Of a stretch of 64,000 bases of DNA, positions 1 to 64,000 are shown in pieces. Every line of letters starts with the position of its first letter. Positions within the stretch are counted from its first letter, which is position 1. This DNA comes from Escherichia coli (lineage in GTDB: Bacteria > Pseudomonadota > Gammaproteobacteria > Enterobacterales > Enterobacteriaceae). The stretch lies in NCBI RefSeq assembly GCF_016903815.1, contig NZ_CP069973.1. One strand, written 5' to 3'. The notes under the pieces are model-generated. The model saw only the letters and a list, made by a program, of their open reading frames with translations, was not told where the DNA came from and did not search any database. The translations under genes and the position numbers were made by a program.

Positions 1-1
1 G

Positions 2-3000
2 TGCTCGGTGTGTCCGGGCAGGATGACTTCGGGCAACCCGGTAAATCCGCTGCTGGGGGCGAAGGTGCTGCCCGGCGAGACGGACCTTGCGCTGCCCGGC
101 CCGCTGCCGTTCATTCTCTCCCGCACCTACAGCAGCTACCGGACGAAGACGCCTGCGCCGGTGGGGATTTTTGGCCCCGGCTGGAAAGCGCCTTCTGATA
201 TCCGCTTACAGATACGCGATGATGCACTGGTACTCAACGACAACGGCGGACGGAGCATTCACTTTGAGCCGCTGCTGCCGGGGGGGGCGGTGTACAGCCG
301 CAGCGAGTCAATGTGGCTGGTTCGCGGTGGTAAGGCAGCGCAGCCGGACGGCCACACGCTGGCACGGCTGTGGGCGTCGCTGCCGCCGGATATCCGGTTA
401 AGCCCGCATCTTTACCTGGCGACCAACAGCGCACAGGGACCGTGGTGGATACTGGGGTGGTCAGAGCGGGTGCCGGGCACTGAGGACGTACTGCCAGCGC
501 CGCTGCCGCCGTACCGGGTGCTTACCGGGCTGGCGGACCGCTTCGGGCAGACGCTGACGTACCGGCGTGAGGCCGCCGGTGACCTGGCCGGGGAAATCAC
601 CGGCGTGACGGACGGTGCCGGGCGGGAGTTCCGTCTGGTGCTGACCACACAGGCGCAGCGTGCGGAAGAGGCCCGCACCTCTTCGCTATCTTCTTCTGAC
701 CGTTCCCGCCCTCTCTCAGCCTCAGCGTTCCCCGACACACTGCCCGGTACGGAATACGGCCCCGACAGGGGTATCCGCCTTTCGGCGGTGTGGCTGATGC
801 ACGACCCGGCATACCCGGAGAATCTGCCCGGTGCGCCACTGGTGCGGTACACGTATACGGAAGCCGGTGAACTGCTGGCGGTATATGACCGCAGCGGGAC
901 ACAGGTGCGCGCTTTCACGTATGACCCGCAGCACCCGGGCCGGATGGTGGGGCACCGTTATGCGGGAAGGCCGGAGATGCGCTACCGCTACGACGATGCG
1001 GGGCGGGTGGTGGAGCAGCTGAACCCGGCAGGCCTGAGTTACCGCTACCAGTATGAGCAGGACCGCATCACCGTCACCGACAGCCTGAACCGGCGAGAGG
1101 TGCTGCATACAGAAGGCGGGGCCGGGCTGAAGCGGGTGGTGAAAAAAGAACTGGCGGACGGCAGCGTCACGCACAGCGGGTATGACGCGGCAGGAAGGCT
1201 CACGGCGCAGACGGACGCGGCGGGACGGCGGACAGAGTACGGTCTGAATGTGGTGTCAGGCGACATCACGGACATCACCACGCCGGACGGGCGGGAGACG
1301 AAATTTTACTATAACGACGGGAACCGGCTGACGGCGGTGGTGTACCCGGACGGGCTGGAGAGCCGCCGGGCGTATGATGAGCGGGACAGGCTGGTATCGG
1401 AGACATCGCGCAGCGGGGAGACAGTACGCTACCGCTACGATGACGCGCACAGTGAGTTACCGGCGACGACAACGGATGCGACGGGCAGCACCCGGCAGAT
1501 GACGTGGAGCCGCTACGGGCAGTTGCTGGCGTTCACTGACTGCTCGGGCTACCAGACCCGTTATGAATACGACCGCTTCGGCCAGATGACGGCGGTTCAC
1601 CGCGAGGAAGGTATCAGCCGTTACCGCCGCTATGACAACCGTGGCCGGTTAACCTCGGTGAAAGACGCACAGGGCCGTGAAACGCGGTATGAATACAACG
1701 CCGCAGGCGACCTGACTGCCGTTATCACCCCGGACGGCAACCGGAGCGAGACACAGTACGATGCGTGGGGAAAGGCGGTCAGCACCACACAGGGCGGGCT
1801 GACGCGCAGTATGGAGTATGACGCGGCAGGACGTGTCATCAGCCTGACCAACGAGAACGGCAGTCACAGCGACTTCAGCTACGATGCGCTGGACCGGCTG
1901 GTACAGCAGCGCGGCTTTGACGGGCGGACGCAACGTTACCACTATGACCTGACCGGAAAACTCACGCAGAGTGAAGATGAGGGGCTTGTCACCCTCTGGC
2001 ACTACGACGAATCGGACCGTATCACTCACCGCACGGTGAACGGCGAACCGGCAGAACAGTGGCGGTATGATGGCCACGGCTGGCTGAGAGAAATCAGCCA
2101 CCTGAGCGAAGGCCACCGTGTTGCCGTCCACTATGGCTATGACGATAAGGGCCGTCTGACCGGGGAGCGCCAGACGGTGGAGAACCCGGAGACGGGGGAA
2201 CTGCTGTGGCAGCATGAGACGAAACAGGCATACAACGAACAGGGGCTGGCAAACCGCGTCACGCCGGACAGCCTGCCGCCGGTGGAGTGGCTGACCTACG
2301 GTAGCGGTTATCTGGCGGGCATGAAGCTGGGCGACACGCCGCTGCTGGAGTACGCGCGCGACCGCCTGCACAGAGAAACGGTGCGCAGCTTTGGCAGCAT
2401 GGCAGGCAGTAATGCCGCATACGAACTGACCAGCACATACACCCCTGCAGGCCAGTTACAGAGCCAGCACCTGAACAGCCTGGTGTATGACCGTGACTAC
2501 GGGTGGAATGACAACGGCGACCTTGTGCGCATCAGCGGCCCGCGACAGACGCGGGAATACGGCTACAGTGCCACGGGCAGGCTGGCGAGTGTACGCACCC
2601 TCGCACCGGACCTGGACATCCGCATCCCGTATGCCACGGACCCGGCGGGCAACCGGCTGCAGGACCCGGAGCTGCACCCGGACAGTACACTCACGGCGTG
2701 GCCGGATAACCGCATCGCGGAGGATGCGCACTATGTCTACCGCCACGATGAATACGGCAGGCTGACGGAGAAGACGGACCGCATCCCGGCGGGTGTGATA
2801 CGGACGGACGACGAGCGGACCCACCACTACCACTACGACAGCCAGCACCGCCTGGAGTTCTACACGCGGATACAGCATGGCGAGCCACTGGTCGAGAGCC
2901 GCTACCTCTACGACCCGCTGGGACGGCGAATGGCGAAACGGGTATGGCGGCGGGAGCGTGACCTGACGGGGTGGATGTCGCTGTCGCGTAAACCGGAGGT

Positions 3001-4024
3001 GACGTGGTACGGCTGGGACGGCGACCACCTGACGACGGTGCAGACCGACAGCACACGTATCCAGACGGTATACGAGCCGGGAAGCTTCACACCGCTCATC
3101 CGCATCGAAACAGACAACGGCGAGCGGGAGAAAACGCAGCGGCGGAGCCTGGCGGAGAAGCTCCAGCAGGAAGGGAGCGAGGACGGACACGGCGTGGTGT
3201 TCCCGGCTGAACTGGTACGGCTGCTGGACAGACTGGAGGGGGAAATCCGGGCAGACCGCGTGAGCAGTGAAAGCCGCCAGTGGCTGGCACAGTGCGGGCT
3301 GACGGTGGAGCGGCTGGCGACACAGATAGAGCCGGTTTATTTACCTGAGCGAAAAATTCATCTTTACCACTGTGACCACCGGGGGCTGCCGCTGGCGCTC
3401 ATCAGCGAAGACGGCAATACGGCGTGGAGCGGGGAGTATGATGAGTGGGGAAACCTGCTGAATGAGGAAAACCCGCATCACCTGCACCAGCCGTACCGTC
3501 TGCCAGGGCAGCAACACGATGAGGAGTCAGGGCTGTATTATAACCGGAACCGGTACTACAATCCGTTGCTGGGACGATATATTACTCAGGACCCGATTGG
3601 GCTGGCGGGGGGATGGAGTCTGTATGCGTATCCGCTGAATCCGGTGAATGGTATTGATCCATTAGGGTTAAGTCCTGCAGATGTAGCGTTAATGCGAAAA
3701 AAAGAACAACTAAACCATCAAAGAGCATGGGATATATTATCTGATACTTATGATGATATGAAGAGATTAAATTTAGGTGGGACTGATCAATTTTTCCATT
3801 GTATGGCATTTTGTCGAGTGTCTAAATTAAATGACGCTGGTGTTAGCCGATCAGCGAAAGGGCTGGGTTATGAAAAAGAGATTAGAGATTACGGGTTAAA
3901 TATGTTCGGTATGTACGGCAGAAAAGTAAAGTTATCCCATTCTGAGATGATTGAAGATAATAAAAAAGACTTGGCTGTAAATGAACATGGGTTGACATGT
4001 CCATTTACACAAGATTGCTGGTAA
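2..4024 (+). CDS. rhsD: Rhs family YD-repeat protein (classical RhsA-D type), 5' end outside window; core ends at the DPIGL motif (~3600) and is followed by a lower-GC C-terminal toxin tip that is truncated by IS1
   Basis: 1338-aa continuous ORF with many YD-repeat motifs (RYRYD, YEYD, YDxxGR) and the PxxxxDPxGL core boundary '[18 protein letters not shown]'; symbol is from its position upstream of mnmH as in K-12, not from the tip sequence. Confidence 0.85.
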
Positions 4025-4074
4025 TGCTGCCAACTTACTGATTTAGTGTATGATGGTGATTTTAAGGTGCTTGC

Positions 4075-4350
4075 GTGGCTTCCATTTCCATCAGATGTCC
4101 TTCCTGCTCCGCTACTGAAGGCGTGGTGCGTAACGGCAAAAGCACTGCCGGACATCAGCGCTATCTCTGCTCTCATTGCCGTAAAACATGGCAACTACAG
4201 TTCACTTACACCGCCTCTCAGCCCGGTACGCACCAGAAAATCATTGATATGGCCATGAATGGCGTCGGATGTCGCGCCAGTGCACGCATTATGGGCGTTG
4301 GCCTCAACACGGTTTTACGTCACTTAAAAAACTCAGGCCGCAGTCGGTAA
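4075..4350 (+). CDS. insA: IS1 InsA protein
   Basis: 91-aa ORF '[37 protein letters not shown]...' matches remembered IS1 InsA. Confidence 0.9.
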
Positions 4351-4772
4351 CCTCGCGCATACAACCGGGCAGTGATGTGATTGTCTGCGCTGAAATGGAC
4401 GAACAGTGGGGCTACGTCGGTGCTAAATCACGTCAGCGCTGGCTGTTTTACGCGTATGACAGGATACGGAGGACGGTTGTGGCGCACGTCTTCGGTGAAC
4501 GCACTCTGGCCACACTGGAGCGTCTTCTGAGCCTGCTGTCGGCCTTTGAGGTCGTGGTATGGATGACGGATGGCTGGCCGCTGTATGAATCACGCCTGAA
4601 GGGAAAGCTGCACGTTATCAGCAAGCGTTACACTCAGCGCATTGAGCGACATAATCTGAATCTGAGACAACATCTGGCAAGGCTGGGACGGAAGTCACTG
4701 TCGTTCTCAAAATCGGTGGAGCTGCATGACAAGGTCATCGGGCATTATCTGAACATAAAACACTATCAGTAA
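4269..4772 (+). CDS. insB: IS1 InsB (transposase reading frame, normally expressed as InsAB' by -1 frameshift)
   Basis: 167-aa ORF overlapping insA in a different frame, ending '...[12 protein letters not shown]'. Confidence 0.85.
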
Positions 4773-4855
4773 GTTGGAGTCATTACCAGATTGCTCAAAT
4801 AGATGTATTGATTATATTAATCCAGAGCATAAAAAAACGATAAAGGCTTTACAAG

Positions 4856-5347
4856 ATGCTGGCTATCTCAAGTAACATCTCAAAGATGGTAATATTTATT
4901 TTTGCTATTATAATCGTTGTTTTTTTATGCGTGACTACTTATCTTTATTTACACAAAGATGAATCTCTTGTAAGTAAGCATTACATAAACTATATGGCAA
5001 TACCAGAAAGTGATGGGGTTTTTACATGGCTCCCAGATTTTTTTCCGCATGTAGCGGTGGATATATCAATATCCACAAATGTAGAAGATGATTATTTTTT
5101 TTCTTATTTTTCCCTAACAATCGATGATGGGGGGAGGTTTAAGAAAACATTGACGGTGAGGGCCAGGGAACAAGTGGCGAAAATCGTATCAGAGAATGAT
5201 CCAGATACAAAAAAAGTGTGGTGTAAATATGGTAAAATACCAGGGCAAGGGGATAGCGTAAACCTTTTTTTTGTTGGTGAAATTAATGTTACGCATTATT
5301 TTATAACAAATATTGGAGCTGGATTGCCTGATGCTTGTGCAGAGTAA
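4856..5347 (+). CDS. Hypothetical protein with N-terminal hydrophobic helix; putative immunity protein for the upstream Rhs toxin tip (alternative start at 4886)
   Basis: ORF directly downstream of the Rhs toxin tip, low GC; its start overlaps the reconstructed pre-IS1 end of the Rhs ORF (stop at 4873-4875); function inferred from position only. Confidence 0.45.
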   Translation: MLAISSNISKMVIFIFAIIIVVFLCVTTYLYLHKDESLVSKHYINYMAIPESDGVFTWLPDFFPHVAVDISISTNVEDDYFFSYFSLTIDDGGRFKKTLTVRAREQVAKIVSENDPDTKKVWCKYGKIPGQGDSVNLFFVGEINVTHYFITNIGAGLPDACAE

Positions 5348-5631
5348 TTGCTTGAATTAAGAGTCTATCCCATATCGAAGTCGTCAACTTCGTAGTGAGG
5401 AAAAGTAAAATCCCTGACTGAGAAAAGACATGTCGGCTATTGTGTAAAGCCATATAGCTCAGACGATGAATATCTACTCGTATTCAGTTGTTTATTGAGG
5501 GTGAGTTCCGACCCTGAAACAACAAATAAAATGAATAGTCAGAGAGTTTACATAGAATTGCACTAGTCTTTTACGATATCTGACATTGTGTAATACATAT
5601 TCAGCCATGCATTAATTAAAATGTTTCGTGT

Positions 5632-6269
5632 TTAATGTGAGTCCCTATCTGAAAATAAATAATCCTTCCGGATTAAAATAAATTCTCGCCGGGAAAGAAA
5701 GAGGAAATAAACCATTAGCGGAAAACCAGCGGCACGCCAGGGTGACATGCCCCAGTACGGCGGCCCGATAGTCCAGGGTTCAGCGGGGGTACTGATAGTC
5801 GCGCCGACTGCATCGAGAACTCCATACAACTTTTTACGGAACGTCACCTGATAAAATTTGTTCAGTATCGTCTTTTGAGATTCTCAAGGTTATGGAGTAA
5901 CCAGACAGAACGGACACCACTGTCGGAGATAAAAACCCCCTGTTTACGCAGCTCGTTGCTGGCCCGGTGCTGACCATGTGTCGGGAAAGCGACGGTGTAA
6001 TCAACAACAGCCTGTTCAGTTGCCTCATCGGTACGGTTCTTAAGGTTAGGAGCGCGGCGACTACGATTAATCTGCACATCCACACCGCCTTCAGCGGCCA
6101 GTTCGCGGTAACGATAAAACGTTTCACGCGAAACGCCCATGATTTTACAGGCTTTTGATACGTTGCTGAGTTCTTCAGCCAGATTGAGCAAACCGGCTTT
6201 GTGTTTGATGACGGGATTGGCAGTATGAAGCATGAGAGTTACCTCTTGTTTTGGATAAGGATTCGACAC
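5632..6269 (-). pseudogene. Truncated transposase remnant (N-terminal helix-turn-helix region followed by frame-disrupted fragment); family uncertain, possibly IS481-like
   Basis: 135-aa ORF (5862..6269) with HTH-like 'SKACKIMGVSRETFYRYRELAAEGG', then a 71-aa ORF in another frame (5632..5847); no full-length transposase or inverted repeats found. Confidence 0.45.
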
Positions 6270-6348
6270 TCATATCAAAACCGGTAACTCTCAACCTTTC
6301 AAGGCCATGTGTCAGATCAAGTCGCGACTAATACAAATACGTCCCTCA

Positions 6349-7458
<1,110 letters not shown>

Positions 7459-7511
7459 TCAAATCAGCTTGCGCGCTATTTTACGCGCCAACGCGCAAGG
7501 AAACTTGATTT

Positions 7512-8438
7512 TTAACTGCGTGGGTTGCCGAAAATTTCTAAAAATCCGCTGATTTCCGGCCTGCGCTGGGTAAACAAGGTCACAATATCTTCTACCGCTT
7601 TGCCGCTACCAAATTTGCGCCATGCCAGACTCAATGGTGAAGGAGGGCGCATCGTTGGGATTACCCGGCTGACCAGTTGTTGATTATCGATCATTGACTG
7701 GCAAAGTGATTTTGGCAAAAAACCAATGCCAACGCCCGCCAGATGGGCGGCGATTTTCGTTTCCATATCGGGAACAATAATCTCTTTTTGCCCCGGCAAT
7801 CGCCAGGCGACGCGTTTGGTTAGTGTGCGGGCGCTGTCTTCAATATTGACCGCCGGAAAGCGCCGCAACTGTGCTTCTGTTAGCGGCTCTTCAACGTTCG
7901 CCAGCGGATGATCCGCCGCCATGACAAAGCGCCATTGCACCGATCCTAAGGGATCAAGACTAAAGGTATTTGCCAGCGCCTCGGTTCCCGTGACGCCGAT
8001 AGCCAGTGAAAAACCTTCGTACAATAGCGAGTCCCAGACGCCCATATAGATTTGTCGGGAGATGTGAAACTGGGTAAACGGGTAACGTTCATTCAGCCAC
8101 GCCAGCAGCTGGGCGACGGCCTGGGGGTTGTAGAGCAGGTTGTTGATGACAATATTCACCTGGCGTTCCACGCCATCATTCACCTGTTGCAGCTCGCTGG
8201 GCATACTTTCCAGCCAGCTCAGCCAGTCTCTGGCCTGAGAAAGTAGATGCTCGCCAGCCGCTGTCAACGTCACGCTGCGAGTCGTGCGGAAAAACAGCGC
8301 CACTCCGGTATTCTCTTCCAGAAGTTTAATGCGATAACTGATCGTCGCCGTGGTTTTACACAATCGTTCTGCCGCTTTTGAAAAACTTCCTGTTTCAGCA
8401 ACCGCAATGAAAGTCCGCAAGGTTTCTGGATCGAACAT
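7512..8438 (-). CDS. allS: LysR-family transcriptional activator of the allantoin regulon
   Basis: 308-aa ORF with N-terminal LysR HTH; divergent from allA as in K-12. Confidence 0.85.
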
Positions 8439-8667
8439 CTTCAGGTATCCCCTTTTAAATCCGCAAGTTGCGTGATTTTCTTATCCTCTGATTTATCAGT
8501 ATTTTTACATGATAACCCTGTTCAATTTGTGGACTAAATCTAGTTTTGGAAAAATATTCCAACTTTTGTGTTGATGTTGTTCTCTTAAGGTTTTAGATTG
8601 CCTGTTATTGAAACCAAGCTGACCGGTCGGCGGTGGTTGAACGGAATTATGTTACAAGGACAAAAAG
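8439..8667. promoter_or_regulatory. allS-allA divergent intergenic region (expected to hold divergent promoters and AllR operator)
   Basis: AT-rich intergenic region between divergent genes; operator position from established knowledge of the regulon, not located in sequence. Confidence 0.4.
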
Positions 8668-9150
8668 ATGAAACTTCAGGTATTACCGTTAAGTCAGGAA
8701 GCCTTTAGTGCTTATGGCGACGTAATCGAAACGCAGCAACGGGATTTTTTCCATATTAACAATGGCCTGGTGGAGCGTTACCACGATTTGGCGCTGGTTG
8801 AGATTCTTGAGCAAGACCGTACGCTTATCAGCATTAACCGCGCGCAACCGGCGAATCTGCCGCTGACCATTCACGAACTCGAACGTCATCCGCTGGGTAC
8901 TCAGGCCTTTATCCCGATGAAAGGTGAAGTGTTTGTGGTGGTCGTGGCGTTAGGTGACGACAAACCAGACCTGTCAACGCTGCGGGCGTTTATCACCAAC
9001 GGTGAACAGGGGGTGAATTACCATCGTAACGTCTGGCATCACCCACTTTTCGCCTGGCAGCGCGTCACCGATTTTCTGACCATCGATCGCGGCGGCAGTG
9101 ACAACTGTGATGTTGAAAGTATTCCTGAACAGGAACTCTGTTTTGCGTGA
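8668..9150 (+). CDS. allA: Ureidoglycolate lyase
   Basis: 160-aa ORF, length and sequence match AllA; synteny. Confidence 0.85.
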
Positions 9151-9227
9151 CGCCTGCAACCGACTTGCATAAGATAAACTAATTGTTCATTGTTTATGCT
9201 CACTTGTAGGTCGGAGTTAACGTAGGT

Positions 9228-10043
9228 ATGACGGAAGTTAGACGGCGCGGCAGGCCAGGACAGGCGGAGCCTGTGGCACAGAAGGGCGCACAGGCGTTAG
9301 AGCGGGGAATTGCGATTCTGCAATATCTGGAAAAAAGTGGGGGAAGTTCGTCGGTTAGCGATATTTCTCTCAATCTGGATTTGCCGCTCTCCACGACCTT
9401 TCGCTTGCTGAAGGTTTTACAGGCAGCGGATTTTGTCTATCAGGACAGTCAGTTAGGCTGGTGGCATATAGGATTAGGTGTCTTTAACGTCGGTGCGGCG
9501 TACATCCATAACCGCGATGTCCTCTCCGTAGCCGGGCCGTTTATGCGCCGCCTGATGTTACTTTCCGGCGAAACGGTCAATGTCGCGATCCGTAACGGCA
9601 ATGAAGCGGTATTAATTGGTCAGTTAGAGTGTAAATCGATGGTCAGGATGTGTGCGCCGCTGGGCAGTCGTCTGCCGCTGCATGCTTCCGGAGCGGGCAA
9701 GGCGCTGCTTTATCCGCTGGCGGAAGAAGAGTTGATGAGCATCATTCTGCAAACCGGTTTGCAGCAGTTTACGCCAACGACGCTTGTGGATATGCCCACC
9801 TTGCTGAAGGACCTGGAACAAGCGCGTGAACTGGGCTATACCGTAGATAAAGAAGAGCATGTTGTCGGCCTGAATTGTATAGCTTCAGCAATTTACGATG
9901 ATGTCGGTAGTGTTGTTGCCGCTATCTCCATCTCCGGGCCTTCATCAAGACTGACAGAAGATCGTTTTGTCAGTCAGGGTGAGCTGGTCAGAGACACCGC
10001 CCGCGATATCAGCACGGCGTTGGGACTGAAAGCACATCCATAG
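9228..10043 (+). CDS. allR: IclR-family repressor of the allantoin regulon
   Basis: 271-aa ORF with IclR-type HTH and effector domain; synteny. Confidence 0.85.
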
Positions 10044-10055
10044 TGTCTGTCGCAT

Positions 10056-10080
10056 CCCGCTCTGCGGAGCGGGTTTTTTT
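10056..10080 (+). terminator. Rho-independent terminator after allR
   Basis: 7-bp stem 'cccgctc'/'gagcggg' with 4-nt loop, followed by a T7 tract (10074-10080). Confidence 0.7.
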
Positions 10081-10132
10081 GACAAAATTTGAAAGTTGGA
10101 AAATTTTTCCAATTAATAGAGGTAGGAATAAA

Positions 10133-11914
10133 ATGGCAAAAATGAGAGCCGTTGACGCGGCAATGTATGTGCTGGAGAAAGAAGGTATCACCACCGCCTT
10201 CGGCGTTCCGGGAGCTGCAATCAATCCGTTCTACTCAGCGATGCGTAAGCACGGTGGTATTCGTCACATTCTGGCGCGTCATGTGGAAGGTGCTTCGCAC
10301 ATGGCGGAAGGTTATACCCGCGCAACGGCAGGGAATATCGGCGTATGTCTGGGGACTTCCGGTCCTGCGGGCACGGACATGATCACCGCGCTCTATTCTG
10401 CTTCTGCTGATTCCATTCCTATTCTGTGTATTACCGGCCAGGCTCCGCGCGCCCGTCTGCATAAAGAAGATTTTCAGGCCGTAGATATTGAAGCAATTGC
10501 TAAACCGGTCAGCAAAATGGCGGTTACAGTTCGTGAAGCGGCGCTGGTGCCTCGCGTGCTGCAACAGGCATTTCACCTGATGCGTTCTGGTCGTCCGGGT
10601 CCGGTACTGGTGGATTTACCGTTCGACGTTCAGGTTGCGGAAATCGAGTTTGATCCTGACATGTACGAACCGCTGCCGGTCTACAAACCTGCTGCCAGCC
10701 GTATGCAGATCGAAAAAGCGGTAGAAATGTTAATTCAGGCCGAACGTCCGGTGATTGTTGCCGGGGGCGGGGTAATCAATGCTGACGCAGCTGCACTGTT
10801 ACAACAGTTTGCTGAACTGACCAGCGTTCCGGTGATCCCAACGCTGATGGGCTGGGGCTGTATCCCGGACGATCATGAACTGATGGCCGGGATGGTGGGT
10901 CTGCAAACCGCGCATCGTTACGGTAACGCAACGTTACTGGCGTCCGACATGGTGTTTGGTATCGGTAACCGTTTTGCGAACCGTCATACCGGTTCGGTAG
11001 AGAAATACACCGAAGGGCGCAAAATCGTTCATATCGATATTGAGCCGACGCAAATTGGCCGCGTGCTGTGTCCGGATCTGGGCATTGTCTCTGATGCTAA
11101 AGCGGCGCTGACGCTGCTGGTTGAAGTGGCGCAGGAGATGCAAAAAGCGGGTCGTCTGCCGTGTCGTAAAGAATGGGTCGCCGACTGCCAGCAGCGCAAA
11201 CGCACTTTGCTGCGCAAAACCCACTTCGACAATGTGCCGGTGAAACCGCAGCGCGTGTATGAAGAGATGAACAAAGCCTTTGGTCGCGATGTTTGTTATG
11301 TCACCACCATTGGCCTGTCACAAATCGCTGCGGCACAAATGCTACATGTCTTTAAAGACCGCCACTGGATCAACTGTGGGCAGGCAGGCCCGTTGGGCTG
11401 GACCATTCCGGCGGCGCTGGGCGTGTGTGCCGCTGATCCAGAGCGCAATGTGGTGGCGATTTCCGGTGACTTCGACTTCCAGTTCCTGATTGAAGAATTA
11501 GCCGTTGGCGCACAGTTCAACATTCCGTACATCCATGTACTGGTCAATAACGCCTATCTGGGTCTGATTCGCCAGTCGCAGCGCGCGTTTGATATGGATT
11601 ACTGCGTACAGCTCGCGTTCGAAAATATTAACTCCAGTGAAGTGAACGGTTACGGCGTCGACCACGTAAAAGTAGCGGAAGGTTTAGGTTGTAAAGCGAT
11701 TCGGGTCTTCAAACCGGAAGATATTGCACCAGCCTTTGAACAGGCGAAAGCCTTAATGGCGCAATATCGGGTACCGGTAGTCGTGGAAGTTATTCTCGAG
11801 CGTGTGACCAATATTTCGATGGGCAGCGAACTGGATAACGTCATGGAATTTGAAGATATCGCCGATAACGCAGTGGACGCACCGACTGAAACCTGCTTCA
11901 TGCACTATGAATAA
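10133..11914 (+). CDS. gcl: Glyoxylate carboligase (ThDP-dependent)
   Basis: 593-aa product from ATG at 10133 ('[13 protein letters not shown]...'), with ThDP-enzyme motif region; the ORF-track start at 10043 overlaps the allR terminator and is rejected. Confidence 0.9.
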
Positions 11915-11926
11915 GGGAGATAAATA

Positions 11927-12703
11927 ATGTTACGTTTCTCTGCTAATTTATCGATGTTATTTGGTGAATATGATTTTCTCGCCCGTTTTGAGAAAGCTGC
12001 GCAGTGTGGTTTTCGCGGCGTTGAATTTATGTTTCCTTATGACTACGACATTGAAGAATTAAAACAGGTGCTGGCGAGTAATAAACTCGAACATACGCTG
12101 CACAATCTACCGGCGGGTGACTGGGCGGCGGGCGAGCGCGGTATTGCCTGTATTCCTGGCCGTGAAGAAGAGTTTCGGGATGGCGTAGCAGCAGCGATTC
12201 GTTATGCTCGTGCGCTGGGTAATAAAAAAATTAACTGTCTGGTCGGTAAAACGCCGGCTGGTTTCAGCAGTGAACAGATTCACGCAACGCTTGTAGAAAA
12301 CCTGCGTTATGCCGCGAATATGCTGATGAAAGAAGATATTTTATTACTGATTGAACCTATCAACCATTTTGATATTCCTGGTTTCCATCTCACCGGAACT
12401 CGGCAGGCGCTGAAATTGATTGATGATGTTGGTTGCTGCAATTTGAAAATTCAGTATGACATTTATCATATGCAGCGGATGGAAGGTGAATTAACCAACA
12501 CTATGACTCAATGGGCCGATAAAATTGGTCACCTGCAAATTGCCGATAATCCGCATCGCGGCGAACCGGGAACCGGAGAAATTAATTACGAATATCTCTT
12601 TACGGTAATTGAAAATTCTGACTACAACGGTTGGGTTGGGTGTGAATATAAACCCCAAACCACCACGGAAGCCGGTTTACGCTGGATGGATCCGTACCGT
12701 TAA
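11927..12703 (+). CDS. hyi: Hydroxypyruvate isomerase
   Basis: 258-aa ORF; synteny gcl-hyi-glxR. Confidence 0.85.
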   Translation: MLRFSANLSMLFGEYDFLARFEKAAQCGFRGVEFMFPYDYDIEELKQVLASNKLEHTLHNLPAGDWAAGERGIACIPGREEEFRDGVAAAIRYARALGNKKINCLVGKTPAGFSSEQIHATLVENLRYAANMLMKEDILLLIEPINHFDIPGFHLTGTRQALKLIDDVGCCNLKIQYDIYHMQRMEGELTNTMTQWADKIGHLQIADNPHRGEPGTGEINYEYLFTVIENSDYNGWVGCEYKPQTTTEAGLRWMDPYR

Positions 12704-12802
12704 AACGTAACGCTATTCAGACAATGCTTTTTTAGGCCGCTAAGTTGGCAGGGGATCGTGTTGTCTGAATTCAGGAAAAGCGAAATTTAAAAGAGGTTAA
12801 TT

Positions 12803-13681
12803 ATGAAACTGGGATTTATTGGCTTAGGCATTATGGGTACACCGATGGCCATTAATCTGGCGCGTGCCGGTCATCAACTGCATGTCACAACCATTGGTCC
12901 GGTTGCTGATGAATTACTGTCACTGGGTGCCGTTAGTGTTGAAACTGCGCGTTTGGTAACGGAAGCATCGGACATCATTTTTATTATGGTGCCGGATACG
13001 CCACAGGTTGAAGAAGTTCTGTTTGGTGAAAATGGTTGTACCAAAGCCTCGCTGAAGGGCAAAACCATTGTTGATACGAGCTCCATTTCCCCGATTGAAA
13101 CTAAGCGTTTCGCTCGTCAGGTGAATGAACTGGGCGGCGATTATCTCGATGCGCCAGTCTCCGGCGGTGAAATCGGCGCGCGTGAAGGGACGTTGTCGAT
13201 TATGGTTGGCGGTGACGAAGCGGTATTTGAACGTGTTAAACCGCTGTTTGAACTGCTCGGTAAAAATATCACCCTCGTGGGCGGTAACGGTGACGGTCAA
13301 ACCTGCAAAGTGGCAAATCAGATTATCGTGGCGCTCAATATTGAAGCGGTTTCTGAAGCCCTGCTGTTTGCTTCAAAAGCCGGTGCAGATCCGGTACGTG
13401 TGCGCCAGGCGCTGATGGGCGGCTTTGCTTCCTCACGTATTCTGGAAGTTCACGGTGAGCGCATGATTAAACGCACCTTTAATCCAGGTTTTAAAATTGC
13501 GCTGCACCAGAAAGATCTCAACCTGGCACTGCAAAGTGCGAAAGCACTGGCGCTGAACCTGCCAAACACCGCGACCTGCCAGGAATTGTTTAATACCTGT
13601 GCGGCAAACGGTGGCAGCCAGTTGGATCACTCTGCGTTAGTGCAGGCGCTGGAATTAATGGCTAACCATAAACTGGCCTGA
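12803..13681 (+). CDS. glxR: Tartronate semialdehyde reductase (NAD-binding Rossmann N-terminus)
   Basis: 292-aa ORF starting 'MKLGFIGLGIMG'; synteny. Confidence 0.85.
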   Translation: MKLGFIGLGIMGTPMAINLARAGHQLHVTTIGPVADELLSLGAVSVETARLVTEASDIIFIMVPDTPQVEEVLFGENGCTKASLKGKTIVDTSSISPIETKRFARQVNELGGDYLDAPVSGGEIGAREGTLSIMVGGDEAVFERVKPLFELLGKNITLVGGNGDGQTCKVANQIIVALNIEAVSEALLFASKAGADPVRVRQALMGGFASSRILEVHGERMIKRTFNPGFKIALHQKDLNLALQSAKALALNLPNTATCQELFNTCAANGGSQLDHSALVQALELMANHKLA

Positions 13682-13850
13682 TACCCGCAATAAAAATGGC
13701 CGATATCAGAAAATGAATCGGCCAGCAATATTAAAAAAAGAAAGCAGCCAAAGATGTTGCTTCAGTATTAAAAATAATATTTTTATTTTATTTGTTCCTC
13801 ATAGCTAGATTAAAAAGACGTTATTCGATACGTGAAATTAAGAGGGATTT

Positions 13851-15305
13851 ATGGAACATCAGAGAAAACTATTCCAGCAACGCGGCTATAGCGAAGATCT
13901 ATTGCCGAAAACGCAAAGCCAGCGGACCTGGAAAACATTTAACTATTTTACCTTATGGATGGGTTCGGTTCATAACGTTCCCAATTATGTGATGGTCGGC
14001 GGCTTTTTTATTCTCGGCTTGTCTACCTTTAGTATTATGCTGGCAATTATCCTCAGCGCCTTTTTCATTGCCGCGGTAATGGTATTAAACGGTGCTGCGG
14101 GCAGTAAATACGGTGTGCCTTTTGCCATGATCCTGCGTGCTTCTTACGGCGTACGTGGTGCACTGTTTCCCGGATTATTAAGAGGCGGGATTGCTGCCAT
14201 TATGTGGTTTGGCCTGCAATGTTACGCTGGATCGCTGGCCTGCTTGATCCTGATTGGCAAAATCTGGCCGGGATTTTTAACTCTCGGTGGTGATTTTACC
14301 CTGTTAGGGCTTTCTCTACCGGGCTTAATTACTTTCTTACTCTTCTGGCTGGTCAACGTTGGTATAGGTTTTGGCGGTGGCAAAGTTTTAAATAAATTCA
14401 CTGCCATTCTTAACCCGTGCATCTATATCGTTTTCGGCGGTATGGCGATTTGGGCGATTTCGCTGGTCGGGCTCGGTCCAATCTTTGACTACATTCCGAG
14501 CGGTATTCAGAAAGCAGAAAACAGTGGCTTCCTGTTCCTGGTGGTGATTAACGCGGTAGTTGCGGTCTGGGCGGCACCGGCGGTGAGCGCATCCGACTTT
14601 ACGCAAAATGCCCACTCGTTTCGTGAGCAGGCGCTGGGGCAAACGCTCGGTTTAGTTGTGGCCTATATTCTGTTTGCGGTCGCCGGGGTATGTATTATTG
14701 CCGGAGCCAGTATTCACTACGGCGCTGACACCTGGAACGTGCTGGATATTGTTCAGCGTTGGGATAGCCTGTTTGCCTCGTTCTTTGCGGTACTGGTTAT
14801 TCTGATGACGACTATCTCTACTAACGCCACCGGTAATATTATTCCGGCTGGTTATCAGATTGCCGCCATTGCACCGACGAAACTGACCTATAAAAACGGC
14901 GTACTGATTGCCAGTATTATCAGCCTGCTGATCTGCCCGTGGAAATTAATGGAAAATCAGGACAGTATTTATCTGTTCCTCGATATTATCGGCGGGATGC
15001 TGGGTCCGGTAATTGGTGTCATGATGGCGCATTATTTTGTGGTGATGCGTGGGCAAATTAATCTTGATGAACTGTACACCGCACCTGGCGATTATAAATA
15101 TTACGATAACGGTTTTAACCTCACTGCGTTTTCAGTAACTCTGGTGGCCGTTATTTTATCTCTTGGCGGTAAGTTTATTCCCTTTATGGAACCGTTATCT
15201 CGTGTTTCATGGTTTGTCGGCGTCATCGTCGCCTTTGCGGCCTACGCCTTATTAAAGAAACGTACTACAGCAGAAAAAACAGGAGAACAAAAAGTCACAG
15301 GTTAA
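13851..15305 (+). CDS. ybbW: Allantoin permease (NCS1 family transporter)
   Basis: 484-aa multi-helix membrane protein; synteny. Confidence 0.8.
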   Translation: MEHQRKLFQQRGYSEDLLPKTQSQRTWKTFNYFTLWMGSVHNVPNYVMVGGFFILGLSTFSIMLAIILSAFFIAAVMVLNGAAGSKYGVPFAMILRASYGVRGALFPGLLRGGIAAIMWFGLQCYAGSLACLILIGKIWPGFLTLGGDFTLLGLSLPGLITFLLFWLVNVGIGFGGGKVLNKFTAILNPCIYIVFGGMAIWAISLVGLGPIFDYIPSGIQKAENSGFLFLVVINAVVAVWAAPAVSASDFTQNAHSFREQALGQTLGLVVAYILFAVAGVCIIAGASIHYGADTWNVLDIVQRWDSLFASFFAVLVILMTTISTNATGNIIPAGYQIAAIAPTKLTYKNGVLIASIISLLICPWKLMENQDSIYLFLDIIGGMLGPVIGVMMAHYFVVMRGQINLDELYTAPGDYKYYDNGFNLTAFSVTLVAVILSLGGKFIPFMEPLSRVSWFVGVIVAFAAYALLKKRTTAEKTGEQKVTG

Positions 15306-15365
15306 TTAATCCCGATATTGAACATTGAGTTAAAAAACCAATCTGTATTTTACAAGGAGTTTGTT

Positions 15366-16727
15366 ATGTCTTTTGATTTAATCATTAAAAACGGCACTGT
15401 TATTTTAGAAAACGAAGCTCGCGTTGTAGATATCGCCGTTAAAGGCGGAAAAATTGCTGCTATCGGTCAGGATCTGGGCGATGCAAAAGAAGTTATGGAT
15501 GCGTCTGGTCTGGTGGTTTCGCCAGGCATGGTTGATGCGCACACCCATATTTCTGAACCGGGTCGTAGCCACTGGGAAGGTTATGAAACCGGTACTCGCG
15601 CAGCGGCAAAAGGTGGTATCACCACCATGATCGAAATGCCGCTCAACCAGCTGCCTGCAACGGTTGACCGCGCTTCAATTGAACTGAAGTTCGATGCCGC
15701 TAAAGGCAAGCTGACTATCGATGCGGCACAACTCGGTGGCCTGGTGTCTTACAACATCGACCGTCTGCATGAGCTGGATGAAGTGGGCGTTGTCGGCTTC
15801 AAATGCTTCGTCGCAACCTGTGGCGATCGCGGTATCGACAACGACTTCCGTGATGTAAACGACTGGCAGTTCTTCAAAGGTGCGCAGAAGCTGGGCGAAC
15901 TGGGGCAGCCGGTGCTGGTGCACTGCGAAAACGCGCTGATCTGTGATGCACTGGGCGAAGAAGCGAAAAGTGAAGGTCGCGTAACTGCCCATGACTATGT
16001 GGCTTCGCGTCCGGTATTTACCGAAGTGGAAGCGATTCGCCGCGTACTGTACCTGGCGAAAGTTGCCGGTTGCCGTCTGCACATTTGCCATATCAGCAGC
16101 CCGGAAGGCGTTGAGGAAGTGACTCGTGCACGTCAGGAAGGTCAGGACGTTACTTGTGAATCCTGCCCGCATTACTTTGTACTGGATACCGATCAGTTCG
16201 AAGAAATCGGTACTCTGGCAAAGTGTTCACCGCCGATCCGCGATCTGGAAAACCAGAAAGGCATGTGGGAAAAACTGTTTAACGGTGAAATCGACTGCCT
16301 GGTTTCCGACCACTCGCCATGCCCGCCGGAAATGAAAGCCGGCAACATCATGGAAGCATGGGGCGGTATTGCCGGTCTGCAAAACTGTATGGACGTGATG
16401 TTCGATGAAGCGGTACAGAAACGCGGTATGTCTCTGCCGATGTTCGGCAAATTAATGGCGACTAACGCAGCAGATGTTTTCGGTCTGCAGCAAAAAGGCC
16501 GTATCGCCCCAGGAAAAGATGCCGACTTCGTCTTCATTCAGCCGAATAGCAGCTATGTTCTTACCAATGACGATCTGGAATATCGCCACAAAGTCAGCCC
16601 GTATGTTGGCCGTACCATTGGCGCGCGTATCATGAAAACCATCTTACGTGGTGATGTGATTTACGACATTGAACAGGGCTTCCCTGTTGCGCCGAAAGGT
16701 CAATTTATCCTTAAACATCAGCAGTAA
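15366..16727 (+). CDS. allB: Allantoinase (cyclic amidohydrolase)
   Basis: 453-aa product from ATG 15366 preceded by 'aaggag' RBS; metal-binding 'DAHTH' motif. Confidence 0.9.
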
Positions 16728-16783
16728 TCTGGCCCCTGCAATGCCCGTCCTTGCGGCGGGCATTCTCCGGTTAAGGTGTGTTT

Positions 16784-18085
16784 ATGTTCAATTTTGCAGT
16801 CAGCCGCGAAAGCCTGTTATCAGGATTTCAGTGGTTTTTCTTTATTTTTTGCAACACGGTTGTGGTTCCTCCTACGCTACTTTCTGCTTTTCAGTTGCCG
16901 CAAAGTAGCCTGCTTACGCTCACGCAATATGCTTTTCTTGCTACTGCACTGGCCTGCTTCGCTCAGGCGTTCTGCGGTCATCGTCGCGCTATTATGGAAG
17001 GGCCGGGTGGCCTGTGGTGGGGAACCATCCTTACTATCACCCTTGGCGAAGCATCGCGCGGGACACCGATCAACGATATCGCTACCAGCCTGGCGGTGGG
17101 AATTGCGCTCTCTGGCGTGCTGACGATGTTGATTGGTTTTAGCGGATTAGGTCATCGTCTGGCGCGGTTATTTACGCCGTCGGTGATGGTCTTGTTTATG
17201 TTGATGCTGGGCGCGCAGCTGACCACTATCTTTTTCAAAGGTATGCTCGGGCTGCCGTTTGGCATAGCCGACCCGAATTTTAAAATTCAGTTACCGTCGT
17301 TCGCGCTTTCGGTCGCGGTGATGTGCCTGGTACTGGCGATGATTATCTTTCTGCCGCAACGTTTTGCCCGTTATGGCCTGCTGGTCGGTACGATAACCGG
17401 CTGGTTGTTGTGGTACTTTTGCTTTCCTTCTTCGCATTCGCTCTCCGGTGAGTTGCACTGGCAGTGGTTCCCGCTCGGCAGTGGCGGTGCTTTGTCGCCG
17501 GGGATTATTCTGACGGCGGTGATTACAGGTCTGGTTAATATCAGCAATACCTACGGTGCGATTCGGGGCACGGATGTTTTTTATCCGCAGCAGGGCGCGG
17601 GGAATACGCGTTATCGTCGTAGCTTTGTGGCGACCGGATTTATGACGCTGATAACCGTACCGCTGGCGGTAATTCCATTTTCACCGTTTGTTTCATCCAT
17701 TGGTTTATTAACCCAGACTGGCGATTACACGCGGCGTTCGTTTATTTATGGCAGCGTTATTTGCCTGCTGGTGGCGCTGGTTCCGGCACTCACGCGTCTG
17801 TTTTGCAGTATCCCCTTACCAGTGAGTAGCGCGGTCATGCTGGTTTCTTATCTGCCTTTACTCTTTTCGGCGCTGGTGTTTAGCCAGCAAATAACCTTTA
17901 CCGCTCGCAATATTTATCGACTCGCATTGCCGTTATTTGTCGGCATATTTTTAATGGCATTACCGCCTGTGTATCTGCAAGACCTTCCATTAACGCTTCG
18001 TCCTCTGCTCAGTAACGGCTTACTGGTCGGAATTTTACTGGCTGTTCTTATGGATAATCTTATTCCGTGGGAACGCATCGAATAA
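16784..18085 (+). CDS. ybbY: Putative purine/xanthine-family permease
   Basis: 433-aa polytopic membrane protein; synteny. Confidence 0.75.
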   Translation: MFNFAVSRESLLSGFQWFFFIFCNTVVVPPTLLSAFQLPQSSLLTLTQYAFLATALACFAQAFCGHRRAIMEGPGGLWWGTILTITLGEASRGTPINDIATSLAVGIALSGVLTMLIGFSGLGHRLARLFTPSVMVLFMLMLGAQLTTIFFKGMLGLPFGIADPNFKIQLPSFALSVAVMCLVLAMIIFLPQRFARYGLLVGTITGWLLWYFCFPSSHSLSGELHWQWFPLGSGGALSPGIILTAVITGLVNISNTYGAIRGTDVFYPQQGAGNTRYRRSFVATGFMTLITVPLAVIPFSPFVSSIGLLTQTGDYTRRSFIYGSVICLLVALVPALTRLFCSIPLPVSSAVMLVSYLPLLFSALVFSQQITFTARNIYRLALPLFVGIFLMALPPVYLQDLPLTLRPLLSNGLLVGILLAVLMDNLIPWERIE

Positions 18086-18106
18086 TTTGTTGAAAAAGGA
18101 TTGATA

Positions 18107-19252
18107 ATGAAGATTGTCATTGCGCCAGACTCTTTTAAAGAGAGCTTAAGTGCAGAAAAATGTTGTCAGGCAATTAAAGCTGGGTTTTCGACCGTCTTTC
18201 CCGATGCGCACTATATCTGTTTGCCGATAGCGGATGGCGGCGAAGGAACGGTGGATGCGATGGTCGCCGCGACGGGCGGCAACATTGTGACGCTTGAAGT
18301 CTGTGGGCCGATTGGCGAAAAAGTGAATGCTTTTTATGGTCTTACCGGCGACGGGAAAACGGTGGTGATTGAGATGGCGGCAGCAAGCGGCCTGATGCTA
18401 GTCGCGCCTGAAAAGCGTAATCCGTTGCTGGCGTCAAGTTTTGGCACCGGAGAGCTGATTCGTCATGCGCTGGATAACGGCATTCGCCATATTATTCTCG
18501 GCATTGGCGGCAGTGCGACGGTCGACGGCGGTATGGGCATGGCGCAGGCGCTTGGTGTGCGTTTCCTTGATGCCGACGGTCAGGTGCTGGCGGCTAACGG
18601 CGGCAATTTAGCACGCGTGGCAAGTATTGAGATGGATGAATGCGATCCGCGTCTGGCAAATTGTCATATCGAAGTGGCGTGTGATGTTGATAACCCGCTG
18701 GTGGGGCCACGCGGTGCGGCGGCGGTGTTTGGTCCGCAAAAAGGGGCAACGCCGGAAATGGTCGAAGAGCTGGAACAGGGGCTGCAAAATTTCGCCCGCG
18801 TTTTACAACAGCAAACGGAAATCAACGTCTGCCAGATGGCGGGCGGCGGCGCGGCGGGCGGGATGGGTATTGCGGCGGCGGTATTCCTCAATGCGGATAT
18901 TAAACCGGGTATTGAGATTGTACTGCGGGCAGTCAACCTGGAGCAGGCGGTGCAGGGTGCAGCGCTGGTGATCACCGGGGAAGGGCGCATCGACTCGCAA
19001 ACGGCAGGTGGTAAAGCGCCGCTGGGCGTGGCGTCGGTGGCGAAGCAGTTTAATGTCCCGGTGATTGGGATTGCTGGCGTATTGGGTGATGGCGTGGAAG
19101 TGGTGCACCAGTACGGCATTGACGCGGTGTTCAGCATTTTGCCACGTCTGGCACCTTTAGCCGAAGTGCTCGCCAGCGGTGAAACCAATCTCTTCAACAG
19201 CGCACGAAATATTGCCTGCGCCATTAAAATAGGTCAGGGAATTAAAAACTGA
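18107..19252 (+). CDS. glxK: Glycerate kinase II
   Basis: 381-aa product from '[11 protein letters not shown]'; synteny. Confidence 0.85.
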
Positions 19253-19267
19253 CTCTTGCCATTAGAG

Positions 19268-19297
19268 CGGATGCATTTTATCCCGCATCCGTTTTTT
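19268..19297 (+). terminator. Rho-independent terminator after glxK
   Basis: Stem 'cggatgc'/'gcatccg' followed by a T6 tract. Confidence 0.65.
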
Positions 19298-19381
19298 ACC
19301 TGAATTTACCGCAAAAAAAGCCACGGTATAAACCGTGGCAAAATCCAACATAGCTAAAAATAATCAGGCGAGTGGTATGAC

Positions 19382-20167
19382 TTAAATCTCTACGTCGCGG
19401 TTGCAATCTTTTGAGTAAATATAACTAAACGCTTCACCACGCCCTACGCCATAACCGGCCTGTAAGGAATAAGCGCCCATAAAGATGTAATCGCCTTTTT
19501 TCACCGGGATCCAGTTATTGTCGAGGTTATAAACCCCCTGACCGGAAAGAATATAGGCACCGTGTTCCTGGACGTGAGTTTCGATATAACCGTGGCTGGC
19601 ACCTGGCGCAAAAGAGAGGATATGCATGTTCATATCAAAACCTAACTCTTTGGGCAGAAAATCCAGCAGAATAACATCGTCCATGCCTTCATAATGAATG
19701 CGTTCGAGTTCGCTGGCATTGCCAGAAACTAGCCACGGCGCATGACCTTCTACCGGAACATAGCGACGCTTATATAAAAAGATTTGGCTGTCTTCGGCCT
19801 GGGCGTTAACAAACGTCATTAAGGAGCCTGGTGGGCAATAAAGATAGCCACCTTCGCTTAAGGCAAATGTTTTATCTTCGGCTTTGGCAGTGATATTTCC
19901 AGAGATCACATACAGGAACGTTTCAATGCCTTCGCCCCCGAAGCCCTGTTGGTTGCCACCGTTTTGATGCAGTGTGACCAGATAATCAACAAAAGAGGCC
20001 CCCAGCTTTGGCGTGGAGAGGATTGTCGCGTCACAATTTTCAAAGCCAGGAATAATATTTTTTACCAGACCATCCGGGGTTAACAGCGCGAAATTACCGT
20101 GTTTAACAATCGCACGGTTAGCCAGTAAATCATCGCGGTAACCGGTGACGTTATTTAAATATCCCAT
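19382..20167 (-). CDS. allE: (S)-ureidoglycine aminohydrolase (cupin)
   Basis: 261-aa ORF; synteny (ylbA position). Confidence 0.8.
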   Translation of the reverse strand: MGYLNNVTGYRDDLLANRAIVKHGNFALLTPDGLVKNIIPGFENCDATILSTPKLGASFVDYLVTLHQNGGNQQGFGGEGIETFLYVISGNITAKAEDKTFALSEGGYLYCPPGSLMTFVNAQAEDSQIFLYKRRYVPVEGHAPWLVSGNASELERIHYEGMDDVILLDFLPKELGFDMNMHILSFAPGASHGYIETHVQEHGAYILSGQGVYNLDNNWIPVKKGDYIFMGAYSLQAGYGVGRGEAFSYIYSKDCNRDVEI

Positions 20168-20177
20168 TTATAACTCC

Positions 20178-21413
20178 TTATTTCTTCCAGGCAAGTTGAT
20201 AAAGCATGAGTGCCAACGTTTTGACCCCTTCGGCAAGGTCGGTAATATTGGTGCGTTCCGCCGGGTTATGGCTGATCCCGTTGATGCTGGGAATGAAAAT
20301 CATGCAGGTCGGCACGCGCGGCGCGAAAATTTGTGCGTCGTGCCCGGCACCACTGTGCATCACCCGGTAATTCAGTTTTTCGCTTTCACACAATTCTGTC
20401 AGGGTGGTGACCAGGTCCTTATTCATCGGCACGGGTTCTTCGTCCATCCATAAATCGATATCAATACCAATGTCCATTTCATCGCAAATCGCCCGCATGT
20501 CGTTTTCTAACTGTTGGGTGAAATCGCGCAGCACGGCAGCATCGGTATGGCGACAATCAATGGTGAACGTGGTTTTACCCGGCACCACATTCACCGTATT
20601 CGGGCGCGGCTCTACTTTGCCAAAGGTCAGAACCAGCGGATCGCCCATCTTTTTCGCTTTTTCGACAGACTGATGGCAAATGCGACTGAAAGCGTAAACC
20701 GTATCACGACGATAACCCATCGGCGTGGTGCCTGCATGGTTTGATTCGCCATTCAGCGTCACCGTATAACGACGCTGCCCGACAATTGCATTCACCACGC
20801 CAATTGACTGCCCATTACTTTCCAGCACACAGCCCTGTTCGATATGCAGTTCGACAAAGGCTTTAATATCCTGACGCGGAGTTAGTGGGGCGTTCGGCAG
20901 AGTAAATCCGCAAGCCTTCATCGCATCGACAAAACTATTTCCTTTGGCATCACAGATATTCCGCACGTCGTCAGGATTCGCCAGCCCAAAGATATTTTTA
21001 CTGCCCCAGAAGACATACGGGAAGCGGCTGCCTTCTTCTTCTGCCATCGCCACCACTTCGACCGTACGTAACGGCGCGCCGTATTGCGTTTTCAACCAGT
21101 CAATTGCCAGCCACGCCGCCAGCGCGCCGAATTGCCCGTCGAGGTTACCGCCGTTAACCACGGTATCGATATGCGAACCGCTCAGAACCACTTCTTGTGG
21201 ATATTCGGTGCCACTCAGGCGACCATATAAATTCCCCACTTCATCGAAACGTGTTTCCAGCCCGCTTGCTGCCATTCTTTTTTTAAATTGCTGCTGAGTT
21301 TCCAGCCATTCCGGCGAATAAAGTAAACGGGTCATCCCACCCGTTGGGTCAGCGCCAAAAGAGGAAAGCCAGGGCAGCGTTTCTTCTATGGCTTGACGAA
21401 AATGTGTAATCAT
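20178..21413 (-). CDS. allC: Allantoate amidohydrolase (M20 peptidase family)
   Basis: 411-aa product from 'MITHFRQAIEETLP...'; synteny. Confidence 0.85.
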   Translation of the reverse strand: MITHFRQAIEETLPWLSSFGADPTGGMTRLLYSPEWLETQQQFKKRMAASGLETRFDEVGNLYGRLSGTEYPQEVVLSGSHIDTVVNGGNLDGQFGALAAWLAIDWLKTQYGAPLRTVEVVAMAEEEGSRFPYVFWGSKNIFGLANPDDVRNICDAKGNSFVDAMKACGFTLPNAPLTPRQDIKAFVELHIEQGCVLESNGQSIGVVNAIVGQRRYTVTLNGESNHAGTTPMGYRRDTVYAFSRICHQSVEKAKKMGDPLVLTFGKVEPRPNTVNVVPGKTTFTIDCRHTDAAVLRDFTQQLENDMRAICDEMDIGIDIDLWMDEEPVPMNKDLVTTLTELCESEKLNYRVMHSGAGHDAQIFAPRVPTCMIFIPSINGISHNPAERTNITDLAEGVKTLALMLYQLAWKK

Positions 21414-21434
21414 AAGAAAGTCCTGTCTCAATAA

Positions 21435-22484
21435 TTATTGCGCAAAGGGATTTTTCGTTTCGTATGACGTGTTATAAAGCGCGTCGGAAATTAAATACTG
21501 GTAAATATCATCAACAATTTCGATGCCTTCGACGGCGGCTTTGCGTTGTTTAATATCCTGATCCTGTCCGGGATAATAAACCTGGTTAAAACCGGGCGCG
21601 GGGGTTATGGCATTTAATTCGCGCATGGTCTGGCTAAGATGTTGACGGAATAGTTCGCTGGAGGAGAAAAAGTTCGGATTAATAACGATATGTAATTGCC
21701 CCAAATTACGCCCGGCGTGTAAATCGTCATACATCGAACTAACCTGTCGCCCGAACGGTAAGCCGAGTAAGACGCCTGAGAGGACGTCAATCATCATCAT
21801 CAGGCCATACCCTTTCGGCCCGGCGGCGGGGAGCAGAGCATGTACCGCGAACGGATCGGTTGTTGGTGCTCCGTTTTTATCGACCGCCTAGGTATCCGGG
21901 ATAGACATATTACGCGAGCGGGCGTCGAGCACTTTTCCCCATGCCTGTACGGTAGTCGCCATATCAAAGGTAAGGATCTCGTCGCCTTCTCCCGGCGCGG
22001 CAAAGGCCAGTGGGTTAGTACCGTAGTAAATTTCCGCGCCGCCAAACGGCACCACCATTGGATCGGACTGGCACATCGAAATGCCAATTAATCCGGCGCG
22101 GGCTGCCTGCTGCACAAAATAAGAGATTGCGCCGCTGTGACCCATCCGGCTGATACCGACCACCGCAACGCCATTTTGCTGGGCGGTTTTGATGGCATGT
22201 TCCATACCCATTTTCGCCGCGACCTGTCCGGCGGCATTGTCAGCATGTAAAATTGCTGAACATGGCCCGGTTTCTTCAAGACGAAACTCCGGTTCGCGGT
22301 TGGTGCCGCCTTTTGAAATGCGTTCCGCGTAGTATTCCACGCGCACCGCGCCATGAGAGTGGATCCCTCTGGCATCGGCGTAAACCAATACTTCAGCCAC
22401 GGTTGCAGCGTGCTCACGTTTTAACCCAGCCTGGCAGAGTTTATTCTCGATTAGCTGGTGGAGTGTTTCCCGACTGATTTTCAT
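21435..22484 (-). pseudogene. allD: Ureidoglycolate dehydrogenase interrupted by a single in-frame TAG at 21888-21890 (codon 199 of 349)
   Basis: ORFs 21888..22484 (198 aa) and 21435..21800 (121 aa) are in the same frame; the span is exactly 350 codons; sequence around the stop reads '...SIPDT*AVDKNG...'. Confidence 0.85.
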
Positions 22485-22800
22485 CTGTCTTCCTTTTTAA
22501 CGACGGTGTGAAGCATGACTGCAATTAACATACAGGGAAAATATCTGGATTATGTGATCCAGACAGGCAAAAAAATATAGTTAGAATTTATTTGATAATC
22601 CGCTCGCTTTTAACCTGGTTTTTAAAACAACCACGCTTATTAAAAAATAACACGTAATAGCCTGGCGGTTATTTGAATTCTTTTGTTAATAATCCCTGTG
22701 TGATATTCATCACCTTATTTACTCGTTGTCATCGATACCGTAATCGCCACATTAACACTGCTCGTGCAATTGCCATGGGTGCAATTTTTAAGGAGTTGTT

Positions 22801-24468
22801 ATGATCCACGCCTTTATTAAAAAAGGGTGTTTTCAGGATTCGGTCAGTTTAATGATTATTTCACGAAAACTCAGCGAATCAGAAAATGTTGATGATGTTT
22901 CCGTAATGATGGGTACGCCCGCCAATAAAGCGTTATTAGAGACCACAGGTTTCTGGCATGACGATTTTAATAACGCCACGCCGAACGATATTTGCGTGGC
23001 AATTCGTAGCGAAGCGGCGGATGCGGGGATCGCGCAGGCGATTATGCAACAGCTTGAAGAGGCGCTAAAACAACTGGCGCAGGGTTCAGGCAGCAGCCAG
23101 GCGTTGACGCAGGTGCGTCGCTGGGACAGTGCCTGTCAGAAATTACCCGATGCCAGTCTGGCGCTGATTTCAGTGGCTGGCGAGTATGCGGCGGAACTGG
23201 CGAATCAGGCGCTGGATCGCAACCTCAACGTGATGATGTTCTCCGATAACGTCACGCTGGAAGATGAAATCCAGCTCAAAACCCGCGCACGCGATAAAGG
23301 CTTGCTGGTGATGGGGCCGGACTGCGGTACGTCGATGATTGCCGCCACGCCGCTGGCTTTTGCTAACGTGATGCCGGAAGGCAACATTGGCGTCATTGGC
23401 GCTTCCGGTACCGGGATTCAGGAGCTGTGTTCGCAGATTGCGCTGGCAGGTGAGGGAATTACCCACGCGATTGGTCTTGGCGGGCGCGACCTCAGCCGTG
23501 AAGTGGGCGGCATCAGTGCGCTAACGGCGCTGGAAATGCTCAGTGCAGACGAGAAAAGCGAAGTGCTGGCATTTGTTTCAAAACCACCTGCCGAAGCTGT
23601 GCGTCTGAAAATTGTTAATGCCATGAAAGCAACTGGCAAACCGACGGTGGCGCTGTTTTTAGGTTATACCCCGGCGGTAGCCCGCGACGAGAATGTCTGG
23701 TTTGCCTCCTCGCTGGATGAGGCCGCACGCCTGGCTTGCCTGCTTTCACGCGTTACGGCGCGACGTAACGCAATAGCGCCTGTCAGCAGCGGATTTATTT
23801 GCGGTTTGTATACCGGCGGTACGCTGGCCGCTGAAGCGGCGGGATTACTTGCCGGACACCTTGGCGTGGAAGCCGACGATACCCATCAACATGGCATGAT
23901 GCTCGACGCCGACGGACATCAGATCCTCGACCTGGGCGATGATTTTTACACCGTCGGGCGTCCCCATCCGATGATCGACCCGACCTTACGCAACCTGTTA
24001 ATTGCCGATCTCGGCGCTAAACCGCAAGTGCGCGTGTTGCTGCTTGATGTCGTGATTGGCTTCGGTGCGACCGCCGATCCTGCCGCCTCGCTGGTGAGCG
24101 CCTGGCAAAAAGCCTGTGCCGCGCGTTCTGACAGCCAACCGCTGTACGCCATTGCCACGGTGACAGGTACCGAACGTGACCCGCAATGCCGCTCGCAGCA
24201 AATCGCCACGCTGGAAGATGCGGGGATCGCGGTTGTGAGTTCGCTGCCGGAAGCCACCTTGCTGGCGGCAGCGTTAATTCATCCGCTCTCGCCTGCCACA
24301 CAGCAACACACACCGTCATTACTGGAAAACGTCGCCGTGATTAACATCGGATTACGCAGCTTTGCGCTGGAGCTACAAAGCGCCAGCAAACCGGTTGTGC
24401 ATTACCAATGGTCGCCAGTCGCCGGCGGCAATAAAAAACTGGCTCGTTTATTAGAACGTTTGCAATAA
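22801..24468 (+). CDS. fdrA: FdrA protein (acyl-CoA synthetase-like)
   Basis: 555-aa ORF; synteny. Confidence 0.8.
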   Translation: MIHAFIKKGCFQDSVSLMIISRKLSESENVDDVSVMMGTPANKALLETTGFWHDDFNNATPNDICVAIRSEAADAGIAQAIMQQLEEALKQLAQGSGSSQALTQVRRWDSACQKLPDASLALISVAGEYAAELANQALDRNLNVMMFSDNVTLEDEIQLKTRARDKGLLVMGPDCGTSMIAATPLAFANVMPEGNIGVIGASGTGIQELCSQIALAGEGITHAIGLGGRDLSREVGGISALTALEMLSADEKSEVLAFVSKPPAEAVRLKIVNAMKATGKPTVALFLGYTPAVARDENVWFASSLDEAARLACLLSRVTARRNAIAPVSSGFICGLYTGGTLAAEAAGLLAGHLGVEADDTHQHGMMLDADGHQILDLGDDFYTVGRPHPMIDPTLRNLLIADLGAKPQVRVLLLDVVIGFGATADPAASLVSAWQKACAARSDSQPLYAIATVTGTERDPQCRSQQIATLEDAGIAVVSSLPEATLLAAALIHPLSPATQQHTPSLLENVAVINIGLRSFALELQSASKPVVHYQWSPVAGGNKKLARLLERLQ

Positions 24469-24477
24469 GGGGTTTCC

Positions 24478-25737
24478 ATGTTTACATCAGTGGCGCAAGC
24501 CAATGCTGCGGTTATCGAACAAATTCGTCGCGCTCGTCCACACTGGCTGGATGTGCAACCGGCTTCTTCACTTATCAGCGAACTAAACAAGGGCAAAACA
24601 CTGCTTCACGCCGGGCCGCCAATGCGCTGGCAGGAGATGACCGGACCCATGAAAGGGGCGTGCGTGGGCGCATGTCTGTTCGAAGGCTGGGCGAAAGATG
24701 AGGCGCAGGCGCTGGCAATACTGGAGCAGGGGGAAGTGAACTTCATTCCTTGTCACCATGTGAATGCCGTCGGGCCAATGGGCGGCATTACTTCTGCCAG
24801 TATGCCGATGCTGGTGGTCGAGAACGTGACCGACGGCAACCGGGCGTACTGCAACCTCAACGAAGGTATCGGCAAAGTGATGCGTTTTGGCGCTTACGGC
24901 GAAGATGTCCTGACTCGCCATCGCTGGATGCGCGATGTGTTAATGCCAGTATTAAGTGCGGCGCTGGGGCGCATGGAGCGCGGTATCGATCTCACGGCGA
25001 TGATGGCGCAGGGCATTACCATGGGCGATGAGTTTCATCAACGCAATATTGCTTCCTCTGCACTGTTAATGCGTGCGCTGGCCCCACAAATTGCTCGCCT
25101 CGATCATGATAAACAACACATCGCGGAAGTGATGGATTTCCTCAGCGTGACCGATCAGTTCTTCCTTAACCTCGCGATGGCTTACTGCAAGGCGGCGATG
25201 GATGCTGGTGCGATGATCCGTGCAGGCAGCATCGTCACGGCTATGACCCGCAACGGCAATATGTTCGGGATTCGGGTCAGCGGGCTGGGCGAACGCTGGT
25301 TTACTGCGCCTGTAAACACTCCCCAAGGTCTGTTTTTCACCGGCTTCTCGCAGGAGCAGGCGAACCCGGATATGGGCGATAGCGCAATTACCGAAACCTT
25401 TGGTATCGGAGGTGCGGCAATGATCGCAGCGCCTGGCGTAACGCGCTTTGTCGGTGCGGGTGGCATGGAAGCGGCCAGAACCGTTTCTGAAGAGATGGCG
25501 GAAATTTACCTTGAGCGCAATATGCAGTTGCAGATCCCCGGCTGGGATTTCCAGGGCGCGTGCCTGGGACTGGACATTCGTCGCGTGGTAGAAACCGGCA
25601 TTACGCCACTCATCAATACCGGTATCGCCCATAAAGAGGCGGGGATCGGGCAGATTGGCGCAGGCACTGTGCGGGCACCGTTGGCCTGCTTTGAACAGGC
25701 GCTGGAAGCACTGGCTGAAAGCATGGGGATTGGTTGA
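24478..25737 (+). CDS. ylbE: DUF1116 protein YlbE, intact here
   Basis: 419-aa continuous ORF; synteny. Confidence 0.75.
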
Positions 25738-25747
25738 GGAACGCGCA

Positions 25748-26563
25748 ATGACGATCATCCATCCTCTGCTTGCCAGCCGTAGCGCTCCGAATTATCGCCA
25801 GTCCTGGCGGTTAGCGGGCGTGTGGCGGCGGGCGATTAACCTGATGACGGAAAGCGGCGAACTGTTAACGCTGCATCGTCAGGGTAGTGGTTTCGGCCCC
25901 GGAGGATGGGTGCTTCGCCGCGCGCAATTCGATGCGTTATGCGGTGGATTATGCGGCAATGAACGACCACAGGTTGTGGCTCAAGGCATTTGCCTCGGAC
26001 GTTTCACGGTTAAACAGCCACAGCGTTATTGTTTGCTGCGTATTACGCCGCCTGCGCATCCTCAACCGCTTGCAGCGGCATGGATGCAACGCGCGGAGGA
26101 AACCGGGCTTTTCGGGCCGCTGGCGTTGGCGGCAGGCGATCCGCTGCCTGCTGAATTACGCCAGTTTCGTCACTGTTTTCAGGCCGCGCTCAATGGCGTT
26201 AAGACCGACTGGCGGCACTGGCTGGGTAAAGGGCCGGGATTAACGCCGAGTCATGATGACACGCTGACGGGAATGCTGCTGGCAGCCTGGTATTATGGCG
26301 CTTTAGATGCGCGCTCCGGTCGCCCGTTTTTTGCCTGTTCCGACCATCTTCAACTCGTTACCACTGCGGTGAGCGTTAATTATTTACGTTATGCCGCGCA
26401 AGGATATTTCGCCTCGCCACTCCTGCACTTTGTTCATGCTCTGAGTTGCCCGAAACGTACCGCTGTTGCGATTGATTCGCTGCTGGCGCTGGGACATACG
26501 TCAGGGGCAGATACGCTGCTGGGGTTCTGGCTTGGTCAACAATTATTACAAGGAAAACCATGA
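25748..26563 (+). CDS. ylbF: Conserved protein YlbF
   Basis: 271-aa product from '[12 protein letters not shown]'; the longer ORF-track start overlaps ylbE. Confidence 0.7.
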
Positions 26564-27453
26564 AAACACTGGTTGTAGCTCTTGGGGGCAATGCCTTGCT
26601 TCAGCGCGGTGAGGCGCTGACGGCAGAAAATCAATATCGCAATATCGCCAGCGCTGTACCCGCACTGGCGTGCCTGGCCCGTTCTTATCGGCTGGCGATT
26701 GTTCACGGCAACGGGCCACAGGTGGGGCTGTTGGCGTTACAGAATCTGGCGTGGAAAGAGGTAGAACCGTATCCGCTGGATGTGCTGGTGGCGGAAAGCC
26801 AGGGGATGATTGGCTATATGCTGGCGCAGAGCTTGAGCGCACAGCCGCAGATGCCGCCTGTCACGACGGTGCTGACGCGCATTGAGGTTTCGCCTGATGA
26901 TCCGGCGTTTTTGCAGCCAGAGAAGTTTATCGGTCCGGTTTATCAGCCAGAAGAACAAGAGACACTGGAAGCGGCTTACGGCTGGCAGATGAAACGTGAT
27001 GGTAAATATTTGCGCCGGGTGGTAGCGTCTCCGCAACCGCGTAAAATTCTCGACAGCGAAGCCATCGAGTTGTTGCTCAAAGAGGGGCATGTGGTGATTT
27101 GCAGTGGCGGCGGCGGTGTGCCTGTGACGGATGACGGAGCAGGGAGTGAAGCAGTGATTGATAAAGATCTCGCCGCTGCGTTGCTCGCCGAGCAGATTAA
27201 TGCCGATGGGCTGGTGATCCTCACCGATGCTGATGCGGTATATGAAAACTGGGGAACGCCGCAGCAACGTGCCATTCGCCATGCCACACCGGATGAGTTA
27301 GCGCCATTTGCCAAAGCCGATGGTTCGATGGGGCCGAAGGTAATGGCGGTGAGTGGCTATGTCAGAAGCCGTGGCAAACCTGCGTGGATTGGGGCGTTAT
27401 CGCGGATTGAAGAGACGCTGGCGGGCGAAGCGGGGACCTGTATTTCGCTGTAG
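26560..27453 (+). CDS. ybcF: Carbamate kinase-like protein
   Basis: 297-aa ORF with amino-acid kinase fold features; ATGA overlap with ylbF; synteny. Confidence 0.8.
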
Positions 27454-27522
27454 TGATTGGGGTATTTGGCAAGAATTAAGGCTCTGAGAAAGATTCCAAA
27501 CCCCAAATAAGAACGCGGACAG

Positions 27523-27561
27523 TCCCCTCGCCCCTGTGGGGAGAGGGTTAGGGTGAGGGGG
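27523..27561. repeat. GC-rich imperfect palindromic intergenic element (REP-like)
   Basis: 'tcccctcgcccctgtggggagagggttagggtgaggggg' between convergent ybcF and purK; family not confirmed. Confidence 0.3.
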
Positions 27562-27605
27562 AAAACTGCTTGCGCATTAGCTTTTAAGCAGGTTTGTGCA
27601 CCAGG

Positions 27606-28673
27606 TTAACTGAACTTACTCTGCGCCCAAATCACGCCACTGGCATACTCCGGCGGCAGCAGCGGGATTAAGGCTTCCAGCGCCGCGGTCAGACGCGATG
27701 TGTCGCTGTCGGTCAAATTCAGATGCCCCACTTTACGCCCCGGACGGACTTCTTTGTCGTACCAGTGCAGATGCACCAGCGGCAATTTCAGCCAGTCATA
27801 ATTCACATCGCTACCAATCAGGTTGATCATCACCGACGGACTATTCACTACTGGTTGCGGTAACGGCAGATCGGTAATCGCCCGCAGATGCAGCTCAAAC
27901 TGGCTGATGCTGGCACCGTTTTGCGTCCAGTGACCACTGTTATGCACACGCGGAGCCAGTTCGTTGATCAGCAGACCTTGCGGGGTGACAAAGCACTCCA
28001 TCGCCATCACGCCCACATAGCCCAGCTCCTGCATAATCGCCGACAGCATCTCTTCGGCTTGCGCTTGCTGCTGCGCATTGGCCTGCGGGAAAGCGACGCT
28101 GGTACGCAAAATACCGTCCTGATGCAGGTTATGCGTCAGCGGATAAAACACGGTGCTACCATCAAAGCCGCGCGCGCCAACCAGCGACACTTCGCCAGAG
28201 AAGTTTATGCCCTGCTCGACAATACATTCGCCGTAGCATTCAGCCGGTAACTGTTCGGTTTCATCGGCGCGTAAACGCCATTGACCGCGTCCGTCATAGC
28301 CACCAGTGCGACGCTTAACAATCGCCAGCTCACCTAAACGCTTAAACACCGCAGGCCACTCGCTGCGATCGGCAAGTAACTGCCACGGTGCGGTCGGTAG
28401 GTGAAGCTTGTCGAAAAGCTGCTTCTGAGTCAGACGGTCAGCAATAATCGGGAATACATCGCGGTTCACAAAGGCCGGATGGCGCGCCAGCTCGCGGGTT
28501 AATGCGGTTTCCGGCCAGCGTTCGATCTCAGCGGTAATCACGCTTTGTTGAAAAGGCACCGCCGCCGGTTCAGCGTCCAGCCCGACTGGCCAGACAGCAA
28601 TGCCTAACGGTTCGCCTGCCTGGCGCAGCATACGGCCTAACTGCCCGTTACCGAGGACGCAAACCTGTTTCAT
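27606..28673 (-). CDS. purK: N5-carboxyaminoimidazole ribonucleotide synthase
   Basis: 355-aa ATP-grasp ORF overlapping purE stop/start. Confidence 0.9.
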
Positions 28674-29179
28674 GCCGCACCTCGCGGGTCTGGGTTTTCC
28701 AGCACTTCGTCAGTCTGGGCTTTGCGCCAGTCATTCAGACGCTGGTGCAGTTCTTTATCATGAGTCGCAAGAATTTGTGCTGCCAGTAACGCCGCGTTTG
28801 CCGCGCCAGCTTTACCAATCGCCAGCGTACCCACCGGAATGCCGCGCGGCATTTGTACGATGGAGTAGAGGCTATCGACACCGCTCAGTGCGGCGCTCTG
28901 TACTGGCACGCCCAGCACTGGCACCAGCGTTTTGGCGGCAATCATGCCTGGCAGGTGCGCTGCGCCGCCTGCGCCCGCAATAATCACCTGATAACCGTTT
29001 TCTTCGGCACTTTCGGCGAAGCTGAACAGTTTATCGGGGGTGCGGTGAGCAGAAACCACTTCAACGTGGTGTGGGACATTCAGGATTTCGAAGATTTCGG
29101 CGGCGAACTGCATGGTAGCCCAGTCGCTTTTGGACCCCATCACGATGGCGACACGCGCCGGATTATTGCGGGAAGACAT
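28670..29179 (-). CDS. purE: N5-carboxyaminoimidazole ribonucleotide mutase
   Basis: 169-aa product from '[20 protein letters not shown]'. Confidence 0.9.
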
Positions 29180-29295
29180 GCGTCTTAAAACTCCTGTGGT
29201 GCACAACTCTCGGCTTTAGAGGGCACAGAGAATAGCACGGAAAGAGAGCAAGGAAAACGGTTGCGTGGCTGTGAAATCAGCAAAGTTGCGGGTAT

Positions 29296-30018
29296 TTAAA
29301 ACGGAAAATGAATCAGCTCAACGTCATCTGCCGTGACTTTCACCATTGAACCTTCCGTATGCCAGGCACCCAGTACCACGCGAAAAGCAGGTTGCTGATT
29401 GGCGATAAGTTCATGCACCGCCGGGCGATGGGTATGCCCGTGGATCAGCCATTGCACCTGATGTTTTTCCATCGCACTGACCACCGCGTTTTGGTTAACG
29501 TCCATGATCGCCAGCGATTTACTGCTGTTGGCTTCTTTGCTGTTCGCGCGCATTCGCGCGGCAATGCGTTTGCGCACAAACAATGGCAGAGCGAGGAATA
29601 GCGTCTGCAGCCAGGGTTTGTGGACTTTGGCGCGAAAAGCCTGATAACCGGCGTCATCGGTGCACAGCGTGTCGCCATGCATAATCAATACCCGGCGACC
29701 ATACAGTTCGAGCACCTTTTCTTCCGGCAATAACGTCATGCCGCTTTCACGGGCAAAGCGTTTGCCGAGCAGAAAATCACGGTTGCCATGAATGAAATAA
29801 CAGGGAACACCGGAATCGGACACCGCTTTGATCGCTGCCGCCATCTGGCGATGGAGTGGGTTGGGATCGTCGTCGCCAATCCACGCTTCAAACAGATCGC
29901 CAAGAATATACAGCGCGTCGGCCTTGCGGGCTTCCCCCGCTAAAAAACGCAGAAAACCGGCGGTGATCGCCGGTTCTTCCGCGCAGAGATGAAGATCTGC
30001 AATAAAGAGTGTCGCCAC
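29296..30018 (-). CDS. lpxH: UDP-2,3-diacylglucosamine hydrolase
   Basis: 240-aa calcineurin-like phosphoesterase with 'DLHL' and 'GNRD' motifs. Confidence 0.9.
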
Positions 30019-30020
30019 GA

Positions 30021-30515
30021 TTACTCGCTAACGGTCACGCTTTCAATGATAACGTCTTCTTTTGGCACGTCCTGGTGCATACCGCTACGACCGGTTGCAA
30101 CACCTTTGATTTTGTCTACCACGTCCATGCCTTCAACCACTTCAGCAAACACGCAGTAACCCCAACCTTGCAGGCTTTCGCCAGAGAAGTTCAGGAAGTC
30201 GTTATCAACCACGTTGATGAAGAACTGTGCAGTTGCAGAGTGCGGTGCCTGAGTACGGGCCATTGCCAGCGTACCACGGGTATTTTTCAGACCGTTGTTG
30301 GCTTCGTTTTTGATCGGGTCTTTGGTGGTTTTTTGCTTCATGCCCGGCTCAAAACCGCCGCCCTGAATCATAAAGCCGTTGATTACACGGTGGAAAATGG
30401 TGTTGTTGTAAAAACCTTCGCGGCAGTAGTCCAGGAAGTTTTTAACTGTTTCAGGTGCTTTATCGTCAAAAGTTTTGATGACAATATCGCCGTGATTGGT
30501 GTGGAAAGTAACCAT
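30021..30515 (-). CDS. ppiB: Peptidyl-prolyl cis-trans isomerase B (cyclophilin)
   Basis: 164-aa ORF '[27 protein letters not shown]...'. Confidence 0.9.
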
Positions 30516-30688
30516 TTTTGCATCCTGTTCCGTTTGATTGGTGCTTCAACCCGGTTCGGGTCATATATAGGGTGGTGTTATAGCATAACCGCACGATCGG
30601 ATCATCACGCAATGTATGCTGATTCGCGCGGGAAATATGGGTATTATACGCAACTCAATTACCCACACATGTCTAAACGGAATCTTCG

Positions 30689-32074
30689 ATGCTAAAAATC
30701 TTCAATACTCTGACACGCCAAAAAGAGGAATTTAAGCCTATTCACGCCGGGGAAGTCGGCATGTACGTGTGTGGAATCACCGTTTACGATCTCTGTCATA
30801 TCGGTCACGGGCGTACCTTTGTTGCTTTTGACGTGGTTGCGCGCTATCTGCGTTTCCTCGGCTATAAGCTGAAGTATGTGCGCAACATTACTGATATCGA
30901 CGACAAAATCATCAAACGCGCCAATGAAAATGGCGAAAGCTTTGTGGCGCTGGTGGATCGCATGATCGCCGAAATGCACAAAGATTTTGATGCTTTGAAC
31001 ATTCTGCGCCCGGATATGGAGCCGCGCGCGACGCATCATATCGCAGAAATTATTGAACTCACTGAACAACTGATCGCCAAAGGTCACGCTTATGTGGCGG
31101 ACAACGGCGACGTGATGTTTGACGTACCGACCGATCCGACATATGGCGTGCTGTCGCGTCAGGATCTCGACCAGCTGCAGGCAGGCGCGCGCGTTGACGT
31201 GGTCGACGACAAACGCAACCCGATGGATTTCGTTCTGTGGAAGATGTCGAAAGAGGGCGAACCGAGCTGGCCGTCGCCGTGGGGCGCGGGCCGTCCAGGC
31301 TGGCACATTGAATGTTCGGCAATGAACTGCAAGCAGCTGGGTAACCACTTTGATATCCACGGCGGCGGTTCAGACCTGATGTTTCCGCACCACGAGAACG
31401 AAATCGCTCAGTCCACCTGTGCCCATGATGGTCAGTATGTGAACTACTGGATGCACTCCGGGATGGTAATGGTTGACCGCGAGAAGATGTCGAAATCGCT
31501 GGGTAACTTCTTTACCGTGCGCGATGTGCTGAAATACTACGATGCTGAAACCGTGCGTTACTTCCTGATGTCAGGCCACTATCGCAGCCAGCTGAACTAC
31601 AGCGAAGAGAACCTGAAGCAGGCGCGTGCGGCGCTGGAGCGTCTCTACACTGCGCTGCGCGGCACAGATAAAACCGTTGCGCCTGCCGGTGGCGAAGCGT
31701 TTGAAGCGCGCTTTATTGAAGCGATGGACGACGATTTCAACACCCCGGAAGCCTATTCCGTGCTGTTTGATATGGCGCGTGAAGTAAACCGTCTGAAAGC
31801 AGAAGATATGGTAGCGGCAAACGCGATGGCGTCTCATCTGCGTAAACTTTCCGCCGTATTGGGCCTGCTGGAGCAAGAACCGGAAGCGTTCCTGCAAAGC
31901 GGTGCGCAGGCAGACGACAGCGAAGTGGCTGAGATTGAAGCGTTAATTCAACAGCGTCTGGATGCCCGTAAAGCGAAAGACTGGGCGGCGGCAGATGCGG
32001 CGCGTGACCGTCTTAACGAGATGGGGATCGTGCTGGAAGATGGCCCGCAAGGGACCACCTGGCGTCGTAAGTAA
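30689..32074 (+). CDS. cysS: Cysteine--tRNA ligase
   Basis: 461-aa class I aaRS with HIGH ('HIGHGR') and KMSKS motifs. Confidence 0.95.
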
Positions 32075-32085
32075 TTGCGCTATTG

Positions 32086-32109
32086 CCGGATGCGAGTTTT
32101 CGCATCCGG
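32086..32109. terminator. Palindromic hairpin between convergent cysS and ybcI (possible bidirectional terminator or REP-like)
   Basis: 10-bp stem 'ccggatgcga'/'tcgcatccgg' with 4-nt loop; weak U-tract. Confidence 0.4.
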
Positions 32110-32631
32110 TTATCGTCTGCGCCACCACAACATTCCCATCAGTAGCATCCCCGGCAACCACACCCACATCAATTCAGAAATAATCACCTGATGCCCGTAC
32201 GGCGTGCTGTAACGAGACAATGCAAACGGCGCGACTTTAATCACCTGCCAGGGAGCGAAAAAGCGTTCATCTGACCACGGCCATAGCCAGCCAACGCCTT
32301 TACCACCAGTGGTTACCGCATCCAGCAAGCTGTGCGATAGCAACGAGACGGTTAAAAACAGCCAGCAGCGAATCAGCCCAGCCCTGAACCATCGGCGTCC
32401 AATCAGCACACATAACAGCGGGACAACAAACGCAAACACCAGCGAATGGGTAAACCCGCGATGACCAAAAACATTGCCGTAAGCAACGCCAAATTTAAAC
32501 GACAAGACGTCGGCATCGGGCAGCATCGCCAGGATGATTCCGGCAAATAACAGGCGCGGAGGGATGACTTTCGAACCCAACCCTAAAGCAATGCAAAGGG
32601 GAACGGCTGCGTGCGTAATAATGGTTGGCAT
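32110..32631 (-). CDS. ybcI: Inner membrane protein YbcI
   Basis: 173-aa hydrophobic ORF; synteny. Confidence 0.75.
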   Translation of the reverse strand: MPTIITHAAVPLCIALGLGSKVIPPRLLFAGIILAMLPDADVLSFKFGVAYGNVFGHRGFTHSLVFAFVVPLLCVLIGRRWFRAGLIRCWLFLTVSLLSHSLLDAVTTGGKGVGWLWPWSDERFFAPWQVIKVAPFALSRYSTPYGHQVIISELMWVWLPGMLLMGMLWWRRR

Positions 32632-32738
32632 GATGGTCGCTTCGGCAAAATGTCGATGCTATCAGCATGGATGAACGGGGCGTAGAGGGCAAAAGTCTGA
32701 AAAGAGAACCGGCCTGTTGTTACAGGCCGGGAAAGGGA

Positions 32739-32951
32739 TCAGGCAACAATCTGTACGCTGTGACCGGCAAAACTCACTGTCTGCCCGGCAACGATTTTGC
32801 AGCGTTTGCGCGTTTCAACCGCACCGTCGACTTTCACCTGGCCTTCGGCAATCGCGATTTTCGCCTGCGCGCCGCTTTCGCTCCAGCCTTCCAGTTTCAG
32901 CAAGTCGCACAGCTCAACGTGCGGATGTTTACCTAAAGAAAATGTCGCCAT
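32739..32951 (-). CDS. ybcJ: S4-like RNA-binding protein YbcJ
   Basis: 70-aa product 'MATFSLGKHPHVELCDLLK...'; 1-bp gap to folD. Confidence 0.7.
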   Translation of the reverse strand: MATFSLGKHPHVELCDLLKLEGWSESGAQAKIAIAEGQVKVDGAVETRKRCKIVAGQTVSFAGHSVQIVA

Positions 32952-32952
32952 G

Positions 32953-33819
32953 TTACTCATCCTGTGGATCATGATATTCAACGCACGCCTGTAGCGTGTT
33001 TTCAATCAGCGTGGCAACCGTCATCGGGCCAACGCCGCCGGGAACAGGCGTAATGTATGAGGCGCGTTTAGCCGCGTCTTCAAACACGACGTCGCCCACA
33101 ACTTTGCCATTTTCCAGACGGTTGATGCCGACATCAATCACAATTGCGCCTTCTTTGATCCAGTCACCGGGAATAAAGCCTGGCTTACCGACGGCAACGA
33201 TCAATAGATCGGCATTTTCTACGTGGTGACGCAGATTTTTAGTGAAACGGTGAGTCACGGTGGTGGTGCAACCTGCCAGTAGCAGTTCCATGCTCATCGG
33301 GCGGCCAACGATATTCGATGCGCCAATCACCACGGCGTTGAGGCCGAAGGTATCAATGTTGTAACGCTCAAGCAGCGTGACAATACCGCGCGGGGTGCAG
33401 GGACGCAGACGCGGCGCGCGCTGGCACAGGCGACCGACGTTATAAGGATGGAAACCGTCTACGTCTTTGTCCGGATGAATACGTTCCAGCACTTTGACGT
33501 TATCAATACCCGCCGGTAACGGCAGTTGAACCAGAATGCCATCGATGGTGTTGTCGGCATTCAGCGCATCGATAAGCTCCAACAGCTCCGCTTCGCTGGT
33601 GGTTTCCGGGAGGTCATAAGAGCGGGAGACGAACCCGACTTCTTCACAAGCCTTGCGTTTACTTGCGACATAAATTTGCGATGCAGGGTTACTACCCACC
33701 AGCACAACGGCCAGTCCTGGTGCCCGCAGTCCGGCTGCAATACGCGCCTGAACTTTTTGAGCAACTTCAGAGCGCACCTGCTGCGCAATCGTTTTACCGT
33801 CAATAATCTTTGCTGCCAT
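32953..33819 (-). CDS. folD: Bifunctional methylenetetrahydrofolate dehydrogenase/cyclohydrolase
   Basis: 288-aa ORF '[23 protein letters not shown]...'. Confidence 0.95.
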
Positions 33820-34289
33820 CAGAGAGAGGATTCCATCTGTTACGTAGGTCGAAGGGGATGCGCCTATTTTGTCAGAAGCGGGGCGCGCTGTCAGGTTTCG
33901 TTTCAGATTTATCGCGTGAAGCGACCTCTTGCGAAGGTGAGGCGCACTGTCGCTGAGATTGAAAGCTTCATTTTTCGTCCATGATGGCGTTGTAAATCTG
34001 GAACTGATTTATTTCCTTGTTTAAGGATTAAGATAATTTAAGAAATACCTGACAATATAAAAAGAATTTTCAGCCTGGTAATTTACCGCTTCAGGTCTAT
34101 ATTTGTGTTGAATATATTTTGCGCGGAAGTATTCATCTAACGGGGCTCTCTATTTTTTAGAATAGAGTGCATATTTTCAATTAAGACATTCTTAGAGGAT
34201 AAAAAGGAATTTACTACTATCAGTGTCTTAAATAAAGTAATCGGTTATATACGGATGTGGAGTCGATAAATGAGATTGAAGGAATATAT

Positions 34290-34832
34290 ATGAAATTAAG
34301 ATTTATTTCGTCTGCGCTGGCCGCCGCACTATTCGCCGCTACGGGTAGTTATGCTGCCGTTGTAGATGGCGGTACAATTCACTTTGAAGGCGAACTGGTG
34401 AATGCTGCCTGTTCAGTGAATACTGACTCGGCAGACCAGGTTGTCACACTCGGTCAATATCGTACCGATATTTTCAATGCTGTTGGTAATACCTCTGCAT
34501 TAATTCCATTCACTATACAGTTGAACGACTGCGATCCTGTCGTTGCCGCTAATGCTGCCGTTGCATTTTCTGGTCAGGCGGATGCAATCAATGATAATTT
34601 ATTGGCCATTGCATCCAGTACTAATACAACAACAGCAACGGGTGTCGGTATTGAAATACTTGATAATACATCCGCAATTCTCAAACCTGATGGGAATAGC
34701 TTCTCAACCAACCAGAACTTGATCCCCGGGACCAACGTTCTTCATTTTTCTGCACGTTATAAAGGCACCGGTACAAGTGCATCAGCAGGGCAAGCAAATG
34801 CTGACGCGACTTTTATTATGAGATACGAATAA
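34290..34832 (+). CDS. sfmA: Type 1-like fimbrial major subunit
   Basis: 180-aa product with signal peptide '[22 protein letters not shown]' and FimA-like sequence. Confidence 0.85.
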
Positions 34833-35051
34833 TCAAAACCACGTTGTTTTGAATTATATATCACGTCTTATAACAAAGTAATGTACCGGTTGTCTGAAGC
34901 GGTATGGTGGCAATGTAAATCGAAATCATGTTCACTTTGTATCATGCCGCTTTATTAAATGAAAAGGGAATGATGTGTTGTAAGAAACCAAAGCAATCAT
35001 TTCTTTATACTCCTTATTTTTGCCGTCAGGAATACACAAGGCGTATTAACT

Positions 35052-35744
35052 ATGATGACTAAAATAAAGTTATTGATGCTCATTATATTTTATTTAATCA
35101 TTTCGACCAGCGCCCATGCTGCCGGAGGGATCGCATTAGGTGCCACGCGTATTATTTATCCCGCTGATGCTAAACAGACTGCGGTATGGATTAGAAATAG
35201 CCATACCAATGAGCGCTTTCTGGTCAATTCGTGGATTGAAAACAGCAGCGGTGTAAAAGAAAAGTCATTCATCATTACACCGCCACTGTTTGTTAGTGAA
35301 CCCAAAAGCGAAAATACCTTGCGTATTATTTACACCGGTCCACCGCTGGCGGCAGATCGTGAGTCTCTGTTCTGGATGAATGTTAAGACGATCCCTTCGG
35401 TAGATAAAAATGCATTGAACGGCAGGAATGTTTTGCAACTGGCGATTTTATCGCGCATGAAGTTATTTCTCCGTCCAATTCAACTACAAGAATTACCCGC
35501 AGAAGCGCCGGACACACTCAAGTTTTCGCGATCCGGTAACTATATCAATGTTCATAATCCATCACCTTTTTATGTCACCCTGGTTAACCTGCAAGTGGGC
35601 AGCCAAAAACTGGGGAATGCTATGGTTGCACCCAGAGTTAATTCACAAATTCCCTTACCCTCAGGAGTGCAGGGAAAGCTGAAATTTCAGACCGTTAATG
35701 ATTATGGTTCAGTAACCCCGGTCAGAGAAGTGAACTTAAACTAA
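35052..35744 (+). CDS. sfmC: Fimbrial periplasmic chaperone (PapD-like)
   Basis: 230-aa ORF with signal peptide and chaperone motifs. Confidence 0.85.
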
Positions 35745-35774
35745 CCGAATCATCTGACAATATCAGAGCTAATT

Positions 35775-38384
35775 ATGAAAATACCCACTACTACGGATAT
35801 TCCGCAGAGGTATAGCTGGTGTCTGGCCGGAATTTGTTATTCATCTCTTGCCATTTTACCCTCCTTTTTAAGCTATGCGGAAAGTTATTTCAACCCGGCA
35901 TTTTTATTAGAGAATGGCACATCCGTTGCTGATTTATCGCGCTTTGAGAGAGGTAATCATCAACCTGCGGGCGTGTATCGGGTGGATCTCTGGCGTAATG
36001 ATGAGTTCATTGGTTCACAGGATATCGTATTTGAATCGACGACAGTAAATACAGGTGATAAATCAGGTGGGTTAATGCCTTGTTTTAACCAGGCACTCCT
36101 TGAACGAATTGGCCTTAATAGCAGTGCATTCCCCGAGTTAGCCCAGCAGCAAAATAATAAATGCATTAATTTACTGAAAGCTGTACCTGATGCCACAATT
36201 AACTTTGATTTTGCAGCGATGCGCCTGAACATCACTATTCCTCAGATAGCGTTGTTGAGTAGCGCTCACGGTTACATTCCGCCTGAAGAGTGGGATGAAG
36301 GTATTCCTGCTTTACTCCTGAATTATAATTTCACCGGTAACAGAGGTAATGGTAACGATAGCTATTTTTTTAGTGAGCTCAGCGGGATTAATATTGGCCC
36401 GTGGCGTTTACGCAACAATGGTTCCTGGAACTATTTTCGCGGAAATGGATATCATTCAGAACAGTGGAATAATATTGGCACCTGGGTACAGCGCGCCATT
36501 ATTCCGCTGAAAAGTGAACTGGTAATGGGAGACGGCAATACAGGAAGTGATATTTTCGATGGCGTTGGATTTCGTGGTGTACGGCTTTACTCTTCCGATA
36601 ATATGTATCCTGATAGCCAGCAAGGGTTTGCCCCAACGGTACGTGGGATTGCCCGTACGGCGGCCCAGCTAACGATTCGGCAAAATGGTTTTATTATCTA
36701 TCAAAGCTATGTTTCCCCCGGCGCTTTTGAAATTACAGATTTGCACCCGACATCTTCAAATGGCGATCTGGATGTCACCATCGACGAGCGCGATGGCAAT
36801 CAGCAGAATTACACAATTCCGTATTCAACAGTGCCAATTTTACAACGCGAAGGGCGTTTCAAATTTGACCTGACAGCGGGCGATTTTCGTAGCGGTAATA
36901 GTCAGCAATCGTCGCCTTTCTTTTTTCAGGGCACGGCACTCGGCGGTTTACCACAGGAATTTACTGCCTACGGCGGGACGCAATTATCTGCAAATTACAC
37001 CGCCTTTTTGTTAGGGCTGGGGCGCAACCTCGGGAACTGGGGCGCAGTGTCGCTGGATGTAACGCATGCGCGCAGTCAGTTAGCCGACGACAGTCGTCAT
37101 GAGGGGGATTCCATTCGCTTCCTCTATGCGAAATCAATGAACACTTTCGGCACCAATTTTCAGTTGATGGGTTACCGCTATTCGACACAAGGTTTTTATA
37201 CCCTTGATGATGTTGCGTATCGTCGTATGGAGGGGTACGAATATGATTACGATTATGACGGTGAGCATCGCGATGAACCGATAATCGTGAATTACCACAA
37301 TTTACGCTTTAGCCGTAAAGACCGTTTGCAGTTAAATATTTCACAATCACTTAATGACTTTGGCTCGCTTTATATTTCTGGTACCCATCAAAAATACTGG
37401 AATACTTCGGATTCAGATACGTGGTATCAGGTGGGGTATACCAGCAGCTGGGTTGGCATCAGTTATTCGCTCTCATTTTCGTGGAATGAATCTGTAGGGA
37501 TTCCCGATAACGAACGTATTGTCGGACTTAATGTTTCAGTGCCTTTCAATGTTTTGACCAAACGTCGCTACACCCGGGAAAATGCGCTCGACCGCGCTTA
37601 TGCCTCCTTTAACGCCAACCGTAACAGCAACGGGCAAAATAGCTGGCTGGCAGGTGTAGGTGGGACCTTACTGGAAGGCCACAACCTGAGTTATCACGTA
37701 AGCCAGGGCGATACCTCGAATAATGGGTATACGGGCAGCGCTACGGCAAACTGGCAGGCCACTTACGGTACGCTGGGGGTCGGGTATAACTACGACCGCG
37801 ATCAACATGACGTTAACTGGCAGCTGTCTGGCGGTGTGGTCGGACATGAAAATGGCATAACGCTGAGCCAGCCTTTAGGGGATACCAATGTTTTGATTAA
37901 AGCGCCTGGCGCAGGCGGTGTACGCATTGAAAATCAAACTGGCATTTTAACCGACTGGCGCGGCTATGCGGTGATGCCGTATGCCACGGTTTATCGGTAT
38001 AACCGTATCGCGCTTGATACCAATACGATGGGGAATTCCATCGATGTTGAAAAAAATATTAGCAGTGTTGTGCCGACGCAAGGCGCGTTGGTTCGTGCCA
38101 ATTTTGACACCCGCATAGGCGTGCGGGCGCTCATTACCGTTACCCAGGGCGGAAAACCGGTGCCGTTTGGATCACTGGTACGGGAAAACAGTACCGGAAT
38201 AACCAGTATGGTGGGTGATGACGGGCAAGTTTATTTAAGCGGTGCGCCATTGTCTGGTGAATTACTGGTTCAGTGGGGAGACGGTGCAAACTCACGCTGC
38301 ATTGCGCACTATGTATTGCCGAAGCAAAGCTTACAGCAAGCCGTCACTGTTATTTCGGCAGTTTGCACACATCCTGGCTCATAA
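35775..38384 (+). CDS. sfmD: Fimbrial outer-membrane usher
   Basis: 869-aa ORF, usher-like beta-barrel protein. Confidence 0.85.
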
Positions 38385-38396
38385 AGGAAATTATCA

Positions 38397-64000: not shown

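Follow-up and report, generated by a model that had tools for sequence, protein, structure and literature searches.

The 3′ end of an Rhs toxin gene of Escherichia coli is interrupted by an IS1 element upstream of an intact gene for a putative immunity protein, which raises the question of whether the toxin has been disarmed while the immunity has been retained. A sequence-only reading of the 64,000-nucleotide stretch analysed here (the window) had proposed exactly this configuration. The present analysis makes it likely that the IS1 truncation disarms the Rhs toxin while the putative cognate immunity gene stays intact, and that it does so in one recent lineage.

The interrupted gene is the truncated Rhs gene of the rhsD locus and occupies positions 1–4024 of the plus strand (ORF 8–4024), its 5′ end of approximately 36 codons lying upstream of the window. 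The gene order is ybbP-rhs-ybbD-ylbG-mnmH, and RefSeq annotates the product, between ybbP and mnmH, as a 1375 aa 'RHS element core protein' (WP_021523019.1) encoded by an intact CDS. The layout is that of an Rhs polymorphic toxin, with a YD-repeat shell, an Rhs-associated core ending in DPxGL and a variable tip of other base composition, the GC content dropping from 63.9% in the core to 36.7% in the tip. The ORF matches the NCBIfam model RHS_core (NF041261) with 2618.6 bits against a cut-off of 2000, the model ending at ORF residue 1221, and it contains YD repeats and an Rhs_assc_core match (84.2 bits). The uninterrupted Rhs protein of E. coli EFF60 matches Pfam RHS_repeat, DUF6531 and RHS. 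The part of the tip that is retained begins right after the DPLGL motif and comprises residues 1–116 of a 142 aa domain (3671–4018, plus strand). In the frame of position 8 the ORF ends caa gat tgc tgg taa, that is QDCW followed by the stop codon at 4022–4024, which is the ending that had been read earlier; the Trp codon and the stop are built with IS1 bases.

The IS1 element lies at 4020–4787 on the plus strand, with its transposase in the same direction as rhs, and was recognised from its inverted repeats and length, its ORFs and the RefSeq annotation, which labels it 'IS1 family transposase, programmed frameshift'. It is exactly 768 bp long and bounded by the terminal inverted repeats GGTAATGCTGCCAACTTACTGAT and GGTAATGACTCCAACTTACTGAT, which match at 20 of 23 positions. 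The ORF list places insA at 4075–4350 and the insB′ frame in an ORF at 4269–4772, both on the plus strand, and the A6C frameshift motif AAAAAAC can be read on the same strand at 4326–4332; together these form the −1 frameshift arrangement of the IS1 family. The other family features are present too, namely the 768 bp length, imperfect inverted repeats, some 23 bp long, that start with GGTRATG, and an 8 bp target duplication, and IS1 copies annotated on Shigella plasmids have the same sequence as the element (100% identity). Target-site duplications of IS1 are 8–9 bp in length. The direct repeat that had been claimed to flank the element was confirmed on re-inspection, with the 8 bp copies of AGATTGCT standing at 4012–4019 on the left and at 4788–4795 on the right. 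A search of both strands of the 64 kb window finds only these two copies of the 8-mer, and their match stops at 8 bp, short of a ninth. The site is that of a simple IS1 transposition with an 8 bp target duplication. An active-looking IS1 jumped into the Rhs gene of the rhsD locus near its AT-rich 3′ end, an event that generated the target duplication and swapped the last 26 codons for a Trp codon and a stop.

In silico removal of positions 4020–4795, comprising IS1 and one copy of the repeat, restores a reading frame that continues to QDCSNRCIDYINPEHKKTIKALQDAGYLK and the stop codon at 4873–4875, so that joining the flanks does, as had been proposed, return exactly the 26 lost codons. The same excision defines the stranded remnant of the tip at 4795–4875 (plus strand), which consists of the 26 lost codons, SNRCIDYINPEHKKTIKALQDAGYLK, and the stop. 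The lost part corresponds to the last 18% of the toxin domain and encodes the predicted helices H5 and H6 as well as Cys120 and Tyr123; its RefSeq entry is a 96 nt N-terminally incomplete pseudogene. The exact empty site exists in a natural genome, that of E. coli EFF60 (NZ_CP086678.1), which equals the excised window over 10,039 nt with three mismatches and no gaps and whose Rhs protein ends in AGYLK; for this reason the insertion cannot be put down to chance. The uninterrupted alleles of EFF60 and strain 48 have a locus architecture identical to that of the window, EFF60 even with the same YbbP and YbbD protein accessions, but they are without IS1 and encode Rhs proteins of 1400 aa (EFF60) and 1404 aa (strain 48).

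The affected tip is a bacterial serum-amyloid-A-like (SAA-like) domain. A word-index search for homologues of the tip reached close enterobacterial relatives only, and it took an exhaustive profile search to reach the wider family. Whereas a four-sequence profile of the tip gave marginal SAA matches in the PDB (E 0.09–0.8), a profile of 60 relatives matches SAA structures with E values of 2.9e-19 to 5e-11. Pfam PF00277 is matched by 50 of the 60 relatives (best 1.7e-26), and the tip by itself reaches 22.5 bits (E 1.6e-4), under the curated cut-off of 30.8 bits. The AlphaFold2 model of the tip (mean pLDDT 95.5) contains helices at residues 2–33, 39–51, 56–78, 90–108, 116–123 and 129–137, and its top seven PDB matches in Foldseek are all SAA, each with a probability of 1.00 and a target-normalised TM-score of about 0.7. 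The predicted fold is a four-helix cone with the fifth helix typical of the SAA-Wnt clade, a Lipocone clade that is defined by the packing of this helix between H2 and H4 (bioRxiv 10.1101/2025.01.14.632903).

The four-helix cone is common to the tip, the prok-SAA domains of Burroughs and Aravind and animal SAA (PDB 4ip8, 4q5g, 7zh7), and so are the motifs DxxFH in H2, xE..D in H3 and D...D..aN..G in H4. The bacterial versions differ from animal SAA by four conserved cysteines and an extra C-terminal pair of helices, which animal SAA does not have. H4 of the tip reads A-V-N104-E-H-G107-L, with L at the place where the sNxxGR motif has R; N104 is kept in 90 and G107 in 91 of 92 relatives, and D39, H43 and D100 do not vary across the family. 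From these similarities we infer that the tip is a member of the prok-SAA branch within the Lipocone superfamily. The prok-SAA domains are predicted to be periplasm-acting enzymes directed against lipid or lipid-carrier head groups, and they are found among Rhs-type polymorphic-toxin tips with membrane-associated immunity proteins (bioRxiv 10.1101/2025.01.14.632903).

The cut falls after Cys116 of the tip and removes helices H5 and H6, Cys120 and the Tyr/Phe at position 123. Of 92 relatives of less than 60% identity, 89 have Cys at position 120, 86 have Cys at position 116 and 69 have Tyr or Phe at position 123. All four cysteines (44, 48, 116 and 120) are kept in 101 of 105 members, and P0137 is without both Cys48 and Cys116. 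Judging from this conservation and co-loss of cysteines, H5 is probably tied to the HCxxxC motif of H2 by two disulfides, one of them formed by Cys120. Rhs-linked relatives preserve the terminal motif H128...G139-Y140-L141 down to about 40% identity; in some distant relatives no more than 9–16 residues follow the cut point, and H6 is therefore not universal in the family. No natural tip end at the cut was found among relatives with a profile match reaching position 120, all of which extend at least nine residues beyond it, and homologous tips ending at the insertion point would have spoken against the truncation proposed earlier. Only two sequences end near the cut. P0010 ends one residue past it, as the IS1-truncated product does. 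The Hafnia orphan P0011 was rejected as a natural end three residues past the cut, given that a 4 bp repeat shifts its frame, the tail is still encoded out of frame and its ybbD is also broken. Since H5, H6, Cys120 and Tyr/Phe123 are deleted, the truncated encapsulated toxin is most likely misfolded or unstable and in this sense disarmed, and the conservation of the lost part, Cys120 above all, argues for the earlier description of the toxin as such.

The gene downstream of IS1 (4856–5347, plus strand) encodes a 163 aa YbbD-family protein, WP_000879780.1, the putative cognate immunity protein, and this accession is common to the window and to uninterrupted genomes. The family is represented by NCBIfam NF011298 and Pfam PF26610 (YbbD_head), and NF011298 matches the protein with 373.4 bits (cut-off 326) over residues 1–163. 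Counted from its annotated ATG, the gene shares 20 nt with the restored end of Rhs, an overlap that is annotated likewise in uninterrupted genomes. The earlier statement that the ybbD start overlaps the restored end holds for this ATG; translation may in truth begin at a second ATG (4886), in which case there would be no overlap. The Kluyvera homologue begins at the position equivalent to this second ATG.

YbbD homologues directly follow related tips in E. coli, Kluyvera and Hafnia, with a start that is overlapping or adjacent; in Kluyvera the two have diverged together, the tip being 54% and YbbD 30% identical (E 7e-18). After a metagenomic Rhs that bears a related tip comes a 168 aa ORF of weak similarity, which has a hydrophobic N-terminal segment. 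The sequence of YbbD contains an N-terminal hydrophobic helix, which agrees with the membrane nature of the immunity proteins of Lipocone toxins, reported as transmembrane proteins or lipoproteins in a paper that does not name YbbD (bioRxiv 10.1101/2025.01.14.632903). We infer that the membrane-anchored YbbD is the cognate immunity protein, an assignment drawn from conserved synteny only. The proposal that immunity is retained is borne out at the level of the intact ORF, with the immunity function itself being putative. Intact YbbD would still protect against neighbours with this common tip, and the IS1-bearing locus would then be the functional equivalent of an orphan immunity gene.

IS1 now sits between ybbD and the rhs promoter. 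IS1 elements are polar, and their own promoter is weak and self-repressed. The insertion would be expected to be polar here too, and ybbD would need a local promoter or read-through from IS1. A promoter scan of 3900–5500 found no convincing sigma-70 promoter in the 68 bp that separate IS1 from ybbD, and the five promoter-like matches in the scanned region are no excess over the 3.7 ± 2.4 in shuffled sequence. Because of this lack of a convincing promoter between the two, ybbD may be poorly expressed in IS1 carriers, and if so immunity would be retained at the DNA level only. A genomic SELEX study of K-12 includes a site bound by RNA polymerase between ylbH and ybbD, without giving its sequence (PMC3946193).

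The distribution of the insertion was surveyed in 5,426 complete E. coli genomes. The whole IS1-bearing configuration is present in 113 of them, the left IS1 junction in 103 and the right junction in 115. The uninterrupted tip together with ybbD occurs in 2,722 of the 5,426; in strain 48 it is the main rhsD tip, in K-12 and GF8 an orphan ylbH/ybbD module. Over 2.2 kb the first 30 carriers listed share 100% identity, and some carriers figure in a comparative study of ST405. Because the listed carriers are identical and the near-identical EFF60 keeps the empty site, the insertion is, on these genome comparisons, recent and lineage-specific and marks one clonal group. The time since insertion would have been too short for decay, which would explain why ybbD is still whole without selection being invoked. 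Literature searches found no functional study of ybbD, ylbH or ST405 with O102 H6, and no published toxicity or immunity experiment on this tip or on YbbD. The IS1-truncated Rhs tip is real but represents ordinary toxin-gene decay, a fresh instance of a well-known type of event.

Other explanations of the locus can be weighed against this. Assemblers can be confused by multi-copy repeats such as Rhs cores and IS1 (a median of 11 matching places in each genome), and the insertion might be an assembly or annotation artefact, with a copy of IS1 wrongly placed in a repetitive part of Rhs. However, it lies in the unique AT-rich tip outside the repeated core, its target duplication is perfect, and identical junctions recur in over 100 complete genomes that many laboratories assembled independently; the artefact is rejected on this last ground and has practically no chance of being correct. 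It is unlikely, on a different level, that the truncated toxin is still fully or partly active, having lost only an accessory C-terminal cap, with ybbD kept against self-intoxication. The truncated protein keeps all family-wide conserved polar residues of H2–H4, which lie upstream of the cut, with D39, H43, E70, D73, D96, D100, N104 and G107, and residual activity of the tip is possible for this reason. Animal SAA moreover aligns with the profile only to position 107, which places H5 and H6 outside the universal core, some bacterial relatives have short tails, and RefSeq takes the 1375 aa product to be intact. Against this, the truncation leaves the partner of the nearly invariant Cys120 unpaired and deletes the very helix that defines the SAA-Wnt clade of Lipocones, and no relative with a match reaching position 120 ends at or before position 116.

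A further explanation is that the insertion was selected via the immunity gene, with outward transcription from IS1 or a hybrid promoter raising ybbD to yield a well-protected non-producer. The transposase frame points at ybbD from an IS1 end 68 bp upstream of it, a promoter-like GTTACA-17-CATAAT is found inside IS1 on the plus strand (4627–4655), and a tip as widespread as this one makes immunity plausibly valuable. Such up-regulation is nevertheless highly improbable: no promoter-like match lies across the right end of IS1 or in the spacer, the overall count does not exceed that of the shuffles, the polarity and the weak, self-repressed promoter of IS1 work against it, and hitch-hiking in a multidrug-resistant clone that is expanding accounts equally well for the near-clonal identity of the carriers. 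It is very unlikely that the insertion is adaptive in the sense that an ST405-group clone loses a costly SAA-like toxin and keeps or perhaps up-regulates immunity as an immune non-producer, or that the truncated toxin has altered activity. If the adaptive explanation were true, an immune non-producer strategy would have helped a globally spreading multidrug-resistant ST405 group. The disarming of the toxin by recent, ordinary decay with an intact putative immunity gene is the preferred reading.

Nothing here is surprising to a specialist, and the locus is of use in several respects. RefSeq calls the 1375 aa product intact and the 26-codon remnant an unrelated partial ORF, and toxin inventories consequently overcount functional Rhs effectors in these clinical strains. 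The two IS1 junctions provide a clean marker, by PCR or in silico, for one clonal group of clinical E. coli. EFF60, which is intact, and the IS1 carriers, with three substitutions in 10 kb around the locus, constitute a natural pair that bears on the need for C-terminal disulfide-stapled helices in a prok-SAA toxin. The long-unexplained ylbH/ybbD pair of K-12 can now be assigned as an SAA-like (Lipocone) toxin and a membrane-anchored candidate immunity protein.

This K-12 pair is also the closest known counterpart of the locus. The orphan ylbH-ybbD module, located downstream of rhsD-ybbC, has the same tip and downstream gene, with DNA 95.6% identical over 1,065 nt, and shares its place on the chromosome, between ybbP and mnmH. 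In neither case is the toxin module an intact, expressible full-length Rhs, but the two are broken in different ways. The K-12 tip is attached to a core fragment that has no promoter and follows another toxin/immunity pair, and its ybbD is split into ORFs of 86 and 57 aa; the window has the tip on the full-length main Rhs, with a toxin broken by IS1 and an intact ybbD. A parallel outside E. coli is found in the Ralstonia pangenome, where IS-mediated decay of T6SS/Rhs toxin clusters leaves orphan immunity genes, and where toxins are mutated more often than immunity genes, in 34.7% compared to 17.5% of the decayed clusters (PMC11481896). The Ralstonia clusters and the window are alike in that the toxin gene is hit by an insertion sequence and the immunity gene survives; they differ in organism and toxin family, and the event described here is fixed in one E. 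coli clonal group.

The IS1 element that interrupts the rhsD locus is 768 bp long (window 4020-4787), its ends GGTAATGCTGCCAACTTACTGAT and, as the reverse complement, GGTAATGACTCCAACTTACTGAT match at 20 of 23 positions, and it carries insA (4075-4350), the AAAAAAC frameshift motif (4326-4332) and an insB' frame reaching 4772. It is flanked by the 8-bp direct repeat AGATTGCT (4012-4019 and 4788-4795), an 8-mer that is present in the window, both strands counted, in these two copies only; the repeat stops short of 9 bp. The element and its repeat, as described in the sequence-only reading, were thus both recovered on re-inspection. The Rhs frame enters IS1 and terminates in QDCW* with a stop at 4022-4024, whereas deletion of 4020-4795 in silico gives back an end of ...QDCSNRCIDYINPEHKKTIKALQDAGYLK* with a stop at 4873-4875, so that the proposed loss of 26 codons from the 142-aa C-terminal toxin tip is borne out by the excision. 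A 48-nt probe over the reconstructed empty site has a single perfect match, E. coli EFF60, whose locus aligns to the excised window over 10,039 nt with three mismatches and no gaps, and which encodes a 1400-aa Rhs protein terminating in ...AGYLK followed by a YbbD with the same accession as that of the window. Judged from these sequences, the event is a simple IS1 transposition into a once-intact Rhs gene; the original finding is correct and its interpretation reasonable.

The gene order ybbP - rhs - IS1 - ybbD-like - ylbG pseudogene - mnmH - allS identifies the Rhs gene as that of the rhsD locus. The ylbG pseudogene (5868-6233, minus strand) corresponds to the N-terminal helix-turn-helix part of a transposase-like protein and is kept at the same position in all E. 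coli loci compared. E. coli strain 7/2 (NZ_CP023820.1) differs from the window at three positions over the 63.5 kb compared, and its RefSeq annotation (570981-575959) was consulted for the interrupted gene. RefSeq lists the truncated Rhs (window 1-4024) without a pseudogene flag as the 1375-aa 'RHS element core protein' WP_021523019.1, then an IS1 transposase, and then the stranded 26-codon remnant (4795-4875) as a separate partial 'hypothetical protein' of 96 nt, which renders the truncation invisible in the annotation.

On its own the tip matches the Pfam serum amyloid A (SAA) family only below threshold (E 1.6e-4 to 2.6e-4, 22 bits vs 30.8). An exhaustive profile search recovers 129 tip relatives; a 60-sequence profile matches serum amyloid A structures with E values of 2.9e-19 to 5e-11, and 50 of its 60 members hit PF00277 independently. 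The AlphaFold2 model is confident (mean pLDDT 95.5, pTM 0.88), predicts six helices (H1 2-33, H2 39-51, H3 56-78, H4 90-108, H5 116-123 and H6 129-137, numbered from the start of the tip), and its best seven PDB matches, at a probability of 1.00 each, are without exception SAA structures. Together, profile and model matches point to membership of the tip in the 'prok-SAA' family of the Lipocone superfamily. Members of this family are listed among polymorphic-toxin tips and are predicted to attack lipid or lipid-carrier head groups on the periplasmic side, and the immunity proteins of Lipocone toxins are reported to be transmembrane proteins or lipoproteins (2025 preprint, 10.1101/2025.01.14.632903).

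IS1 entered after tip residue 116. Among 92 relatives with less than 60% identity, the retained part holds D39 (conserved in 92), H43 (92), C44 (90), C48 (90), E70 (84), D73 (82), D96 (86), D100 (92), N104 (90), G107 (91) and C116 (86), and the lost part C120 (89) and Y/F123 (69). Rhs-linked relatives retain a terminal motif, H128, K129, T131, L135 and G139-Y140-L141, at identities as low as about 40%. All four cysteines are kept in 101 of the 105 members covering both regions, and C48 and C116 are absent together from the relative P0137, a pattern compatible with two putative disulfide bonds between H5 and the HCxxxC motif in H2. As H5, H6 and one partner cysteine are lost, the tip has probably been inactivated, at odds that we would put well above even. 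Since the catalytic-type residues are kept, the truncated tip may nevertheless possess some residual activity. Homologous tips ending naturally at the insertion point would have spoken against the sequence-only reading. However, all relatives with a match reaching position 120 extend at least nine residues past the cut, and only two sequences end near it. P0010 ends one residue past the cut, like the IS1-truncated product. The other, a Hafnia alvei orphan (L005 4470-4580), was rejected as a natural end because a frameshift at the 4-bp repeat AGATAGATAGATG, located a few codons downstream of where IS1 cuts the E. coli tip, leaves its tail encoded out of frame. The ybbD of this orphan is also split, the module having decayed independently of the E. 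coli IS1 event.

The downstream ORF (4856-5347) is intact, as had been claimed, and its 163-aa product scores 373 bits against the YbbD family model (cut-off 326), the match being full-length. YbbD homologues lie directly after related tips in Hafnia and in Kluyvera, where the tips are 54% and the YbbD proteins 30% identical (E 7e-18). The occurrence of a homologue directly after related tips across genera is the usual signature of cognate immunity. YbbD is therefore a putative cognate immunity protein, and its N-terminal hydrophobic helix, MVIFIFAIIIVVFLCVTTYLYL, as a membrane anchor would fit a toxin acting in the periplasm. The reported overlap with the restored Rhs end is less secure: it amounts to 20 nt from the annotated ATG at 4856, which an AAGG motif precedes by 9 nt, whereas the Kluyvera homologue aligns from a second ATG at 4886, which may be the true start and would then abolish the overlap. 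IS1, a polar element, separates ybbD from the rhs promoter. In a simple scan, the 68 bp from IS1 to ybbD contained no promoter-like site, and the five promoter-like matches in the region do not exceed the 3.7 ± 2.4 in shuffled sequence. For K-12, genomic SELEX lists an RNA-polymerase holoenzyme site, without sequence, between ylbH and ybbD (PMC3946193).

Across 5,426 complete E. coli genomes, at a coverage of at least 80% of the query, the whole interrupted configuration is found in 113, the left junction in 103 and the right junction in 115. The first 30 carriers among the matches listed are 100% identical across 2.2 kb, so the insertion is, by sequence identity, recent and clonal. An O102:H6 annotation is attached to one carrier, and the carriers WCHEC4533, WCHEC96200 and Z1002 were included in the genome comparison of an ST405 study (PMC9037040). 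The spread of 103-115 may stem from rearrangement or additional insertion close to the left junction in about 10 carriers, a second insertion of ~0.9-1.6 kb being one possibility, and from loss of the upstream part in two.

A second Rhs locus (54112-61351, minus strand) comprises vgrG (59450-61351), a DcrB-related gene (58961-59422) and a vgrG-linked Rhs frame of 1609 codons (54112-58941) that is interrupted by a stop at codon 740, and hence both Rhs toxins of the window look inactivated. Downstream lie small ORFs together with orphan fragments of Rhs and PAAR, an array that ends in an ISAs1-family (H-repeat-like) transposase (48159-49295, minus strand; RefSeq, near-identical strain 7/2). Two further minus-strand genes are pseudogenes: the frame of allD (ureidoglycolate dehydrogenase; 21435-22484) is interrupted at codon 199 and that of nfrB (45724-47961) at codon 376, in each case by a stop.

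Of the 5,426 genomes, 2,722 carry the uninterrupted tip with ybbD. It takes two arrangements: it can belong to a full-length gene, for example in strain 48 and, going by annotation, in strains of O157:H7 and O26, or it can be an orphan fragment behind rhsD-ybbC, for example in GF8 and K-12. In E. coli MSHS 472 (L009 4539-5701), of another lineage, the orphan tip is directly followed by an IS3 in place of ybbD and so lacks its putative immunity gene, which marks the locus as a repeated target of IS activity. The K-12 ylbH/ybbD region (L003 6853-8010) shares the SAA-like tip and YbbD module of the window (95.6% DNA identity). K-12 ybbD is split into ORFs of 86 and 57 aa, whereas the GF8 orphan copy is intact. 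In the window lineage, the main Rhs thus carries the tip that K-12 has as an 'orphan'; such arrangements are attributed to recombination of the main core with an orphan core fragment. The finding is of modest use: it provides an annotation correction, a lineage marker, a family assignment for K-12 ylbH/ybbD and, for experiments, a natural pair of strains with the intact and the truncated gene. The IS1-truncated Rhs tip is an unremarkable case of a known process, as toxin genes disrupted by IS elements with surviving orphan immunity genes are well documented (PMC11481896).

What the first reader, a model, noticed from the sequence alone, without database searches (positions are those of the whole stretch)
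5632..6269. Degenerate transposase remnant between the Rhs region and mnmH
A 135-aa ORF with an HTH-like N-terminus followed by frame-disrupted sequence and no catalytic domain or inverted repeats. This is a fossil IS marking an old rearrangement boundary of the Rhs element.
Basis: inference. Interest (0 to 1): 0.2.

Follow-up and report, generated by a model that had tools for sequence, protein, structure and literature searches.

The report
Dead IS481-family insertion sequence (ylbG)
This is ylbG, an annotated E. coli gene relic: the broken remains of a jumping gene of the IS481 family, wedged between mnmH and a stub of an Rhs toxin gene. It is ordinary and almost certainly has no function.

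Summary
The finding is real and correctly interpreted in outline, but its anatomy needs correcting. The window is the E. coli rhsD–mnmH–allS region, and the ORF is ylbG (K-12 b0502), which NCBI's PGAP annotation pipeline calls an incomplete HTH protein.

- **What survives.** The relic spans window 5809–6335 on the minus strand, not 5632–6269.
  - IS nt 1–467 (window 6335–5869) is 95% identical to an intact 1201-bp IS481-family element. It carries the left inverted repeat at 6311–6335, 13 bp from the mnmH stop, an RBS-sequestering hairpin, and transposase codons 1–122 (HTH only).
  - IS nt 931–999 (window 5877–5809) lies out of frame.
- **What is lost.** The DDE core (aa 123–276), IS nt 1000–1201 and the right inverted repeat.
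- **Right-hand junction.** The break is fused to the first 95 nt of an Rhs core ORF (ylbI, 5714–5808, plus strand).
- **Mixed origin.** The two surviving pieces match different IS lineages: 95% vs 85% for the 5′ part, 81% vs 94% for the 3′ piece.
- **No selection.** Changes on the ylbG branch are 10 nonsynonymous to 1 synonymous, so the protein is not being maintained.
- **Distribution.** About half of 5426 complete E. coli genomes carry the same relic, and none has a full copy at this site.

Already known; low interest.

The parts
6311..6335 (-). Left terminal inverted repeat (IRL) of the IS481-family element, TGTATTAGTCGCGACTTGATCTGAC. The outer end at 6335 lies 13 bp downstream of the mnmH stop codon.
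   Evidence: Aligns with nt 1–25 of the intact IS copies. The pattern search finds this single site in the window, 0 expected by chance.
6228..6298 (-). 5′ UTR stem-loop. The arms GAGAGTTACC and GGTAACTCTC pair so that the Shine-Dalgarno sequence (AAGAGG) is closed off and the stem abuts ATG 6233.
   Evidence: Inverted repeat I1 and the MFE fold. Both arms are invariant in five IS copies down to 72% overall identity. Its regulatory role is inferred.
5862..6233 (-). ylbG ORF: 123 aa from the ATG (135 aa if the upstream GTG at 6269 is used). It corresponds to transposase codons 1–122 (HTH_29/HTH_32 only), then 'Y' and a stop created by the frameshifting deletion.
   Evidence: PGAP and K-12 annotation.
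5869..5877 (-). Internal deletion junction. IS nt ~467 is joined to nt ~931 at the imperfect microhomology CAnAAnACG. This removes ~464 bp (aa 123–276, the whole rve/DDE core) and shifts the frame.
   Evidence: The two blastn segments overlap here. Junction sequences were compared with both IS variants.
5809..5877 (-). Surviving 3′ piece, IS nt 931–999 (aa 277–299, TILNKFYQVTFRKKLYGVLDA), out of frame with ylbG. It comes from a different IS481-family lineage than the 5′ part.
   Evidence: 81% identical to variant A (L002) but 94% (65/69) to variant B (L011), whereas the 5′ part is 95% to A and 85% to B. Fisher p = 1e-4.
5714..5808 (+). ylbI: the first 95 nt (~32 codons, ISGKPAARQGDMPQYGGPIVQGSAGV…) of an Rhs core ORF with the start ATG mutated to ATT. 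It points into the IS relic. The 5808/5809 junction removed the rest of that Rhs gene together with IS nt 1000–1201 and the right IR.
   Evidence: 79% identical to nt 1–95 of the RhsD core ORF. It matches the starts of RHS core genes in other genomes. K-12 annotates it as pseudogene ylbI.
5632..5847 (-). It is a spurious chimera of 13 IS-derived codons followed by the antisense of ylbI and its upstream spacer.
   Evidence: No Pfam or NCBIfam hit. Composition established.
6336..6348 (.). 13-bp spacer between the IS end and the mnmH stop codon (TGA at 6349–6351, minus strand). Homology with island-free genomes ends at ~6342.

Best explanation
The feature is ylbG, the immobile and non-functional relic of a 1.2-kb IS481-family insertion sequence.

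**The parent element (shown from intact relatives).** It carried a single 346-aa transposase with an N-terminal winged HTH and a C-terminal rve/DDE core. It had ~26-bp terminal inverted repeats starting TGTATTAG and made 7-bp target duplications.

**How the relic arose (inferred order).**
1. A copy came to lie 13 bp downstream of mnmH, in the same orientation as mnmH.
2. A microhomology-mediated deletion joined IS nt ~467 to nt ~931. This may have happened inside one mosaic element or between two neighbouring copies of different lineages. It removed all three catalytic residues and shifted the frame.
3. A second illegitimate junction fused IS nt 999 to codon ~32 of an oppositely oriented Rhs core gene. 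This deleted the right inverted repeat and the rest of that Rhs gene.

**Present state.**
- With no DDE domain and only one end, the relic cannot transpose (established knowledge of DDE transposition).
- The remaining HTH-only ORF is still open but is drifting neutrally.
- Any read-through transcript from mnmH would meet the retained 5′ hairpin that hides the ribosome-binding site. Little or no protein is therefore expected (inferred).
- The relic is inherited vertically, and by flanking homologous recombination, as the edge of the RhsD island.
For: **Identity and family**
- The locus is 100% identical to loci annotated ylbG ('HTH domain-containing protein, incomplete') beside mnmH, and 99.2% identical to K-12, where b0502 sits at the same place.
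- HTH_29 scores 4e-18. The IS481 equivalog model matches its positions 2–112 only, at 85.9 bits against a cutoff of 224.
- An intact relative scores 288.6 bits and has rve at aa 162–267.

**Anatomy**
- IS nt 1–467 maps to window 6335–5869 (95%), and IS nt 931–999 maps to 5877–5809.
- The left IR is unique in the window and there is no right IR.
- 7-bp target duplications flank three intact copies: AATAAGG, GCTAATG and ACTGACT.
- The Rhs 5′ fragment abuts the break.

**No selection on the protein**
- The ylbG branch carries 10 nonsynonymous changes to 1 synonymous, against 25:45 between intact copies (Fisher p = 7e-4).
- All 4 differences between the window allele and the K-12/B alleles within the ORF are nonsynonymous.

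**Population**
- 2747 of 5426 complete genomes carry the whole relic at ≥98.9% identity with the same breakpoints.
- Some strains have further truncations.
- About 2000 genomes lack it entirely and hold other cargo or an empty REP spacer at the site.
- No genome has a full IS beside mnmH.
Against: - The 123-codon ORF is still uninterrupted in every allele examined, and RefSeq for K-12 lists it as a CDS, 'putative DNA-binding transcriptional regulator YlbG'. A residual DNA-binding role is therefore not formally excluded.
- With only ~12 substitutions, the N:S test cannot separate neutrality from weak or positive selection.
- No expression data were examined.
- The order of the two deletion events, and whether one or two IS copies were involved, is inferred rather than shown.
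Confidence: 0.9

Rival explanations
1. Domesticated HTH protein. The truncated transposase N-terminus (YlbG) is expressed and binds DNA, for example the inverted repeats of incoming IS481-family elements. It would then act as a trans-inhibitor of transposition or as a host regulator, in the way truncated transposase derivatives of other ISs do.
For: - The ORF is open, with a good Shine-Dalgarno sequence and ATG, and has a complete HTH_29 domain.
- K-12 RefSeq annotates it as a putative DNA-binding regulator.
- About 51% of E. coli genomes carry it, while active copies of the IS family occur in only ~63 of 5426 genomes.
Against: - The N:S ratio of 10:1 on its branch includes changes at residues invariant in the intact transposases compared, such as A53V, L54Q, A85T, T91A and R113L.
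- All 4 within-species differences are nonsynonymous.
- PGAP treats it as a pseudogene.
- It is absent from ~40% of genomes and further truncated in others.
- No sigma-70-like promoter was found in 5300–6600, and the RBS lies inside a stem.
Confidence: 0.06
2. Cis-acting co-option. The retained IS left end, 13 bp after the mnmH stop, now serves as the 3′ UTR, stabiliser or terminator of the mnmH transcript. Alternatively it encodes an antisense small RNA (the Rfam psRNA2-like signal).
For: - The IS end replaces the REP-containing spacer that follows mnmH in island-free strains.
- A conserved stem-loop lies 50–120 nt after the stop codon.
- A sub-threshold psRNA2 match lies on the antisense strand at 6236–6407.
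Against: - No intrinsic-terminator-like site was found near the mnmH end.
- The fold is not significantly more stable than shuffled sequence (z = −1.5).
- psRNA2 scores 30.9 bits against a gathering score of 65. The same weak hit appears at the left end of intact IS copies elsewhere, so it reflects IS sequence rather than a locus-specific RNA.
Confidence: 0.03
3. Not IS-derived: a chance or host HTH ORF.
For: None beyond the absence of a catalytic domain.
Against: - 95% nucleotide identity over 467 nt to intact IS481-family elements, including the terminal inverted repeat and 5′ UTR.
- NCBIfam IS481 model, E = 3e-24.
Confidence: 0.01

Closest known systems
ylbG (b0502) of E. coli K-12 MG1655, with neighbouring pseudogene ylbI (b4632)
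   Same: Same locus. It lies between ylbI and mnmH/selU, is 99.2% identical over 749 bp, and has the same breakpoints and the same 123-aa ORF.
   Different: - Four nonsynonymous differences in the ORF.
- This strain also has an IS1 after the Rhs core and an intact ybbD-like ORF.
Intact IS481-family insertion sequences of Enterobacteriaceae plasmids and chromosomes (e.g. CP056609.1 nt 83365–84565, 'variant A'; NZ_OY856300.1, 'variant B')
   Same: - Left inverted repeat, 5′ UTR hairpin, and codons 1–122 (95% nt identity to A).
- nt 931–999 (94% identity to B).
   Different: - The relic lacks nt ~468–930 (DDE core), nt 1000–1201 and the right IR.
- No target duplication can be identified, and it cannot transpose.
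- The ISfinder name of the parent could not be checked (no IS database among the tools).
Truncated transposase derivatives that act as transposition inhibitors (IS1 InsA, IS911 OrfA, Tn5 Inh; recalled from established literature, not tested here)
   Same: An HTH-only N-terminal transposase fragment that could in principle bind the IS ends.
   Different: - Those proteins are encoded by active elements and are under selection.
- ylbG shows a neutral substitution pattern and no evidence of expression.
Rhs-element orphan fragments (vestigial core and tip fragments downstream of rhs genes, e.g. ylbH)
   Same: The relic sits among Rhs debris and abuts a truncated Rhs core fragment.
   Different: ylbI is an N-terminal (5′) core fragment created by a deletion into an IS. 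It is not a displaced C-terminal tip.

Membership tests
IS481 family insertion sequence | Transposase reaches the curated NCBIfam NF033577 (IS481 equivalog) score | tested here: not met
   85.9 bits against a cutoff of 224, because only profile positions 2–112 of 284 are present. The intact relative scores 288.6. The relic therefore derives from the family but is not a functional member.
IS481 family insertion sequence | DDE (rve, integrase-core) catalytic domain | tested here: not met
   rve occupies aa 162–267 of the intact protein. The relic retains aa 1–122, plus aa 277–299 out of frame. There is no rve hit in the ORF.
IS481 family insertion sequence | N-terminal helix-turn-helix DNA-binding domain | tested here: met
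   HTH_29 at E = 4e-18 over the full profile 1–64. HTH_32, HTH_28 and HTH_23 give weaker hits.
IS481 family insertion sequence | Two terminal inverted repeats | tested here: not met
   The left IR is present at 6311–6335. No second copy exists anywhere in the 64-kb window.
IS481 family insertion sequence | Direct target-site duplication flanking the element | not testable with these tools
   The right end has been deleted, so no duplication can be sought. Intact relatives show 7-bp duplications.
ylbG locus of E. coli (b0502) | Synteny (ylbI – ylbG – mnmH/selU – allS) and near-identity to the K-12 sequence | tested here: met
Functional (domesticated) HTH regulator | Purifying selection on the coding sequence | tested here: not met
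   10 nonsynonymous to 1 synonymous change on the ylbG branch, against 25:45 among intact copies (p = 7e-4). All 4 within-species differences are nonsynonymous.
Rfam psRNA2 (RF02349) | Score at or above the family's gathering threshold | tested here: not met
   30.9 bits against 65. Weak hits of the same kind occur on intact IS left ends.

The most novel reading that the evidence does not exclude
YlbG, the HTH-only stump of the transposase, is still made at a low level. It would bind the inverted repeats of incoming IS481-family elements and so dampen their transposition, acting as a chromosomal 'immunity' relic. This might help explain why active copies of this IS are rare in E. coli (about 63 of 5426 genomes).
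Probability: 0.04. Interest if true: 0.4.

Novelty: already known. Interest (0 to 1): 0.08.

Why it matters
It matters little biologically, because this is an annotated relic (ylbG) present in K-12 and about half of E. coli genomes.

The value lies in tidying the annotation:
- The family is IS481.
- The left inverted repeat survives.
- The catalytic core was lost by a microhomology deletion.
- The right end was lost by fusion to a truncated Rhs core start (ylbI).
- The two surviving pieces come from different IS lineages.

This fixes the mnmH-side edge of the RhsD island. It also argues that 'putative DNA-binding transcriptional regulator YlbG' in K-12 RefSeq is better read as a pseudogene.

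Tried and rejected
- **Functional RNA.** An Rfam scan of 4700–6500 gave only a sub-threshold psRNA2 hit. It turned out to be the IS left end read antisense and recurs on intact IS copies, so it is rejected as a locus-specific sRNA.
- **Promoter and terminator scan, 5300–6600.** No sigma-70-like promoter was found. The single terminator-like hairpin, inside ylbI, is no more than shuffled sequence gives.
- **A less decayed copy at this locus.** Two chimeric queries were tried: mnmH 3′ end plus full IS variant A, and the window 5′ part plus variant B. No complete IS lies beside mnmH in any of 5426 genomes. All ≥80%-coverage hits were stand-alone IS copies elsewhere.
- **Target-site reconstruction from an empty site.** The island replaces about 127 bp of REP-containing spacer rather than being a clean insertion. 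The 6 bp next to the IS end (CGTATT) are not in the empty site, so no target duplication or original target could be recovered.
- **Domestication test.** Substitution counts show no purifying selection.
- **Literature.** Searches for ylbG, ylbI and IS481+Rhs found nothing on function. They returned only use of the ybbD–ylbG spacer as a neutral landing pad and an RpoD-binding promoter listed upstream of ylbI.
- **ylbG on 'plasmids'.** These hits turned out to be mislabelled chromosomal contigs.
- **Technical note.** Several fetched loci were not copied to the Python sandbox, so the L002 sequence was pasted by hand.

Full report
**1. What is at the coordinates**

The window is the E. coli chromosome region Rhs core – IS1 – ybbD-like ORF – ylbI – ylbG – mnmH (selU/ybbB) – allS – allA. 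This follows from the ORF content and from 100% identity to annotated genomes.

PGAP annotates the same stretch as 'ylbG: helix-turn-helix domain-containing protein, incomplete, missing C-terminus'. K-12 MG1655 lists it as b0502, ylbG, 123 aa from the ATG that corresponds to window 6233.

**2. Is it a transposase remnant?**

Yes, and well beyond chance.
- Pfam HTH_29 scores E = 4e-18, above its gathering cutoff.
- The NCBIfam IS481-transposase equivalog matches at E = 3e-24. It covers only profile positions 2–112 of 284 and scores 85.9 bits against a cutoff of 224.
- tblastn against plasmids found intact 346-aa 'IS481 family transposase' genes at 88% identity.

One intact element served as reference 'variant A': CP056609.1, locus L002 nt 2435–3635, 1201 bp. 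Its transposase passes the IS481 cutoff at 288.6 bits. It has HTH_29 at aa 11–74, rve at aa 162–267 and rve_3 at aa 256–326.

**3. Anatomy of the relic**

| Window coordinates (minus strand) | IS positions | Identity to variant A | Content |
|---|---|---|---|
| 6335–5869 | nt 1–467 | 443/467 (95%) | left IR, 5′ UTR, codons 1–122 |
| 5877–5809 | nt 931–999 | 56/69 (81%) | aa 277–299, out of frame |

These alignments come from blastn of variant A against the window. Three consequences follow.

(a) The left inverted repeat is intact at 6311–6335, with its outer end 13 bp after the mnmH stop codon (6349–6351). A degenerate IR pattern finds this one site in 64 kb, against 0 expected.

(b) About 464 bp (IS nt ~468–930, aa 123–276) are deleted. 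This removes the whole rve core and hence the catalytic residues.
- The junction at 5869–5877 lies in the imperfect microhomology CAnAAnACG.
- The deletion shifts the frame, so the ORF ends two codons later (…KRRY*).

(c) IS nt 1000–1201, including the right IR, are gone.

The 5′ UTR keeps a stem, GAGAGTTACC/GGTAACTCTC, with arms at 6283–6298 and 6228–6243. It encloses the Shine-Dalgarno sequence and abuts the ATG.
- Both arms are invariant in five copies whose overall identity falls to 72%.
- By analogy with other ISs (my own knowledge), this would block translation of read-through transcripts. That role is inferred, not shown.

**4. What the IS is broken against**

Window 5714–5808 on the plus strand is 79% identical to the first 95 nt of the RhsD core ORF.
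- It translates as ISGKPAARQGDMPQYGGPIVQGSAGV…, against MSGKPAARQGDMTQYGGPIVQGSAGV… in RhsD.
- The start codon has mutated from ATG to ATT.
- A distant-mode search shows that window 5694–5808 matches the starts of 'RHS element core protein' genes at many loci.
- K-12 annotates this fragment as pseudogene ylbI.

The relic's right-hand break (5808/5809) is therefore an illegitimate junction between IS nt 999 and codon ~32 of an Rhs gene that faced it. Microhomology there is at most 1–2 nt.

The 71-aa ORF at 5632–5847 is a chimera with no family hits.

**5. The relic is the edge of the RhsD island**

Genomes lacking ylbG hold different contents between mnmH and ybbP:
- a 140-bp REP-containing spacer in ATCC 25922;
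- a dinQ-like type I toxin insert in an O145:H28 strain;
- an Hcp/TssD–DUF2931 island in ST131.

Homology with the empty site stops at about window 6342, 7 bp from the IS end. The island replaces about 127 bp of spacer rather than being a clean insertion, so the original target and its duplication cannot be recovered.

Intact relatives have 7-bp duplications: AATAAGG, GCTAATG and ACTGACT.

**6. Two lineages in one relic**

| Piece | Mismatches vs variant A (L002) | Mismatches vs variant B (L011, NZ_OY856300.1) |
|---|---|---|
| 5′ part | 24/467 (95% identical) | 70/467 (85% identical) |
| 3′ piece | 13/69 (81% identical) | 4/69 (94% identical) |

Fisher's exact test on these counts gives p = 1e-4.
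- The 13 differences between the 3′ piece and variant A are mostly synonymous (4 amino-acid changes in 23 codons). They therefore arose in a working transposase lineage, not by decay.
- Either the parent was a mosaic IS, or the 'internal deletion' is really a deletion between two adjacent copies of different lineages.
- Variants A and B are themselves 96–98% identical at both ends but only ~80% identical in the middle. That makes a mosaic parent plausible.
- I cannot decide between these two readings.

**7. Is the HTH stump maintained?**

I polarised substitutions in codons 1–121 using the E. coli, E. albertii, Serratia and Vibrio intact copies.
- The ylbG branch carries 10 nonsynonymous changes and 1 synonymous change, plus 1 ambiguous nonsynonymous change.
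- The neutral expectation is 77% nonsynonymous. Intact copies differ by 25 nonsynonymous to 45 synonymous (Fisher p = 7e-4).
- Several changes hit residues invariant in the intact proteins compared.
- The window allele differs from the K-12 and B alleles at four ORF sites, and all four are nonsynonymous.

This is the signature of a pseudogene that has not yet acquired a stop codon.

**8. Population picture**

- The 749-bp relic plus ylbI is present at ≥98.9% identity, with identical breakpoints, in 2747 of 5426 complete genomes. These include K-12, B, O157:H7 and O55:H7.
- A few strains are further truncated.
- No genome has a complete IS beside mnmH, whichever variant supplied the missing portion of the query.
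- Stand-alone intact copies occur in about 63 genomes.

**9. Other readings**

- The psRNA2 Rfam hit is sub-threshold: 30.9 bits against a gathering score of 65, at 6236–6407 on the plus strand. It recurs on the antisense strand of intact IS left ends, so it reflects IS sequence rather than a local sRNA.
- No promoter-like site was found in 5300–6600, and no terminator-like site near the mnmH end.
- The literature holds nothing functional on ylbG. The ybbD–ylbG spacer is used as a neutral landing pad.

**10. Verdict**

The feature is the already annotated ylbG, a decayed IS481-family element fused to an Rhs core stub at the mnmH-side edge of the RhsD island. Novelty: already known. Interest: low.

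Noticed in passing
window 4075-4772: An IS1 copy (insA/insB with programmed frameshift) sits immediately after the Rhs core ORF (8–4024). It is absent from the K-12 rhsD locus, where ybbC and ylbH follow the core.
   Followed up: partly
window 4856-5347 (+): The ybbD-like ORF is intact here (163 aa; NCBIfam NF011298, E = 1.5e-112, full length). K-12 annotates ybbD as a pseudogene. Its position after Rhs tip debris suggests an orphan immunity-type gene, but this was not tested.
   Followed up: no
window ~6336-6348 and loci L005, L006, L007: The ybbP–mnmH spacer is a hypervariable site. It holds an empty REP spacer (ATCC 25922), a dinQ-like type I toxin insert (O145:H28), an Hcp/TssD + three DUF2931 gene island (ST131), or the RhsD island with ylbG.
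   Followed up: partly
window 6236-6407 (+); L002 2361-2534, L008 220-398, L010 210-398, L011 509-670 (all antisense to the transposase): The Rfam psRNA2 model (RF02349) gives consistent sub-threshold hits (29–36 bits, gathering score 65) to the left end of IS481-family elements plus whatever flanks them. The family model may have been built on an IS end. The model consensus stem (GGGUUAC/GUAACCC) differs from ours (GAGUUAC/GUAACUC) by a compensatory pair.
   Followed up: partly
window ~5381-5411 (+): TCGTCA-19-TAAAAT, listed by Shimada et al. 2014 (PMC3946193) as an RpoD-holoenzyme 'constitutive promoter' in the ybbD>ylbI spacer, is present here. Transcription from it would run through the Rhs stub and antisense into ylbG.
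   Followed up: no
L012 (NZ_CP069916.1, 'Klebsiella oxytoca plasmid unnamed5', 19 kb linear): This 'plasmid' is a colinear E. coli chromosomal fragment (ybbP–rhsD–ybbC–…–ylbG–mnmH–allS–…–glxR). It is most likely a mislabelled or contaminant contig. Two multi-megabase 'plasmids' in PLSDB that carry ylbG are likewise chromosomes.
   Followed up: partly
L002 vs L011 (intact IS variants A and B): The two intact IS481-family variants are 96–98% identical over nt 1–100 and 1001–1201 but only 78–88% identical in between. This suggests recombination or gene conversion between IS lineages at their ends.
   Followed up: no

Follow-up and report, generated by a model that had tools for sequence, protein, structure and literature searches.

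An amber codon at a former Dcm site in allD of Escherichia coli ST405 and its recurrence in other lineages

The allD locus and its interrupted reading frame

Inspection of the window, i.e., the whole stretch of 64,000 nucleotides of Escherichia coli DNA that was analyzed, revealed an allantoin gene cluster in which allD contains an internal stop codon (Table 1). Translation of the minus strand from 22484 to 21435 gave 350 codons including the normal terminal stop, and the single internal stop was codon 199, in the context ...SIPDT*AVDKNG..., where the plus strand reads cta. The first-pass annotation had placed an amber at codon 199 of allD between 21870 and 21905, and translation confirmed it, the TAG being read from 21890 to 21888. 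The sum of codons given there (198 + 121 + 1 = 349) was wrong and has to be replaced by 198 + 1 + 150 = 349. The 121-aa open reading frame used in that sum is a chance ORF, which begins at the first internal ATG past the allD stop.

The identity of the gene was assessed against K-12. Over 1050 of 1050 nucleotides, allD aligned to b0517 of K-12 with 98.4% identity and zero gaps. Codon 199 is TGG (Trp) in K-12 MG1655, and the sole change within this codon is G to A at gene position 596, corresponding to C to T at position 21889 of the plus strand. The earlier proposals that the gene is allD and that a nonsense codon has replaced a sense codon are both borne out by this alignment. On the protein level, F132L, V206A and the stop account for all differences from K-12 AllD, and the best match among solved structures was 4FJS/4FJU (E = 5e-236). 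Position 199 is occupied by a sense codon in the homologues checked, as had been presumed, with Trp in K-12 and in the Thermus protein 1VBI, and Cys in the Methanocaldococcus protein 2X06.

K-12 AllD (b0517; PDB 4FJU, 1XRH) is an NAD+-dependent (S)-ureidoglycolate dehydrogenase of the Ldh_2 / L-sulfolactate dehydrogenase-like family and is encoded at the same locus, between allC and fdrA. The neighbours of allD in the window follow the K-12 order, with an allD-allC-allE operon divergent from fdrA. Judged from the sequence, full-length collinearity together with this synteny identifies the gene as the ortholog of K-12 AllD. In contrast to K-12, the window gene has TAG for TGG at codon 199, and no full-length enzyme is possible. 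A functional enzyme would be expected to have an uninterrupted frame covering all three domains; the frame is interrupted here, and the gene is therefore classified, on its predicted translation, as a pseudogene. The rest of the cluster was intact, as claimed earlier: 16 of the 16 other genes from allS to allK (ybcF) were full length and had no internal stop.

Table 1. Positions of the features discussed, in the numbering of the window.
Feature	Position	Strand	Description
allD (ureidoglycolate dehydrogenase) pseudogene	21435..22484	-	349 codons plus terminal stop, one internal amber
Amber codon 199, TAG	21888..21890	-	ancestral TGG (Trp199); mutated base 21889
Former Dcm site	21888..21892	+	now CTAGG, ancestral CCAGG; 21889 is the inner C, the predicted Dcm-methylated position
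Translatable 198 codons	21891..22484	-	contain Ser43, His44, Arg48, Tyr52, His116, Ser140, Asp141; residue roles from PMC3527362
Untranslated 3' remnant	21435..21887	-	150 codons plus stop; encodes Met251, Arg259, Asp308 (PMC3527362)
121-aa ORF	21435..21800	-
allA (ureidoglycolate lyase)	8668..9150	+	intact; remaining ureidoglycolate outlet
allE	19382..20167	-	intact; downstream of allD in the same operon (PMC12535856)
allC	20178..21413	-	intact; downstream of allD in the same operon (PMC12535856)
allF-allG-allH-allK (fdrA, ylbE, ylbF, ybcF)	22801..27453	+	intact oxamate transcarbamylase and carbamate kinase; functions from PMC11326118, PMC12535856
IS1 copy	~4075-4772
argU	40808-40884		tRNA-Arg, tct
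nfrB	45724-47961	-	one amber at codon 376, stop 46834-46836
Island between nfrB and cusS	~48160-62000
RHS repeat core protein gene	54112-58941	-	1,609 codons; TAG at codon 740, stop 56722-56724

Distribution of the allele and its fixation in ST405

Complete E. coli genomes (5,426 in total) were searched by megablast, and in 30 of the 30 complete genomes among the matches listed an allD with the TAG was found that was 100% identical to that of the window. A 31-mer centred on the TAG, designed such that the variant base lay inside every 28-base seed word, was present in 103 of the 5,426 genomes. The exact 198-aa and 121-aa products of allD were each found on at least 1,000 public contigs with GenBank accessions. 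A sequencing or assembly error in one record, which the first-pass annotation had named for position 21889 as an event that would overturn its reading, is thereby refuted: the identical base stands in 92-103 complete genomes that were sequenced independently of each other, as well as on at least 1,000 public contigs, no point in favour of an error emerged, and its probability is negligible.

In strain 7/2, which belongs to ST405, PGAP flags the identical allD as a pseudogene ("internal stop"). The stop in ST405 is thus already recorded in public annotation, while literature searches combining ST405 with allantoin, and allD with pseudogene, found no paper on the ST405 allele in the collection searched. 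Neither the existing RefSeq pseudogene annotation nor the recurrence in unrelated lineages had been mentioned in the first-pass annotation. A search of a large protein database with the 198-aa fragment mixed partial proteins from contig ends with true truncations and lacked the main full-length cluster, and was unusable for truncation lengths. Full-length AllD (349 aa) shares its 90%-identity cluster with AllC (411 aa), and the representative of this cluster is of AllC length, which explains the absence of the main AllD cluster from the search. The joint cluster is probably a clustering artefact, perhaps derived from a fused allD-allC gene call.

The origin of the window could be assigned by comparison with other strains. 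Between the window and ST405 strain 7/2, 2 mismatches were found in 25 kb, none in 10.9 kb and one in 31 kb, amounting to about 3 in 64 kb. Identical allD sequences occur in WCHEC96200 (published as ST405, phylogroup D), in WCHEC4533 (analyzed among ST405 genomes), in an O102:H6 strain and in several isolates named "405". The near-identity to 7/2 and the identical allD in ST405 isolates together assign the window to the multidrug-resistant clone ST405. With the TAG and the window-type A615 in one probe, 92 of the 5,426 complete genomes matched, and 117 genomes matched a probe specific to the 5' haplotype of the window type (222, 225 and 228); if the two probe sets are nested, about 25 carriers of the haplotype are still wild type. 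The 92 genomes, which belong to ST405, trace to human, dog, cattle, bird and water sources across several continents.

A single genome, that of EFF60 from swine-manure effluent, contained an exact match to the window allele with TGG instead of TAG, and over 29 kb this genome has 14 mismatches to the window. As this intact allele is one base away, no further decay of allD has taken place since the stop arose. The loss had been called very recent in the first-pass annotation, and the absence of later decay agrees with that wording, but a strain-specific sense of it does not hold, as 92 complete genomes share the stop. The allD stop is fixed across the globally spread ST405; it is recent on an evolutionary scale and extends beyond one strain. 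For ST405 it serves as a stable marker of this multidrug-resistant clone, and on its own it matters little.

The same annotation had left room for a conditional loss, in which a natural suppressor tRNA or leaky termination would let ribosomes pass the amber and AllD would still be made. The window has three internal stops (in allD, nfrB and an RHS gene), and each of them is TAG; this would speak for readthrough, but codon usage and transition bias predict three of three in about 21% of cases. The sole tRNA of the window is argU, and in ST405 strain 7/2 the anticodon of both glnV and glnX is the normal CTG. No CUA anticodon or supE-type suppressor was found among the tRNA genes covered, namely argU in the window and glnV and glnX of 7/2. 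Natural suppressors are generally rare and costly. The three ambers were consequently dismissed as a sign of an amber suppressor, given their chance expectation and the normal glnV and glnX; a conditional loss found no support, and we regard readthrough as highly improbable.

The former Dcm site and recurrent nonsense at codon 199

On the coding strand of the wild-type gene, the codons ACC-TGG create the sequence CCTGG at gene positions 593-597, in which G596 pairs with the inner C of the complementary strand. The two features that deamination at a Dcm site should leave were both observed, i.e., an ancestral CCWGG with a change of its inner C, and the direction C to T (TGG to TAG in the gene). 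CCWGG sites are documented hotspots of G:C to A:T mutation at the methylated base, and very-short-patch repair by Vsr counters mutation at these hotspots (PMC13250602; PMC2715241). Most likely, the stop would have originated from spontaneous deamination of a 5-methylcytosine at 21889 that escaped very-short-patch repair, and the C to T change would thereby have turned Trp199 (TGG) into an amber (TAG). All in all, we consider it likely that the allD amber is a clonally inherited null allele marking E. coli ST405 (phylogroup D) that arose via C to T at a Dcm site.

The same TAG was found on four allD haplotypes. In addition to the ST405 haplotype of the window (92 complete genomes), it occurred on an O157:H7 haplotype (8 complete genomes, 7 cattle isolates and one human), on the haplotype of RM11911 (3 complete genomes) and on that of STEC383 (1 complete genome). 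These four haplotypes mutually differ at 12-18 sites, and position 596 is closely bracketed by private SNPs: STEC383 has them at 585 and 615, O157 at 555 and 615, which places them 11-41 bp upstream and 19 bp downstream. Independent mutation is the more parsimonious explanation, and the TAG would then have arisen at least four times. A single origin followed by spread through homologous recombination might be considered, since the allD haplotypes are mosaic and STEC383 agrees with the window type at positions 36, 210 and 900. The imported tract would, however, be limited to less than about 30 bp in STEC383 (585-615) and to less than 60 bp in O157 (555-615), far below usual tracts; recombinational spread of the TAG was rejected on account of these very short shared tracts, and we hold it to be very unlikely.

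Codon 199 also carries a second nonsense allele, TGG to TGA, which was detected in 8 complete-genome records on one haplotype (among them strains M18, SFE8, MIN6, QA-1986 83, c1-17 and ES7). This haplotype departs from that of RM11911, a TAG carrier, only at positions 596 and 597, and the change falls on the outer, unmethylated C of the Dcm site. The other 5-methylcytosine position of the same site is affected by C594T, a synonymous change present in 48 genomes and on at least two haplotypes among 6 sampled. For comparison, amber alleles of Q18 and Q301, both of which are CCAGG Dcm sites, had no match in the 5,426 complete genomes, and a W182 amber, which served as a non-Dcm control, had no match among complete genomes either. 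Codon 199 thus appears, from the alleles compared, to have become a nonsense codon at least five independent times (four TAG, one TGA), as opposed to zero at the three other candidate sites. The absence of the Q18 and Q301 ambers, together with the TGA at the outer, unmethylated C, implies that codon 199 changed more often than 5-methylcytosine chemistry alone predicts, with counts that are too small (4:0, p ~0.06) to establish a hotspot or selection.

The repeated stops might alternatively result from selection for the loss of AllD as a convergent adaptation in certain pathogenic clones, in which a stop in the middle of the gene would be better tolerated than an early one and expression of allC and allE would be kept. 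The five independent nonsense events at codon 199, the lack of matches at three other nonsense sites (two of them Dcm sites) and the presence of ExPEC ST405 and an O157:H7 sublineage among the carriers would fit such selection, as would the convergent losses in Shigella, where allD is one of the functions listed (PMC2617782). Nevertheless, only 4 of the 23 internal positions at which G:C to A:T creates a stop were probed, selection for loss should yield many different disabling mutations beyond the stops surveyed here, the codon-199 stop is present in only about 2% of genomes, and allFGHK are still intact. Taken together, selection for AllD loss seems rather unlikely to us. Quite unlikely, too, is the broader proposition that unrelated lineages, namely ExPEC ST405, the O157:H7 sublineage, two STEC-like backgrounds and the TGA lineage, would each have switched off the oxamate branch as a selected change, keeping allC and allE.

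Returning to deamination at the Dcm site, the mutation fits the classical pattern of Dcm amber hotspots in context, direction and recurrence, Dcm methylation at this position being predicted. As at the CCAGG sites of lacI, replacement of the inner C by T makes a TAG, and it recurs in several lineages. Unlike the lacI hotspots, the allD case comes from natural populations and not from a mutagenesis assay, and allD has two Dcm-linked Gln codons without ambers as well as a TGA at codon 199 that does not involve 5-methylcytosine. The same base change on four haplotypes would make a clear-cut case of a Dcm-site hotspot in nature. Caution is called for as well, as identical pseudogene alleles across lineages need not share ancestry.

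Expected metabolic consequences and other features of the window

Translation of allD would end after 198 of the 349 residues, leaving the C-terminal 150 residues absent. In AllD, Met251, Arg259 and Asp308 line the substrate and NAD sites, and the dimer interface is formed by helices alpha7/alpha8 (PMC3527362). The truncated protein still has Arg48 and His116; as Met251, Arg259 and Asp308 are missing, it should be inactive, going by its predicted length. As allD heads the allD-allC-allE operon, the stop may also lower the expression of allC and allE through polarity.

AllD oxidizes ureidoglycolate to oxalurate, from which AllFGH and AllK give oxamate, a third NH3 and one ATP (PMC11326118; PMC12535856). 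In K-12, the larger part of the anaerobic allantoin flux runs through this oxamate branch, and in allFGH mutants the flux is diverted to glyoxylate and oxalate; the AllA route yields glyoxylate, oxalate and urea, with 2 NH3 at an ATP cost (PMC11326118; PMC12535856). In ST405, the oxidation of ureidoglycolate to oxalurate would be lost, AllFGH and AllK would be starved of oxalurate, and the flux would be forced through AllA to glyoxylate and urea. ST405 should still release allantoin nitrogen, less efficiently and without oxamate. The predicted metabolic difference of ST405 hence consists of no oxamate from allantoin, a lower yield of nitrogen and ATP, and more glyoxylate, oxalate and urea. The loss resembles that of allantoin genes in host-restricted or invasive enterobacteria (allD in Shigella, pseudogenes among the allantoin (all) genes in some Salmonella lineages), in that one anaerobic allantoin step is inactivated in a pathogenic clone. 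Unlike in those cases, only allD is affected in the ST405 window, while the other 16 genes of the cluster are intact.

Two further genes of the window contain an internal amber. In nfrB, codon 376 is CAG in K-12, in the context ATC-CAG-CTT, which is not a Dcm site, and PGAP notes an "internal stop" for the gene in 7/2. NfrB is a cyclic-di-GMP-activated glycosyltransferase needed for adsorption of phage N4. The RHS repeat core protein gene reads ...GVEW*YRYDERG... across its TAG, and the gene with the codon-740 TAG is likewise flagged "internal stop" in strain 7/2.

Differences in mobile elements were observed as well. Downstream of argU the window continues directly with envY, and the DLP12 cryptic prophage of K-12 is missing; at the argU site, EFF60 has a lambdoid prophage, and an IS5 lies in its sfm fimbrial operon. 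Between nfrB and cusS, a gap of only about 150 bp in K-12, the window holds an island with ISAs1, RHS fragments, a PAAR fragment, a DcrB-related gene and the type VI secretion gene vgrG. At the start of the window, an IS1 copy (according to the annotation of 7/2) immediately follows an RHS element core gene. EFF60 is without this IS1, and its alignment to the window breaks there.

Follow-up and report, generated by a model that had tools for sequence, protein, structure and literature searches.

An ordinary intact ylbE (allG) gene in the allFGHK operon of an Escherichia coli strain, and the probable origin of its K-12 "frameshift" in a superseded reference

The ylbE gene in the stretch of Escherichia coli DNA analyzed here (64,000 nucleotides of contig NZ_CP069973.1, hereafter the window) is almost certainly an ordinary intact allG, the second gene of the allFGHK operon. 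It offers no contrast to K-12, and the "frameshift" ascribed to the K-12 gene is most probably a discrepancy between four and five G residues in a reference sequence that has since been superseded, surviving in only a few legacy or reference-derived records. Neither the gene nor its family nor its function is new, and an intact copy matters little in itself, being the rule in E. coli and having a published function. Within the allantoin cluster, what truly distinguishes this lineage is a nonsense allele of the neighboring allD. The features that define the gene itself are as follows.

24478 to 25737, plus strand: ylbE (allG) coding sequence, 419 codons plus TGA, from the open reading frame listing, the sequence, and the Pfam match
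24467 to 24472, plus strand: AAGGGG resembling a Shine-Dalgarno sequence, sharing bases with the stop codon of fdrA and lying 5 nt before the ylbE ATG
24736 to 25383, plus strand: the part of ylbE coding for the AllG/DUF1116 domain (amino acids 87-302), from Pfam

A preliminary description of this DNA had reported an intact 419-codon ylbE, and both the open reading frame listing and the sequence itself confirm this, with an ATG at 24478 and a TGA closing at 25737. The annotations of K-12 and of strain 7/2 (NZ_CP023820.1) place the start and stop of the gene at these same codons. The latter strain is 100% identical to the window in both ylbE and allD, and its annotated gene coordinates coincide with the open reading frames of the window over the ∼10.6 kb compared (window positions 19382-30018). 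The position of the AAGGGG motif, overlapping the stop codon of fdrA and only 5 nt ahead of the ylbE ATG, suggests tight translational coupling of the two genes. By collinearity with the strain 7/2 annotation, positions 1-6233 of the window would contain, upstream of mnmH and allS, a gene for an RHS element core protein, a copy of IS1 (about 4075-4772), a ylbG remnant, and small partial open reading frames.

The product matches the Pfam profile PF06545 over its entire length (profile positions 1-215 of 215) with E=8e-98 and 326.7 bits against a cut-off of 27. This family, formerly DUF1116, now bears the short name AllG and the title "Oxamate carbamoyltransferase subunit AllG." NCBIfam holds no model matching either YlbE or YlbF, and the names of these two proteins come from Pfam only. 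Besides exceeding the profile cut-off, the protein has the full length of the family (∼420 residues) and is collinear with both K-12 b4572 and the protein of PDB entry 3clq. As judged from its sequence, then, the product of 24478 to 25737 is the AllG subunit of oxamic transcarbamylase. That so long a frame might instead be open by chance, or be a mis-called gene, can be dismissed outright. The random occurrence of 419 open codons has a probability of (61/64)^419, or ∼2e-9, and the match to Pfam is accompanied by one to the PDB homologue at E=9e-112. The gene is, moreover, conserved at a coverage of at least 80% in 5,417 of 5,426 complete E. coli genomes, and of the substitutions that separate it from the K-12 gene 27 are synonymous and only 3 non-synonymous.

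The preliminary description had also taken ylbE of MG1655 to be a pseudogene split by a frameshift and had proposed an alignment with K-12 as the check. That alignment finds the K-12 gene intact at the corresponding positions, which disposes of the claim. In the current MG1655 reference (NC_000913.3), ylbE (b4572, YP_009029994.1) is annotated as an intact coding sequence of 1260 bp at 548357..549616, and all 1260 bases align with the window without a gap, with 30 substitutions (97.6% nucleotide identity). A second, independent MG1655 assembly (NZ_CM184145.1) carries a ylbE identical to that of NC_000913.3. An intact ylbE does not, therefore, set this strain apart from K-12. The further suggestion that the strain keeps the ancestral functional allele fares better in its first half. 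Because the gene in the window is intact over its full length and evolves under purifying selection, it is the ancestral form; a functional block, on the other hand, cannot be claimed without qualification in view of the premature stop in allD.

Where the idea of a K-12 pseudogene came from can be followed in the older records. The RefSeq entry for W3110 (NC_007779.1) gives ylbE at 547581..548839, a length of 1259 bp, and flags it as "frameshifted." The W3110, MG1655 v3, and window genes were aligned over their first 400 bases, which contain the one-base difference in length, and within this region W3110 departs from MG1655 v3 at just two sites.

24729 to 24733, plus strand: GGGGG run, ylbE nucleotides 252-256; the window shares all five G with MG1655 NC_000913.3, and W3110 NC_007779.1 has GGGG
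24591, plus strand: ylbE nucleotide 114, a synonymous GAG/GAA difference; the window and MG1655 v3 share a G, for which the W3110 legacy record has A

Removal of one G of the run from the K-12 gene brings a stop at codon 87, just ahead of the AllG domain, which lies wholly 3′ of the frameshift site; a stop at this codon explains why the gene was once split under the name "ylbE_1." As for the second difference, nucleotide 114 of the W3110 gene, which starts at 547581, is coordinate 547694, and a resequencing study reported an a→g change in "ylbE_1" at genomic position 547694 relative to the MG1655 reference of the time (PMC2973815). From the agreement of these coordinates (the start at 547581 and the polymorphism at 547694) and the wording of the resequencing papers, we infer that the old MG1655 reference, U00096.2, carried the same four G residues as W3110. 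That reference was superseded by U00096.3 in 2013, as no deposited isolate matched it (PMC5210515).

A reading in which K-12 truly possesses a frameshifted ylbE, so that the intact allele of the window represents a meaningful contrast between ancestral and derived states, must be weighed against the distribution of the two forms. It draws on the 1259-bp, "frameshifted" ylbE of W3110 NC_007779.1 and of strains CIT, LIM, and CAR, and on older literature that gives "ylbE" as one of the lesions in the reference genotype (PMC4759930). When the W3110 gene is used as the query, however, these four records are the only ones among the matches listed with 100% identity over 1259 bp, and the remaining 56 matches listed all have the 1260-bp form. 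Named K-12 derivatives make up most of the latter, among them numerous stocks of MG1655 as well as DH5alpha, DH1, C600, NCM3722, J53, RR1, and AG100. A 35-mer centered on the four G residues, which can match no other allele, because megablast needs an exact word of 28 bases, recovers the same 4 of 5,426 genomes. In the CAR, LIM, and CIT assemblies (NZ_CP026026.1, NZ_CP026027.1, and NZ_CP026028.1), the legacy frameshift occurs in a ylbE placed at coordinates 547581 or 547582. These are old-reference coordinates, which suggests that the sequences are consensuses derived from the reference rather than real alleles.

The resequenced stocks tell against a real frameshift as well. Real stocks of MG1655 and NCM3722 prove to be ylbE+ when compared with the old reference (PMC3045373, PMC4759930, and PMC2973815), and the ylbE "frameshift mutation" described for NCM3722 gives back the intact ancestral gene (PMC3045373). 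Together with the intact gene of NC_000913.3 and its exact counterpart in the independent assembly, these observations leave a real K-12 frameshift scarcely credible, and it may be regarded as already largely refuted. The distribution of the four-G form among genomes points instead to a legacy sequence error, probably not a real allele of W3110. The "K-12 ylbE pseudogene" belongs to U00096.2 and persists in the W3110 RefSeq record, and because legacy records keep the frameshift, comparisons against them go on yielding false calls of a "restored ancestral gene."

Across the species, an intact ylbE is the norm, and the gene was exactly 1260 bp in 39 of 40 evenly sampled records. One exception was noted in strain AR_0085 (NZ_CP029741.1), in which ylbE is reduced to its final 35% (query positions 822-1260), adjoining fdrA; the operon of that strain has undergone a deletion or rearrangement.

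The genes around ylbE form the block fdrA-ylbE-ylbF-ybcF that the preliminary description had named, and the open reading frame listing, the domain matches, and the annotation all bear this out. They stand in the order allF-allG-allH-allK, divergent from allECD, and all of the partners are intact.

22485 to 22800, plus strand: allD-allF intergenic region of 316 bp with the allF operon promoter, aligned to K-12 without indels
22801 to 24468, plus strand: fdrA (allF), 555 amino acids, with CoA_binding and Ligase_CoA domains; 545/555 residues identical to K-12, no gaps
25748 to 26563, plus strand: ylbF (allH), 271 amino acids, Pfam AllH; 265/271 identical to K-12, no gaps
26560 to 27453, plus strand: ybcF (allK), carbamate kinase, 297 amino acids, with a 4-nt overlap between its start and the end of allH; aligned to K-12 without gaps at 293/297 identical residues

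The function of these genes is published. AllF-AllG-AllH is the oxamic transcarbamylase of anaerobic allantoin degradation; deletion of allG abolishes the formation of oxamate from allantoin, and the purified complex is active when assayed in the reverse direction (Kim & Kim 2024, PMC11326118). By analogy, AllG of the window would join AllF (FdrA) and AllH (YlbF) to give an enzyme of anaerobic allantoin breakdown that converts oxalurate and phosphate to oxamate and carbamoyl phosphate, and AllK (YbcF) would use the carbamoyl phosphate to produce ATP, NH3, and CO2. At 99.3% identity to the K-12 protein, the AllG allele of the window is probably active.

Activation of the operon by AllS and ArcA, both bound upstream of allF, is described in PMC12535856. 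Relative to K-12, the intergenic region contains nine substitutions, all between −195 and −107 from the allF ATG, and it is unchanged over the 121 bases at its beginning and the 106 at its end. These substitutions fall inside the fragments that, according to the same source, bind AllS (−203/−144) and ArcA (−142/−83). A scan of positions 22400-27700 for consensus promoters and terminators found no excess of either over shuffled sequence (3 promoter-like sites against 3.4 expected and 3 terminator-like sites against 6.6).

The departure from K-12 lies on the other side of this intergenic region.

21435 to 22484, minus strand: allD, a pseudogene of ureidoglycolate dehydrogenase; codon 199 of 349 changed from TGG to TAG, stop at 21888-21890, changed base 21889

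Codon 199 is TAG in the window and TGG in K-12, and the gene is split in the open reading frame listing; in strain 7/2, RefSeq annotates allD as a pseudogene with an "internal stop." The TAG is not a read error, since a 35-mer specific for it matches 104 of 5,426 genomes, meaning that roughly 2% of E. coli genomes carry allD W199* as the window does. All 60 of the matches listed for a whole-gene query are 100% identical, and one of these is an O102:H6 strain. The same local haplotype, defined by single-nucleotide polymorphisms at allD nucleotides 615 and 617, occurs with TGG in 764 genomes, and the TAG is therefore derived and restricted to a lineage. With the haplotype present in so many genomes, the two polymorphisms themselves were ruled out as lineage-specific outgroup markers. 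A search of the available papers for an allD pseudogene in this lineage found nothing relevant.

The consequence of this allele concerns the substrate of AllFGH. According to PMC12535856, AllD oxidizes ureidoglycolate to oxalurate, on which AllFGH acts. The window lacks an intact AllD to supply it, and because the maker of oxalurate is truncated, allFGHK may be without substrate in this lineage. Strains that carry the W199* allele are predicted to have lost the oxamate branch, which yields ATP.

It is accordingly possible, though somewhat less than an even chance in our estimation, that ylbE is intact but idle, the whole operon being a not-yet-decayed remnant of an oxamate branch that died with allD. 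The nonsense codon, the RefSeq pseudogene annotation, the fixation of TAG in 104 genomes, and the reported role of AllD in making oxalurate are all in keeping with such a state. Set against them is the condition of the operon, in which all four genes still encode full-length proteins, 98-99% identical to those of K-12. The low dN/dS of ylbE between the window and K-12, about 0.03, cannot settle the question, because it mostly reflects divergence older than the TAG.

The coexistence of allD W199* with a fully intact allFGHK also admits more elaborate explanations. The operon may have been kept by selection after the loss of allD, which would imply a role for AllFGH and AllK that does not depend on oxalurate made by AllD, or loss of allD may have been repeatedly favored, diverting ureidoglycolate to glyoxylate; we consider this pair of possibilities unlikely. 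Were an AllD-independent role to exist, it might involve, for example, another carbamoyl substrate or operation in the synthetic direction. The numbers of genomes matched, 5,324 for allD against 5,420 for ylbE, indicate that allD may have been lost more than once.

Variation at the junction of allC, allD, and allF was seen separately. With window positions 20900-23300 as the query, coverage falls below 80% in about 100 of the 5,407 genomes that match. Losses here include a truncated allD in NZ_CP075632.1 and an fdrA reduced to 93 bp in NZ_CM129861.1, and IS1 transposase genes are annotated under the junction match in NZ_CP173463.1 and NZ_CP075697.1.

The favored reading, of an ordinary intact allG, is best appreciated by setting the gene beside its known counterparts. 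The closest of these is YlbE/AllG of MG1655, which shares 416 of 419 residues with the protein of the window and agrees with it in length, start, stop, and operon position, differing only by E38K, A335T, and S355G. The legacy "ylbE_1/ylbE_2" pseudogene of W3110 NC_007779.1 and the old MG1655 reference U00096.2 is the same locus and, apart from the missing G and the A at nucleotide 114, the same K-12 sequence. A more distant relative is found in PDB entry 3clq, an "Uncharacterized protein" of 421 amino acids to which the entry assigns no function. This is a different protein from YlbE, and the likeness is one of sequence alignment, yet it is a full-length homologue, with its residues 7-418 aligned to residues 2-414 of YlbE, and an alignment of this extent implies that the 419-residue architecture is old. 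With respect to the characterized oxamic transcarbamylase, AllF-AllG-AllH (PMC11326118), the window encodes all three subunits as well as AllK, in the same order and at full length. The demonstrated activity, however, belongs to the K-12 proteins, and the lineage of the window differs from K-12 in that the preceding enzyme, AllD, is truncated.

Follow-up and report, generated by a model that had tools for sequence, protein, structure and literature searches.

The GC-rich element tcccctcgcccctgtggggagagggttagggtgaggggg at positions 27523-27561 (+ strand, read directly from the sequence) of the 64-kb stretch of Escherichia coli DNA analyzed here, hereafter the window, is almost certainly one copy of the non-coding dispersed repeat that has been variously named BoxC, PIT, TM-ECO and HPG1. 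The copy itself is already known, being catalogued in the strains UTI89 and APEC O1, and taken alone it is an ordinary repeat that needs no new explanation at its locus. The family matters beyond the locus, as its copies display an oriented association with YcjD-type DUF559 nuclease genes, which may explain the spread of a repeat known since 1992. The best overall explanation, to which we assign a probability of roughly 0.65, is that of a known repeat, present in the window as a passive copy, whose family is possibly driven by a nuclease.

The element lies in a 152-bp spacer (27454-27605) with the stop codons of ybcF and purK on either side. The two genes are convergent (ybcF on the + strand, 26560-27453; purK on the - strand, 27606-28673, both from the list of open reading frames) and their names were taken from the RefSeq annotation of identical genomes. 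No open reading frame of at least 20 amino acids in the ybcF-purK spacer runs over the element, and the copy is intergenic, in keeping with the always intergenic location of BoxC/PIT/TM-ECO. The first-pass annotation had noted an imperfect GC-rich palindrome between ybcF and purK, and such a palindrome is indeed present at 27523-27561, where the inverted repeat 27524-27533/27551-27560 has arms of 10 nt that are 90% complementary. The intergenic region was also described as otherwise ordinary, a view that has to be given up, given that the spacer is polymorphic and exists as alternative alleles. The features of the spacer are as follows.

27454..27605, no strand assigned: 152-bp BoxC-bearing ybcF-purK spacer allele, alternative to REP/BIME arrays
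27457..27509, no strand assigned: imperfect inverted repeat TTGGGGTATTTGG...CCAAACCCCAA, specific to the 152-bp spacer
27497..27564, + strand: extended repeat unit common to type A copies, comprising an A-rich run, GCGGACAGTC, the core and GGAA
27525..27559, + strand: BoxC/TM-ECO three-block core of type A with one mismatch, CCCTCGCCC-CTGTG-GGGAGAGGG-TTA-GGGTGAGGG
27525..27533, + strand: arm 1, the C-rich block CCCTCGCCC, which can pair either with arm 2, leaving one G.A mismatch, or with arm 3, through one G.T wobble
27534..27538, + strand: loop 1, CTGTG, in which the outer C and G pair, leaving TGT as the real loop
27539..27547, + strand: arm 2, GGGAGAGGG
27548..27550, + strand: loop 2, TTA, which defines type A (Table 1 of PMC4666352)
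27551..27559, + strand: arm 3, GGGTGAGGG
27538..27561, + strand: canonical G-quadruplex motif with four G runs of at least 3 and 3-nt loops
27562..27595, no strand assigned: weak inverted repeat AAAACTGCTT...AAGCAGGTTT with A and T runs, outside BoxC

The sequence of 27525-27559 is an exact match to the consensus CCCTCNCCC N3-6 GGGNGAGGG N3 GGGNGAGGG (PMC4666352), a 35-nt three-block pattern that occurs once in the window with 0.00 occurrences expected in shuffled sequences. A genome-wide search for copies established that the motif is not unique: a 49-nt query matches 5,425 of 5,426 complete E. coli genomes at a median of 19 BLAST places each (range 1-33), and K-12 alone harbors 23 strict copies, consistent with the multi-copy nature of BoxC. 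The resemblance to E. coli extragenic repetitive elements suggested earlier is thereby confirmed, specifically to BoxC and not to REP. The core of the window copy is that of K-12 copy 9, which is located upstream of fabI; the first loop, CTGTG, is absent from all 23 K-12 copies and is its sole difference from them. An identical 36-mer is present in Table S8 of Holder et al. 2015 (PMC4666352) as entries 60 (UTI89, 562046-562081) and 61 (APEC O1), and the UTI89 copy falls between ybcF (ending at 561974) and purK (ending at 562127), in a spacer that is likewise of 152 bp. Because the same 36-mer in the same spacer was already tabulated in 2015, neither the BoxC element nor this particular copy is new.

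With respect to nomenclature, Holder et al. state that TM-ECO is the element earlier named BoxC and then PIT, Kaplan et al. 2016 (PMC5100583) named a 21-mer within the repeat HPG1, and BoxC is given as 50-56 nt in length with 22-32 copies in PMC2267715. The equivalence to BoxC is based on the statement of Holder et al., the size listing in PMC2267715 and the identical core upstream of fabI. The extended unit of type A copies is about 60-70 nt, as compared with the 56 bp of the original BoxC, and BLAST similarity to other loci spans query positions 44-111 (26-107 for the gntP-fimH copy). In its original definition, BoxC is 56 bp long and is present in about 32 copies. BoxC was reportedly described by Bergler in 1992 and by Bachellier et al. 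in the 1990s, and the PIT element is said to have been described by Hoyne and Maher in 2000 and 2002. The region upstream of fabI (envM) is presumably the site where BoxC was first described. The window copy thus resembles BoxC/PIT/TM-ECO in its exact consensus, type A loop, common single mismatch, intergenic location and multi-copy occurrence, and differs from BoxC in K-12 in that ybcF-purK is not a BoxC site there and carries a BIME instead. It also corresponds to the HPG1 switch motif, with four G runs of at least 3, loops of 1-7 nt, an exact match to the 21-mer GGGAGAGGGTTAGGGTGAGGG and a C-rich block before it; HPG1 differs only as another name and structural reading of the same repeat. 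Just 2 four-G-run motifs of this kind occur on the + strand over the whole 64 kb of the window, one of them at 27538-27561.

There is next to no chance that the element is a fortuitous GC-rich palindrome or a fragment of a REP/BIME. Such readings are favored only by its GC richness and intergenic position, whereas 0 matches to the pattern are expected by chance and thousands of copies exist. Membership in the REP/BIME family was considered and rejected, with no GCCKGATGCGRCGY-type match of up to two mismatches inside 27454-27605, and megablast aligns REP-bearing alleles to the window spacer only in their flanks. REPs/BIMEs are similar to BoxC in being extragenic, located mostly at the 3' ends of genes, hairpin-forming and multi-copy, and they occupy the same sites as alternative alleles (ybcF-purK and ypfG-tktB). 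However, the two have no sequence similarity; BoxC is built of three blocks unlike the simple imperfect palindrome of REP, is present in far fewer copies and lacks the GTAG tag. A scan of 27000-28000 against Rfam at E-values up to 10 returned chance matches only; the best of these, the eukaryotic antizyme frameshift element (19 bits versus a gathering score of 40; E-value 0.4), is likewise taken as chance.

The BoxC-bearing spacer is a lineage-specific minority allele at a polymorphic site. It is present in 237 of 5,426 E. coli genomes, and a REP-type left junction at ybcF-purK is found in 4,873 (about 90%); K-12, SE15, Nissle and TL20, for example, have one to five REP-pair units at this location. 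The swapped segment is bounded by TGAT, which closely follows the ybcF stop codon, and GCACCAGG, which closely precedes that of purK, and comprises all that lies in between. Similar exchanges are seen at ypfG-tktB, with BoxC in ETEC6334 and REPs in K-12, and at tauD-hemB, with BoxC in K-12 and a plain GC hairpin in ST131. None of these three presence/absence polymorphisms displays a target-site duplication on comparison, and since all three are whole-spacer replacements, simple insertion with target-site duplication was rejected as their origin. Between the window and UTI89, ybcF differs at 29 of 894 positions (3.2%) and purK at 41 of 1,068 (3.8%), but the spacers are identical over all 152 positions, where 5.4 differences would be expected at the flank rate (P about 0.004). 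This identity suggests either a recent short-patch transfer of the spacer or a strong constraint on it. A phage or plasmid origin of the 152-bp spacer was also considered and rejected, as the full-length matches found were confined to E. coli chromosomes; a single 4.9-Mb record with 100% identity carries the label of a plasmid and is presumably a mislabeled chromosome. The natural ybcF-purK alleles, BoxC and BIME arrays, constitute ready-made isogenic material for work on repeats and the 3' ends of convergent genes.

The BoxC hairpin is under constraint. In an alignment of 18 type A copies, a core of about 41 nt is nearly invariant and the flanks diverge, although the 5' flank is partly conserved (consensus over the 18 copies, aaaa..g.gc.cg.aC.GTC[core]Gaa). 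In a collection of 175 cores from E. coli and nine other taxa, the ends of 5-nt first loops are complementary in 29 of 31 copies, and the two outer pairs of 6-nt first loops in 64 of 64 and 62 of 64. The hairpin formed by arms 1 and 2 is therefore extended into the loop, leaving a real loop of 2-4 nt. The central position is either T, which pairs with arm 2, or G, which forms a G.A mismatch with arm 2 and a G.T wobble with arm 3; in the 175 copies the G.A mismatch is almost never compensated by arm 2 and therefore the sequence is conserved as well as the pairing. A consensus scan of representative genomes, which yielded at least 120 loci with Enterobacteria not among them and thus conveys breadth and not counts, revealed the core in multiple copies in Mitsuaria, a Polaromonas MAG, Contendobacter, Hyphomicrobiales, Verrucomicrobia and other MAGs, among the matches listed. 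Among these same listed matches, the core extends over beta-, gamma- and alphaproteobacteria, Verrucomicrobia, Myxococcota and others. Plasmid or chromid records of Sinorhizobium, Rhizobium and Azospirillum also contain it. We note in passing that the G strand of K-12 type A copies is on the leading-strand sequence in 10 cases versus 5, a difference that is not significant (tallied from the coordinates of Table 1 and the positions of oriC and the terminus).

As single-stranded DNA or RNA, the window copy can form two mutually exclusive hairpins, 27524-27533/27551-27560 and 27525-27534/27538-27547, with predicted energies of -20.6 and -16.7 kcal/mol as RNA, respectively. Folding of 27523-27561 as RNA gives predicted energies of -22.1 (+ strand, z -2.0) and -18.6 kcal/mol (- strand, z -2.2), about 2 standard deviations better than shuffled sequences and stable in either orientation; for the 56-nt region 27515-27570 the values are -28 (+) and -22.1 (-) kcal/mol. 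The first-pass annotation would have been refuted by a unique motif without a stable fold, and neither was observed, but its suggestion of a terminator was not upheld: on both strands the hairpins lack a U-tract behind them, the adjoining sequence being GGAAAACUGC on the + strand and ACUGUCCGCG on the - strand. A terminator scan passed over BoxC and found only an unrelated 5-bp stem on the - strand, at about the frequency seen in shuffles (1 found versus 0.4 expected). A canonical Rho-independent terminator was thus rejected on anatomy. Experiments of the Maher laboratory, as summarized in PMC4666352, likewise found that PIT acts neither as a promoter nor as a terminator and leaves RNA polymerase unaffected. 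The inverted repeat at 27562-27595 might be a weak bidirectional terminator, but its fold does not surpass those of shuffled sequences (z -0.7 and -0.1); we claim neither this repeat nor the one at 27457-27509 (z about -0.9, not significant) as a feature.

The association with DUF559 emerged from the genes located between nearby cores. A RAYT-type gene was the initial expectation for BoxC pairs, but the open reading frames there proved to be DUF559: two in Mitsuaria (L122 and L123) match the domain (PF04480) with E-values of 1e-38 and 2e-39, and a third Mitsuaria frame (L125) matches E. coli YcjD by tblastn with 52% identity (E-value 7e-26). YcjD, encoded next to BoxC copy 9, is itself a DUF559 protein (E-value 1e-49), with 117 amino acids in K-12 and 121 in its ST69 form. 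The DUF559/PF04480 frames also match REase_MTES_1575, albeit more weakly, and DUF559 belongs to the Vsr/PD-(D/E)XK group, alongside a mismatch-nicking enzyme and a homing endonuclease. All four of the DUF559 genes first seen (YcjD and the three from Mitsuaria) are flanked by BoxC. In the three Mitsuaria genes, a BoxC is present just upstream in the orientation of the gene and an inverted BoxC lies over the 3' end. In K-12, a partial and decayed inverted BoxC hairpin covers the stop codon of ycjD and an intact core is located 171 nt downstream, with no BoxC upstream of the gene.

To test the association, metagenomes were searched with an alignment of the four proteins and the patterns [VI]ELDGGQH and ..KFRRQ, which derive from the catalytic core and not from the repeat-encoded tail. 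The resulting 80 homologues are 43-58% identical to YcjD, except for two of E. coli type (100% and 96%), form 65 clusters at 70% identity and come from loci with a G+C content of 32 to 70%. A BoxC hairpin is found at 59 of the 80 loci, and in 42 of the 65 clusters; the full three-block core is present at 43 loci, and under strict patterns the repeat brackets the gene at both ends at 20 of the 80. Cores are concentrated near the genes, with 81 in the 42 kb within 250 nt of gene ends versus 6 in the 195 kb further out, a 62-fold enrichment. They are also oriented: upstream, 28 of 40 cores are on the + strand with respect to the gene and 12 are inverted, the + ones being nearest to the gene, and at the 3' end 30 of 41 are inverted and 11 are +, starting at -22 to +74 nt relative to the end of the protein match. 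The stop codon often falls inside the loop of the inverted BoxC, giving rise to C-terminal tails such as PSPxPSP, and stop codons lie in a C/G-rich hairpin in 41 of 75 DUF559 genes versus 14 of 554 control frames (odds ratio 46, P 1e-31). In some homologues, either end carries a three-block repeat of a different sequence (CCTTCCCC.. GGGGGAAGG.. GGATGGGGG), reminiscent of RAYT families that each have their own REP. In K-12, four of the five BoxC pairs are convergent, the arrangement that loss of the gene from a unit composed of BoxC, gene and inverted BoxC would leave behind. An independent study also found DUF559 genes to be enriched among genes carrying inverted repeats (PMC9881135). We found no published link of DUF559 or ycjD to BoxC in a literature coverage that was incomplete, which leaves the novelty of the association unproven.

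What the copy between ybcF and purK does locally can be weighed against these observations. It is unlikely to be a dedicated 3'-end RNA element of convergent genes, acting as a bidirectional terminator or as an mRNA-stabilizing hairpin, even though both strands give a stable RNA hairpin, convergent genes border 9 of 14 solo type A copies in E. coli and the REP/BIME or GC-hairpin alternatives at three loci suggest that some 3' hairpin is always kept. The lack of an adjoining U-tract, the outcome of the terminator scan and the published activity tests all stand against such a role, as do the copies that are located upstream of genes, antisense inside operons or between divergent genes, and the conservation of the core across phyla in sequence beyond its pairing, with its G.A mismatch left uncompensated. 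An effect on transcripts is plausible, because other strains keep REP/BIME or a plain hairpin in the position of BoxC: as a side effect, read-through transcripts from ybcF or purK would gain a stable 3' hairpin, which may slow 3' exonucleases as REPs do, without being a canonical terminator.

Less probable still is a non-B DNA device, in which an intrastrand triplex or a switch between G-quadruplex, hairpin and duplex would obstruct replication or transcription and cause local instability. In vitro, the isolated G strand of consensus oligonucleotides forms an intrastrand triplex by CD and NMR (PMC4666352), the BoxC single strand can adopt a purine-type triplex or a G-quadruplex, CD reveals a G4/hairpin switch in the closely related HPG2 (PMC5100583) and the motif is a canonical G4 sequence. 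Yet DMS footprinting detected no protection in vivo and the duplex prevails when the complementary strand is present (PMC4666352, PMC5100583). TM-ECO loci vary between strains more than control intergenic sites (PMC4666352) and the ybcF-purK spacer is polymorphic, but such variability is equally expected of any mobile or recombining repeat, and the fixed orientation in which BoxC brackets DUF559 genes is left unexplained. The near invariance of 41 nt in 18 copies with diverging flanks, and the conservation of the core across distant phyla, could also point to a site recognized by some DNA- or RNA-binding protein of the host that has no relation to DUF559, with a regulatory or nucleoid-organizing role comparable to that of IHF or gyrase at BIMEs. 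This we regard as very improbable, as no known transcription-factor motif matches the repeat (PMC5100583), the genes beside it share no functional theme (PMC4666352) and whole E. coli lineages have lost nearly all intact copies with no obvious consequence. On balance, the window BoxC is probably a passive repeat with no dedicated local function.

For the family as a whole, we tentatively propose that BoxC is the cognate and mostly non-autonomous partner of YcjD-type DUF559 nucleases, in a REPIN/RAYT-like relationship that spans many phyla and of which the window copy would be an imported orphan; a dependence of the BoxC family on the nuclease is conceivable, though we place it somewhat below even odds. 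The autonomous unit would comprise BoxC, the nuclease gene and an inverted BoxC over the stop codon, with the nuclease acting on the repeat, and convergent doublets and solo copies would be derivatives spread or maintained through the nuclease. REPIN-RAYT systems were reportedly described by Bertels and Rainey in 2011 and by Nunvar et al. in 2010. As in those systems, inverted repeats bracket one small nuclease gene, inverted doublets that lack the gene are dispersed along with solo copies, and repeat copy number tracks the presence of the gene. They differ in that the RAYT is an HUH Y1 transposase, whereas the gene beside BoxC encodes a DUF559 nuclease of the PD-(D/E)XK group (Vsr fold), and in that BoxC has a third block. 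Since the associated gene is DUF559 and not HUH Y1, BoxC is not a REPIN and the relationship is one of analogy and not of membership. If true, the proposal would provide a second REPIN/RAYT-like system on an unrelated nuclease fold and a role for a very widespread domain, and the association offers a directly testable hypothesis for BoxC, namely that YcjD acts on it.

Several observations argue against the nuclease proposal. Binding or cutting of BoxC by YcjD would so far be read from correlation, Holder et al. did not find the motif to be associated with transposons, phages or plasmids (PMC4666352), and the three polymorphic spacers are whole replacements that lack target-site duplications. 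In K-12, BoxC is missing upstream of ycjD and is decayed at its 3' end, and 21 of the 80 homologues have no BoxC hairpin under the patterns used. Repeats bracket a nuclease gene in the family at large but not at ybcF-purK; the 64-kb window has no DUF559 gene, and therefore this locus gives no test of the proposal. The window copy would be an orphan because its lineage is reported to be without ycjD, on the basis of the literature and related strains, and an intact copy where the others of the lineage have decayed calls for a special explanation, which a probably recent import by short-patch recombination might provide.

Of 5,426 E. coli genomes, 3,377 contain the ycjD region. UTI89, which shares the spacer allele of the window, is an ST95 strain. 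According to PMC12817139, phylogroups A, B1 and C carry ycjD, as do ST69 and ST182; in other lineages, for example B2 and E, eefRABCD takes its place, also in the ST95 genome drawn in a figure of that paper. The presence of ycjD correlates with BoxC numbers in E. coli, with phylogeny as a confounding factor: among 59 evenly spaced genomes of one search (37 ycjD-positive and 22 ycjD-negative), the median number of other BoxC-like places is 20 with ycjD versus 6 without (P 3e-8, confounded by phylogeny). The correlation depends on a small number of deep lineages, and 15-23 places are still found in some of the genomes that lack ycjD. Strict BoxC counts in Table S8 of Holder et al. are 23 in K-12, 11 in Sakai, 2 each in CFT073 and APEC O1 and 1 in UTI89, where the ybcF-purK copy is the only strict BoxC of the genome.

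Spacers between convergent genes were found to carry BoxC or another element as alternative alleles. In the ybcF-purK spacer, the alternative to BoxC (window 27454-27605) is a REP/BIME array, as in E. coli K-12, SE15, Nissle and TL20 (L002 3334-3527, L003, L004, L005). BoxC and REP/BIME likewise alternate in the ypfG-tktB spacer (ETEC6334, L009, versus K-12, L146 5640-5735), and at tauD-hemB BoxC alternates with a plain GC hairpin (K-12, L132, versus ST131, L147). At each of the three loci, the exchange takes in the entire spacer between the two stop codons.

The 152-bp BoxC spacer of the window does not differ at any position from that of UTI89 (window 26560-28673 versus L148), while the flanking genes diverge by 3.2% (ybcF) and 3.8% (purK), and the closest differences outside the spacer lie 16 nt and 13 nt away. 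An identical spacer between diverged genes points to short-patch transfer or constraint. Of the two canonical G-quadruplex motifs on the plus strand of the 64-kb window, one is BoxC itself; the minus strand of the window has none.

BoxC cores also bracket YcjD-type DUF559 nuclease genes, with an upstream core in the orientation of the gene and an inverted core across the stop codon, an arrangement seen across the following set of loci:

L122 5881-6600, BoxC-bracketed DUF559 gene of Mitsuaria
L123 1113-1752, BoxC-bracketed DUF559 gene of Mitsuaria
L125 11516-12019, BoxC-bracketed DUF559 gene of Mitsuaria
L001 4195-4761, DUF559 gene (ycjD) of E. coli K-12, with a partial inverted BoxC hairpin across the stop codon
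L149-L228, metagenomic DUF559 homologues

Among the 80 metagenomic homologues, core density is 62 times higher at ≤250 nt from the gene than beyond. Some homologues (metagenome contigs L156, L158 and L160) have a different three-block repeat (CCTTCCCC.. GGGGGAAGG.. GGATGGGGG) at both ends, which suggests that repeat variants pair with particular nuclease subfamilies. At L125, the 9-nt unit GTGCTCCGT is repeated in tandem from immediately past the BoxC upstream of the gene, and the array occupies at least 12020-12113, where the sequence examined ends.

In K-12, a segment of ~42 nt from the 3' end of ycjD (GGAGACGGTGCTGGAGAATATTC...) recurs ~60 nt past the stop codon (L001 4330-4480, minus strand), and the duplicate adjoins a partial inverted BoxC hairpin. 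A metagenomic homologue 96% identical to YcjD (L150) has a 121-aa ORF with an intact inverted BoxC, in agreement with the 12-nt difference published for the ST69 and ST182 forms of ycjD.

A decayed BoxC, with arm 2 mutated to GGGAAAAGG, was observed at rluF-yjbD in K-12 (L145 5228-5359). The strict BoxC consensus fails to detect this copy and, thus, published strict counts are too low for relic copies. The Campylobacter phage records MG065686.1 and MG065691.1 each contain three BoxC-like places (~92% identity), which are unexpected for a Campylobacter host and may reflect contamination of the phage assemblies with enterobacterial DNA. BoxC-like cores are also embedded in longer repeats of ~110-125 nt in MAG GL140_5 (L018-L043) and a Polaromonas MAG (L044-L075), which fall into at least two subfamilies and look like miniature transposable elements. 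Many copies are situated at contig ends, suggesting that these repeats break MAG assemblies.
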